Part shown: positions 1-64,000 of the stretch, one piece after another
How positions within the stretch are numbered: the first letter of the stretch is position 1
Layout: every line of letters begins with the position of its first letter
Origin: Vezdaea acicularis
Lineage: Eukaryota
Direction of reading: 5' to 3'
Assembly: GCA_026025075.1 (NCBI GenBank)
Contig: JAPEUI010000013.1
Location: 62,001 to 126,000, forward strand
Length of the DNA: 64,000 bases
The notes under the pieces: model-generated
The model's database searches: none
Seen by the model: the letters and a program-made list of their open reading frames with translations, nothing else
Told to the model about the DNA's origin: nothing
Made by a program: the position numbers and the translations under genes

Positions 1-104
1 CAAAGCAAATCTGAGCCGGTAATTGACTAGACACTTGGGGTGTTAGTAACATGAGGGTTGCTGTACTAGGGCTACTGTAGTGCCGTGTTCTTGGACCCGC
101 GGGA

Positions 105-364
105 AGCGGTAGACGAAAATTGATGGCGCATAAGCGATCGTTCTCCCAAAATAAAATGCCATGAGCTTGAAGGCACAGGACGTCCCCACGAAGCCGCATG
201 CATGGCCCAGAGCTCAATGCGCCAAATAGAGCAAAAGCGCAGCACTCCCGAGCTCGTATCAAGAAGAGCTGTTGTGAGATTGTCGAATGGTCTTGGAATT
301 GCTGAAAGAGACACATGCCCAGAGTAAGAATGCCGCTTATGCGCCATCAATATTGTCTACCGCT
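105..364 (+). mobile_element. MITE-like TIR element, family A, copy 1
   Basis: ~31-bp terminal inverted repeats: AGCGGTAGACGAAAATTGATGGCGCATAAGCG (105-136) and CGCTTATGCGCCATCAATATTGTCTACCGCT (334-364). Interior is homologous to 30130-30394 (same orientation) and 3197-3866 (opposite orientation). No coding capacity and no clear TSD. Confidence 0.85.
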
Positions 365-473
365 CTGACGCCAACCTAGATTTCCATAGAGGCAAGGTTC
401 TCTCGATCAACATATCATCAATTCAATCACCTTACCTCACAGCTTTGCCCACTGACTTCTCGTATGACAGTGA

Positions 474-529
474 ATTTACTTCTTAATTTGTTCTCTATGA
501 AGCATCTGTCGGTCAACCTACCTAAACTC
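474..529 (+). repeat. Dispersed repeat Y, copy 1
   Basis: ATTTACTTCTTAATTTGTTCTCTATGAAGCATCTGTCGGTCAACCTACCTAAACTC matches 3988-4043 ungapped at 44/56 positions (hand count), in direct orientation. Confidence 0.75.
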
Positions 530-1248
530 AGTCTAAGCGTGCCCCCTAAACGCACTAGATCAAGATAACCGGTCGAAGTAGAGAAATTCTCCCAGAGCCA
601 ACCTAAGCAGAGGACATGGCAGTCCAAAGTCTAGGCCAAGCAAGACTTGCTATGCAATAATTCGTCTCCACATATACGGATTAGTCCAGAGCCGATAAGA
701 GATATTTGGACCAATTGGAACCTCTTCCCGTCCCGTCAATATGCATCATTACTTCAAATGCGTCGTACAACCTTACGCGCCGATTTTGAAGCACTCCAGA
801 CTGGCTCTTTAGTATTATGATTATAATTCACATCTAATTTTTAAAGCATATGGAGGAGACGAGATGTTGTTAAGAAGCTCTTTCGTACGTTGTGCATCGT
901 GATCCGATTTCGAGTCTATGATGTTTTGAAGAGGTTTGGGAGCCGCAATTCATAGCACGCCGATCTCCTGGATGTCAAGACAGGACAAAGCGGGGTCCGC
1001 GACAAGGCGGACGAGATGTCCAGTCAGTGGAGAGTGTGCTTGGGCTTGCAGGTTCAGGGAAGTGCCCCTCATTTGGAACAAGGCCAAATTCATGCTCGCC
1101 CACCAATCATGTGCAAGCTTCAAAGAATTGGACAAGGCATCTTCTGAAGCTATACTACTTCCAGACTTATTTTCATGACAAGCAAAGTAAATCACCAACT
1201 AGTGACACAGCTGACGTCGCCCTTTACTCCTTGCAAACGAAAATTACG

Positions 1249-2467
1249 ATGGCAGGAAATGCTAGATTTAACAGAGGAATGGCGGAGATCCGAGATACCG
1301 TGCTCGCTACCCAGCATCGCGCTAATCGTCTTGCTACTCGAGATTATGTTGAAGAGTTCAAAGAGGAGACTAAACGATTGTTCAGTAGTGTTCAAGATAG
1401 TATTGAACTTTCCGCCGAGGGATTCGAAGAGCTCACTCAAGCTTGTACTGCCGTCGGAGGCCGTTTAAATACGCTTGAAGAACGCTTAGGCCCTCAAGGT
1501 CAGCTTCTCAGAGCCATCGATGAGAAGTTTGACAGGTTCAGACAGAGTCTGAACACCGCAACTGATGGATTTGGTGCCCTCAACAGACATGTCGGCACCA
1601 CTATGCAGGAGTTCCAAGGGCGCCTTGTAGAGCATTCACGTACCGTCGAACGGCAATTGAACTCGCTGGGAGGGCGGTTCACTGTCATTGAAAATCGTCT
1701 AGATGAAATTGGCGTAGAGCAAACCAGGCTAGGCAATCACTTAAGAGCTATTGAAGGAAGCCTAGATGAGCGCCTAGATAGGCGCCTAGATGAACGCCTA
1801 GAAGTCTTATACCAAAGGCTTGACGGACGTCTGAACGTTTTGGAGCTTCGCTTTGATCAACGTTTTGACGGCTTTGATCAACGTTTTAACGGCTTTAATC
1901 AACGTCTTGTCGGCCTTGATGAACGTTTTAACGGCCTTGATCAACTTTTGAACAATTTTGAACAGCATCTTGGCGAACAACACCGCCAAGTATTTGCAGA
2001 ACTGACTCTGCAATCGGACAATGCGAGAAGGGGTTCTCAAAATCTCGAAGTACTTCAAAGAGAGATTAGAGCAGGGTATGCATTCCTGTCTCATTTGAAA
2101 CCTTCAGTCCAGACATCACTAACAGCACTGCCTTCAGGCATTACAACAACGCTGCGCGAGTCTTAAACACCACTGTTATCAAAAGTGATGCGCGGTTATA
2201 TGAATTTCGTGGAATCAATGATCGGCCGATTCTAGACTTTCCTACAAATCCTGCGGCCCTAAAGCGCCTTTCTAGTCAGTATATCTAAACTCTTCATATA
2301 TTATACCATTGAATGACAATTGATTTGAAGGCGATCGATTGAACGAGTTGTTGGGAAGACTAGGATTAGATACGGATGGTGATGTGGCTCAGAGAAGACG
2401 TTTGCTAGTTACGTATCTCGGAATCGCATTTCAACAAATCTATTTTTGGCGCTGGTATACTAAATAG
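1249..2467 (+). CDS. Coiled-coil protein with C-terminal Mug135_C (DUF1773/UPF0612)-like domain
   Basis: Exons 1249-2075, 2138-2274, 2331-2467 (donors GTATGC and GTCAGT; CACTAAC branch in intron 1). Long heptad region (LDERLDRRLDERL...FDQRFDGFDQRFNGFNQRL). Spliced C-terminus HYNNAARVLNTTVIKSDARLYEFRGINDRPILDFPTNPAALKRLSSDRLNELLGRLGLDTDGDVAQRRRLLVTYLGI fits the N..AR..N...FP....L..L....L..LL..LGL...G....R..L..Y.G pattern I associate with Mug135_C. Family call is by eye. Confidence 0.7.
1761..1945 (+). repeat. Intragenic tandem repeats (12-bp and 21-bp units) encoding coiled-coil heptads
   Basis: CCTAGATGAGCG-type 12-mers at 1761-1802; TTTGATCAACGTTTTGACGGC-type 21-mers (~4.5 copies) at 1852-1945. 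Confidence 0.85.
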
Positions 2468-3196
2468 AATCACATCACAAAAAGGCTATCGACTAGTGGT
2501 CCCTCTCTTTCCTGCAGCATACGACATCTAATATCGTCACATTTTCTTTCTTGCTATTCCTTTCGTCATCCAATCTGCCACCTGGATTGCTAAAATGGGA
2601 TTACTCAACGCACGTTCACTGGGACGCGTGTTAGTCAGTGCCCATCAAACCAAACAGTACATACAATGTGGTCAGTCACTTGTACGGCCTGGAGAGACGG
2701 CTAGTAGATCCCGCATTTAGTTCTGTGGAAGGCGTCTAATGTGGCATATGCAACAATGTTGGGTGGCAACAACTTGGATCACGATAAGCGTTGAAAAGCT
2801 GTTGGTTTTTGAGGGGCGCTGGAGGTGCGAGGACGCGGCCTAGTCAATCTTGGCAATGATGATAGCTACTATAGCCGGTATTTATGGGATGGTAACGTTC
2901 TTATTTTTCTCGTCTTACTATTTTTGGGTCGTCAGAAGGAAGAAGGATAAAGGAGGAGCATGAATGGGCTTTGGGCAATTTATTCACGATCGTAAAGGAC
3001 AGAACATGGGGCCATGGGAACACGTCTAAGTGACTAAGCTATTCATCTGTCGAGGTGGCGATCAAGGTCATCTCGTTTTTCTGAGGTTGATCTGCGTCTT
3101 TGAATATTTTGGAAGTGGTTGGGGTCTTGGAAGGTCTAGCCAGGTCAAACTGATTCGCCAATTGGCCTGTAACTTTAAACTCTACGCTAAAGCCAC

Positions 3197-3866
3197 AGCG
3201 GTTGACGAAATTGATGGCACATAAGCAAATAGTGGGCATGTTTACCCATCAGCATGCGTTACTTTTAGCATTTCCAAGATCTTTGGCAATCGATGACAAT
3301 TTATTCTCAGTATGAGCTCGATAGTACTGCGCCTTTACTCTTGTTGGACTACAGTTGGTGGCCATAAGTAAACGAACACCCTTGCAGAACTGCCATCAAT
3401 GACCGTAGAAGATAAGGCAAGAATTCACGCAGCAAAGATAATCAAAGCTCAGGTATTATTAACTTGATGAAATAAACCCTCTATTCCCCGGGTTTAACCC
3501 TGCGGATCATCTATGATTTTCGCTGAAGGAGGGTCTATAGGTGGCGGATCCAAGCATTGAGGAAGCGAATAGAGGCAAAACAGCAACTGAAACGCGATTG
3601 GAGCGCGCAATTCAAACTTTGTGGAATACGACTGGTGCAAAACTTGTAGATATGTTAGTTTAAAGTAAGCCTTCACGAGTACAAACGATTTCAGCTTCTT
3701 AGGGTGGATATGCCCAGTATCAAAAGTGTTCGTTTACTTATGACCACCGACTGTATCATGCTCCGGGCTATGCCCGTGGCCTGGCAGGGCCATTTTGAGC
3801 CTTCGAGTAAGTAGCATTTAGCTATGGGGGAACCCCCGTTTATGCGCCATCAATCTTGTCCACCCT
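3197..3866 (-). mobile_element. MITE-like TIR element, family A, copy 2 (inverted, interrupted by nested MITE B)
   Basis: Ends AGCGGTTGACGAAATTGATGGCACATAAGC and CGTTTATGCGCCATCAATCTTGTCCACCCT. After removing 3352-3755 the remainder aligns to the reverse complement of 30130-30394 (e.g. GGGCATGTTTACCCATCAGCAT, GCCTTCGAG..GTAGCATTTAG.T.TGGGGGAAC). Confidence 0.85.
3352..3753. mobile_element. Tc1/mariner-type MITE (family B), 402 bp, TA target-site duplication
   Basis: 28-bp TIRs CAGTTGGTGGCCATAAGTAAACGAACAC (3352-3379) and GTGTTCGTTTACTTATGACCACCGACTG (3726-3753), 26/28 identical. TA on both sides (3350-3351, 3754-3755); the empty site in copy 3 has a single TA. CAGT termini with a TA TSD are typical of Tc1/impala-like elements. 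Confidence 0.92.
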
Positions 3867-3987
3867 TTCGAGCTGCGTGTAGCACCACGAACCTCACTAA
3901 GGAGCGGTCACTTTGCCGATAATTCTATGAATGGATCTAGGTATGCTTCGCGATCATGCGTGGTCATTCCTACCTCTTACAAAGTAG

Positions 3988-4043
3988 ATTTACTTCTTGC
4001 TTTGTTGCCTATCAAGCATCTATTGGTCGACTGATCTAGACTC
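3988..4043 (+). repeat. Dispersed repeat Y, copy 2
   Basis: 44/56 identity to 474-529, direct orientation. Confidence 0.75.
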
Positions 4044-5775
4044 GCGCTGAGTGAGCACTCTAGCCAAGGAGGGGCATGCCTAGCCTTGGAGCACGCGCAT
4101 TCCATGGATCTGCGCTGGCTGCATCCACGGCAGATGCCGTGACCCGGCACCTTCAATCAAATGACGCTACGGGCCGCGATTGCGTGCGACTGGCACAAGG
4201 CTACAGTAGTTCATCTTCTGCTGGGACTAGACCGTCCACTCTCTCTAAGAGAAAGGGGAGCTTGTGTTATCGATTGGAGGGTTTGAAAGCGCCAAAGCTA
4301 CTGTAGCTCGCGAAGAAACTCCAAACTGCTGTCGAATGGGGTCGTCTCAGCCTTTACAACAAAAGGAATATACACCACGTAGACGATGATTCGTCCTGCA
4401 GAACAGCTGATGGATTTGCCTCGGTGGCGTAGTTTCCCCACAACAGAGGTTATGGATAGATATGTTTGATTCTCGAATCAAGAGGTTGCCGGCCTGCTTA
4501 GCGATTGGACCGCGCGGATACCGGATGGCCTGCAAGGCTAGGGGTAAGCTAGCCTAGCGTACAGAAACAAGCGTTAAGTGGACGTAACCCCTCGTGACTT
4601 CGGGCTTGCATCTATAGTATATCTCGACACTCTTCCCCGCTAGATTACTGAGTGCCCGTCCTGGCCTAGAAAAACCGGGTTACTTTCTGATATAGCCTGC
4701 CGCTTGACCTGGTACTGAATTCTATAGTTCAGGTTTCGTTCGAGCGTGCTTCTTGTATAGGCAGAATAGGGGTAGAGTTCGATGACCCAGTTCACAGGAA
4801 AAGGCGCGCTCGTTCGCGGGAGCTACCTCGAGTTAAAGATGGCGCTCGGAACGCGGCGCCCGGGTTTGGAAAGAAGTGCGCCACTATCCTGGGTTTGTGC
4901 CGTCCAGCGCCGAGATCTAGTTAAAGGGACCAATGACCTTTCAACGTCTCTTCCGCGCCCCCTCATCCATTCTTGCTTCTTTTCGAAGTCTGTGCAGAAT
5001 CTTTTGTGTCTTGTTTGATAATTGGTTCCATGAAGATCAATAGCGATCTCGCCTGTTCTTTCTTGACTTGGAACTGGCTGAATTTCCAAATCCTTGCGCT
5101 TTGGGCTGAATGCATTGGCATAAGAAATCTAAGACGACGACGATGATGACCACTACCACTACACCACCAACACCACCAACATCACCTCTACTCGCGAATA
5201 ACGACAGGTTTGGAGGCGTCTGCTTCGACAGACGTGTCCAGTTGACCGGCGTGCGGGGTCTTATGACCATCAATATTCAGCATGGCCCGCTCTCATGTCC
5301 TAATGCGTCACGGTATACACCTTCACGATTTCCATAGCCTGGCCTGCGTGTGGAGTTGCTCCAATTTCAGTGGATAGAGCATTCTACTTGTCCCGATTGA
5401 TCATGATAATACTTTATTGATTTCGTTGATAGGCCAGCATGCTAGGTTGTATGGGCGTCAGTCGATAAACTCTCCTTCACACATGTCTCACTATGTGGGC
5501 AAGCGGGGTTCGAATCAAGATGATTGATGGATGCGGGGAACATCTATGACCTTCTATTTAAAGACGATATTCTGTCGTCCCCGGGGGGTGGGAAAGAGAG
5601 AGATCGTCAAGTCTGTAACAAAGAGCTATAACACTAAAACACTGCCTGGATTGAGCCATCTATACAAGTCTTCTATCAAGGCAACTAGTCTACGTTGACG
5701 GAACCGCAGGTCGGTATTGGCGCCTTTCCTCCGCTTAGATCGAACCCTATCTAACCCTTGCAATACATTAGTCCA

Positions 5776-7767
5776 ATGGCTGCACCACATGGCCCTAGTT
5801 ACCGCGATGACGCTGATTTTCATGATGCCATGGTGGGATACTTAGGAAAATTGGACCCTTGCGATATCACTTTTGCCAACGGCGAACCTATCTGGAACAA
5901 CGATGATTATAGCTTCCTTGAAGAGAAGTGCCCTGAAGCAACAGCCAATCCTTCTCTATGGAGACAGTCTCAATTGTGTGCCATCCAAGGCATCTTCAAG
6001 ATCACGGATCATCCGACAAAGAACATCTATCAAGTCCGTGGGCTAGACCTCTCCAACATAACCTTCGTAGAAGGAAAGGATGGCATCATCGTCATCGATC
6101 CTTTGGTCTCTAAGGAGTGCGTCGAGAAAGCACTAGACTTGTATAAGAAATTGGTGCCAGGGATCCGCTCGGTCCGCGTAACCGGCCTCATCTACACTCA
6201 TTCGCACATCGATCACTACGGAGGCGCTGAGGGGGTTCTGAAGTTCGTGCACGAGGGTGATAAAATCCCGATAATCGCGCCCAAAGGCTTCCTCAGTAGC
6301 GCAGTAAGCGAGAATGTCTACGCGGGAAACGCCATGATCCGTCGAGCTGGATACATGTATGGAGATCAACTCCCTAAGGGGCCCACAGGCCAGATTGGCG
6401 CCGGGCTAGGCCAGACCAACTCCACGGGGTCCACCACGATTCTTGCACCGAACGATATCGTTGTGGAAGGGCCGGACTTGCATCGGGTGATAGATGATGT
6501 CACAATTGAGTTTCAGCTCACCCCGGGTACTGAGGCACCAGCAGAGATGAACTTCTTTTTCCCTGAGCAGAACGCTCTCTGTATGGCTGAGAACGTAACC
6601 CATACCATGCATAACATCCAGACACTTCGAGGAGCTCTGGTCCGTGATGCACGCCTGTGGTCCCGTTATCTGGACGAGTCTATCACCCTCTATGCCGAGA
6701 AAAGCGAAGTCATGTTCTCAAGCCATCATTGGCCCACTTGGGGAAAGGACAAGATCCACCAGATCATGACCCGGCAGCGGGACATGTACCAATACCTCCA
6801 CGACCAGACCCTTCGGCGGTTGAACGAGGGCGAGATCGGAACCGAAATCGCCGAGAACTTCAAATTACCGAAAACCTTGGCAAGGAGCTGGTATTCACAA
6901 GGCTACTACGGCTCCATCAGCCACAACGTCAAAGGCATCTACCATCGCTACATGGGCTGGTACGACGGTAATCCCGCCCACCTATGGCTCTACCCACCCT
7001 CCGAGTCCGGGAAACGTTATGTAGAATGCATGGGCGGCCCCGGCCCCGTCATCGCCCTGGCCAAAACCTACGAGGAGAACAAGAAAGATCTCCGCTTCGC
7101 CGCGACGCTCCTCAGCGACGTCGTCTTCGGCTACCCCGGCCACCGCGACGCCGAGCTCGCGCTGGCCAACGTCCTCGAAAAACTGGGCTGGGGCGCCGAA
7201 TGCGGGCCCTGGCGCAACATCTACCTCACCGGCGCCTTCGAGCTGCGCGACGGCATCCATGGCCCTACGGTCAAGCAGGACATCTTTCAATCCATGATGG
7301 CTCTCGAGCTCGGCCAGCTCATGGAGTCCATGGGTATCCGTCTCGACGGCCCAAAGACCCCGGATAGGCGCTTCTTCACTATCGATTGGTACGTCTCGAA
7401 CGTCGGCCCCCGCAAGGAAAACCAGCAGGTCCGCCTCACTCTGAGTAATTCCGCTCTCACCAACCGCGAGATTGAGCGGCAGGAGCCTCCTGAGGAGCCT
7501 CCACAGAATGGACACCATGATTCAGAACATCACAAGCCAACGCCGCATAAAGCCGCGTCTGCTTATACGGCTACGCTGAGCGTCTGGCTCACCCACGAAG
7601 AGCTGGTGGGGCTCGTCGTCGAGCCCGATACGACGGTCAGGCATCTCACTCATGAGGGCGATCCGAAGGTTTGGCCGGAGTTGAAGGGCTGGCTCACCAC
7701 GCCCGACCCCGATTTCGCGATTGTGACGCCGTATAAGCCCATTCCCGTACACCACAGACATCATTAA
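5776..7767 (+). CDS. Alkyl/aryl sulfatase, SdsA1/BDS1 family (metallo-beta-lactamase fold, dimerization domain, SCP2-like C-terminus)
   Basis: Intronless ORF from first ATG (5776). Motifs NPSLWRQSQL, YQVRGLDLSN, IDPL, THSHIDHYGG (HxHxDH), TPGTEAPAEM, HNIQTLRGALVRDA, SHHWPTWG, GYYGSISHNVKGIY..YMGWYDGNPAHL, WRNIYLTGAFELR, PDFAIVTP. Confidence 0.95.
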   Translation: MAAPHGPSYRDDADFHDAMVGYLGKLDPCDITFANGEPIWNNDDYSFLEEKCPEATANPSLWRQSQLCAIQGIFKITDHPTKNIYQVRGLDLSNITFVEGKDGIIVIDPLVSKECVEKALDLYKKLVPGIRSVRVTGLIYTHSHIDHYGGAEGVLKFVHEGDKIPIIAPKGFLSSAVSENVYAGNAMIRRAGYMYGDQLPKGPTGQIGAGLGQTNSTGSTTILAPNDIVVEGPDLHRVIDDVTIEFQLTPGTEAPAEMNFFFPEQNALCMAENVTHTMHNIQTLRGALVRDARLWSRYLDESITLYAEKSEVMFSSHHWPTWGKDKIHQIMTRQRDMYQYLHDQTLRRLNEGEIGTEIAENFKLPKTLARSWYSQGYYGSISHNVKGIYHRYMGWYDGNPAHLWLYPPSESGKRYVECMGGPGPVIALAKTYEENKKDLRFAATLLSDVVFGYPGHRDAELALANVLEKLGWGAECGPWRNIYLTGAFELRDGIHGPTVKQDIFQSMMALELGQLMESMGIRLDGPKTPDRRFFTIDWYVSNVGPRKENQQVRLTLSNSALTNREIERQEPPEEPPQNGHHDSEHHKPTPHKAASAYTATLSVWLTHEELVGLVVEPDTTVRHLTHEGDPKVWPELKGWLTTPDPDFAIVTPYKPIPVHHRHH

Positions 7768-8346
7768 ATGATTGTGAGGGGAGTAGTGCGTGAGAGTTGG
7801 GAGCATGTGAGATGTTGGATTTAACGGCTGCTTTTGGAAACGGCAGATCTCGTCTTCGGTTGTTCGAGAAATTTGAAATGGGTTGTGGGAATAGTGGATT
7901 AGTTGTTGTCTTTCCCGGATTTCACGAACTTTGAAATAGTACGAGCGATCAAAACATCTAGCGTTGACTACCTGGGCCCTTGGCTTGAGAAGATTCTGTG
8001 ACCCGTTGACGTGGCACTACGCTGGCTCATATTTGCCAAAGCGGAAGAATTTGTCCCGTGATTCCACTTCCATGGCACTAAGCCACAGTCGATACCATGT
8101 ACTAATAGTGATTCTAGGCCGCCTGCGACCGCCCCCTCGTTTTCGAGGACTCCGCCCAAGCTGACCAGGCGGATAGCGACGTGGTTTGGGGGGGAGGCAA
8201 GCCCGTCATCGTCACCTTAGAGTCTTCTGTTTATCTTATAACAGGGCATGAATGGCGCCGTAGACGATGATGGAATAGTCTTGACGGCGCTGAGGCGTCT
8301 TGCTGATAAGCTTAGACGGAGGTTTTATAAGAGGACACCCACAGTC

Positions 8347-9421
8347 TCAAGATATACCTTCATCATCTTGCTTCTTACCATCTCTCCGTTGCCCGAGCCA
8401 GATCCGTCCCATGTCATACGCCCCGAGATAGAGGCCACTCCCAAGGAAAGTCCAAGCACCTCGTAGAGCCCCGCCTCGCCAGAGCCCGCGGAAGCCTTGG
8501 TCACGAAGGACATCTCGGCCGATTTGAAACCCGCTTTTCCTCTTCGCCGTCGAGACTTTGACGCCGTCGCTGCTTTCGAACAACGTGTGGGGGTTCGGCT
8601 GATCCGACGCGCTGAGCATGATCCGCGTCTTGACTACGTCGATGGGTGTGGTTATCACGGCTGCTATTGATCCGGCAGTACCAGCTGCAAGGGAAGTGAC
8701 TAGACCCCTCTCTAGGAGGGTGGGCTTTCGGCTAGGATGTAACCTCTCCCTCCGCTTCATAAGCCTTGATTTCAGATGCTCGAACAAGGGAAAGTGCATT
8801 GCTGTGAACGGCAGATTCCTCGCTGCTAGCGCTGTATAGCCTCGCCATAGCTGGCTCGGTCGATTGAACTTCCTCAGCGCGGCCATCGTTGCGTTTTTGG
8901 GAAAGAGGGAGGTTGATTGTGAGGAGGAGGAGCTTCGGGCGGGGTTTGAGACCACTTGGGCGTTTTGCTTCAGGACCTCGGCGGGCGTGAGGATGAAGCA
9001 GGATACTAACTCTGCAATGGAGGATGCGGCCGCGTGTACCACCGGCTGGGGAAGAGAGGAGGGGAGAGATTCATTCAATCGATTCAGGTGGAGCTTGGAG
9101 AATTCGTATGTCGTGAAGAATGCCCCGCTAGAGGGTACGGTAGCGATGATCACGGACCCAATGCCCTGGTAGAGACCCCGGAAGAGCACTGCACGGTTGA
9201 TGATGGGGATTGGAGATGCGCCATGTGGGGTGGTATATACTTTCTTGAAGTCGGGGGATTGGAATCGGGTTTTGAGTGTATCGAGAGGGTAGACGAAAAG
9301 ATCGACGGTGAACGCTGCGATGGCGCCTGCCTGGAAGTGGGAAAAGTTAGGATTGGCGAGCTTACTGCAAAGATTCGGAAAGAGTACTTACGAGTAAGAC
9401 GTCGGTGTGAGCATTAGACAT
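8347..9421 (-). CDS. PET8: Mitochondrial carrier, S-adenosylmethionine transporter-like
   Basis: Exons 9421-9392 and 9330-8347 (GTAAGT...CCTAAC...CAG). Three carrier signatures YPLDTLKTRFQ, TPAEVLKQNAQ, TPIDVVKTRIM; ARNLPFTAMHFPLFE is typical of the Pet8/Sam5 subfamily. Confidence 0.8.
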
Positions 9422-10821
9422 TAAGAAATTGTTAGAGGGCTATAACGTTGAACGAAAGAAATCTATGACAAGAACATCAACTATAGAGGGATCGATGATG
9501 CAAGATCTCCCCGCTTATCTTATCTGATCACAAGCTTGAAACGTGATCGTATGAATAAACCTCCGAAGACGTCAACCTATCAGTGACCATCATTCGATGA
9601 TGTAGAAGCCTTCAAAGACCTTTTCAGTCTAGGTTAATGATAATTAAGCCATAGTTCAAATGTTGAGCACGTGACTTATACGGTCGTATCGGCTTCTCGC
9701 GGAAGCTGTTGAGATGGCGGATCGAGAGGCTTTTTCGCACGAAGCTTCCCGTCTCTCCGTTCGGAGGCTGCTCCTACGGCCGGAAGTAGGCCTTGGGCAG
9801 CAGCGTTCACGACGCCACTTCCGGTTGATAGCCATGTATCCATAATGGCTTCAGAGATGTGATCAAGACAGGGAGTATAGGGGATGTTGCGCATGTTGCG
9901 CATGATCACTGCAATACTATCTCCAAACGTGGGCGCAAGGTGACCATGTGATAGATGCCCGTTTCTCTTTGCACTGGCATAACACAAATTCTCCGCATTC
10001 GATCTTATGCTTGAACAAGCGCGCCACCGGCTGTGCGTCTTTCAGAGCGGGGCATAGGGAGAGCGTTTGCTCAGGCCAGATTTTGGAGGCGAAGGCGACG
10101 GCTGTCTCAATGTGCCTTGCACAGCCAAGACCGGATGAGCGTCATCGGTGCCTGCTGATAGAGAAACCCTGATGATCCTCACGTCTCCCCAAAAACCCCG
10201 TCCCTTCTTCAACTCACTTTTGCTTCACTCTGCCCGAGTGTATTGAGCGCAAACGTTTCCCACCGACCTCAGCGTTTTTCCGTTGTTAGAGTGAGCGCCA
10301 CAGTGAGTACTGCCTTAGGTGGGGTCGAGCTTCGGTGGCGGCCAGATGACTGACGTAGGAGGTGCAGGCACTTTTGCGCGCGGTGAGGGGTGAAATTCAG
10401 GTAAGTGAATCCCACTTTCGCCAACTGGGGCCATCGACGACGACGATCATCGAACATTCCTTAAAACAGCCAACGCCACACCTTTCTTGAGCTTATTTTG
10501 CCAAGTCATCAATTCGTCTTTATCAGGACCGCCCAAGGAGTCAATAAATCTTCGAATTATTGGGCATCATCGAGCTTGGGCTTCACTTGAAACAAAAGTC
10601 GTGTCTGAGTTGGCGTCGCTTGCGACAGCAATACCCGCCTGGCCTCCGACACAGTCAAGTTGCCCATACTCTTCTCAAATCACTCAAGTCCTACAAAAAA
10701 TTGACCTAGTCATCATCAGCTTCAAGTCATTCTTGGCAGAGACGACACGTAAAAGTCATTGATCATCAAGGCAGTCCAAGTCCTTTCCTAAAAGACTACC
10801 AGTTCCGCGATCACTTCCAAC

Positions 10822-12897
10822 ATGTCTTCATATGACTACTACGGAAACGAGGAACCGCCTCGTCGAGTACGGGCCACCCGTACTCGAGCCTATGAAGATG
10901 GACCCCTCTATACAGAGGTGCAAGAGCAATATTCTGCGAGACAACCCCCTGGTCAGTACGATCTTGTGCGTCGTCCCCAGCCGGAAGATAGCGACTTATC
11001 GGTAGAAGAAATACAACGAGATTTCCCCCCCGCAGGTGCAGGAGCGTATGGCTACGGAAGTCGATCTCGGCCTTCGAACGTTCGCCGTGCATCTTCATTA
11101 GACGGCTACGGCTATGATGGGTACGGTGCAGCTGCCGGTTATGCTGGGTCCCGACGTTCTGGCTATGACGATGACGATGATTATTATCTCGATCGAGAAT
11201 CTCGCCGCAGCCGCCGAGATGGCCACAAGAAGGACGGCCGAAGTCGCTCCAAGTCTCGCAATCAACAGATTGCAGCGGCGGTCGGAGGTGCTGCACTTGC
11301 GGTTGCCGGAAAGGAATTCTACGATCGAAGGGAAGGGAAACATCAATCAGGGCAGAACCGGATCCTGGCAGATGCAGCCCTTGGTCTCGGCGGAGCTGCT
11401 GCGGGCGCTTTAGCTGCAAGACAATACGAAAAATATGAGGATCGTAAGGACGATATAGAGGATGGTGGCCGCAGTTCAAGTGGGAAGCGAAGCAAAAGCA
11501 AAAGGAGCAAGTCAATGGACATCGGTGCTGCATTGATTGGGCCAATTGTAGGAGGCAACGATAGTCGTTCTGGCTATGGGAGCACCAGCGGCAGAAGCAG
11601 AGGCAGTGATGATCGCCGCTCGCGACGCAGAGGGCGGGATGATGATTCTCGATCCCGATCTCGTTCGCGAAGTCAGGATAAACAAGAGAGAATTCAACAG
11701 GCCATCAAAGCGGCTCTCACGGCAGCTGCAGCAGAGGGCTGGAGAACGCGCAACGAGCCAGGCGGTGCTTTTTCCAAGGAGAAAATCCAGAGAATCGCTA
11801 CAGCCGCCATCAGCGCTGGAGGTATCGATGCATTCATCGATCGCAATCCTGAGAAACATGGCACCGGCCAGGTCCTATCATCTGCAATTGCTGGGTTACT
11901 GGGCAATCGTCTCATCAATGGCTCAAGAGATGCAGACCTTGGAGGTGTTGGAGGACGCTCTCGCTCCCGATCTCGATCTCGGGGTGGCAGCAGCCGCAAC
12001 GGAGGTGGGGGCGGAGTTGATGCTCTTGCTGGGTTGGGGCTTGCTGCGGCAGCTGGGAAAGCCCTCTTCGAGAAGACACGCAGCAAGTCCCGAGGACGTG
12101 ACCGCTCAGCAAGCGCTGACTCGTATGGGGGCGATCGCCGGAGCAAACGCCGTAGCCAAAGTATTGGCGCCCTAGTAGAGCGCGGCCTCTCCAAACTCGG
12201 ACTCAAAGACGATGACCACGGTAGAAGCAGAGACATTGATGATGATTATGATCGCCCCTCACGACGCGCTACATACGCAGCCGGTGGTGCAGGTGCCGGT
12301 GCAGAAGCAGGCCGTCCACGCGGTGGCGGCCATAGTAGTAGGAGCAGCTCCACGTCGAGCATGTCTTCGGAGGAGGAAAAACGCCGGCGACGCAAAATGA
12401 AAGGTACGGAAATTCTCACTGGTACTTTTGCCACGGTGGCCACTGTCCACGCAGCACATAGCTTGTATCAGACGCGTGAGGCACGCAACAAGCGGCATCA
12501 AGAGGTTGCGGAGGGAAAGATGTCGCACGAGGAATCGAACATGAAAAAGCGCCAAGCGCAGCTCAAGGATATTGCTTCCGTGGGCCTAGCTGTCCTCGGT
12601 ATTAAAAACGCCGTTGATGAGTGGAAGGAGACGAACGAGAAGCGTCATGAGACCAGAGAGTTCTACGAGAGGAGAGAACAGCACAGACAGAAGAAAGAGC
12701 GCTTGATGAGAGAGAGAGGAAATAAGAGTGAAACTGACCTGTCGAATTATCCAGACTCCAGAAGATATGATGATCGAGATCCGATCCCCCAGCCAGCGTA
12801 CGGCGGCCCCGCTTACGCGGATGGTAACCCTTATGCTGCCGGCGGAAACCAGTACCCGCAACCACCAGTGTATCCCCCGAACGATCGGAGGTATTAG
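10822..12897 (+). CDS. R/S/G-rich disordered protein with glycine-zipper-like helices, DUF3824-like
   Basis: 691-aa single ORF. RSRSRSRS tracts alternate with AAAVGGAALAVAGKE and QQAIKAALTAAAAEGWRTRNEPG...RIATAAISAGGID; C-terminal block ATVATVHAAHSLYQ...DIASVGLAVLGIKNAVDEWKE. Confidence 0.75.
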   Translation: MSSYDYYGNEEPPRRVRATRTRAYEDGPLYTEVQEQYSARQPPGQYDLVRRPQPEDSDLSVEEIQRDFPPAGAGAYGYGSRSRPSNVRRASSLDGYGYDGYGAAAGYAGSRRSGYDDDDDYYLDRESRRSRRDGHKKDGRSRSKSRNQQIAAAVGGAALAVAGKEFYDRREGKHQSGQNRILADAALGLGGAAAGALAARQYEKYEDRKDDIEDGGRSSSGKRSKSKRSKSMDIGAALIGPIVGGNDSRSGYGSTSGRSRGSDDRRSRRRGRDDDSRSRSRSRSQDKQERIQQAIKAALTAAAAEGWRTRNEPGGAFSKEKIQRIATAAISAGGIDAFIDRNPEKHGTGQVLSSAIAGLLGNRLINGSRDADLGGVGGRSRSRSRSRGGSSRNGGGGGVDALAGLGLAAAAGKALFEKTRSKSRGRDRSASADSYGGDRRSKRRSQSIGALVERGLSKLGLKDDDHGRSRDIDDDYDRPSRRATYAAGGAGAGAEAGRPRGGGHSSRSSSTSSMSSEEEKRRRRKMKGTEILTGTFATVATVHAAHSLYQTREARNKRHQEVAEGKMSHEESNMKKRQAQLKDIASVGLAVLGIKNAVDEWKETNEKRHETREFYERREQHRQKKERLMRERGNKSETDLSNYPDSRRYDDRDPIPQPAYGGPAYADGNPYAAGGNQYPQPPVYPPNDRRY

Positions 12898-14777
12898 GAT
12901 GTGATCTAAAACAAGAGCTGTACTGTATGCTTATCCTACTGCCCCAGTGGCTATCTGACACTTCCTCTCAGAGGCGAAAAACTTATGGAGGGAGAATAGA
13001 CTAACACATATTTGTATTACTAGTTTGAAATTAGGTTTCATTGAATCTTGACCATGCTTTGAAATAAGGATGTAGAAAGATTCGGGGGTCTTCGATATTT
13101 TCTTTCCTTTCGAGGCTAATAGAGGGGGATCTTGCCCATGGGAAGCGGAATGGCAGGTACGGCTGCATGGACGTGGCCAGCGCTCTATGGGATCAAGTTG
13201 CAAAATCATGAATGGTTATGATGCTTGGGCACTTGAGATTGAGGTTGTAATGATGCTTACGACTTTTTTTTCTCCTTACGTGTACTGAATTAGATAGAAT
13301 GAAATGATTTGAGGCTACAGCGTCGCACATGAGTCCTCAGTGCATACTTTGGAGTCTTGCAACTCATTTGAAACCCATGAATTAGCCTGGAATGGCATAA
13401 CCTGACGTCCCTTCTCCAAATGCCAACACATAGAATGGATATATTCACTGTCTAGGGATTAGTGCAACAGCTTATTATGGCCAATCCGCATCGGCATGAC
13501 CTGGAAGGAGTGTTAGGACCTATGAACTGTAGCTTTACGATTCTTTGAGTTATCTAAGGTACAATGACAGTGTGCTAATGTAGAGGCACCAAATAGCAGG
13601 GTGTCGAGTGAAGGGGGAACACACCCATGAGGGACGAGGAATCCAATTGGAGCAAAAAGTTCATCACGGTCAATGCTTCTCTGCTCTGGCGCAGGGTTTG
13701 TTAGACAGGGTCTTCCATTGCTTGCCAACTTGAAACAAATGTCTGCCTCTCCCGCTATGTTGGCGTGGGTAGCTAATCTGGTAGGGTATGCAGGGCAAAG
13801 GGTTGGTGGCATGCTCTATGGTCAGGTATTAGCGAGAAGGCTCCGAGAAACTATCTTCAGCCGGTCACCGGTCTTCTTCCTGAGAGCATTGAGGATGGAA
13901 ATATTGTTTAATATCATCTATTAGTTGCAGAGTGCCTGAAGATATGCTTTGATTGTCTTGTCCGTCCTGACTACACTCGAACTAAGAGAATCAACGAGTC
14001 GAGGGGCCTACTTATGGAGAAAATTACAATTAAACACGCAGTCACGGAGGGTTCCATCGAGTTGATTGCGATATATCAATCTTTGCTTTCTCTAACTTCT
14101 GCAAGGTATGCTATTGGTGCACTCAAGTAGTGCACCAAGATGACCCTTCACCGTGAACATGAGGCAGGGCTGACCTATTCTTAGGCAAAACGGGAAGGCA
14201 CATGCAACATTGCCGGGAGCTCAGCCAGGACGCTTGATTCGAAGAGGCATGGCGCCGCTCGCGTAATCAGAGAGAGGCCAACGACGCGCAAGAGCACCGA
14301 GAAGTGCCCCTGCTCCTTCCCATCGGATGATAGCCCGCTAACGCAAAAAGCTGACAGTGGGAGGCCACTCCGCGCAACGCTCTCTCCTCCCTCAGAGACC
14401 CTGAGACGTTTGATGTCGATGTTGTCAATACCACCTCTTTTCACGATAGTAATCTCTCCTTTACACTTGCGTTCACTCTGACCTTCATTTTTCCGTTCTG
14501 ACTGCGTCGTTGCTATGAGGAATTGCCTCGATATACAGGAAGGGTCAGGCCGACATCCACGTTCGTTAAAGAGAGGTCGACTGAACCTCTTTACGCGCAA
14601 CGAATAATCATTGGGCCTACACCTTCGCCTCAGGGTCCGCATCGCCAGGCGCAAGTATCTGAAGCTTGTCGCTGCTGATTGCGGAGCCTTACACTATTCC
14701 TCGGAGCAATCTGACGGGCTTTCTAAGGACGTATCCGGGCTCGCGCAACCTCGAAACTACCGCGACGAGCACTAGAC

Positions 14778-17700
14778 ATGGAGTCGAACAACTCAAGACA
14801 CCCAAACAACCCTCAACCTATACCTTTACAGGATCTCTCGCGGCCACCGGACTCCCAGGAGGGCATCGATGGTGATAGGAGGGGCTCGAGAAGTGGGCGG
14901 AATTTGTTGCGGCCTGACCGTAGATATTCTAGGTTACAAGATGCTTCTCCAAGCCCGATGGGAGGGAGAGGTAGAATACCACAACCCTACGTGACAAGTC
15001 CCTCAGGACATCAATCTTCCCCCTACGGCGATGACGACCAAGGAATTGATTCACCTACAGTGGATGGTTCAGCATTTCAAGATGCTCTTCCATCGGACTT
15101 CGGGTTGAGCTTTCAACCGGCGAGTCTGCATCCCTCGTCATACAACATGGACAGGACTCATCCACAACGCCAAGGCTCTGATGCAGATGGCATGCTGTCC
15201 CCACTATCTCAGTCAAGAAGGGCCACTTCCGAACCTGATGGAAGTTTTGGCTACGGAGGCGGCGAAATCACCCCAACCAGCAGTCCAGACCGAAGCAGAG
15301 ACCCCTCACCTTCGTCACAGGCCTTCAATAGATCAAGTTTTCAAAGTGTACGGTTCACCACACCAGATTCGCATCGAACTGCTCGGCTTGGTGATGATCT
15401 ACCCGGGTTAGAGTCGGGGATAAGTCCTAAAGATGGAATGGGGAGGAAAGGCTCTCGGCACCAGCGCTCTTTATCACCAGGATCCGCAGGTGCATCGACC
15501 CTATACCGGGCTGGTTCAATGGTGAGGAAGATGTCCCAACGAGTTGTAAACCTGAGCAACGAGCCCGAGATTGTGGAACAAAGCATTCGGAGGAGATCTT
15601 CAGTCAAATTAGACCGTATGGATGCACCACCAGACATACCAGCTATAGGAATGTATGCATGCGACGAGCCCCAGGATGGTCGATCAATGTTCGAGCGCGG
15701 CCCTCAGCTTAGCGTTACCGCAAGGAGGCAATTAGCTCTTCGAGAGCAGTCCAATCCTCTCAAGGGCAAAACACTTGAAATTTTCTCTCCGGAAAATAGT
15801 CTTAGGAGAGCGCTTTGTAGCCTCCTCGTTCATCCTGCGACAGAGCCCATAATCCTCGTTCTGATTGTCATTCAGACGATTCTTCTTGCTATTGACGCCG
15901 CTCCAAATGTCACTCAGCACCCACGGCCTCAGGTATGGGGATCTTCGTGGATAGATTACTGCATCCTTGGACTTTTCATCCTCTACTCGCTAGAAATCAT
16001 AGCGAAGGTCATTGTTTCTGGTCTTGTTTTGAATCCGGCGGAATATAGCTCTATCGATCGGAGTAGAGGCTATTGGGTTGCCTTTCAGGAGAGAATACAG
16101 GACCTCTTCACCCCCCAGGGTCAACAGCCTGTACGTCAGATGATAAATCCATTTTCAGATCCCGTTCAACCCTCAATCCTTCGGAGCTTCACGGCAATTC
16201 AAGCCCAAGGGGATATGCCGGGCCACTCACGATATCAACAACGAGTGCGACTAGCTCGACGGGCTTTTCTACGTCATTCCTTTAATCGAGTTGATTTTGT
16301 CGCAGTCATATCTTTCTGGATCTCCTTCCTCCTAGGAACGTTGCAACTGGAAGGTCAACATCATTTGTATGTCTTCAGGATGCTTAGCTGCCTACGTATT
16401 ATACGGCTCCTTGGCCTTACCAGTGGGACCTCGGTAATCTTAAGGAGTCTGAAGAAGGCCGCACCCCTTTTAGTCAATGTTGCCTTTCTTATCGGCTTCT
16501 TTTGGCTATTATTTGCCATCGTTGGTGTGCAAAGCTTTAAAGCAAGTTTTCGCAGATCTTGTACTTGGATCGATCCAATGGACCATACAAACACTTGGAT
16601 CAACCCCACATCTTTCTGTGGAGGCCATCTTAACAATGTCACTGGGTTACCAGAACCGTGGCTGCAAACTGACGGCTTAACAAATGGGGCTCCACTGCAC
16701 AAGGGATTCCTGTGTCCGCAAGGCTCAATTTGCATCGAACAATCAAACCTTGCCAATGTCGTATACAATGGCACGGTGAGCTTTGACAACGTTCTACAGT
16801 CATTACAATTGGTTTTCGTTATCATGAGTGCAAACACCTTCTCGGATCTGTTATACTATACTACACAAAGCGACTACCTCGCGGCAGCTCTGTTCTTTGC
16901 CGGAGGCATTGTCATTATGAGCTTATGGCTAATGAATCTCCTTGTTGCCGTGATCACATCATCCTTCCAAGTCATTCGAGAAGAGAGCAAAGCTAGTGCC
17001 TTTGCTGCCGACGAAATAACCGAGCCTGTGGAAGAGGAAGAGGAGCCTCTGAAGCGAGTTGGCGGATTGAAGCGACTCTATGATAAGACGTCATGGGTCT
17101 GGATCATTATCATTCTCTATGGGCTGGTTGTGCAGTGCCTCCGAAGTGCAAATATGGGCCCAACGCGGACACACTTTATCAGTAAGTGCATCCGCATGAT
17201 AATTTCTGCCCCCCTTAACTGACTGAAATATAGACAACTCAGAAACTGTAGTGACCATACTACTTTTGGCAGAAATCGTGATCCGCTTCTCAGTCGGCTG
17301 GCGAGACTTCTTTAGATCCAAACAAAACGTTGTTGACCTCATTCTTGCTCTAGTCACGATGGTGATCCAAATTCCGTATATACGGAACTCAGGGCAGCCA
17401 TACGCGTGGTTGACATTCTTCCAAATCATTCGAATCTACCGTGTGGTAATGGCTGTACCACTTACAAGAGATCTTATCCTGAAAGTTCTCGGAAACGTCA
17501 CGGGTCTCTTGAACTTGATAGTATTTGTGTTCCTGCTCACTTTCCTTGCAGCAATATTTGCTGTACAGATCTTCCGAGGTCAGCTTCCTGACCTGGATAG
17601 TAATGGCAATACAATAGCTATCAATTTTAACAACATCTATAACGCCTTCTTGGGCATGTATCAAATACTCTCAAGCGAAAACTGGACGGCAATCATGTAC

Positions 17701-20700
17701 ACTGCAACGACAAACGATAAGGCCTTCAACACTGCATGGATTGGCGCATCCTTCTTCATCCTCTGGTTCATCTTAGCCAACTTCATCGTCCTGAATATGT
17801 TTATTGCTGTCATTCAAGAGAATTTCGACGTTTCAGAAGATGAAAAACGGCTACAGCAAGTCAAAATGTTCTTGCAGCAGAAGGAGATGAGCGCATCTTC
17901 GCAAGGAAATCTTTCGCTCTCGGCGATTTTCAAAGTCGGTAGCCGCAGTCGAAAAGATCCGCTCAACTACGAACATGCCTCCATGGAAATGCTACTTAAA
18001 GAAGCAGTGGTGAAAGACTTTCTCGATGACCAAGAGCCTCTCATACAGAAGGCACAAGAGACTCCGACGCTCAGTCCTGCTCCTTATAAAGTCCCGACGG
18101 GGAGGGTTTCCAACTGGTGGGCTAAGCTTCAATCCACTCTTTTTGATAAGGAACCCAATCCTTTCTACGCGAAACTTCAATTCTCCCGTGCGTACGAGGA
18201 CCTGGATGCGCGCACCCTGGCTGCAGAGGTAGTGGCTGCAAAGCAGAACCGTGTAAAAGCTCAGAGGGAATATCTTCGCAAATACCCAAATTACAACGTC
18301 GCATTGTTTATATTCGGACCCGATAACCCAATTCGAAGGTGCTGTCAGTATATAGTTGGCCCAGGCAGAGGCAGCCAACGTGCTGAGGGCGTGGAACCTA
18401 TCAAATGGATCTGGTACAGCTTTTCAGCCTTCATCTATTGCTCTATTGTAGCAATGGTTCTCCTTGCTTGCATCACCACGCCATTGTACCAGAAAGAATA
18501 CTTTGCAGAGCACGGGTTTCATCTAAGCAATTGGTTCGTCTTTACTGATATGGGCTTCGCCATTCTATTCTCAGTTGAAGCGATCATCAAAGTGCTTGCG
18601 GATGGGTTTTTCTGGACTCCGAACGCCTATTTCCGAGGATCATGGGGCTTTATCGATGGTGTTGTGCTACTCACGCTGTGGGTGAACGTTGCCACCCAGC
18701 TACACAACGAAGGAGCAGTGTCAAGAGCAGTCGGCGCCTTCAAGGCCCTGCGTGCATTAAGGCTCCTGAACGTCAGCGATAGTGCCAGGGAAACATTCCA
18801 CTCGGTCATTGTTCTGGGCGGATGGAAAGTCCTTTCAGCTGCCTTCGTATCAATAAGTCTCTTGATCCCGTTTGCCATCCTCGGTCTCAATATCTTCAAT
18901 GGACAATTACAGCTCTGCAACGACTCGCAAAGCGGCATCTCTAACCTGGCAGATTGCGTTGGCGAATTTTCCGGGTCGCCTTATAATTGGAATGTCTGGT
19001 CTCCCAGAGTAGTTCATAATCCATATTACGATTTTGACAACTTTGGAGGATCCATCTCAATTCTCTTCCAGATCGTTTCCCAAGAAGGCTGGATCGATGT
19101 GCAATGGGCAAGTGAGAACATTGTAGGAAGAGGATTACAGCCTCAACCCTATGCATCGCAGGGAAATGCAATGTTCTTCGTCATCTTCAACTTGCTCGGC
19201 TCCGTCTTCGTTTTGACTCTCTTCGTCTCTGTGTTTATGCGTAACTACACAGAGCAGACTGGAGTGGCCTTCTTGACTGCGGATCAGCGGTCATGGCTTG
19301 AGTTGCGGAAGCTGCTACGACAGATAGCTCCATCGAAACGCCCTTCCTACAAGGCCCATCAGACAATCAAGAATTGGTGCTATAGACAATCGACGCACAA
19401 ACATGGGATATGGCAACGAATCGTGACAGCGGTCCTCATCGCGCATTTAGTCCTCTTGATTCTGGAATGGTATCCAGGTGATGATGCATGGGATCATGCA
19501 CGGGACTACATCTTTCTAGTCTTCACACTGATATACATAGCTAACATTGTGATTCGGATCGTTGGTCTCACTTGGCCTAGATTCAGGAGGAGCTCCTGGG
19601 ATCTCTATTCTATTGCGTCTGTCTCTGGCACCTTTATCACGACGGTACTCCTCCTTTCAAACTTCAGCGAAAGAGCCTACGTACAGCTGCATAAGCTTTT
19701 CCTCGTCTCCATTGCCCTTCTTCTCATACCTCGCAACAATCAACTTGATCAGCTATTCAAGACCGCAGCAGCATCTCTATCTGCTATTGGTAATTTGCTT
19801 GCCACTTGGTTTGTCTTGTTTCTGGTATTCGCTATCGCTCTCACACAGACATTCGGACTCACCCGATTTGGCAACTTGGAGAATGGGAACCTAAACTTCA
19901 GGACTGTACCCAAAGCACTTATCCTTCTGTTTCGGATGAGTTGTGGAGAGAGTTGGAACCAGATTATGGAAGATTTTGCAAATATCCGAGAACCGAATTG
20001 TAATGCGAATCCTTCCTTTTTCGACAACGATTGCGGTAGCGCAGCTTGGGCGCGGGGTCTGTTTATATCCTGGAACATACTGAGCATGTACATCTTTGTC
20101 AGCTTGTTCGTCTCCCTGATTTTCGAAAGTTTCAGTTACGTTTATCAGCGGTCAAGTGGGCTTGCGATCATATCACGTGAAGAGATCAGGAGATTTAAAC
20201 AAGCTTGGTCCGAGTTTGATCCTGATGGAACAGGCTACATCTCAAAGGAGGCGTTCCCAAGGTTACTACGCGTAAGTTATTTTAAACCCCCAACCTTGGT
20301 TCGCGTTGGAGCGAGCTAATTGGGTCTCGAAGGAACTTTCCGGACTCTTTGATATGAGGATCTACGACGGTGAATTCAGTGTCACTCAAATCTTAGAAGA
20401 TTGTCGTCAGGAGCCGACCATGACCGGACGGGAGTCCGGGATACCTCCGGTCAGACGCCAGTCAGGACTGAACTCACCTGGCATCGTTGATGGGGTCGAC
20501 TTGGCGAGATTGTCAAGACGAATTTCGCAGATCCCTGTTCACGAAATTCGCCGCCGCCGAGCCAAGATGAACAAATTCTACGAAGAAGTTCTTGTATCGT
20601 CCGACCCAGACCGTGGCATCTCCTTTACGACGTTGCTGATGGTTATTGCCCATTACAATGTCATTAGTGATAACAAGAGTTTACAGTACGTTTAACCTTA

Positions 20701-21377
20701 TCTCTCCATCATCTGAGCTTCCGCTAATAAAGGACGAAGGCTCGACGAGTACTTGCGACGCCGTGCACGGTTGACGAGAGTAGACGAGGCCGTCAAGCGG
20801 AACGTAGTTATTGGTTTCTTTGATACTATGTACGAGACATCCATGTCACAATCCTATCACTCGGATATTAACTTTTTGGATCAGGTACTGGAGTCGCCGC
20901 TTCAGGCAAGCCATGGCTACGCGCAGGGCGGGCCGCATGGCGGGTGTTCCGACTTTTGCTGTTCCGGAGATCTTTGTGGATGACGAAGACGCTACGACAG
21001 GCGTGGAGGGCAATCAAAATCCGTTCGGTGGGGACGGCGCTTCCGATGATGGCGTTTCTCCAGGCACAAGCCAACTCGAGACACCGATCGGTTCACGCCC
21101 CTCCACGCCCAGCAATGCCGGCGATCGTCCCTTTGATCGCTCACCTCAACTGTCTCCTCACCGTGCAAATTTCTCAACCGGCTTTGAGAGTCACGGTGGC
21201 TGGGGCAACTTCGGCGCGACTTCATCAGGTGCAACTGTCGATCCTGCCAGGGAACATAGCCGACAAGGCAGCAGCGTCAGCGCCCAGGACGTGCTTGAGG
21301 TACTGGACAACTCGGCCTGGGGCGAGAGTATTCGGCGAAGCTTCACGATGAGACGCCCGAGTCGATCGCCTGGATAA
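14778..21377 (+). CDS. CCH1: High-affinity Ca2+ channel subunit Cch1 (4x6TM)
   Basis: Exons 14778-17181, 17234-20271, 20333-20685, 20740-20829, 20885-21377. Four 6TM repeats, S4-like FRMLSCLRIIRLL and FKALRALRLL, pore loops SANTF/SSENW/SQEGW/CGESW (N-E-E-E filter), EF-hand DPDGTGYISKEAF. Confidence 0.96.
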
Positions 21378-23777
21378 ATTGTATGAGTGGCGCACGGCCC
21401 CAGCGCTGACGGCGATCTAACTTTCGGCAGAAGGTCTTGTGTTCATATCCTTCCAGAAGGACGGCGGAAGTGGGCGTCCCTGATCAAAGCGCAAGGGTAT
21501 CGTTTCCGGTGCCTGGTGGCGTCGCATGACGCCGAAATAAGCCATCACGAGTTGAGCAAGGGAGGAGGGGGCGTTCTAGCGTTTTTGAAGATACCCGGCG
21601 TTATCACCTCCGGGTCACGAGCGGCGGTTTGATGTTTGAGGCGAATTGTTGCTTTCCCCTTCGCTGTGCATATTTTACCGTTTGGGCCACTGGCGCCGCT
21701 TTGGCTCTGCTCTCTTTTTTCTCATTTTCCTTTGTCAGTGTGGATTCGCGGAGATGATGGTATGCGGCATTCTCTGTTTCGCAAGCGTGCATTCTTCTCA
21801 GGGTTGGGTGGAAAATGGTGGTTGCATTGGGACCTGGCGTTCCCTCTCCAGACGGCTGAGATTCACGTCATGACTGGTTTGTAGATTCGTTGAGTAGCCT
21901 TCGCTGTATGGATGGTAAAAATGGTGGAGGGTCTCTATGGGGGGCCGAGGGGAGCAACGTGTGTGTAGACGGCCGTTGCACGTTGTATCATATCGCTGTG
22001 CTACTGTAGCTAGACCTGGACCTGAGATGCTCCATCACAGCTGTAAAATCCTGATCCAGCAAGTAAAACGACCTTCGCAAATCATTAGATTAACATGCTA
22101 TCTCGCCCGTAATTCCGACGAATTAATCCATCTCGCACAAAAAAGGAGCCAAGAGCCATCCATCACAGGACGCGGTACTCCTACACGGGTGCCATCGCGC
22201 CCCAACCCGCCCAAGCGGAACCAAAAGGGTCTTGCCGAGCCCGCTTGCAGATCCTCCTCTCCCTTCTCCCCAACGTTCCAAACTCTGAAACCGGCAAGGC
22301 CCCCCCAATCGAAACTCTGCGGCGACGCGCACTTGTAGCAAAATTCCCGCGCCTCGCACTTGTTTGCGCTGAGCAACTTGAGATGGCGAGGGAAGGGGTT
22401 AGGAAGGTTGTTTGGTTGGGACTAGGCTTGATTGGGGTGCATGGAGGGTCGTGCAAGAAGATTGTTACGGCCGGAGAGAGTTCTGAGCTGGTGCGTTGAT
22501 CGTGTCTCTTTCTGTCTATTTTTTTGGGCGAGCGGGAGAGAGGAGCGGGAAAGGGAAAGGGGGCCGGGGCAAGGCGGCCGGAAGGGCTGCGACGATGGCG
22601 GTGTTTCGGACGTCCGCTAAATACTTTGGGACGCGAAACTCGCTGGTTCCTCCAAAGAATCCAGCATCTCAGAGAGACGGGGGAGAAAGTATGAGAAGAG
22701 AGTGAAAGAAAGGGCAACCAAGCACCACCAGCTGCTCCATCCGACACGTCCCTCTTTTCCTCCGCCGCGGGGCCCAAGATCCCAATTGGCGTGCAACGAA
22801 CGGCCCAGGAAGCCCGCCCGTCCGCTCGCGCGTCAGTCAGGATTCTGCTAGACCCCCTCCCCTCCCCGTGTTGGTGCTGGGCACGACCGCCTTTAAACAC
22901 CGTGGTGCGGCCGCCACCCCCTCCCCTCTCTAAATCTTTTCCCAATCCATGCGTGCGCACGGAGAGGAGGATTCCATTCTATTTTGTCTTTGCTAAAAAT
23001 CCCAAGGCGCGCCCACACACACACTCTCTCTTTCTCTCTTTGCGGCATTTATTTCTGCTTTCCCTTTCTCTCAAACGAAACCCCTCCACTAACGCCCATT
23101 GCGTTACCACCGGTTGACGAACGCTGTTTCTGGGATATTACGCTCTGCACGCTCACCCCGTCGAAAGAGGGAGAGAGAGAGCGGTTTGAGCGCTGCGACC
23201 ACCGCTGCTTAGTACGCGTCTTAGGTGTAACGGGTGGAGAGAAGTTGTTTAGCGGGGCTCTTTATTACAGGACGGGGGTCTGTCGAGCAGGTTGTTTCTG
23301 GCGTTCTTCTAGAAAGAACTAGGGCCGAATCGGAGAGAGAGAGGTGCGCGCTCGTTCACATACTTAAGATCGACGGAGGACGCTTTGTGAAGTAGAGCGT
23401 GCGTGAGAGAGAGAATAAGAGAGAGAGAGACATACGACCACACCAGGGACGTTCCTTTTTTCCAGCACACGCAAGAGAAAAGAGCGATACCACGGCCGAC
23501 GTCAGTCGAATCCCACACGATCGTTAGGCGGAGGGGACCGTGTTGGTTCACGCCGCTCCTTAGACAACAACAGCACCTCACCTCGCCCCCATTCCCCATC
23601 CCATCCACAGTCTCACCTCCCCATCGACCCACCGATCGACAACCTCGCCCTCTCGTCATCACCCATTATCACCCTCACTCTCGTTAAGACCCTCTACCCA
23701 ACGCCCTCCTCCTAGCAGAACCTTCCACATATACATATACCCCCCCTTCTTCTCCGCCACCGCCTCTTCCGAACACA

Positions 23778-24326
23778 ATGCTCACCCTTCCCCTCCCCTC
23801 CCTCCCTCCTCTCCGCCGCCCCTCCCTCCTCCGCCGCCTCCACCGCCTCTCCATCTCCTCCACCCACTCCACCATCAGCATCTCCTCCCCCACCAACCCC
23901 CGCCACCTCTCCACCTACGGTCCCCCCACATCCGCCTACATGCCCTTCGAAGGCGTTGGCAGCGGCAGTCTGCTAGTCTCCCCCGGCTCCAGCTCCGGCA
24001 ACAGCAATGCCTCCAGCAGCCCCAGCATGGCCCGACACCACCGGCACGCTCTGTCCATCAGCCCGATCTTCCCCAGCGCCGCGACGGCAGTGAGCTTTAC
24101 CGGACCATCGCTGCTGCATGGTCACGCTGCTCAGGAAATGGTTCTTGGTAGCCCCGTCAGCACCGTTGGCAGTGTTCTGGCTCGGGGCGCTACCAGGGCG
24201 AACGCACTGCTGGAGGTCGAGGAGGAGAGGAAGAGTGTGCCTAGTGGATTAGTCCAGGTGCTCGAGCCGAGGCCGGAGGTGTGGTGTTCCAACATCGAGG
24301 AGATTCTCGGGGACGTTATGTTTTAG
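23778..24326 (+). CDS. Small S/P-rich hypothetical protein with C-terminal VLEPRP..IEE motif
   Basis: 182-aa ATG ORF with coding-like composition in its 3' half. The C-terminal VQVLEPRPEVWCSNIEEIL resembles a motif I recall from uncharacterised Pezizomycotina proteins. Start uncertain. Confidence 0.55.
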   Translation: MLTLPLPSLPPLRRPSLLRRLHRLSISSTHSTISISSPTNPRHLSTYGPPTSAYMPFEGVGSGSLLVSPGSSSGNSNASSSPSMARHHRHALSISPIFPSAATAVSFTGPSLLHGHAAQEMVLGSPVSTVGSVLARGATRANALLEVEEERKSVPSGLVQVLEPRPEVWCSNIEEILGDVMF

Positions 24327-25427
24327 TCGTCAAGCAGGGGTTTGCTTTTGGTGGTGTCATCCTTGTTCGGGATCTAGGAGGGCAGAAGGGCTACTATCTC
24401 GGGTTTCGAAAAACTGGAAAGGAGTTGGGCTCGTGTTGAAGAGGAATCATGGCGGATGCAAAGAATTAGCTGGCGTGGGATGTTGTCGTCAACACCTGCC
24501 TGTCAAGGGGGACGGTTTCCGACGCCCCACCATGTATGGAAGTGTTGTTGGTGCTGGGTCGGGTCTATGGATGGACTGCTCACAACATCCCCTCCCAGCA
24601 AGGTCCGCAGACATCGCCACGATCCCCACGGCTTTCATCTACCTTCCATCTTCAACTATAACAAAACGGCGTACGGATGTTTCTTTCTTCTCTTTCTAAT
24701 AGGACCACGAACGAGCCGTATAGGCTTTACGCGTGGACTGGCTGGCCTTCTTTTATGGCCCTTCCTTTTCCCCTTCACGTGGGATTAGCCATGCTGGCGT
24801 TTTTCTCTTTCCTTGACTCTCTGTTTTCCTTGTGGGCAGAGAGAACAGGAATGAAGGAGATGGGAGATAGGATGGCGCTATTTGATTTTTGGACTTGCTG
24901 CAATGGAGAGGTGGGCTGTGTGTCTCAGTGCTCATATGTAGGAGCTATAGGAGCTATAGTAGATATTTAATGAAGAATGGTGGTCTATCTCGTCGTCTTT
25001 ACTTCTTTCTTTCTCTCTTTCCTTGCTTCCTCAGACCGAGTGAGAGCCGAGTGAGAGCCCCAGCCTAAGCCCCAGCGGATAGACTGGGTGCCGTGGTAGG
25101 TAATACTTGACTCGAGTCAGCGAAAATCGAAAGGGAAGAGGAAGAGTGCCAGACCATCGCATCGCCGAAGGCTGCCAGTCATCGCTTACTATACCGCTCT
25201 CTACCTACATTAGGGCACACACCCACCCCGCCAACATAAAGCCGGGGGAATCCCGACTGTGCAATTCCTCAACAACACCCACGCTGCTTCTCTCCCATTC
25301 CAACTCTCCAACATCTTCCGTGCCCAAGAAGATGCATTCCACAGCGCCGACACCTCATACTATCGACGCCGCTTCCGAACTTTCGAAAAGAGCGTATCAA
25401 AGAAACAACTAGCTATGTCGAGGGGGA

Positions 25428-25619
25428 AACTTGGGTTCCCATTACTATCCGCAACTCGATGACCGCCATATGCCTTCCTCTGGTCGTGCTGTAGAGTGCC
25501 GTTTGTCCTCCTTCGTTCTTAGTCTCCATTTTGGCTCCGTTCGTGAGCTGTGGTTTGGCTGCGGCCGAGACCCTTTCCTACCCGCTCGGCGCAGGGTTTG
25601 TTTCTCCACTCTCATCCTT
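25428..25619 (-). pseudogene. Two degenerate ankyrin repeats downstream of the NLR stop codon
   Basis: In frame after TAG: KDESGETNPAPSG*ERVSAAAKPQLTNGAKMETKNEGGQTALYSTTRGRHMAVIELRIVMGTQV. The first unit has compensating frameshifts (TLRRAGRKG in the shifted frame). Confidence 0.75.
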
Positions 25620-28600
25620 CTACATGACCTTGGCCCCTTTCTCGAGCAGGAGCATTGCAACCGCCCCGTGCCCATTCTTCGAGGCCGCCTGTAGCGCATT
25701 GCTGTAGCGGCCTCCCGGAGCGTTAACATCGGCCCCTTTGTCGAGCAGCAGCCGTACCATCGCCTCGTGCCCTTTCGCTGAGGCCGCCTGCAGCGCGTTG
25801 CCGTAGTAGCCTCCCTGAGCGTTGACATCGGCCCCTTTGTCGAGCAGCAGCCGTACTATATCCTCGCGCCCCCAAATCGCGGCCGCTTGTAACGCGTTAC
25901 CGAGGAAACCTCCCTGAGCGTTCACATTGGCCCCTTTCTCGAGTAGCAGCCGTACTATCGCCTCGTGCCCTTTCGCTGAGGCCACCTGCAGCGCGTTGCC
26001 GTGGTAGCCTTCCTTAGCGTGGACATCGGCCCCTTTGTCGAGCAGCAGCCGTACTATATCCTCGCGCCCCCGAATCGCGGCCGCTTGTAACGCGTTACCG
26101 AGGAAACCTCCCTGAGCGTTCACATTGGCCCCTTTCTCGAGCAGCAGCCGCACCACCGCCACTTGCCTATTATGTGAGGCCGCCTGCAGCGCGTTGCCGT
26201 AGTAGCCTCCCGGAGCGTTAACATCGGCCCCTTTATCGAGCAGCAGCCGTACCATCGCCTCGTGCCCTTTCGCTGAGGCCACCTGCAGCGCGTTGCCGTA
26301 GTAGCCTCCCTGAGCGTTGACATCGGCCCCTTTGTCGAGCAGCAGCCGCACCACCGCCACTTGCCCATTATATGAGGCCGCCTGCAGCGCGTTGCCGTAG
26401 TAGCCTTCCTGAGCGTTGACATCGGCCCCTTTCTCGAGCAGCAGCCGCACCACCGCCACTTGCCCATTATGTGAGGCCGCCAGCAGCGCTGTGCCGTACT
26501 CGCCTCCCCGAGCGTTGACATCGGCCCCTATCTCAAGCAGTTGTTGCACTAGCGCCTGTTGCCCATGTCTCGAAGCTTTGTATAGCGCCGTCACTCCATT
26601 TCTATCCTTCACGTTTATTTCGGCCCCACCTTCTACCAACAATGTTGCAATATCATTGTGACCTTTTCGAATTGCTGCAAAAAGCGAATTGACGTACTCT
26701 CGGCTTTCCAAATTAGTATTGGCTCCTGCATCTACAAGTAATCGAACTATTCTTTCATGACCATTGACTGAAGCCGCTTGTAACGCACTGCCATATCGCT
26801 CTCCTGCGGCATCGATATCAACTACATCATCTAAAAGGACTTTGACAATATTAGAGTGATTTTGCTCCGAAAGAATGTATAGCAATGTTGCTCGATGAGA
26901 ATATCGACGATTCTCGTACTGCTGGAAGATATTGTTATAAGTGATCCACTTTTTAAGTTTAGAGCCGTTCGGCGGACAGAACTCTTTCAGGAAGGCTTTC
27001 TGCGAAATACCATACTCTTCAGCAGCATCAGCGTGACCAAAAATATTCTGAACTGCATATTCAAGAAACGGGAATTCCCTAGAGGCGATATACATCAGAT
27101 CTTTAGCTTCCTTTGACCTTGCTTTAGGTAGCTTTGTGTCTGCAGGCAGATGCTGAGATGTGTCCATCATAATGTATTGATAGCAGCATTGCGTTAGGCG
27201 ATGTTGACTTGATTCGAGCGTAGGTGACGAGAGTTCAGATTGAAGTCTTGCCAACCCGTTCTTTCGCAGAAAATAATCTCGCACTGACTCATGAATAAAT
27301 TGAACCGTAGGATCTTTTGATTTGGAGATTTCTGCATGTCCCTTCGAGCAACTGAGTATGAATTTCGCAACATTCTCATCGCTGGTTTGAATGTGGTCCC
27401 ACGATTGTAGCGCTGTTGGATCATTTCCAGATCGAACTGCAACATAGAGTTCTTTAGGCGTTAGTGATCTTCGCGCAAATAACAACCATTGCAGCAAGAG
27501 AATCGAATCATCCTTATTTTCAGCATCTCTTATCCAAATGTCTGTAAATAAGTCATCCAGCTTATCTGGTATTGCGAGAAGTTGTGTTTGCACTGCATGA
27601 ACTTGACCATGATCGAATGCTTTGTTTAGCATTTGCACAACCAATACGACCCATAAAAACACCCCAGATGCTTTGCGGAGGATTTCTGCTTTTATGTCAT
27701 CAATTTCTGGGCCTTGTCCTTCGGCCTCTAGTTTGCTGTTAACGTATTTAGCAATGTCACCATCATGTCCTCTTTGTCCCTCTATAACCAACTGGATGCC
27801 TTTCTTAATCCTTATGTGTGGATAATGGCGACTCGATAGACATATATTGAGATACACGCCACGGGATAAGGCATCATTGGCTAATTGTTCGAGAAATTCG
27901 ATCATATCTCGTACTTCATTCTCCTCACACTCGTCTAGCGCGTCAATAAAGATAAATTGACGTTCTCGTATGCGGTTAATAGCACCAGAAAGAAAAGTCT
28001 GAAGTTCTCCAATGCTCCATTCGATGATTTCACTGTGCCTCTCCTTCTCAAGGAATCGTGGAATAAGGTCGACTTGTAGCTGAGGAATTGCCATAAGCAG
28101 TTGACATACTAGCGAGCGGTACATACCCAAGGTCGACTTTTCCATTATACCACCTCGCGCGTTGAAAAAGTAGGAAATGATCTGAGTGCTCCCCGGATTT
28201 TCCTTGCATTGCAAAAAGACGTGCTTCATTATAGTGGATTTTCCAGCGCCTGGTTTTCCCTTAATCCAAAGAAAACCATGATGATCATGAATCTTGTCTA
28301 TGTCAAGCCAGTTCCTATATTCCGGCTGTTCAAACAGCCACGTACATGTTGCATGATGAGCTCTCCGAATGTTCATCAATCGGTCATCAATCTGTTTAAA
28401 TGCCAAAGACTCGAGGCAAGCTGATAGAGTCAAAGTCCATACAAGTTATGATTAGAGGAGTTGCCAGTCTTACCCTTTCCTTGTTCTGCCGTAAACACTA
28501 TGTTGAATGTTAATTATAATGATAGGACAGATGAAAGATCACGCACATATATCTAGACTGAAAATTTAGGTTATACATGAAGCTTCAGGTTTATGTGATA

Positions 28601-29741
28601 ATTACAAACATTACACTAACCTGGCTTGTTTATATCTTCAATGCCGAATCGCGCTAACCTATCAAATGCAGCAGCAACTTTTCTATATTCGACATCATCA
28701 AACCCTTTGAAACGACACATTTGTACATGGTCGCCAGCAATACGTTGCGTAATTTCAATGGTGGGATCATCAAGATTTGATGATTCGTCTTCCACCACCT
28801 ATTCGTTAACTAGATTAGAAGCATTCAACCTTTATCAAATTTAGTCTGACCTTTTTTCCGTTCAGAGTTTGCATTCCATACTGCTCCTGAAAAGAGTATA
28901 TTCTCCAGTCCTTTGTACGTGACATCTTGCTGAATTCTTCGCGAAGTTCTTTCAATCGTTCGGAACTTGGTAAGAGGCTATTGACAAGCCGATCGTTGAT
29001 GGTATAGCCAGCTAGTCTAATGACCGTCTCTGATATACTTCGCAATAAGCTCTGTGGATCTGCTCCTCTATGAGGAGTTCCAAAAAACATCAGTGCGACT
29101 GTAGCATCATAGATGCTGTAGAATTCCTTTTGATACACCCGATGACCCTCGGATCTTCGTAAAGTTTCCTTGGCAATGATACCCCCAAGACTGTGGGCAA
29201 CGAATATAAGGGGTCTAGTTGGCTGGGACCGACGCAATGCTTCTAAATCAGTCAACAGGTCCTGTCCAAGGTCAAGAATTGTGCTTTGATTGACAGGAAC
29301 TTGAAGACGATGGCGAATATTACTATCATAACCGTATGCAAGAAGACGTGCGTTCGGCAAAGTCTGAGTCAGAAGATCTAGCGGCCAAAATACATCGTTG
29401 CTAGTAGTTGTGCTATCTGAGGAGCCTGGACGAAGGAGACGCTGGATCTTAGAAGGACGTTCGCTGCTGTCATCTGTATGAAGCGTCTTTCGAGCGTCAG
29501 ATGGCGTTTTCGGGCCAGTAAAAGTCCATGTGCGTCTCGCATGACCAGTCAAACCATGTACAAATATTACACTGTTCCAAAGTCAGCTCTGGTTTGGATG
29601 GTTTTTCATAGATTTATACTCCAAGCAAGCAGATGACGGATCTGCGAGGACTGAGAAACCTTTGTCCTCGATGCGTATGCTGTCAATAGAATCGGCAGCC
29701 TCAAAAGCTTGTCCAACAGCAAGCCTACTGCTAGCCTCCAT
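25620..29741 (-). CDS. Fungal NLR-like protein: SesB/DUF676-type alpha/beta hydrolase + NACHT + ankyrin repeats
   Basis: Exons 29741-29620, 29571-28851, 28798-28621, 28497-28474, 28420-25620, all joining in frame. DVIFVHGLTGH..TWT, FVAHSLGG (nucleophile), FFGTPHRG, DHVQMCRF; Walker A GKPGAGKST, Walker B IFIDALDEC, GVFLWVVLV, FIHESVRDYF; ~13 ankyrin repeats. Confidence 0.93.
25638..26528 (-). repeat. Nine highly conserved 99-bp ankyrin-coding tandem repeats
   Basis: 33-aa unit GADVNAxxGxxGNALQxASxxGxxxxVRLLLxK repeated 9 times with near-identical DNA (e.g. CTGCAGCGCGTTGCCGTAGTAGCCTCCC recurring at multiples of 99 bp). Confidence 0.95.
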
Positions 29742-30129
29742 CTAAGCTGAAGCGAGGGCTTAAATGAAGATGTAGATGAATGCAACGAATGCTTGAAATG
29801 ATGATATAGAGCAGTACAGCTGTAAGGAGCAAGATGGCAACTTCATACCAGGAACAAGAAGCTGACGATATTTTATGAGAACATCTGAGAAAGTGATGGA
29901 TACGGAGAATTAAGACAAGGCTCTAGGTGATGAGCAGACAAGACTCAGCCCCCGCCTGTCCCGTGATTGTAATCATTTGCGAGGTATACCCACCTCTTTC
30001 TTAGTAATGAATAATGCGAGCGATGAGGGCTAAGGCCTATGACACATTTATGCAAAGGTCTGATCGATAGAATAAATCATAGACATTTTGGCTCACACTA
30101 GCTGTGACGAATCTGCTCAATCTATCAAG

Positions 30130-30394
30130 TTGGTAGACAAAATTGATGGCGCATAAGCGATTGTTCCCCCACAACTAAATGCTACGGGCTCGAAGGCACA
30201 AAACACCCCCCACCAGGCCGCAGATATAGCCCAAAGCATCATACTCCAATAAAGGTACAGGCACAGTACTACTAAGCTCATAATAAGAACAATAATCATA
30301 GATTGCCCACGATCTTGGTATTGCTGAGAGTAAAGTATGCTGATGGGTAAACATGCCCGTAATTCGCCTATGGGCCATCACTTTTGTCAACCGC
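30130..30394 (+). mobile_element. MITE-like TIR element, family A, copy 3 (uninterrupted)
   Basis: GGTAGACAAAATTGATGGCGCATAAGCG ... CGCCTATGGGCCATCACTTTTGTCAACCG; interior colinear with copy 1. Confidence 0.85.
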
Positions 30395-30643
30395 CACGCC
30401 GCTTTCGATACATCCTTAGGAGTGATTGATTGAGTCCCACAAACCCGCACTACGGTCACTTAGTCTAGAGACTACCGGGAGCCAAGATCAGAACATAGGA
30501 GAACGCCCATCCCACCAATACAAGCCCATAAATATCATTACCCAAACTCCTCTGGAATTCCAAAATACTTGACATCCTACTATTCGATCCTACGCCGCAA
30601 ATTCAAGTCTCCATCCTGCCCAAATTGTGCCCCTTTAACCAGT

Positions 30644-33600
30644 TTACCAGTTGCCAAATTTCTCCAGCGCGTCTGTCATCTCCTTCGCTTTCTTCATATA
30701 TATCTCTCTTGCACCTATGAGATACTGACGGAACATATTGGCATCAGCAGGCATGATGTCCTCGCCACGGGCCTGCTTCTCGCGGATTTCAATCATCTGC
30801 TGATGGTTAAAGCACAGAGTTGGGTCGAAGATGGGATAAGAAGCCGCAGCCAAGTCGCCGATTCTCTTTGCGGCCTCTTCGGAGTGGACAAAGGCGGTAC
30901 TAACAGGACATGTAATCAGTTTTCGCACTGACGTTAGGCCTCGGGCGAGAGGTGCGTGTTCTTCGTCGTGAATGTAGTCACTAAGAATGTTAACTTCATC
31001 CCATGTCATCTTTGCTTTGCCCTCATTATTGACAGCAAAAGTAGCAACTTACTCGTCATTCTCGGTGCCGTACTCGAGCAGGGCACCACTCTGCTCATGA
31101 GTTTGAGCTCTCCCATCCACGCTAAGCGTTGGCTCACTATCTGATCTTCTGCAACTCTTTGCCAACGCAGAGCCATGCTCCGAGAGCACAGCGAAGTCTG
31201 CGTCCTCTTCCTCATCATTGATGTAGTCGCTGAGAACTTCAGCTTCTTCTTGCGTCATCTTTGCTTTGAAGTTATGGATCTCCGCGACGAAAATCTCCTC
31301 TTCGTCGTCTCTGCCGGTGTTTTCGAGTAGGGTCTTATTTTGCGCCAGGTTCTCTGCCCCTGTCCCGAGGGTGACGGTCGGTTCGCTATCTTCAGATTCG
31401 CTCTTATGTGAGTCAGTGTCCGCGGAAGTTGCTTGGTACACTGAAGTATCAGAGTTTCTTCCCTCAAAGCTTTCACTCTCGCTACTATCAATACGGATAA
31501 TATAGTCCGTTTCGTCATCACGGTCCTCACTTGCTTGGCCTGGAGACTTTTGGAGGGTTTCCAGCTTGAGTGGCGCACAAATCTGTATAGTTTCACTAAC
31601 CTCATCATCACCAACTGAAGTATCGAGAATTTGGGTATTGTCATTTTCTTCGCAGACAATGACGCTCTCAGATTCTGGGAGTCTGGCTGAAGGAGGCACC
31701 ATACTTGTTGCTGCTTCGCTCGTCTCCTTATTGCATTCAGTATAGACGGGAGGGAGATCGGCGGAACAATCATCGTGGGCTTGGCTGGTCGTTTCTGTCA
31801 GCTCGTAAGAATCGAGTGCTGTGTTATCTGCTTCCTTGGATGCTGCATCGCTTGCAATATTGTTATTTTCGTCATCGGAGAGGACAAGATCCGGCACTAT
31901 CTCGCCCTTGATAGCATCAGCGGCACCTTCTGGAGTGGATTCCTGACCGACTTCGACATTTGGAAGAACCTCGTCGACGTTATCCTTATCCTCAGCTTCT
32001 TCATGATTTCCAAGTTTGGAGAGCTCAATTGGCGACACTACGAGCGAATCGCTCGCTGCTTCTGCAGTGATTCTCTTATCTCTGTCCGGGATGTTGAGGA
32101 TGTGCTTCTGAACCCAAGTTTCTTCCTCCACATGTTCCTCAAGGTCTGGGATGTCTACCAAGTATTCATCGCCATTAGAAATGGATAGGAGGTGTGTAAA
32201 GGCGTAATTGTCCCCTGTTTCGATTTCAGTTTCTGAAATATTAGGCTGCTCGGATGACGGCCCATTGGGAATGGATAGAAGGTGTGTATAGACATAACCA
32301 TCCTCCGTCTCGGTTTCAACCTCTGGAGTTTCAGGCTGCTCGGATGATGGTCCATTGGGGATGGATAGGAGGTGCGTGTAGACATAATTGTCCTCCGTCT
32401 CAATTTCAGCTTCTGGAATATTAAGCTGCTGGCAGGATGGCCCGTTGGGAATGGATAGAAGGTGTTCATAGACACAATTGCCCTCTGGCTTGATTTCAGC
32501 TTCTGGAACTTCAGGCTGCTCGGATGATGGTCCGTCTTCGATAGTTTGCATGGCATTTTCGTCACCATTCGAGGCTTCAAGGCGATCATTAACGCGACTG
32601 TCCTCGGCTATCTCTGAAACACTTGGTGACTCAGTTGCCGTATCTAGATTTGTTAGCTGAAAGGGGCCGGTCTTGAGTTCTTCAGCATTTTCAAGCACTT
32701 TAGCCTTCTTATCTTGAGCGCCATTGACTGAGCTGAAAGAAGGTTGATACCCCCTTCGAGAGTCCTTCGCAGCCTTCTGCACTTTCAAGGCCTGCTTGGC
32801 CTTTTTATGCTGCCTCTTATGCGCAGACTTAGATGTGGGACTACCAGACGACTTTATAGGAGAAGTAGGAGCGGTCGATTCTGTCGTATCCAGGAGAGTT
32901 ACTGGGGTAGTGATAATCGTCGCCACCTCATCGATTGGCTCTTCATGATAAGCAGACTCCTCAACTTCTGTCATCTGGGCAGATGCGGAGTCTGTAGCAT
33001 TATGAGCATTTCCGTTACCGGACGACTCATTAAGGATGGTGAGTGACCTTTCGCGTGCTATGTCGCTGATTGGTGACGCGGCGAGATCACCATCCTCATA
33101 TACAATGATTTCTTGATTATCTGCTGGCTGAGCCATAGTGGTGATTTCCTCAACCGCATCGTTTACCTCTGGCGCAATGGTGGGGTCGACAAGATCTCTG
33201 ACAAGGGCGTCAATCTCCTGAGCTTCAATATCACTAAGCTCGTGAAGCTTAGCTGGGCCCATGGCCGCGATACTGGTCTCTTCGTTAGAAGTGAAGGTTG
33301 TGTTATCCAGGATGCGCAAGGTTTCAGCGGTTGCCCTCTCAGCTTCGAACATACGACTGAGTGCTTCCGACATTGGAGTTGGTTCTTCCACAGCATCTGG
33401 GACTATCCCGTTCTCGTCGCCAATGATTGATTCAGGAGTGTAGGAAGGTGCTAAGTCGTTATCGCTTTCTTCGGGAAAAGATTGTTCTGGGTCGCAGGGA
33501 ACATCTTGAACGGTCATTTTTCTCTCGTCGATATCCTGCTCAGACCTCTCAGAGGGCGTAGGGTTACAGATACGATTCTCTGAGATATCCTGGCCTGGAG

Positions 33601-33781
33601 TAGCGACAATACTGGAGGTTCTGCGAGGGGCCTTGGGCTTTGGTTGAGCATTCCTGAGCTTGTTGCGCTGCTTCGTCATGATTCGTCGTTTCATCGGCCC
33701 ATCAGAGTGTGGTATCGGTTTGTTATCCCCTTTAGGGAGCTTTGTCTTGTACTCCATGGGCTTACACATGCTTGGGGGCAT
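30644..33781 (-). CDS. Orphan acidic low-complexity protein with internal repeats (in-frame TAA at 31049-31051, removable by a 72-nt intron)
   Basis: The 910-aa ORF 33781-31049 and the 121-aa ORF 31009-30644 are in the same frame, separated by one stop. Candidate intron 31052-30981 (GTAAGT...GTTAAC...TAG). No recognisable domain. Confidence 0.65.
32170..32535 (-). repeat. ~4 x 90-bp tandem repeat (30 aa, PEAEIETEDNYVYTHLLSIPNGPSSEQPxx)
   Basis: GGATGA(T/C)GG(T/C)CC and ATGGATAG(A/G)AGGTG recur with 90-bp periodicity; a diverged fifth unit (TWVQKHILNIPD) follows. Confidence 0.9.
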
Positions 33782-35469
33782 CTTAGAGGTTTAGTTATGA
33801 AGGTCTGTATGCTTGGAGCTTGAGAAACCGAGTAGTCGACTCGAGGGTTGTATCAAAGTATTGTACTGATCAGAAGGGTTTTGCGACTTGGCTAGATAAC
33901 AATGCTGAATAGAGGGTAAGCGATTAGAAGGTCAAGCTTGCGGAGAGTGGTTGTAATTGAAGATGAGAAAGAAGAAAATAAAGTCAGCTCACCAAATAGT
34001 CTGCCGCAGAGATGTCGTAGTGTTATTTGTGTTGCCGTAAAGCGTCGTTGATAGGGTGTGTATTGCGTGTTGAAAAGGTACCAAGGTGGGTTCGAATGGT
34101 GTATGGGTCTTGTGGAAAGAAGATGTGAGTAAGAAGGTAAAGCCAGACGTTTATAAGGTCGACTTCGAAGGGACCTGAGTGTTGTGTTGTATCAATGCGT
34201 GTTGATACCATGTATGGAACAATGTTGGAATGAAGAACTTTGATGTAAGGATAATGATTCTGGTTGACTGTGGACCCTTTGGAGTATGTGAGTGTTGTAT
34301 TGGAAAACACTGGACATGGCGCAAAGTAACATTGTTCATACTGACATCCCAACACCGGAGCATACCAGAGCGCAAGATTCGGGATACATCTATCATTGTG
34401 AGAGAAACATGGCTTAGCGGGTGTGTTGAGTGTGGCGTAGTGAAGAACAATGTTGACAGCCAGGTGTTGGAGACTATTGTCGACAGGTTTCGAAACTCCA
34501 GGCTAGACAGTCCATTTCCTCCGGAATCAAGAGGGGGGTTTCCTAATAGCCTGAATCTTGTTAGCAGGTGAAGCGCTCAAATTTCTTCGCAGTCTTGATA
34601 TTTCGATTATTTTTACATGGTCACATAACGCTTTCAGGGTGATCCAAAAAGGATCCCCCTTACAGCTTGAATTTGAGACTGTTGCCTGCTGCCCAAGACA
34701 ATAACACCCCTTTCACTCAATCCTAAAGATAACAGGACTTATAAAGAGCGATTCAATAACCCGGGATATCAGAAGATATCACTTTGGAATGACGAGCGCA
34801 GGACATGGGAAAGCAAAATAGAAGTGGCCTCGTGCTGAATTATAGCAGCAGCTAAAACTGAATGAACTTGTTAGCTTCTGCAGATATCTTCGAAAGTAAG
34901 GGACGACTGTAGCTCGGATATGAGCAGTAAAAGTAGAATAATGAATTTAAGTTCCAAGGGTAGGTTGGATGAGACATTGAAACGACTTTGCTCAAGAAAA
35001 AAACATGGCAGGGCCAAAATTGCTGCATTTGTAAATTAGCCAACGAGAAGCTCATATTCACATCTCCCATATATCCAGACGACCTCGAAAACGAGGGGTT
35101 TCTTTCGATGCTTGGCTTATATTTGATCTCTCTCGCATGTGCAATACTCGCACCCGATCCTCGTCAATTATACTCGATCCACCCACCCAAGATTCTCTCA
35201 ACCATAAACGAAAGTGCTCAGTGATAATATCGGTCGTGTCCGCACTCCGCCAGTTCCCGTTCGCTCGAAACGAATGCATTCATTTTTTCCGTCCCCCAAG
35301 GTTCAAGTCATGTCTGTTTGGCAAAGAAGGTAGTACAGAAGAACAGAAGGACAGAATATGAAGGAAAATCGTAGTCATCGTCGAAGCCGTGCTTCATCAA
35401 CCGAATGATCGTCCTGCCATCCTTTGTTCCCCAACAATAGCACCAACGTCCTTCTAGAAACCTCTACGT

Positions 35470-38400
35470 TCATAGTCTCAACTCCTTCAAGATCTTCTCT
35501 GCCATATTTTTATACTGCCACGTCCCGCCAGCCATCCTCTTGAACTGAATCCCATGCAGTGACAGAATCGGGACCTTCACGATGAAGATCTCAAACTGTA
35601 AGATCATGCTTCCACCTAGCTCGCTCTGGACATGCGTGGTTGTCTCGCCCATAGCCCTCTCCCTCCTTGTGACGCTGTCGTCCGAAACATCTGAGTTCGT
35701 GAAGCTGGCGTTTTGATTGCCGCCAGGTGTCCCTGAGCCTTGTTTCGGAGTCCGAGGTGTTTTGTCGCGATGGGTGCGAAATTCATCGCGGTCGCCATTA
35801 TTACCGCCCATAAAACCACCAAAACTAATCTTGCGCTTGTGAGCAGTGGTAGGGCTGGACATCGTATTATTTCTGTCAGAAGCACCGGGAGTACCTGCGC
35901 CCGGTGTAGTAGGATCCACAACCTTCTCGAGGTCGATGCTGGGGGAGTGCGTACAGCTAAATCCGCCCCTGATCTCTGTGTATTCGACGTTCAGCTGCTT
36001 TAATACTCTGATGATGTCCTGTCGAATGGCCGCAACAGGTTTTGTGCTGGTTGTCGACACGCTAAACAGGCCCTTTAGATATACAGGCTTGACATTTTCC
36101 GCGCTTTCGGGAGCATCTGATTGAGCATTCAGCTCTTGGTCGGTCTCTTCAGGTACATTGGCTTCACGTTGTTGCTCTCTTCGTGCACGCCTTGCCTGAA
36201 TGCTTTCCCGTCTGGCGTGTCCAAGCGATTTAGTCCTACCTGAGCTTGATTTCGGAGTAATTGTGAGGTCTTGCTCAATTTCCGTTGGTGTCTCGCCTGG
36301 CCTTGGGACATTACCGCTAATGCTAGATCTATCTGAACCGCTTGTCAACGGTGGTTCATTGACAGCATGACTTCGGAGACCTTCTGAGACACCATGTCGC
36401 TGTCGACGACGATAATCTGCAGAATTGACACTTGTGGATCTTCCTAAGCCTTTACTCCTAGCGTCCGAACTACCCGGAGGTGTAAGTAAATCCTCATGCG
36501 CTGGCTGACTTCGTCCAGCTTGGAGATTGGATGGCGGAAGCGCACCTCTATCCCGCGTCCTACGGATACTAAAGCTCTTTCGAAGTACGGAGGTTTGATC
36601 TTGTGGGGCCTGAACGGAAACGGTTGGTGGTGGCTGACCGAACCTTGATTCCTTCTCTCGTTCGGGCTCTTTGTGTCTTCTCGTGCTGAACCGTCTAAGT
36701 ATGCCGACAGCAGCGCTTTCCTTCTTTGGCTGGTTCTGTTCGACAGGCGAAGTGACGATCGCTGGTGTCTGATTAGAAACCTTTAGTTTCTTCATAGATT
36801 CCTCTACCTCGTCCTCGCCATGCGTACGTGCCCGTGGTCGAGAGCGGCCACCGGTAGCCCGTTCCCCTGGCATCTCGTATGTCGTAGAGTTTGTGTGCGC
36901 CGCTTCTGGAGCTGGCAAATCGGGAACACCGAGGGGCAGTTCTCCTGGAGATTTTGGTATACTCATAGCACCGGGATTTGCCTCCAAGCGAGCGCGCTCT
37001 TGCTTCTCTCTCACCAGATAATATATAGAGATAAGCGGGCTGAAGGCGTTCACAGGATCGGAACCCAAATGAAGAGCTTCCATGGAAGGGTTTGTGAGTG
37101 TGTCGCGACTGTTGCTAGAATTTCGTCGCTTGTAGAAATCAAACCCGGGAAAGGACCGCTTTCTCTCTGCGTTATTTGCGTTCGTGGCCTGTTCCTTCAC
37201 AGCGAGACGCACTGCGGCTTGGTACTCCTCAGATTCAAGCACTCTCGTTAATTGAGACTCAATCACTTCGGGCGCTCCAAAGTCGAACCCGGTCATGCCT
37301 TGAACGACATTTGGGTCAAGAGGGAGCTGGAGGGGCTCGCGCGGAGGTAAAAAGTTTTCAGGTGCCGAATTGAATCCTTTCGTAATCCAAGGGTGGTTCA
37401 TGATCTCGTGCAGAGTGGCGCGCTGTCGTGGATCAGTCACAAGCATTCGAGAAATGAGGTTTTTGCATTCTGTCAAAAGTTAGCTGTATCCAACAACTTC
37501 TGCGGGGTCCAGCATACCTGCAGAGAGCCAAGTAGGATAATCAACTAGGCCTTTCTTGATCTTTGCGTGTAGCTTGGGCATACTCTGGTCGTCAAAAGGC
37601 ACTTTACCGCAGACCAGAACGTAGAGGACTATACCAAAGCTCCAAATATCAACCTCTGGACCAGTATACTGCCGAGCCTGCAGCAGTTCCGGAGCAGCAA
37701 AGTAGAGACTTCCACAGAACGTTTTAAGATGGCTTCGAGGAGAAAAGAGATTACTGAGGCCAAAGTCGATGATCTTGATATCTCCAGTTTTGCTAATCAA
37801 GATATTCTCGATCTTTAGGTCTCTGTGCACGATGCTATTGCGGTGGCAATAATCAAGGGCACTTGCAATTTGTCGACCGAACTTCCTAGCTTGTTTCTCT
37901 TTGAGCCTTCCGTGAGAGATAATGTAGTCTAACATCTGCCCTCCATTCACATATTCAAACAGCATATACCAGTGGAAATTTGTCCGCACCACATCGCGCA
38001 TTGCGCAGATGTATGGATGGTCAAGTAATGATACGATTGCCGCTTCCCTCGCTGTCCTGATCTCCTTAGAATGCTCCTGGCGCTCGCGGTCGCGGCTGCT
38101 GATACGGCCATCGTCTGTGGGGTATCGAGGGACAATCTTCACCGCGACCTAAAAGTCCAAATTAGCCCAATTCTACAAGTCTCAATCAAGATCTCTCACC
38201 TGTTCAGTTCCATCCAGCTTCTTCGCGAGCTTTACCTTCCCCATGCTTCCAGCTCCGATTGTCTTGCCAAGGCTCCAAGTACCGCTCGATCCAGTCACTG
38301 TAGTTCTTCGCCCTTTGCTAGAGGATGGGGGAGTTTCAGCTGTTCGGCCTGGTGAGGCCGGCGTTTCTGATGAGTAACGTGGTTGCGCCGCGGGCCTAGC

Positions 38401-38766
38401 GCTCGAAGAAGTCCTCTGGCCATTTCGGACGGCTTGGTCATACGCAGGAGGCGGACTATTATACGACCTATCCTCAGAAGTGCTCCGACGTGAGGACTGT
38501 GGGCGTGCAACATTTGTGGTTTCGTAGTCTCTATGCGGTAAAACGTTGGCCACCGGAGCTGGAGCTGGCTGTTGGGAGGACGGTGTTCGATTGTAAGAGT
38601 ATGAGCTCGAGTTTGTCCGATGGGCCGATTGAGAGGCCGTTTGCGATCTCGAGCTAGTTGATTGTGATCGGTGTGGTTGTCCCGTTGAGGCTGGCGTGTA
38701 TGAAGCAGTCCGCCTAGATGAATGACTTCGCTGCACCGGAGGCACAGCTGTAGACGCAGCCGACAT
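35470..38766 (-). CDS. KIN1: Kin1/PAR-1/MARK family Ser/Thr kinase with C-terminal KA1 domain
   Basis: Exons 38766-38200, 38148-37518, 37469-35470. [51 protein letters not shown]1 end [41 protein letters not shown]. Confidence 0.96.
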
Positions 38767-40244
38767 TCCGATCTAAGAGCCTAGCCAAGGCTCAGCAAAT
38801 GTATGCTCTCTTAAGCGTAGGTGTGTGTGACTGGTTCGTGGCGAAGGAAGAAGGTGGACGTTCAGTCGGCCTGGGTTTGTTATGGCAAAGAGGAGATCGA
38901 GAATCGACTCGAGCTTCACTCAAGACGCTTGATGATTCTATCCGGGGACTCTGTGAGCAAATTGAAGCTGCATTCGGCCAAAGTGATCAACTGGGCCGAT
39001 AGTGTGAGTGAGAACTTGCTGAGGAATGTTATCGTGAGGTGAAGCAACTTCGGGAGGTGGTCCGTGAGCTTGACCCCAATGGAGGGGGCTGGAAAGGGCG
39101 CCCGAATTCTCCTGCGACGCGAACCAAACCAACGAAATTTGACGGCCTTGATTTCAACTTCAGCGAACGTCAAACTTGATGCGAGAAATATGAGTTGTGA
39201 GCGTGGCGTCTGGGTAAACTCGTTCTTCTCTCGGATAGTCCGATAGGCAACGACACTGTTGAATGTTCTTGTTGGAGGCTTTGCTAGGCTTTGCACGAAG
39301 CCTGATATCGGCCAGAAACAGTTGGCGCTCGAAGGATGCTTTGACAGCTAGGCCACGCACGGGGAGCCTCGAGCTCCGGTGATGTATGTGGCTAGTGCTA
39401 GTGGTCGCACGCGGCCGCGTCGGTCTGACTCAGGTGAAGCAATCCACCCAGATGACTTGGGATCAACGTACACCAGCAGATGATCATCGCAATGAGAAAG
39501 CAGAGTTGAAGAGGGAGGAGGGGATGCGTCCTGCGGTCGTGATGTTTACCGGGGTATTCCTATCCGCCTACGACAATGAGAAACGCGGCATAAAGCGATG
39601 GAGCATATCTACACGAGCAAAAAACCTGCTAAAGAAGCCGTTTCGCAGAGCTGCATGCGCTTTACAAACTCCCGACGGCCAGTGGTTCAAGGCCTCTTAT
39701 CTGCCCAACAGGACATCGTCATGCGGCGTAGCTTGAAGACGCTCCCCCCCGAGAATGAACTCCTGTGGACCGCATGGACTCCAGGCGAGCTGCAGAGCGC
39801 AAATCCGCCTTGGGTGCCTCTGCCGCCTGCCTTCAATGTCGCTGCTTTATTCCGCTGCTAGGTACATGAATGAAGGGCCTTAGTTAGATGAGGCAAGTAT
39901 TCAGTGCGCCTCGCGTCCATGCTTCCTGTGAAAATTACCACTATGCAATATGCGTCCGGAAAGGGTCAAGTGAATGGAAGACAGAAGGTTGGGGGAAGAC
40001 GCTCCCAGGAATCCGCTCCCGCCGCGATCCCGCTGTGGGAAGCGAGCGGAGAACGGCAAATGTTAATTTCGACCGCCACCAATCAACACCTTCGCTTTAG
40101 AAACACTTTAGTTAGGCCTTATGTACGATCACACGCTCTTGATATCGACCATCATTCAGAGAGGATCAGCTGGAGCTACCATAGGAACTGCATATGACTC
40201 TGTATTCAATCTTGTGACGTAGTCATGGTTGTACCTGCGTCAGT

Positions 40245-42456
40245 ATGGCCTCCAAGCGCAGCCGTGCCACCTACGAGGCGGACCTGCTCAGTCATCCGCC
40301 CCAGACCGCGGTTACTAAGGTAGCCTCGGAAGATCGAGGAGACTGGGATGAGGTGCCCGTATGGAAGCAGGAGGTTCTTGATGAGCAGGGGAGAAAGCGG
40401 CTGCACGGAGCTTTTACTGGGGGTTTCAGTGCTGGGTTCGTTATCAATATCAGATCTTCTGCTTCGACCGCCCAAGCTAACATCGGCTCGTAGGTATTAC
40501 AATACCGTGGGGTCGAAAGAGGGGTGGACCCCCTCGACCTTCATATCATCCAAGAAGAATCGTCAGAAGAAAGACAAAGAAGCAACTCACCAGCGCCCCG
40601 AAGACTTCATGGATGAAGAGGACCTGCAGGAGGCCGTCGAAGAACTAGAAAACACGGATATTTATGCCAGCCTGGGCTCGACTGAAGAGGAACTGAGGAG
40701 GAAGGCATTACTCAAGGCGGTTGGGGAAGTAGATGGTGATCAGAAGAAAGAGGATGGGATGCTACACATGAGCGCAGCGGACGCCACCCGCGCCATTGCA
40801 ATGGCCAGGCGAAACGGCCAAAAGGGACTTGGTTTCGGCAGTAAGGCGCGACCTTCAGCTAGCAACGGGTCTCCCCATACCACATCGACAGAAGCGGTAG
40901 GCAACGACCCTGCTGTCACGAGAAAACCTAGGAAGCCCATCTCACGGGGAGGTTTTGGAGTAGGGATTTTGAACGACACAGGATCCGATGACGAGAACCC
41001 CTATGAACTCCAGCCGAAAACGTCATTTAGAAAAGTAAAAAGCGAAAAGAAGAAGAAAAAGAAGATTACCTTTGGGGAATCGCCATCTCCTCCGCCAGAA
41101 TCGACGGCAGGGGTATCAGAGAAAAATAGTGCTTTAGAGATCAAATCTCCACCTGAGATGATTCCAGCAGCGCTGACCGGTTCTGCACAACAAACACGAC
41201 CGCCTTCACCTCCACCTCCGTCCTCGGCCAAACCCCCTTCAATCACCATCAACCCACATATTCCAAATAAAGAGCTCTCACCCTCCCCCAACCCCACCAC
41301 CCCAAAACTAAAAGGCCCCCAAAAATCCGTCTTCGCCTACCTCAACTCTTCAGCTCGCGCCCGCATCGCCGCCGCCACAGGCAAAACCGACCTCCCCATC
41401 GCTCTAAACGAGTCCGCTCCACCTCCATCCGCCCCAGCAACGCTCTCGCTCATTCCCACACTCCCTCCCAAAACCGCCGAGCAAGCCCTCGGCCGCGGCC
41501 TAGGCGGCTGGCTGCCCTACGCAGACGCGCCCGCCAAGCGTGCACGCTATACGGCTTACCTCGAGCACCAAGCGGGCTTGACGGACAAGCCCCCCGAGCG
41601 CGGGAGAGCGGTGAAACAGGACGAATGGGTGAGGGAGCTGGAGGAGTTTAAGAAGGCGGCTGAGATATTCAAGCCCATGGCGGGGATGATGGCAGAGCGC
41701 TTCGCGTCCGCTTCTGACTCCAGGCCGAAGGCCTCGGGCGCTGATAGCAAGGGCTTGGCTGGTACTGCGGATCCAAGTCCGCTCTTGAGTACTCCAAATG
41801 AGAAACTTGAGGACCCGGCAGAGGCGGCGGCGAGGATGGGCTTGTTCGGCCCGCGTACGAGGTCCATGCAGCCGTTCTATCCGAGCCGGCTGCTGTGTAA
41901 GCGCTTCAACGTGCCACCGCCCACCACTGTCGCACCGGCGCCGACGCCTTCCGAAGGTGTCGCTGGAGGGGGTCCGAGTGCGGCGGGAACTCAGAAGCCG
42001 CAGAGTAGGTTCACGAGTGGTGGCTTCATGACGGCGCAGGAGCCGCAAGGGAAAGCGGGGGAGTTGCTCGGAAAGGGCGTTATGGAGGAATTGGTTAAAG
42101 AGCGGGGCCGGGTCGAAGCTGGAGGGGTGGCGGAAACGGAGGAGGTGGTCAAGGTAAAGGAGGAGGGGGAGGGGGTTGGGCCTGAAGAGCAGGCGAGGAG
42201 AGACAGGCAGAGAAAGCTGGAGGAATGGGCGAGAGGCACAAGTACAGGGCGTGGGAAGAAACGGACGAAAAAGGAACGACCTCCGATGGTACAGGATAAA
42301 GAAGATGTGACGACATCTGGAAACCCCGTCCAGGCTGATACACCAGTTCTTAAGGCGCCGGAGGAAGTGCAGGAGATACCAGAGGAACCGCAAGAACGGC
42401 CCGGCGATGCGGTGTACAGGGCGGTCTTTGGCAGCGACAGCGAGGATGATAGCTAG
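40245..42456 (+). CDS. GPATCH1/TGH-like protein (DUF1604 N-terminus)
   Basis: Exons 40245-40435 and 40494-42456. [81 protein letters not shown]-terminal [12 protein letters not shown]. Confidence 0.88.
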
Positions 42457-43274
42457 CCCCCTCTCCCCCACATCTACTACAAATTTAAACCAATTTTCTG
42501 CAAATTGGTTAGTCGTATCCCCTCCTCCTTCACGAAGGTAGTTCGGTGTCGAAAGCGGGCTGTAATAGACTCCACGTGATGATCCTTCGGCCTCTTTCGC
42601 TCTGCCTCGTGCTACCCACCCAAAGGGGTGATCGTTGAAATTGCACACATCCCCATCATCAAAAGTAGAATCACATAAACGCTCAAACCCTGTACGTTTC
42701 CACCTAAGCCCTAGTCCCGAATATAAGAAAAATTCCAGAGAAACAAAACTCTGTGCAATGATTCCCCTTCCCCTCTTCCCCGCCTCTAAATATGGTATAC
42801 AAATTGTGATTGTGACTGTTCTACTATGGTCATTGGTGGTGTGGTGTTGAAGGTCGGGAATGTTTTATTATCTGAGATACACGAGTAGGTGCTTTATCAT
42901 ACCCAATTTGGGGGTCGTAGGAGGAAGGTGTGAGAAGGTGACAAAATTGAATAAAATGGCAGAGATGGCGATTATTGATTTCTGGGCTTCGAAATTACTT
43001 TGTAAGTGGGCAGGGGTGGGATGGTTGTGCTGGGTAGGATAGACTTTCACTTGCACTACACTTGCATAGCAGGATCTTCCCCAGGATTCAAGAACTCGTT
43101 CTTTTGATGCTGATAGCACTAGGAGGCCTGTTATCAAACCAGTAGATCTATGATGGGTTCAAGCCCAATCTCTCATCTAAGCCTATTCCACCCCTCCAAA
43201 AGCCTGTGGTAGGTTCACACACCCTGCCCTATGCAGTAAATCGCACTTCCCGTAAAATCATGCCTAGCTAGCCC

Positions 43275-43526
43275 TTACCACACGCAGGCCGCTTGGGCCC
43301 AGAAGTTTGGCACGGAAGTAGATTCTAGGCTGTCATGGATATCATCTTCATCGTCGTCCGCAGTGTCTGACTCCTCTTCCTCGTCAAGCAGCCCCGTTTT
43401 TCCCTGTCCCGCTTTCCCGCCACGGCCGCTGGATGATGAACTCAGAACGCCGTTGGAAGATGCATATGCTGGTGGAGGGAAGTTGTCGTTGTGGTGGTGG
43501 CGTGGAGTGCCTTTAGCTCTCTTCTT
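43275..43526 (-). other. Putative alternative terminal coding exon of RLI1 (distal 3' splice site, 83 aa + stop)
   Basis: A second acceptor TTTTTCCTAG lies 10 nt after the canonical one; the phase-0 frame stays open for 83 codons, ending in TAA at 43275-43277. Confidence 0.5.
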
Positions 43527-45692
43527 CTAGGAAAAACTAGATCTCGGCGATTAGCACGGGGATGGCCTTTCTTTACAAGATATCATATAGTTTGAGGAAT
43601 CAGCAAACTCACATAGTTCCCATTAAGCTTTTGCTCCTCGTCCTTCTGGGAATTCTGTTTATTGATGCGTGGGCGGAAGGAGTTCGGGTCCCGTCTGAAC
43701 GTGACGTCCAAGTTCTTCAGGAAGCGGTTGCAGCCGGTGAGTAGGCCTTCGGGAGCGTTGGCACGGGCTTTGATGGAAGGTTGACCGTCGAAGACGATCA
43801 CCCGGTCCGCGAGGTAAGTCGCCATTATAAAGTCGTGCTCAACTACGAAGGCAGTCTTTTTGGAGTGCATGATGAAGCGCTTGATGACGCGAGCGGCAAT
43901 TATACGTTGTTCAGAGTCGAGATAGCTGTTAAACCTTAGAGAAGAGCTTTGGGGGGGCGGGGAGGGCCGGGAGGGGGAAGGGTTTTGCAGGACTTACGCG
44001 CTGGGCTCGTCGATCAGGTAGATGTCTGCTGGTGTGCCGAGCGCGAGGACAATTGCAACACGCTGCAGTTCACCACCGGACAGGTTGAGAACCTCTTGGT
44101 CGATGAAGTCGTCCATCTTCAACGGCTTGTAGACGTCGGTCTGGAACTGCGGGCTCAAGAACATGCCTTTGATCTTTTTCAAGAAGAGCTGACGGACAGT
44201 ACCGGGGAACTTCGGGTTGATCTTCTGGGGCTTCATGCTAATATGCATCCTCGGCACCTTCTTGCCATTGTCTGGCTGTTCTGCACCAGCAAGCATTCGG
44301 CAGAAGGTTGTCTTGCCTGTCCCGTTCTCACCCATCATGACGATGATCTCGGAATCTGTGAAAGATCCCTCTTCAATGTTCAAGTAGAAGTCACCTAAAG
44401 TCTTAGACATGCTTGGGTATGAGAAGCCTTGCGACTTGTCGACGACATATTCGTCGCCAGCCTCAGCAATCCGGAACGTGAGAGACTCTTCTCGGAAGCG
44501 AAGATTCTCCGTTGGTATATTACCGTCCAAGAATATATTGATACCCTCTCGAACGGATGCAGGTAAGGTGACCACACCATAGACAGCAGGGCGACCGTAG
44601 AGGACGCAGATGAAGTCCGATAGATAGTCGAGAACCGACAGATCGTGCTCAACTACAATGACATAGTCATCAGGTCGAAGGAGCTCTCGGATAATTTTGG
44701 CCGCGTTAAGACGTTGCTTGACATCGAGGTAGGACGATGGCTCGTCGAACATGTAGACGTCCGCGTTCTGTACGCAAACAAACCCGATTGCAAATCTTTG
44801 GAGTTCTCCTCCTGAAAGCTTGTCTATGTCCCGGTCCATGACATGCTTAAGTTCCAAAACCTCACAAATGTGATCGAACTTATCGGTTTCAGCCTTGGCT
44901 TTGAGGAGGGCACCGACCGTACGGTCTGTGGCCTTGATTGCCTTAGGGATCTGATCCACATACTGCGGCTTCACTAACGCTTTCAAGTTGTCCTCAAGGA
45001 CTTTGGTAAAGTAGTTCTGGAGCTCCGACCCTCGGAAGTATTTGAGGATTTCCTCCCAATCAGGCGGGTTGTCATACCTTCCCAAGTTCGGCTTCAGCTT
45101 GCCGCTCAGTATCTTCAATGCAGTACTCTTGCCAATTCCGTTTGTTCCGACAAGCCCTAGCACCTGTCCAGGCCTTGGCATGGGCAGTCTATGCAACTTG
45201 AAAGAATTGGCCGAGTATCGATGGGTGATCTGCGTCTCGAGGTTGGTGGGGAGGTTGATGATAGTGATGGCCGAGAAAGGACATTTCTTTGGGCAGATAC
45301 CGCAGCCTATGCAAAGGCGCTCTGAAATGAAAGCGATCTTAGACTCGGGGGTGACTTCGATACAGAGCTTCCCTGTCCGTACGACAGGGCAGGATCGCTT
45401 GCATTCTTGCCGGCATTTCTGTGCAGCAAGTCAGCTAGGGAGGGTAAGGTCAAATATCGCAAGAGCATACCTTGGGCTTGCACTGAGTTTACATAGATCA
45501 AGTCAGCATTGAGCACTTCTAGGTGTGATTGTTGCGCTCGTGTGATGGTGGGGCAGTCAACCGAGGGCGCAAAAACATGAGCCATACCTTGTCCGAATTC
45601 ACGATAGCAATACTTAGACCGCCTTGTCAGTACTTTACGTCTGAGGGTTTACAGAGCGGACGGATGGCATACCGGGTCAGTTTGTCCGTCAT
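43513..45692 (-). CDS. RLI1: ABCE1 Fe-S ABC ATPase, ribosome recycling factor
   Basis: Exons 45692-45673, 45612-45588, 45482-45471 (12 nt), 45418-43998, 43925-43613, 43536-43513. [25 protein letters not shown] (Fe-S), [18 protein letters not shown], two LSGGELQR, end GNYFFLEEES. Confidence 0.97.
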
Positions 45693-46366
45693 GACGACTG
45701 TCTTTGGGAGGGATCGGTGGAGAGATCTCTCGGGTGGAGCGCGGGTCCGCACGGAGTCTGGGACGACGATGTTAATATTGTGGAAGGGGAAAACGGCCGT
45801 AGCGAGCACACCCCACACTGGAAGAGTATCGTCAAAATTGCGGCCTGGTGAAGCACGCAGCAACGTGACGAGGAGCGAACGCGCACACGCACACACAACA
45901 CGGCCTCACTTTTGTGTGTTCAAAATTCTCCCATAAAAAGCCAGCCTCCACCACTTCTCTTCCTCTTTCTTCTTCATCACACTCGTACACGCAGTGGGAC
46001 TCTTCACCTTTTCTTCCATCAACTTTCTGCATTTCAATAGAACGCACCGCATCAAAGCACTTGGTCATACGCCATTCGTGTGTTCTTATTGGTCAGCCCT
46101 CTCGTTGCAAGGAACCACCTAGCCTGAACGGGGCACTGGGGTAGCCTGTCACGCCTGTGCTCGTAGGCTTGCTCCGAACCAGACTGGCTCGGCTCGCCAT
46201 TAGTCGAACCCACCACGCAGCAGCACTGCACCGCAAGACTTTCTTGAGGTGACTTCCGCTCTCACCTTCTCCCTCATAGACCCCGAAGGTCGACGGGGTT
46301 TTTCAATCACCAACCTTCGGCACCCTTTCTCTCCTCAGACGACTCCGCTGCGGGGCTATCGGTGTG
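45693..46366. promoter_or_regulatory. Probable bidirectional promoter RLI1/CHD1
   Basis: 674 bp between divergent start codons, with pyrimidine-rich tracts at ~45950-46030. Inferred from geometry only. Confidence 0.55.
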
Positions 46367-49300
46367 ATGGCTTGTAAGTCTTCCCTTTTTCTTCCTTTTC
46401 CTCAGCCTTCCTGGTGTTCCAAACGCCGAAAGAGCTTCGGCGGCCGCCCTGTTCTAGGCCCATCACCAAATGATGATATCCGACACGAAGTCATCATTGA
46501 TGCCTCGGATCCCTCTTTGAAGCGTGTCGAATATTAATTTCAAAACTCCCTCGCCACTGAGTCAGACGTAATGCCGTTCGGGGCTCACAGCCTATCCACA
46601 ACGCTGCCAGTCGTTCTGCTGTCATACCTATTATCAAATCCATCATGGATTCTCCCCTCGGCACTACCTCGACAAATGTCCATGAAGATCCCTCGGTCGC
46701 AATTATTTCCTGGTCGCTTTAATAATACATGGCTGTCTTGAAGATCTTGCACTCGCTCGATGCCTCTTAATTGCTGTACAATTGCTAACATACTTCTCAT
46801 ACAGCCAGCAGCGCTGTCAATGCCGCCCTCCACCAATCCAACACACGATCCCCCTCAGACAGACGACCATCGCCGCTGTCTAACATGATTAATGCCGACG
46901 ATATCCTATCGGACAGCGACAGTGTCTTGTCCGAGGTTGAGCCTCCAACAGGAGCCTCACCTACACCGTCTCATCACGACCAGTCACCATCAAGCGCAAA
47001 TGAAGAGATGGATATCGAAACACCCAATGACTCAGAAGCAGATAACGGGCTTGGGTCAGACGACGCCGACTTTGACATTGAGACACCACCTGTCAATGGC
47101 TCTGCAGATGTCGGATACTCACGATCTACCTCACAAGAATCGCGAAGATCGACGAAAAGGAAGGCAGCAAATGGGAATGAGGATGACTTCTCTAACAACC
47201 CAGAGCTATATGGCCTTCGGCGGAGTGTATGTGTCCGCACCACCCTTCTCATAAGCTTACTCATTGACAAATTACAGGGCCGAGCTCGTGCCTCCCGCAA
47301 TGTTGTGAGTAGAGGTGATCGCTTCTTATGGATTTGATAGCTTATCTTGAATCATAGGTTCAAACAACTGAAGATGAGGACGAGGATGAGGACGAGGACG
47401 TCGCGAACAATTCTCGTAAGCGACGCAAGACGTTGCGTGGAAAACAACGTGAGTAGTCCTCCGATTTACTGAGTCTTCCAGTCCTTCAACTAACCCTTAC
47501 GATAGGGGTAACGTCTAAGAGTACAACACCCCTTCGCCAGTCAACGTCTGTCAGTGACTCGGACTCGGACACCTACGGCACCGCAAAGAGTCGTGCTAAA
47601 GCGCGAATGCAACGACGACGCCAGTTGGAGGACGGCACCAACCTAGCTCCCTCTCACGCTGAGATCAGGTTCTCAACTCGTCGGGCCGGCAAAGTCAACA
47701 ACTACAACGAAGAAGACGAAAACTCTCTCAGCGATGAAGACTCGCTTCTGACTCCTAACTATGGAGCAGGAGGTGCTGGGCAGAGCTCCGAAGGGATCGA
47801 TGTGGTCTTAACCCATCGCCTCAAGGATGGCGTGAGTGCGAGTCAAGAGCCAGCCAAAGGTGATATTGAGTATCACATCAAATGGCTCCACAAGGCTCAC
47901 TACCACGCCACTTGGGAGACAGTCTCTTCGCTCGCAGGGGCGGGGTACTCTACCCGAAAAGTAGACAACTACTTTCGGAAGTTCGTGCAGGAAGACTTTC
48001 AGATCAGGAACGACGACCAGTATACCCTAGAGGAAAGGGAAAAATGGATCCTAGATCGTGAGCAATCAATAGATGCTCTCAACGACTGGGTGAAGGTCGA
48101 ACGTGTCATAGATTCTCGGGAGGGAGATGAGGACACGGAATATTATATCAAATGTTAGTTGATCCCGAGTTTCCAGGTTATCAGATAGCTTATAATCCTA
48201 CAGGGAAGACTCTGCCATATGGCAACTGCACCTGGGAGACCGCAACACTCATCAGTGAGATCGCCCAGCCACAAATTGATGCATACCTAGACCGAACGTC
48301 GAAGGTCCTGGTCTCCGACAAGAGCGAGTCGAATCCAGCAACTCGCAAGAAGCACGTTCACATCCGAGAGCAACCAGAGTATGTCAAGCATGGCATACTA
48401 CGAGACTTCCAGCTAGTCGGCCTGAATTTCCTCGCCTATAACTGGTCAAAGTCGAATAATGTCATTCTCGCGGACGAAATGGGTCTCGGGAAAACCGTGC
48501 AGACAGTGGCGTTCATGAGCTGGCTCGTCCATGAACGAAAGCAGCAGGGCCCATTCATTGTAGTCGTCCCGCTCACGACTGTTCCTGCGTGGGCAGAGAC
48601 CCTAGATAATTGGGCGCCCGACATCAATTATGTCGTCTTTGGAGGTGACGCAAAGTCCCGCCAGGTCATCAAGGACCATGAGATGCTTGTGGACGGCAAT
48701 TTCAGGCAACCAAAGTTCAATGTCCTTATAACGACATATGAATACGCCATCATGGAGTCGTCATACTTCTCCCAGATAAAGTGGCAGTTCCTGGCCGTGG
48801 ACGAGGCCCATCGACTCAAGAATAGAGAGTCGAATCTATACGCACACCTCTTGAGCTTCAAAGCTCCCAGCCGGCTCCTCATCACCGGCACTCCGATGCA
48901 AAACACTCTGGGCGAGCTGTCCTCATTAATGGACTTCCTTATGCCTGGACGTGTCAAGATAGAAGAAGACATGGATCTTCAGTCTGCGGCGGCGGGGGAG
49001 AAGATTGCTGAGCTCACGAAAGAGATTACGCCGTACATGCTCCGTCGTACCAAGAATAAAGTCGAGAATGACTTACCTCCGAAGAGCGAAAAGATAATTC
49101 GCATGGATTTATCTGACGCCCAGCTGGAATACTATAAGAACATTCTGACCAGAAACTACGCGGCGCTCAACAAAGTTGGCAAAGGAGAAAAGACTTCTCT
49201 CCTCAATATCATGATGGAGTTGAAGAAAGCTAGCAACCACCCCTTCCTATTTCCCAACTTTGAAGATGAGATGGTTGCGAAGTACCCGCGACGTGAAGAT

Positions 49301-51726
49301 ATGCTGAAAGCCATCGTCACCAGCAGCGGCAAGATGATGGCACTAGACCATCTTCTGCGACAGTTCAAGACCGAGAATCACCGAGTCCTCATCTTCAGTC
49401 AAATGGTCAAGATGCTCGATATCATCGGGGATTATCTCCAACTTCGTGGCCACCAATTCCAGCGACTTGACGGCACCATAGCGGCGAGCCAACGACGACA
49501 AGCCATCGACCACTTCAACGCCCCAGACAGCAAGGACTTTTGCTTTCTGCTTTCCACTCGTGCTGGTGGTCTAGGCATAAATCTGATGACCGCCGATACC
49601 GTCATTTTATTCGATTCGGATTGGAATCCTCAGGCGGATCTTCAGGCAATGGCCCGTGCGCACAGAATCGGCCAGAAGAAGCCTGTGAGCATTTATCGAC
49701 TAGTATCGAAAGGAACTGTCGAGGAAGAGGTCTTGACCCGAGCTCGCAACAAGCTGGTCCTTGAATATGTCACAATTCAAGGAAGCATCTCTGATAAGGC
49801 CGCGCAAGACCTTACCAACAAGCTGAAGGAAAACGGAGCCATCGGCGAGGCGCTCACTCCGGAGGACATTAATAAGATCCTCATGAAACGGGGAAAGAGC
49901 ATGTTCCAGCAATCTGGCAACCAGAAGGCCCTGGAGGAGATGACCATCGATGATATCCTTGGAAGAGCCGAAGAACATCACACCATCTCCGACGACATGC
50001 AAGCCGATGGCGGTGTAGAATTCCTCAAGAGCTTTGACTATGTCGATGTCAAACTCGATCTCAACTGGGATGACATCATTCCGAAAGAGCAGCTTGAAGA
50101 GATCAAGGCTGAAGAAAAGAGGAAGGATGAAGCCGAGTATCTCGCCGCGGTTATCGAGCAAAACCAGCCTCGAAAGCGGAAGGCCCCTGCCGATGAGCAA
50201 CGAGAAGAGAGAGCAGCTAAGAAGCGAACTCGCAGTCTTGCTGCCATCGAAAGCCGAGAACAGTCAGACGAGAGCAACGACTTGGATCCGCAGCGGCCGC
50301 TGAACGAGAAGGAAATTCGAAACCTGCACAAGGCATACCTTCGGTATGGCTCTCTTGAAGATCGCGGGGATGAGATCAGCAGGGATGCCGGGCTTGCTTC
50401 CCGTGACCCTCAGATCCTTAAAGCCACTTTGGAAGAGATCATCGATATCAGCAAGAGCAAGCTGCACGATGAAGAGGCACGTCTTGCGGAGTTGGAACAG
50501 TCTACAAACAAGTCCACAACGAAGAAGGATAAGAAAGCGATCATCTTTGACTTCCGTGGCGTCAAAAGACTGAACGCAGAAACGATCGTCGAACGTCCTC
50601 GAGAAATGAGGGCAGTTCGAGAAGCCATTGCCGCCTGGCCAGACTGGAGAAAGTTCCGCATCGCTGAGGCTAATAAGGCCACAAATTACACGGCTTCGTG
50701 GGGAGCCCGAGAGGACGGCATGCTTTGCGTTGGCATCAACAAGCATGGGTATGGTGCGTGGGCAGCGATCCGGGACGATGAGGACCTCGAGATGAAAGAC
50801 AAGCTCTTCCTCGAGGAACATCGTGTTGAAAAGAAGACCGAGAGAGTCAACGGGGAAGAGAAGAATGCGAAGTCCCCGGGCGCGGTGCACCTTGTTCGCC
50901 GAGCGGATTACCTCATATCCGTCTTGATGGCCAGATCCACCAGGAATGCGAAGCTCGCCACGGCTAAGGAGATGATCATCGACAATCATCTTAGGGCAAT
51001 GAAGAAGAACGGCAGGGGCGGCAGTCAGCGATCTGACAAGGCATCCGCCTCCCCTGCGCCTTCAGTCCCGAGGAAGGGGCTTCAATCAGAGCAGAACCGC
51101 CCAAGAAAAAGCCATAGCGAGCATACAAAGGGGGTCGTGCGCCGTCACAGCAATAGCGAAAATGGACATCGCTCATCTGAACATCGTTACAAGCCCTATG
51201 TCAAAGGGGAGGAGCGCAAGAAGCTTCAAGAGCAGAAACTTGAGCACCGACAGCCTAAGTCTCCAGAACAAACCCGCGATGCCTCTGGCGATTCCATTCT
51301 TAGTCCTGACGATATTGCTGTCATGGAAACACTCTTCTCCTCTTTCCGTGATCAGCTAAACTCTCTTCGCAACGCAACAAAGGAGGGTATCCCGGATAGC
51401 AGACAACGCGGGCTTGCCTTGAAGGAAGGGTTGATCACCATTGGGAATCGTATCGAAACTCTCTTGCGGGGCATGAACGGGTCCGATAAGAAGGATCGCG
51501 ATGATCGAGACCTTCTAGAGAAAAAGCTTTGGTAAGTTTCTCTCCACCGGAGGCTACGGTCCAGTCTAACACGTAATCTAGGAGTTATGTTCTCACATAC
51601 TGGCCTGGTGCAATGGCCCAGTATTCGCAATTAAAGAATATGTTCGAACGTCTCGTCGTAGCGGAAAAAGAGGCGAAAATTGCAGAGACGAAAAGTAATG
51701 GGCAGGCGAATGGCGGCGCTTCTTGA
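46367..51726 (+). CDS. CHD1: Chromodomain helicase DNA-binding protein (Chd1/Hrp3)
   Basis: Exons 46367-46373, 46805-47226, 47278-47304, 47358-47448, 47506-48153, 48204-51531, 51582-51726. Two chromodomains (YHIKW..HATWE, YYIKWK.LPY..CTWE), LADEMGLGKT, DEAH, STRAGGLGIN, QAMARAHRIGQ, SANT/SLIDE-like region. First exon less certain. Confidence 0.95.
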
Positions 51727-53064
51727 ATCGTTGCATTACGGGAAAAGTCTTTACCGCTATTGAAACTTTCAATTAGATGAGTTCACCTTGATTTAGCGGC
51801 ATGGTAACCGGGCTGGGGCTTTTTGTTTTGTTTTCCCTCGTCGCCGTCTATTTGCGATTTACCAAGATACCATGGAGGTGGAGGTTTCGGAGTTTTCAGA
51901 CGTCATTTTCAGAATAGCGTTGTGTACGATTTGGGGTTCGAGTTTTACGGATCGCATTGCGGTGGGGCATCATGAAGGCGCTTTTCTTCTTCTCGCACAT
52001 CACTCTTCGGCATCTGCTGAGAACCTTGGGAGACTGGGTGTGAAGGATGGGGTTTGGCGAAGAGGGAAGTGATTGGGGTATGTCGTGCTGGCTGTCTACT
52101 GGGTGCTAATTGAGCCTGTCCCTTGGTGTTCGGATCGTAAGTCTACCTCTTACTTCTTCATCTTTGACTCTAACAGCTAACCCTATATTCCAGCTCGGGC
52201 TTCACACGAATTCAAATACTGGGGGAAATCCCACCCCAAACCAATGCCGCTTCCTCCACTCTTCCGGAATCTCAACTCCTCTCAAGTCGGTAAACATGGC
52301 CGGTGTACCAACCTTACAAGCCAATTCGCAGGTGCCATACTTTTCGAATGATGTGCCCCTGCTGCCAAGAAGGTTCTTGAGCGCGACGGCGAGCTTGTTC
52401 TCTGCTTGGCGCGCTCTCCCGGTCTCGGTGGCAGGCGGATTGATGAGAAGTATGGCTCCGACGACGAGGGGCGATGTATGTGCGGTCGCTGGTCTGTGTG
52501 AACGATGGCGGGGGGGTTGGCGAGGAGAGAAGAGCTGGAGGAGCGGTATTGGAAGCAGAGGTACACTTCAAATTCCTTTGAAAATCAGCAGTCAGTACGC
52601 CGTCCACCTCTCAGCTTCTCTCGGAAGCAACTCAGCATAATCACCCAGTCTTCTAAGCCTCAATCAGATTGCCATCTTGTAGTTTTAGTCTAGCTTGCAT
52701 CCTGGTGCTTTACTCTTTTCAGAGGGCACATAGAGCCTAAGTCCATGGTAGCATACATGGTCGCTCGTTCGCAGCTTAGGGATGCTTTTCGCCATCCTGC
52801 TGCCTTGCGGTAGAGTGTTATAGCTCCGCAAAAGCAATCAAAAGCTTCGAAACACCTTGAAAGGATTATGGAAATGATATGCCTGAAGTAACCTCAATGC
52901 CTGCAATGAGGTTGCCAAATGTAGCGAACGGTATATAGCGATCGCCATTCACGAATTCCCACCTCGGCACGGCTATGACCGGCTTACATCCGAGCACCCG
53001 TATAACTTCAGGACGTAAGCATGACCTCCCCCAGCTCTCCCACGCCAGTAGTCCTCCACCAGCC

Positions 53065-54776
53065 ATGATTCCCCGCAGCGCACTCCAGCGCGCTCCTCAC
53101 TCATTCAGACGCATCTCCAGATTAGCAGGACGTGATTGCCCTCAATGTCGACCCAGGCTACAGTTGCGGCCGCGAAGGGCTTTCCACGGATCCGCGCCGG
53201 CGCTGGTCGTGAAGCCCTTCTTGCTCGCGGATATTGGGGAAGGTGAGTAGATCTACAGAGGATGGGGTTGGATGGCCTTGCTAACTGTGGGGTTCGGGTC
53301 AGGTATCCGCGAGTGCGAGGTCATTCAATGGTTCGTCGAGCCTGATGCGCGGGTGGAGCAGTTCGACAAGTTGTGCGAGGTGCAGTCGGACAAGGCGTCT
53401 GTGGAGGTAATGCATACGACCCGGTGCTCTGAGGTGGGGTTAGAGAAAGGCCAGGCGGCTGATGATGAGGGGATAGATTACAAGCCGCTTCGATGGGGTG
53501 ATTAAGAAACTGCACTATGAAGCGGGGGATATGGCTATCGTGGGCAAGGTGGGTTTCTTCTCTTGGATACCAAGTATGGAGGTAGGGGACTGATGCGGAT
53601 TTGTTAAAGCCCTTACTAGACATCGATATCCAGAGTGAGATCTCGGCGGAGGACGAGGCGCTCACGATAGACCCCGAGAAGCAGGAAGCCGAGCAGACGG
53701 AGGAGCAAGAAGATAAAGAAGCCACAGCGAAGCGCGAGCCCCCTCCCCCGACCACCCTCAGCGCCATACGGCACGAACCCCGAGTCTCAGAGACGCCCTC
53801 TCCACCACCACCACCACCACCAACACCGCCCTCCTCATCACATCCCCCACAAGCCTCGTCCCCACACCCCCCAACCGACCGCCACCAAACCCTAGCCACG
53901 CCCGCCGTCCGCCACCTAGCCAGCACACTCAACATCCCGCTCTCCTCCATCCGCGGCACCGGCAAAGACGGACGCATCCTAAAAGAAGACGTCCACACGC
54001 ACTCGCAACGGTCCCGCTCCCCCCCCTCCTCCACCAACCCCGAACCGCACACCACCCTCCCCCTCACCCCCATCCAACTATCCATGTACCGAAGCATGAC
54101 CGCCTCCCTCTCCATCCCCTCCTTCCTCTACACCAGCACCTACGACTACACGCACCTCTCCACCCTGCGCTCCCGCCTGAACACCCACCTCTCCCACCTT
54201 TCCCCCCCAGGACCGAAACTAACACACCTCCCCTTCCTCATCAAAGCCGTCAGTCACGCTCTGCACCAATACCCGCTCCTCAACGCCCGCCTCGAAGTAC
54301 CCTCCGAAGGCTCCGAAGGAGAGAAACCCAGCCTGACATACCGCCCCCAGCACAACATCGGCATCGCCACCACCACTCCCGCCGGCCTTGTGGTCCCCGT
54401 CATCCCTAACGTCCAATCCCTCTCCATCCTCGAAATCCACACCCAACTCCTCCGCCTCTCCTCCCTCGCCGCCGCCGGCCAGCTCTCCCCCCCAGACCTC
54501 GCAGGCGGCACATTCACAATCAGTAACATCGGAAGTATCGCCGGCGACGTCGTCGCGCCCGTTATCGTGCCCGGGCAGCTAGTCATTCTCGGTGTTGGGC
54601 GCAGGAAGAGGGTTCCGGTGTTTGCGGAGGGGGGGGAGGTGGTGGGAAGGGAGCTGGGCACGGTTAGTTGGGCGGCGGATCATAGGGTTGTGGATGGGGC
54701 GACGTTGGCGAGGTTTAGTGAGGTGGTTAGGGGGATGGTGGAGGGGGAGGGGGTGCTGTTGAGTGGGTTGAGGTAG
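53065..54776 (+). CDS. DBT: Dihydrolipoamide branched-chain transacylase (BCKDH E2), mitochondrial
   Basis: Exons 53065-53242, 53303-53406, 53477-53548, 53610-54776. Arg-rich presequence, LADIGEGI, lipoyl motif EVQSDKASVEI, subunit-binding ATPAVRH..GTGKDGRILKED, catalytic ADHRVVDG. Confidence 0.92.
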
Positions 54777-55141
54777 AGGGAGGGGGGGGTTTGTTTGGTC
54801 ATGGAGAGCGGTGGTATGGAGCCGTTGAGGCTTTTTGGAGCGCGATAGAGAAAGGGGGGGGGGGTGCTTTTGGGGGGTCAGGGGGCTGACATAGGGTGGA
54901 TGGTGCGAGGGATGGAGGTACGGTTTCTTCATGGCGAGCGATGGCATAGGCCTATTGAGCTGGTTTGGAGCGTGGAAGGTAAAGGGGAAGGCGGCTTTGC
55001 TATAGGAGCAGCACAGCATTTCAATATATCTCGCGAATTCATATCTCACCAACATGGCCGGCCACCACAGTACGAGTGAATACATTACATTGACTCTTAT
55101 AATCAATCACGACCAGCCACCGCCAGGTAAACACCAATCCA

Positions 55142-55677
55142 CTAAACGGGCTCTTGGATGACGGGCTGTTGCTGGGCCTGCGGCTGCGTGATGGCCTGGT
55201 TCTGCTGGCTCGCCACGGCGGCGGCGATCTCGGGGGATTGTCGGTAGAGGACGATTTCGGACTGCTTGAAGTAGCGACGGGCGTCTATGAGAGCGGAACA
55301 CATTAGCCCAAACATCTGCACTTTACGGGCCCGTTCTCGTCAAAGTGGAGACCAGCGCACGCGTGGTTGGGGAAAGTGGGTGGTGAATGTTGAGGAACCG
55401 GCACTGCCGAGAACGCGACGTGGGTGGTGGTGGTTTAGGCGGGTAAGGCGTGGCGTCTTGGCGTGGGGTGCCCGGTGGCGCGCCCTCGGAAAAACGTCGC
55501 GCCTTTGCCGGGCGAAGACCCTCGCAGGGGACGCCACCTCCTCCCGGTGGTGGGCTCGAGTGAACCCGGTGAGGCGGACGCGCGAGAGGACGGCGTATGC
55601 AGGGAAAATTGTCGGTTGGTGATTGCCGAGGGCCTAGGGAGGGTGGGAAGGAGAGGAGAGGGGATGGGGGCACCGTC

Positions 55678-55708
<31 letters not shown>

Positions 55709-56838
55709 CACCTTCGTCTATGAGCACTAGGCTCAGGTAGTACCGCGTACTGTATTTCTTATTCACCTCGCGAAAGGTGGGGGTCAGGTCGAAGCCGCCC
55801 AGGAAGAGTCGGATCGGGATAGTTTCACCTACGAATGGCGAGCCTCAAATGTCAGCGTGTGATCTCAAGTGCAGTCGTATGCGTGATGCCCTTTTCACCG
55901 CCGTCCGTGCGCTGTCACGGTCGTGAACAGACGCAGGTTGCGTCCGTGTTAGTGTGGGGGTCAGCGCGCCGCCGCCGCTGCTCGACGCACCTCTTGATGG
56001 TGACCCGTCCATAATCTGAATGTGACCGTCCACTTAGCTTCGCCATCTCGGTGAATCAGGAGGATGATGCAAAACGAACCTCGAACCGCACGAGCGTTTC
56101 GCTCTCGTTGTACTGGTTGGGCGCCGCCCCGGTCGTTTCTCGGCGTATGATGGACAGTTCCATATGCTTTATCTTCAGCCGCACAAGCAGGAAGTATATG
56201 CGCCCGACTATCACGTCCTTCAGATGGTATTTTGATTTCGAGTACTCAAACTCGATGTGCAAGCAATCCTCGATCCCAACGTCCATCTTGATGGAGCTAT
56301 TGGTTTCTGGTGGGATGCGGTAGGAGTAGACCCACAAGTCCTTCTCCCGGACGACATCCGCCATCCTCCGTGACACCGTGACTTTAACGAAGTATCGTAG
56401 CTTGACGTTGATGCCATTGTATGATTCGTACTGTTTCTCGACGTTCTTGAAGTTGAAGTCGAAGGTCTGCGGGTGCTGCAGGTCGCCTGGAGCCGCGAGC
56501 TCTTGCCCAGATTGTAGGAATTCGTAATGATTGCCTCTATCGAAGAACATCTCTGAGAGGGTTCAACCCTGTCAGCGTGCTGTGGCATCTGCAATCGGTG
56601 GAAAACATGGCTACTACCTACCGATGGTGCCGATGAATTGCACCTTGATCCCCGTATGCTCTAATCGCTTGCCGTCCTTGGGCCGTATGGTAACCTGCCC
56701 TTTCACTGATTCTCCATCCTTGTATAACGGAGCCTTCTCCCTTCGATTCTTATCCAATTTGACGTCCACCATCTGCCGGTCATCTCCATCTTGTAGGACG
56801 ATATCGATGTCGACCGGGGTTGAGAAGAAGTATGACAT
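55142..56838 (-). CDS. VPS26: Retromer subunit Vps26
   Basis: Exons 56838-56622, 56552-56080, 56015-55991, 55828-55712, 55284-55142. LEHTGIKVQFIG, IKMDVGIEDCLHIEFEY, FEIMDGSPSRGETIPIRLFL, DEDARRYFKQSEI. Confidence 0.96.
55677..55706 (-). repeat. (CAG/CAA)10 microsatellite at the 5' end of VPS26 intron 4
   Basis: Directly follows the GTGAG donor. Confidence 0.9.
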
Positions 56839-59800
56839 GGTGAGGGGCGAGGAGGCTTCGGTGTCATGCGTGGGTCTGGAGTCTACTCATTGGATGATTC
56901 TACATCAAGGTCAAGCTTTTGAGCCGCACAGTGGAACAGTTTGATAGCGACAGAAGTGGACGCGTCAAGCTAGAGAGAGAGCTTGGCGCTAAGCGATGCG
57001 GCTCTCTTTCCAATCCCAATATCATCTCCTCGTGCAATCAAATCTACAACGCAAGATCAAAAGTTAATCGAGTAGGTCTTAAACTGACCCGATTCAAGGC
57101 AGTCTCTCCTTACGCTGGGCTCGGACCAATTGTTTGAGATTGGCGAGAGGAAGGCCTTTGGTGATGGTTGCGCATTGTCAAACCGATGCTCATCACGAGG
57201 GCCAGAGCGAGAACCGACAGGATACACCAGAAATGGAAGGATGTTGTTCACCCCCAGGCACGAGACGCACACGGTGCTTCCTTCCTCCTTCACTATCAGA
57301 GCAGGCCCCGTGATATGATGCCGTGATTGCACGGGGACGGCTGGGGGTCATGAGATTCGACGAAAGAAGTCGACGCGCTCTGCAGGACACATCAGACCCT
57401 GTGAGACATTCCGAGCTGGGGAGGCATTGATGCCCGAAGTGCTCGTCAGGACCTTCTCTCTGCTCTTTGCTTTCAGCCCTTGCGCTTGTGCGCTTGAGCG
57501 CTAAGCAGGAGTCGACCTTGACTTCCGCCTTAGCTCGGTCCGCACCGCAGCCGCCGTCCAGCCAAACTTTTTTCACCTCGTTCCAGCTGTGCCTCACTGT
57601 GGCATTTTCTTCGCTGGACCTCTCGCGCGCCATACGGCTGACCCGGACACCGCTGCGCTCTTTACTCGGCGACAATTTGGCCTGAGCAGGAACGAGTGGC
57701 TTCTGTTTATGTCATGATGCGGTCATCGCCGCTCCCGTCCCCTGCAGACTTCCATGCGGGCGAGCCCTCTCGGTCGACAATCGTCGAAGGGTCGATAGAC
57801 GGCGCGCCGTAGCGGACGGTCACGGTCAAGCCACCGGCTGGAACTAGCCGCTATCTCGATATCTTATCGATTGTCAAGTAGTTAGTGTTGGAAGTCCAGC
57901 CCAGCGTCACGTCTCCAACTGCCCGTCTGCCCCGTGTGTCGCTTGAGGATTCGCATCGTCGTCTAGCTTAGGGTCTGGTGGTGGGGGTGATCCATGATCC
58001 CTGCGCCGACCTCCTGCACCCCAGAGTCAGACGGACGGGCGGGCTCCGGACAAGGCTGGCCGCTTGCACATCCACCGTGCGAGAACACGGGAGATCCGAC
58101 CCGATCAACGCGCGTCCCGAATAACACAACTTTCTCCATGGACGATGATCACGAAAAAGCAAGCAACAGTCGGCGGCCGCTCTTCGGCCAACTTCGCCGC
58201 AAACGGAGCATGCTCACGTGCTTGGCGGGGCACCGTCGTCATCTTTTCACGAGCAACCTCGACTGGGCAGGGTGCGGCACAGTGTCAGTCTGACCCGGTC
58301 GTGCCGAGAGGAAATTGGTGATATTGATGGTGTCCTCGAGACGGTGCTGATAGAAAGGGATGCTCGGACCTTCAAGAAGACCAGACTGGCCAGATTGGCA
58401 GCGAAAGGGAAGCTGAGACCTCCATGCAACGGCCCGTCCATCTTCCCGGGGCCAAGCGCGACAGGTGCGAATAGAGCGGAGAGGCTTGGAATATCGAGCT
58501 GACAGGTGCGGCCGACGACGGGGCGCCCTCAAAATCAATTAACGGACGCATAATGCGCGGAATTATAATCTCCTCGCCAATCCCCCGCTCTTGTGCTGCA
58601 TGTTGGTGTTCACCCTCTCCCCCCCTCCCATCCCCACAATTATCTCTGATCCCTCAGCTCCGGGAGGACGGAGGAGGGTTGCGACGCAGGTCTGGCCACA
58701 TGTTCACCTGGCCCGCAATGCACATTAATGCCTCGACCAGACAGGAAGAGAGAGCGCCGTATCAGCACCGTACCCCGCTCTGCACGGCACCTTGAAGGGG
58801 AAGGGGGAGGCGTCGATTTCGTATGAATTTCCCGATTCCTGAGTCCGGGACGGCCGGCCCGAGCGGGCACGTTTCGTTAGGAAGAACAGGACCAGAATGC
58901 GTGCGAGCGGTAAGTCAATCGACGTCTCCACTGCCAATATTGAAGCCGTTCGAGTGCCACCGAGCAAGGATGGGGAATTTTCATGGGATTCCGGGGGCTC
59001 GTGGCGATTGGACCCCGTGTGCGGTTTAAGCATCCCACCGGACCGGCTCCGCCGCCAGCGGAGCCACGGACAGTCGCAGAATACGGTGAGGGGCCGATGA
59101 GGCGGTCAGCGAGGGCCGTTTTCCTTCGAGTTCTGAACCTTCTCCAACGAACCCTACGGCCGAGTTACCAGCCGGAGATGCTGCCGATTTCGAGATCGAC
59201 CGTGCTGAAGGGACCGTTCGCTTGTTTTTCTTGTGCGACTCGACACGGGAGAAGCGCAATGTCTTGGGGTCTGCCGTCCAAGCACGTCTCTACTTTACAA
59301 CGACCGAGGAAGCATTGGAGCTTCGGAGCTGCAGGACCAGGAAAAAGTGTGAATGGCAAAGTGATGCTGGATCCGCAATCTCGGTAACGTATTTGGCCAG
59401 GAGTGGAAGGGGCTAAGGTCAGAGTTTGCGGAAGGCGGACGAGCCTGCAATGGGAAGGGACGACGGCCGATGTTTCCTTTTGATATGATCACCGCGGGGG
59501 CTTGTGCAGCCGAGCGAGGGAGAGAACCTTTTCCGTGGGCTACGGCAAGACAGGGTAAGAGCCCCCCCCCTCCGCCGCGTGCGGGCCATCCAAGCCATCG
59601 CCTCGGACCAGGCCAATCGTGCAAATGGACAAGGAACCGACGGAGGAAGCGACGAAGGGACCCCTCCACAGATCACTCGGATTACGTTTGGTGCGGCGCC
59701 CCGTTTCTTGCATTCTCACATCCGGTGCCTTTCTTCGCCCTCTCGACGCGCGCCATGTCTCTAGCACTAAGGACCGGAGCCGGTCGCCGCGAGAGCGACG

Positions 59801-61583
59801 GTCGCGCGCCTGGCTCTGACATGACGAGGAGAGGCCGTTACGGAAGGGAGAAGCAGACAGCGCCCGTGGTCGGATCATCGTCTGGAGAGTGCTCGGACCT
59901 CCGTGGGCAGGCAAGCATCTCCCTCGTCCATCCCCCATCCCGAATGCGGACAGCGCACGTAGCGCGTCGGCGAGGGCTCACGATCCCGTCGGCCGAGCAC
60001 GAGCACAACCTCGTGACTGCTCTTCCGTCATAATACGTAGTCGACGTGCAACGGTGCGCTTGTTATGGAAGGGGGGGGGCACCAGCCGCGTGTGGTATGG
60101 TCGAGGCATCAGGGCTGACCCCAGACTACAAGCCTGCTCTCCTTTCCCTTTATTTTTTTTTCTTCCCGCCAATTTCCTTTTCTTCAATTGCTGGTCACGA
60201 CTGCTGCTGCACGGCTCGCAGGTCAGGGTCAAGGCCGTGCACGGCGGAGATCATCATCCTCATTACCATCACCGTCCCCGTCCCCCTCATCATCACGTCT
60301 CTCTCTCGATGTGCCGGTGCCGGGCTGATGGGCCCCCCCCGCCGAGCGTGCCAGACCCGCGGTGCTTACAAGTAAGTTAGACGATCATGACAATGCCAGG
60401 CAAGAAAGGGTCCTTGGGCTCATGGGAGCGTGCGGCGTCTCGGTAGAGCGGGCTCGCCTAGTGCCCAATCACGGCGGCGGCGCTGATTCCCTTACGAAAT
60501 ACGTGGACCGGTTGACCTCTTCTGGCTGCGGGCAGCGGGCGCCCCCCCCGCCTGTGCTGCTGGCCGTTGGACCCTTTCGCCCTTTCTCTGCTCATCTTGC
60601 GCTCAGCTCCTCTCGCCCTTGTTTTCTTTTCTTTTCCTGCCTTTTCCGCCCGCGGCTCTCCTTTAGTGGAGGAGCGAGGGAGAAGGGGGGAAGGGGGGGC
60701 GAGGGGACCACGGTTTGCTGCTTGCTCCCTGGAGCCCTTTCCCTGGTCTCACGCACGCTCATCGTTACACACACCCCACCACGCGAGAATCATCTGCGCC
60801 TGCGCCTGCGCCCCGAGCCCCGAGCCTGAGCTTTTTTCCCTTTCGCATCCGCATGCAGCGTCCAGCTCTCCGCTCTCGCCTCTCACACCAGCACGACAAC
60901 GACCACTCCCCCCTCCCCTCCGACCCCCCGCGCCGCGCCCAGCAATGCGTGTTCCCAGATCCCACCGGCGTGGTCATGGCCTTGTCGAGCCAGCCCCTTG
61001 ACTAAGAAGGGCTTGGGTTCGGTGGCACGCTAGACAAGCCCCCAGTGGCCCCCCTCCCCCCATGGTAGTGTGGGGTTGACGGACTCGGCGCGATAGGTAC
61101 CGCGGCCACTTGACCACCACTCGACCACCTTACGGCCACCACACGGCCACCACCACTCACCACGCACTCACGGCCACCCTCCAACCATGGACCCGACGCT
61201 CGTCGCCCCGATCCGACCTGTGCGCCTATATATCCTGAGGTCAGCCCTCCGTCCGTCCCTGCGTCACCCCCAGAAGACGATCCGCCGCGACCCCGAACCA
61301 TTCGAAAGCCGCATGTAGCAAACATTGGGTTTCTCCTGCTTCCTTTGGCTTTTGCTCTTTGCCCTTTGCCCTTTGCTCTTTGCTCTCATCGCGCCGGGCC
61401 CTCCTTTCCCTTTCCCCCCGGTTAGTCGCAACCACGTCCCCATTGACTGACCACGCGCCCCGTTCCCACCGGCCATCCGACCAACGCGTACGCCGTTGCC
61501 AGTATATACAAACTTCTCTTCTGAGTCAGATCCAGCGCTATAAAACAGGCCTCCCCTCTCTGTTGCTCAATCCGGCCGCCAGC

Positions 61584-62368
61584 ATGTTATCCTACGACGA
61601 ACGGCCTCAGGCTCCGCTCTATGCCAGCTCGAGCGTGACAAGAGCCTCACGCAAACCAAGCGTCATGACGGGCCGACCGCGGCCGCACCGCTTCATCTGG
61701 ATAGTCACGGGCCCGGCTGGCTGCGGCAAGACCACCGTCGCCAAGTACCTCGCCGAGAGTCTGAAGATGCCCTATATAGAAGGAGACGAGGTATGGTGCA
61801 TCTCCTGTCCCCCCCTCCTTGCCCCCCTCCTTTCCAACCCCTCAGAAAACACCTCTCCCTCTAGCCATTCACCCTCAGTAAGCTGACCTCCGCCTTCTTC
61901 CCCCCATAGTATCACCCCAAAGCCAATGTCGAGAAGATGAAGCATGGCATCGCCCTCACCGACGCCGACAGGTGGGACTGGCTGGTACAACTACGGCAAG
62001 TTTCAGTCGACCGACTCGACTCGACCAATGGCAGCGCGGGCGTTGTCCTCACCTGCTCGGCGCTGAAAGAGAAATATCGGGACGTGATCCGGATCGCAGC
62101 CTACAATGACCACGACGTGATCGTGCGCTTCATATACCTGCGCGCCGACGAGAAGGTGCTGGTCGAGCGCGTGCGCGAGCGCCAGGGTCACTTCATGAAG
62201 GAGGATATGGTCCGTAGCCAGTTCTCGTCGCTGGAGGAACCAAGGGTTGACAAGGAATCCGATGTTCTGGTCGTGGACGTGGGCGGCTCCGAGATGGAGG
62301 CGAAGCGGCGCAGCTTGGATGCTGTGAGGAGGAGCTTGGCCCTTGACGGGAGGTCGTCGGAGTGCTGA
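61584..62368 (+). CDS. Gluconokinase (thermoresistant GntK/IdnK family)
   Basis: Exons 61584-61790 and 61910-62368 (GTATGG...GCTGAC...TAG). TGPAGCGKTT, IEGDEYHPKANVEKM..GIALTDADRWDWL, TCSALKEKYRD, HFMKEDMVRSQF..LEEP. Confidence 0.94.
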
Positions 62369-64000
62369 AAATATACACCCCTTCTCCCCGCGCAAACCAC
62401 ACGGAGCCGGCTCGCGGGCCTCCCGTCGCTTACTCTTGCCGCCAACGCCGCATTTCTTTTTCGGCTCCCTTTTTTCCCCTCCTTCGCCGCAGCTGCATAG
62501 TGGTCAGCTGTGCTCCCCCTCCGGGAATGCTCTCTATACGTCACCTGTCCTCCTGCTCCTTCCTCCGTCTACCCTTTGGGGTCTTTGATCGCACTTTCTT
62601 GCACTGCCTCGCTTTCCTCTTCTGGGGGGAATGCATCATACCTTCCCAACTCCAGCGAGGGCAAGGGCGAAGGCGCGACAGGGGGGATGGGGATTTTTAG
62701 GAAGGTGGGGGCGGGGATTCGTTCCTTCCTCCATCCCTCCCTGCCTTTCCTTTATCTATCCATCTGTCGCACTTGGTTTGGGGGCGGGAACACAAAAAGT
62801 ACACGGCGTCTGTCGGAGTTTTCGCATCTTTCATCTATCCGGCTCTTCCTCTCCCCACGTCTCGGACTCTTTCCCACGCTCCAGACCTGGGCTATCAACC
62901 CTCCTCGCTCCGCCTTCCCTCCAATTGAATCAGGAGTTATTCGTTGACGGAGTTTACACAAACCAGCAGCGGGATCAAAAGCGGGGCCATGGAAAGTATG
63001 TGAAAAAATACAAGGGCTTTCAACCAGTACCGCAGATGTACAGAAGCTCAGCGGCCTCTCTCTCTCCCTCCATTCATCCACCTCTCCATCTCTCCATCCT
63101 TTTTTCTTACCTTTTTTCTGTTCGCTGCACATACTTTACATACTTCACGACAGACTCACCGCGCCGGCCGGGATGGAAAAAAAGTGGAAAGGAGGGGAAA
63201 ACAAAAAGTTCATCAGGGGTTTTCACGGACGGGACGGGAAGGGTCTTGATGGGGTTTTTTGTTTTTGTTTTTGTTTGGTTGGTGAGGAAAGAAGGGATGG
63301 GGTGGGGGAGGGCGAGAGAGGGGAGAGGAAGGGAAGATATAGCGCTACCATAGAATTGGAGACACCATTTTCAAAAATCAAGATATCAAAATCTTTTCAA
63401 TCCTTCCGTTCTCTTTCAAGCTTCTGCTCCATCACGAGCCGCGTATGAAAGGCCAGATGACGATGACAAGTATCATTCATTCTTCTAACGGAGACAAAGC
63501 TACCTAACGACCCGCCCACGTTCCAGACTAGCTAACCTCTACCATTTTAGGGAGTCGCAAGTCGTCACTCCATAGACGTCCCGCCCACCGAATAAAGTAG
63601 CAAGAAGCAGAATAAGAAGAGGCTGAGCAAAGCAAGGCAAACAAAACCCACAATCGCCCACAAGATTCCCCCGGAGTTTTGATCTAGTCTAAAACAAGAG
63701 AGAACGAACAGACAGGGGGGGGGGGGGGGGTATAACACCTTTTATGAGGGGGAAAGGGGGAAGGGGGACGCGAAACAGATCCGACTTGTGAAATGCCTGG
63801 ACGAAGGACGGACAAACAAGAACCCACCGTGAACACCCTGAAAGAAAGGGGGGGAAATGCCAACGTGTGTGAAAATGCCCAGTAACCATGCATGATCCAC
63901 GACCGCATAAAACAAGAGAGGGGTTGAGAGAAAAAAAAAGAGAAAAAGAGATGCAAGTGCGAATGCCCCGTTAAGACAAGAAATCCACCTTCCTCCCCAG

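Follow-up and report, generated by a model that had tools for sequence, protein, structure and literature searches.

The RLI1 gene and the open frame at its stop codon

The window, by which we mean the whole 64,000-nucleotide stretch of Vezdaea acicularis DNA that was analysed, carries an RLI1/ABCE1 gene whose small 5′ exons and five introns were read by eye (Table 1). A Pfam search with its 478-residue exon returned Fer4_RLI, Fer4 and two copies of ABC_tran, which confirms its identity as ABCE1/Rli1; the N-terminal Fe-S domain, the two ABC domains and the GNYFFL[ED] C-terminal end of this family are all present. The last large exon is 72–92% identical to 80 metagenome loci, nearly all of which have FFL[ED] C-terminal ends.

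The last intron opens with TAT followed by GTGAGT (the last base of the preceding exon is 43613) and holds a branch-point-like GCTAAT at 43555–43550 on the minus strand. Splicing to the proximal TAG gives an exon that starts at 43536 and encodes FFLEEES and the stop codon. A preliminary description of this DNA had drawn attention to the GCTAAT, the proximal TAG and a second TAG 10 nt further on, and each of these is in the sequence as described. The two TAGs sit 14 and 24 nt from the branch A and a T-rich run precedes the distal one, so that two competing AGs lie shortly past a single branch point. The distal TAG is at the same time the stop codon that closes, on its upstream side, the open frame considered here, which we call the tail.

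Table 1. Features of the RLI1 locus and of the region behind its stop codon (positions in the window)
Feature	Position	Strand	Details and basis
RLI1/ABCE1 gene	43513..45692	(-)	ATG 45692-45690, TAA 43515-43513; sequence, Pfam
RLI1 last intron, 76 nt	43537..43612	(-)	donor GTGAGT, proximal acceptor TAG 43539-43537
Canonical last RLI1 coding segment, FFLEEES	43516..43536	(-)	GNY-FFLEEES and stop via proximal splice
Distal TAG	43527..43529	(-)	TA of Leu CTA and G of Glu GAA
83-codon open frame, +1 relative to RLI1	43278..43526	(-)	stop TAA 43277-43275; ATG absent
Conserved tail core, 62 codons, AKGTP...DDDEDDIHD	43332..43517	(-)	alignment A1, 43 distinct cores
K-G-T-P, local form of the K-G-[IVT]-P start motif	43503..43514	(-)	alignment A1
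Acidic tail end, G-L-L-D-E-E...D-D-D-E-D-D-I	43338..43394	(-)	alignment A1
Non-conserved run-on of the frame, HDSLESTSVPNFWAQAACVW	43278..43337	(-)	beyond conserved core
Possible local helix counterpart, weak	43143..43327	(-)	candidate arms TAGAATCTA (43327-43319) and TAGATCTA (43150-43143)

An exon starting at 43526 yields exactly the 83 residues quoted in the preliminary description, and these contain no Met, as had been claimed; the tail frame therefore lacks the AUG start of a conventional downstream ORF. The first codon of its conserved core overlaps the RLI1 stop, and the AAA (Lys) of the K-G-T-P motif takes its first two letters from the AA of the stop TAA. The length of the frame is ordinary, since 237 of 4677 stop-to-stop frames in the window reach at least 83 codons, and the probability that 83 codons stay open, calculated from the stop frequency of the window, is about 0.045. 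Its codon usage is that of coding sequence: it scores 0.209, and true coding chunks average 0.187 (sd 0.10, n = 97); the remaining five frames at the tail have negative scores. The stop-normalised score was matched by 1 of 77 off-frame ORFs and placed the tail third against 166 other ORFs.

The protein-like organisation proposed earlier stands as regards the acidic tract, which is conserved. The NLS-like KKRAK, on the other hand, overlaps the EEES codons of RLI1 and varies in relatives, and the proposed aromatic terminal motif lies past the conserved end of the tail. No Pfam family matched the tail or its antisense frame. Searches with the tail found low-complexity noise only among PDB sequences (best E 0.17) and no usable match in the ESM Atlas. 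The acidic end, which finishes in DDI, may resemble the C-terminal DIDDI of eIF1A.

Occurrence of the tail in relatives

A metagenome scan with the RLI1 exon as query provided the 80 loci (labelled L001 onward), which together with the window make 81 RLI1 loci; in 48 of them a homologous ORF adjoins the RLI1 stop. Among L001–L052, downstream sequence is long enough for a judgement in 49 loci, and 46 of these have the tail (L025 also has a diverged one); it is absent from the budding-yeast-type RLI1 loci of the set. The peptide has about 45–90 residues in three parts: K-G-[IVT]-P, a variable basic or Gly-rich middle and an acidic end (GLLDEE..EDDDEDD[I]). In 22 of the 43 distinct tails no more than three residues separate the acidic tract from the stop codon that follows it, and most relatives have no Met ahead of that tract. 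Alignment A1 of the 43 distinct cores has no invariant columns and a mean column identity of 21%; the window core shares 19–49% identity with the others.

The tblastn search with the tail that had been proposed found 10 loci directly downstream of the RLI1 exon. An HMM built from the 43 tails and run on 7375 six-frame segments of the 81 sequences gave 48 matches, one per locus, most of them training sequences; all 48 lie on the RLI1 strand in ORFs that touch the RLI1 stop. The ORF of the window, itself a training sequence, scored E=2e-15. When the tail profile was compared with 1.84 billion proteins, 98 cluster representatives were found at E ≤ 1e-3. Ninety-six of these are ORF calls of 43–142 aa that span the whole profile, and gene callers thus often call the tail as a stand-alone small protein; the other two are RLI1 models that run through a retained intron into the tail. 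A metagenome pattern scan with the tail itself produced 593 pattern matches and no confirmed relatives, because the peptides have diverged too far for exact patterns to match. The ‘longer’ protein searches, with either the tail or the tail alignment, returned nothing at E ≤ 0.01; their candidates were crowded by shared words, which makes this weak evidence. These comparisons show that the 83-codon frame of the window is the local copy of a conserved ORF found behind a large group of filamentous-ascomycete-like RLI1 genes.

Coding selection on the tail

In frame-blind nucleotide alignments of the tail core, mismatches at codon positions 1/2/3 numbered 187/162/374, whereas the next 180 nt past the core gave 215/209/202, with no codon periodicity. 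Gaps behaved likewise: lengths divisible by three account for 26 of 61 in the core and for 27 of 136 downstream. Twenty disjoint pairs of tails gave 227/238/392, and in 17 of the 20 the count was highest at position 3 (binomial p=2.8e-6). As a control, the same position count on the RLI1 exon gave 175/84/819. The dN/dS test that had been proposed yielded NG86 values of 0.19–0.54 in the 17 of 23 pairs whose dS was finite, values that are biased downwards by the protein-guided alignment. Pairs of intron-less loci carry the same signature (5/1/16 for L006–L009 and 9/9/22 for L014–L031).

The 43 distinct cores were picked for being open in the tail frame, and all 43 are; the other two sense frames are open in 0 and 2 of them and the antisense frames in 11, 18 and 19, the five other frames averaging 1.0–6.1 stops. 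An antisense gene was considered as the source of the periodicity and rejected, both on these counts and because the 96-codon antisense frame of the window has no Met and a negative codon score.

By its substitution pattern, the 83-codon frame is a genuine protein-coding sequence under purifying selection. The idea that a protein-like coding tail lies hidden behind RLI1, missed by ordinary ORF and gene calls, is thus borne out by codon-periodic substitutions and purifying selection. Part of the constraint may be compositional, owing to the acidic run, and constraint at the level of the peptide is modest.

The 3′ UTR behind the tail

In relatives, a 3′ UTR helix is conserved and supported by covariation. 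Many tails close with a stop codon immediately behind the acidic tract, and the 5′ arm of the helix follows 7–11 nt further on; the run-on of the window frame overlaps the region that holds this arm in relatives. The helix listed for the window in Table 1 is a candidate pairing found by eye and script, in a region whose fold is not unusual (z=+1.0). RNAalifold found no conserved pairs from −12 to +93 of the stop in 19 sequences, and Rfam gave no match in window positions 42400–43700 or in L013, L038, L044 and L031.

The frame might alternatively be untranslated, and be either conserved as an RNA or DNA element of the 3′ UTR or open by chance. The 3′ UTR does hold conserved non-coding blocks besides the covarying helix just downstream, and frames of such length are common in the window. 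We nevertheless regard this as extremely improbable: the substitution periodicity is confined to the tail and absent from the adjoining conserved block, codon usage is coding-like, the tail is found in 46 of 49 loci and the frame is open in 43 of 43 distinct cores, although these were chosen as open.

Position and frame of the tail relative to the RLI1 stop

Counted from the RLI1 stop, 7 of the 48 loci have the tail in frame 0, 28 in frame +1 and 13 in frame +2. Related tails occur in different frames (L013 in +1, L022 in 0 and L010 in +2), and the cores of L007 (+1) and L002 (0) are 83% identical despite the difference. Between the stop and the Gly codon lie 0, 1, 2, 3, 4, 11 or 14 nt, depending on the locus. 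Stops in the tail frame upstream leave an entry window that begins 4–11 nt before the RLI1 stop (in L010, L027, L007, L011 and the window sequence). In frame-0 loci the conserved G-V-P-K begins with the codon right after the RLI1 stop, and entry must be directly at that stop. Frame 0 past the RLI1 stop of the window closes after 42 codons of unrelated sequence.

In the frame +1 and +2 loci an A follows the stop in 41 of 41 cases. A purine after the stop is a context of efficient termination, and basal expression of the tail may for this reason be very low; this sits uneasily with purifying selection, unless it is expression under stress that matters. Each frame class may trace back to a few indel events, so that the floating of the tail rests on a limited number of independent switches.

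The tail is independent of the last intron

The preliminary description had taken the second TAG for the distal half of a tandem 3′ splice site, from which a regulated isoform would be made in which GNY is joined to KKRAKGTP and the following residues in place of FFLEEES. As the route to the tail this proposal was not supported by comparison with relatives, in view of the variable frame, the intron-less loci and the lack of conservation of the TAG. The last intron is present in 28 of the 48 tail loci and absent from 20; among the latter, L009, L011, L012, L014, L020, L033 and L037 are genomic, on contigs of 9.7–688 kb. Of 24 distinct tail loci with the intron, 3 have a TAG at +10; it leads into the right frame in L007 and the wrong one in L026. 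It consists of a Leu codon YTA and the G of the next Glu codon, and this YTA-plus-G variant is also found in L007, L011, L026, L036 and distant loci. The distal site is thus not kept wherever its supposed product is. Three spliced, transcript-like contigs (L032, L049 and L051) show the proximal junction only. They carry the tail and reach about 1.2 kb past the last junction (about 0.5 kb in L049), which places the tail inside the mRNA.

A regulated isoform made through the distal TAG, or through the AAGs at +13 and +16, has in its favour that both TAGs lie downstream of the CTAAT branch-point-like motif and that all three of these AGs in the window, as well as the TAG of L007, deliver the tail frame. 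Against it stand the scarcity and, in L026, the wrong frame of the +10 TAG, the tail frame that differs among loci, the proximal junctions of the relatives’ spliced contigs and the 20 intron-less tail loci (at least seven on long genomic contigs), in which coding selection is retained. We consider it quite unlikely, although a minor spliced isoform could exist in this one species, with the tandem acceptor as an extra route.

Two further marks of splicing were tried and rejected. In-phase AGs before K-G are present in 22 of 24 loci and might be read as a conserved acceptor, but any tail-frame NAG codon qualifies, so that they are trivial and carry no weight, and the intron-less tail loci rule them out as well. 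Intron retention would lead into the tail frame in no more than the third of loci expected by chance (8 of the 24 distinct ones that have the intron), and in the window the frame that continues into the intron is closed by a TGA after 9 codons (ORF 43583–43993).

Comparison of the loci shows a tail that is conserved and coding-like, that floats over the three frames and that is independent of the last intron. Since it occurs in any frame and behind intron-less genes, its geometry points to entry at the stop codon and not at a second splice site.

Programmed recoding and independent translation

Entry at the stop could be programmed. A lineage-specific recoding event would produce an Rli1-tail fusion at a set low rate, by read-through in frame 0, by an antizyme- or prfB-style frameshift at the stop in frame +1 and by −1 or +2 shifting in frame +2. 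The stop context is conserved in a manner that would suit such a device (most +1 loci have AGT TGA A[AG]AGGGC, and many +2 loci have TCC TGA A[AG]G). The distant eukaryote loci L061, L065, L068, L069 and L079 have in-frame acidic ABCE1 ends, for instance one that closes in DEDDI, and an acidic ABCE1 tail can therefore be functional. RF2 is known to be autoregulated at its own stop codon, and plant eRF1 is reported to be so too (PMC5397192). However, related tails differ in frame, and every evolutionary switch of frame would need a new recoding device at once. Neither a fixed +1 relation nor a conserved shift site or structure, the marks of a programmed +1 frameshift, was found: the last sense codon varies (AGT, AGC, TCG, TCT, TCC, GCC, GCT, AAC), and over the 90 nt past the stop RNAalifold gave no pairs in 19 sequences, with a local fold of z=+0.28. 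An extension in frame 0, as simple read-through demands, occurs in 7 of 48 loci and not in the window, where the tail is in +1. The ‘longer’ searches revealed no constitutive, stop-less in-frame fusion, the two long matches among the 98 being intron read-through. We judge programmed recoding to be unlikely.

The tail could instead be translated independently of RLI1, either off a short transcript of its own or after internal initiation at a non-AUG codon. This would likewise be frame-independent; it would agree with the frequent calling of the ORF as a stand-alone small protein, and in the +2 group a CTG overlaps the stop (C CTG AAA GGC). No near-cognate start is conserved, however, since the +1 group has GTT, CGT, CTT or GCT at this place, and in frame 0 the G-V-P-K that follows the stop immediately leaves no room for a start codon. 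The constant closeness to the stop, 0–14 nt, would also be unexplained, and we hold independent translation to be highly unlikely.

Proposed entry by ribosomes that escape termination or recycling

As our best overall explanation, to which we give even odds on the comparative evidence, the tail would be a conserved, AUG-less ORF that is entered at the RLI1 stop by ribosomes escaping termination or recycling. Translation of the tail would probably fall to ribosomes that do not terminate, or are not recycled, at this codon, and the geometry of the loci suggests that these would be ribosomes that have just made Rli1. Two routes can be envisaged. Unrecycled 80S ribosomes could reinitiate near the RLI1 stop, or the stop could be read through, with or without a change of frame; the product would be a free peptide or an Rli1-tail fusion.

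Both routes have precedents. According to a review that describes Young et al. (2015), Rli1 depletion causes 80S ribosomes to reinitiate no further than about 10 nt from the main stop; such reinitiation uses all three frames and needs no AUG, and the review asks what purpose the resulting peptides have (PMC5972666). The tail has the geometry described there, with K-G 0–14 nt past the stop, no ATG and all three frames in use. For ABCE1, PMC7544199 reports that knock-down raises read-through in and out of frame and that a +1 fused product was detected.

Escape events are thus reported to rise when Rli1/ABCE1 is limiting, and the tail ORF may for this reason be a self-sensor, which would report, and perhaps feed back on, the cell’s own recycling capacity. 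We tentatively suggest, at somewhat less than even chances, that the RLI1 mRNA carries a recycling gauge: an AUG-less ORF at its stop, read by the ribosomes that Rli1 failed to release. With such a gauge, the acidic-ended peptide, or the arrival of the ribosome at the helix, would adjust RLI1 expression; alternatively, the output would be a signal of a shortage of recycling or of Fe-S clusters.

A literature search found no paper that describes an ORF or an RNA structure conserved behind RLI1/ABCE1. The main texts of the fungal RNA-motif surveys PMC8216456 and PMC5640933 mention neither ABCE1 nor RLI nor RNase L inhibitor, and ABCE1 is absent from the main text of PMC3840789. Translation of 3′ UTRs after failed recycling is well documented but regarded as noise. 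If our explanation holds, a selected ORF at the recycling factor’s own stop would be a natural experiment on the purpose of such peptides, and Rli1 activity would be self-sensed in a manner comparable to RF2 and eRF1 autoregulation, by a frame-independent route. Should the gauge also be real, its product would be the first of 3′ UTR reinitiation with a selected function. For annotation, the tail is an example of a small, conserved coding element that lies behind an essential gene and is missed by gene models; its only traces in assemblies are stray ORF calls labelled ‘hypothetical protein’ and artefacts of intron read-through. It also offers a concrete handle for experiments.

Comparison with known systems

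The window resembles tandem (NAGNAG-like) 3′ splice sites in having two AGs, 10 nt apart, behind one branch point, but this pair shifts the frame and is not conserved, and the contigs of relatives show proximal use only. Among systems that act at or past a stop codon, RF2 is autoregulated at its own stop codon through the bacterial prfB +1 frameshift, and the C-terminal tail of AMD1 is proposed to act in cis, at its end.

Yeast 80S reinitiation, which depends on Rli1, shares with the tail ORF its AUG-less geometry near the stop in any frame (PMC5972666). Its products are described as stochastic and as having no known purpose, whereas the tail is one ORF, conserved as coding and located on the recycling factor’s own mRNA. 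Read-through in human cells with limiting ABCE1 is likewise a frame-independent continuation past the stop that gives fused products; it was shown with reporters and bulk 3′ UTR footprints and involved no conserved downstream coding sequence (PMC7544199). Budding yeast and human cells, both under depletion, are where reinitiation of this kind was described; the fungi considered here are not among the organisms concerned.

The AMD1 tail is likewise reported to be a conserved coding extension in the 3′ UTR that is read by the few ribosomes that pass the stop (PMC13025110); it is, however, in frame (read-through) and 384 nt long, while the RLI1 tail floats between frames. Plant eRF1, reported to couple read-through to NMD (PMC5397192), and bacterial prfB offer a similar logic: the factor’s own activity decides at its own stop, as we propose for RLI1. 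Both eRF1 and prfB rely on a single, fixed recoding event whose frame is set, downstream of which lies the factor itself or non-coding sequence; unlike RLI1, they have no separate conserved tail peptide.

RLI1 and the reading frame behind its stop codon

The RLI1/ABCE1 gene has a large exon that encodes two ABC_tran domains together with Fer4_RLI and Fer4 (Pfam). A preliminary description had proposed a tandem 3' splice site in the last RLI1 intron as the route to an alternative C-terminus; the two TAGs at the intron end and the 83-residue frame behind the second, hereafter the tail, are present in the sequence exactly as it said. At the 5' end of the gene there appear to be very small exons (~20, 25 and 12 nt) with three short introns, placed by eye from the conserved N-terminus. 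The convergent neighbour carries a DUF1604 domain (E=2.6e-18), and its end is ~1.06 kb away from the RLI1 stop. Between the two genes lie the tail, conserved blocks and a stretch richer in AT (GC 0.42-0.46).

Features of the RLI1 3' region and its surroundings (window positions)
Feature	Position	Strand	Remarks
RLI1/ABCE1	ATG 45692 to TAA 43515-43513	minus	from sequence
Apparent small 5' exons of RLI1	45400-45692	minus	
Last RLI1 intron, 76 nt	43612-43537	minus	donor GTGAGT, GCTAAT branch-point-like motif
Proximal TAG of last intron	43539-43537	minus	yields GNY-FFLEEES-stop
Distal TAG of last intron	43529-43527	minus	exon from 43526 is the tail frame
Tail frame	43526 to TAA 43277-43275	minus	83 residues, Met absent
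Weak candidate helix	43327-43319 with 43150-43143	minus	candidate pairing
Antisense open frame, 96 codons	43240-43530	plus	no Met
AT-richer stretch	42550-43150		
DUF1604 gene	40324-42456	plus	

The length of the tail is not beyond chance: 237 of the 4677 stop-to-stop frames in the window have at least 83 codons, and at the window's stop frequency the probability of 83 open codons is ~0.045. In its codon usage, however, it does resemble coding sequence. When codons were scored by log-odds learned from 12 long ORFs in the window, the tail frame reached 0.209 versus 0.187 +/- 0.10 for true coding chunks of 83 codons (n = 97), and the five remaining frames were all negative. With stop codons excluded, one ORF among 77 off-frame ones of comparable length reached its score, and the tail frame ranked third among 166 other ORFs of 70-130 codons.

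A tail family in relatives

A metagenome scan queried with the tail itself gave no relatives. Queried with the last large RLI1 exon it yielded 80 loci (72-92% identity), and tblastn with the tail, a check that the preliminary description had suggested, returned weak matches in 10 of these, all on the same strand and directly 3' of the RLI1 exon. The relatives carry an ORF family that overlaps the RLI1 stop or follows it immediately. It starts with a K-G-[IVT]-P motif at the RLI1 stop, passes through a variable, basic or glycine-rich middle in which SGVLGV or AGVG and K/R runs are common, and ends in an acidic tract, G-L-(L/P)-D-E-E...E-D-D-D-(E/P)-D-(D/I), with a stop codon at most 3 residues past the acidic run in 22 of the 43 distinct tails. 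An HMM built from the alignment of the 43 distinct cores (A1) was run against all six-frame segments of at least 25 aa (7375 segments from 81 sequences, the window and the 80 loci). It gave 48 matches, one per locus, each on the RLI1 strand in an ORF touching the RLI1 stop, and none elsewhere; most are training sequences, so that specificity and not discovery is demonstrated. Among loci L001-L052 with enough downstream sequence, 46 of 49 possess the tail; the others are L025, whose tail has diverged, and L048 and L050, which have different C-termini. By the HMM and by reading of the loci among the 81 sequences, yeast-type (FFLDNTGI-stop) and more distant loci have no tail. In L050 (3312-3400), which is tail-less, the intron lies four codons further on (after FFLE, starting GTATGT) and not between GNY and FFL; lineages thus differ in where the intron sits at the RLI1 3' end.

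Searched against 1.84 billion proteins, the tail profile matched 98 representatives at E<=1e-3, all from assemblies and either named 'hypothetical protein' or without a name. Small ORF calls spanning the whole profile account for 96. The other two, P0055 (572 aa) and P0076 (252 aa), are models of RLI1 that keep the last intron, which is open and in phase by chance; these RLI1-tail fusions are artificial and stem from a retained intron read in public-assembly calls. The tail of P0055 is the nearest to that of the window among the profile matches.

The preliminary description had also named frame conservation and dN/dS as checks. In frame-blind nucleotide alignments of 18 pairs, mismatches at codon positions 1/2/3 of the tail numbered 187/162/374 versus 215/209/202 in the next 180 nt, with 61 gaps in the tail (26 multiples of three) versus 136 downstream (27 multiples of three). 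For 20 disjoint pairs, each locus being used once, the counts were 227/238/392, position 3 being strictly highest in 17 (binomial p=2.8e-6); the RLI1 exon control gave 175/84/819. Of 23 pairs, 17 had a finite dS, and in these NG86 dN/dS was 0.19-0.54, values that the protein-guided alignment biases downward. Of the 43 cores, none is open in one of the remaining sense frames and 2 are open in the other. Constraint on the tail is far below that on Rli1 itself, and A1 has no invariant column. We consider it very probable that the hidden tail is genuine and has been conserved.

An antisense gene was considered and rejected. The 96-codon frame opposite the tail has a negative codon score and is Ser-rich where the sense strand has its acidic run; since the three antisense frames are open in only 11, 18 and 19 of the 43 cores, the last being the frame that matches the window's, it is a mirror effect of the sense frame.

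Route into the tail

By its frame relative to the RLI1 stop, the tail falls into three classes: 0, with 7 loci (4 distinct sequences); +1, with 28 (window included); and +2, with 13. Kindred tails occupy unlike frames (L013 +1, L022 0, L010 +2), and the cores of L007 (+1) and L002 (0) are 83% identical. The spacing from the RLI1 stop to the conserved Gly codon is 0, 1, 2, 3, 4, 11 or 14 nt, and small indels in this interval account for the frame switches.

In the window the distal TAG and the AAGs at +13 and +16 would all open the tail frame. The comparative data argue against the tandem splice site as the general route: besides the three frames, 20 of the 48 loci with a tail lack the intron between GNY and FFL. 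Of the 20, three are spliced transcripts from relatives that have the intron; intron-less L009, L011, L012, L014, L020, L033 and L037 are on contigs of 9.7-688 kb, and the coding signature is also found in intron-less locus pairs. Among the 24 distinct tail loci with the intron, 3 have the TAG at +10, which consists of a Leu codon YTA and the G of the following Glu codon; in L026 it opens the wrong frame. Alternative splicing at this site is at best a local side route, and an improbable one. In-phase AGs (22 of 24 loci) were dismissed as an acceptor signal, being merely NAG codons of the tail frame, and intron retention was rejected because it leads into the tail frame at 8 of the 24 distinct intron-bearing loci, the third expected by chance. 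The spliced contigs L032, L049 and L051, from which three introns present in their genomic relatives are missing, use the proximal junction and extend up to ~1.2 kb beyond it (L049 ~0.5 kb), so that the tail is inside the mRNA.

No ATG opening the tail frame was found in the loci read. Tail-frame stops lie 5' of the RLI1 stop at -11 (window, L007, L011), -7 (L027) and -4 (L010); together with the frame-0 loci they limit entry to the last few nt before or the first few nt after the RLI1 stop. A search for conserved RNA structure right after this stop found none. In the 48 tail loci the last sense codon almost always encodes Ser, but the codon used depends on the frame: AGT predominates in the +1 class, TCC or TCT in the +2 class. 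Every one of the 41 loci in these two classes has A as the base following the RLI1 stop.

A long-range helix behind the tail

Directly 3' of the tail, the RLI1 3'UTR of relatives contains a second conserved element, a long-range RNA helix (consensus GACGGCAGTC ... GACTGCCGTC; A3 alignment columns 45-55 with 408-418). Its loop spans ~87-152 nt in the unambiguous cases. Unaided, RNAalifold recovered 7 pairs, 6 with compensatory changes. In the 10-pair helix 83.6% of cells are paired versus 75.6 +/- 1.2 in shuffles (0/500 as high), with 29 double changes versus 11.7 +/- 2.6 (0/500); covariation is seen in 9 of the 10 pairs, and slid controls gave 18-60%. The enclosed conserved blocks include CTATCCCCTGTTGCCTGGTCCTAC and GGTAGATTGAGGGGCAATGGGTCAAG, and the region has no Rfam match. 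The 5' arm begins 7-11 nt past the first base of the tail stop in L013, L028, L031, L035, L038 and L044, among others; given the size of the ribosome footprint, the helix would probably be within reach of ribosomes that terminate on the tail ORF.

Mechanism and comparison with known systems

Ribosomes must enter the tail ORF at the RLI1 stop, whichever its frame, with neither AUG nor splicing, and this points to those fresh from finishing Rli1. Termination-coupled, frame-independent entry is the best-supported mechanism, and we put its chances at about even. Two published phenomena agree with such entry. According to the relevant passages of a review, depletion of Rli1 leaves 80S ribosomes at stop codons (Young et al., 2015, via PMC5972666), which reinitiate no more than ~10 nt from the stop, without an AUG and in each of the three frames, and produce small peptides, whose purpose the review raises as a question (PMC5972666). 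ABCE1 knock-down in human cells is described as increasing read-through both in frame and out of it, and a +1 fusion product was demonstrated (PMC7544199, in part). Through either reinitiation or read-through, tail synthesis would reflect Rli1 activity on the very mRNA that encodes Rli1. We infer that such entry operates in these fungi, that its product would be free or fused and that this product may have a role; the boldest reading, a self-sensing function, is tentative and has somewhat less than an even chance. Distant, non-fungal-looking ABCE1 loci (L061, L065, L068, L069, L079) have acidic in-frame ends, for example FFYDDPEDDTEVDEDDI or ...DDDDDL before the stop, and such ends (...DEDDI-stop) are similar to the one that closes the out-of-frame tail in fungi. 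They hint that an acidic tail on ABCE1 might be functional.

We found no earlier description of the RLI1 tail in the main-text portions of the literature consulted, and a word look-up in the main texts of two fungal RNA-motif surveys gave no mention of it. Judged by conservation, the tail does not belong to the tandem-acceptor class, nor is it a dORF with its own AUG. The AMD1 C-tail and plant eRF1 autoregulation, as outlined in excerpts of their sources, and prfB autoregulation follow a similar logic but have a fixed frame, which the RLI1 tail lacks. Going by the excerpted accounts, the closest likeness in working is to Rli1-dependent 3'UTR reinitiation products or to ABCE1-dependent out-of-frame read-through; unlike either, the tail is a selected ORF.
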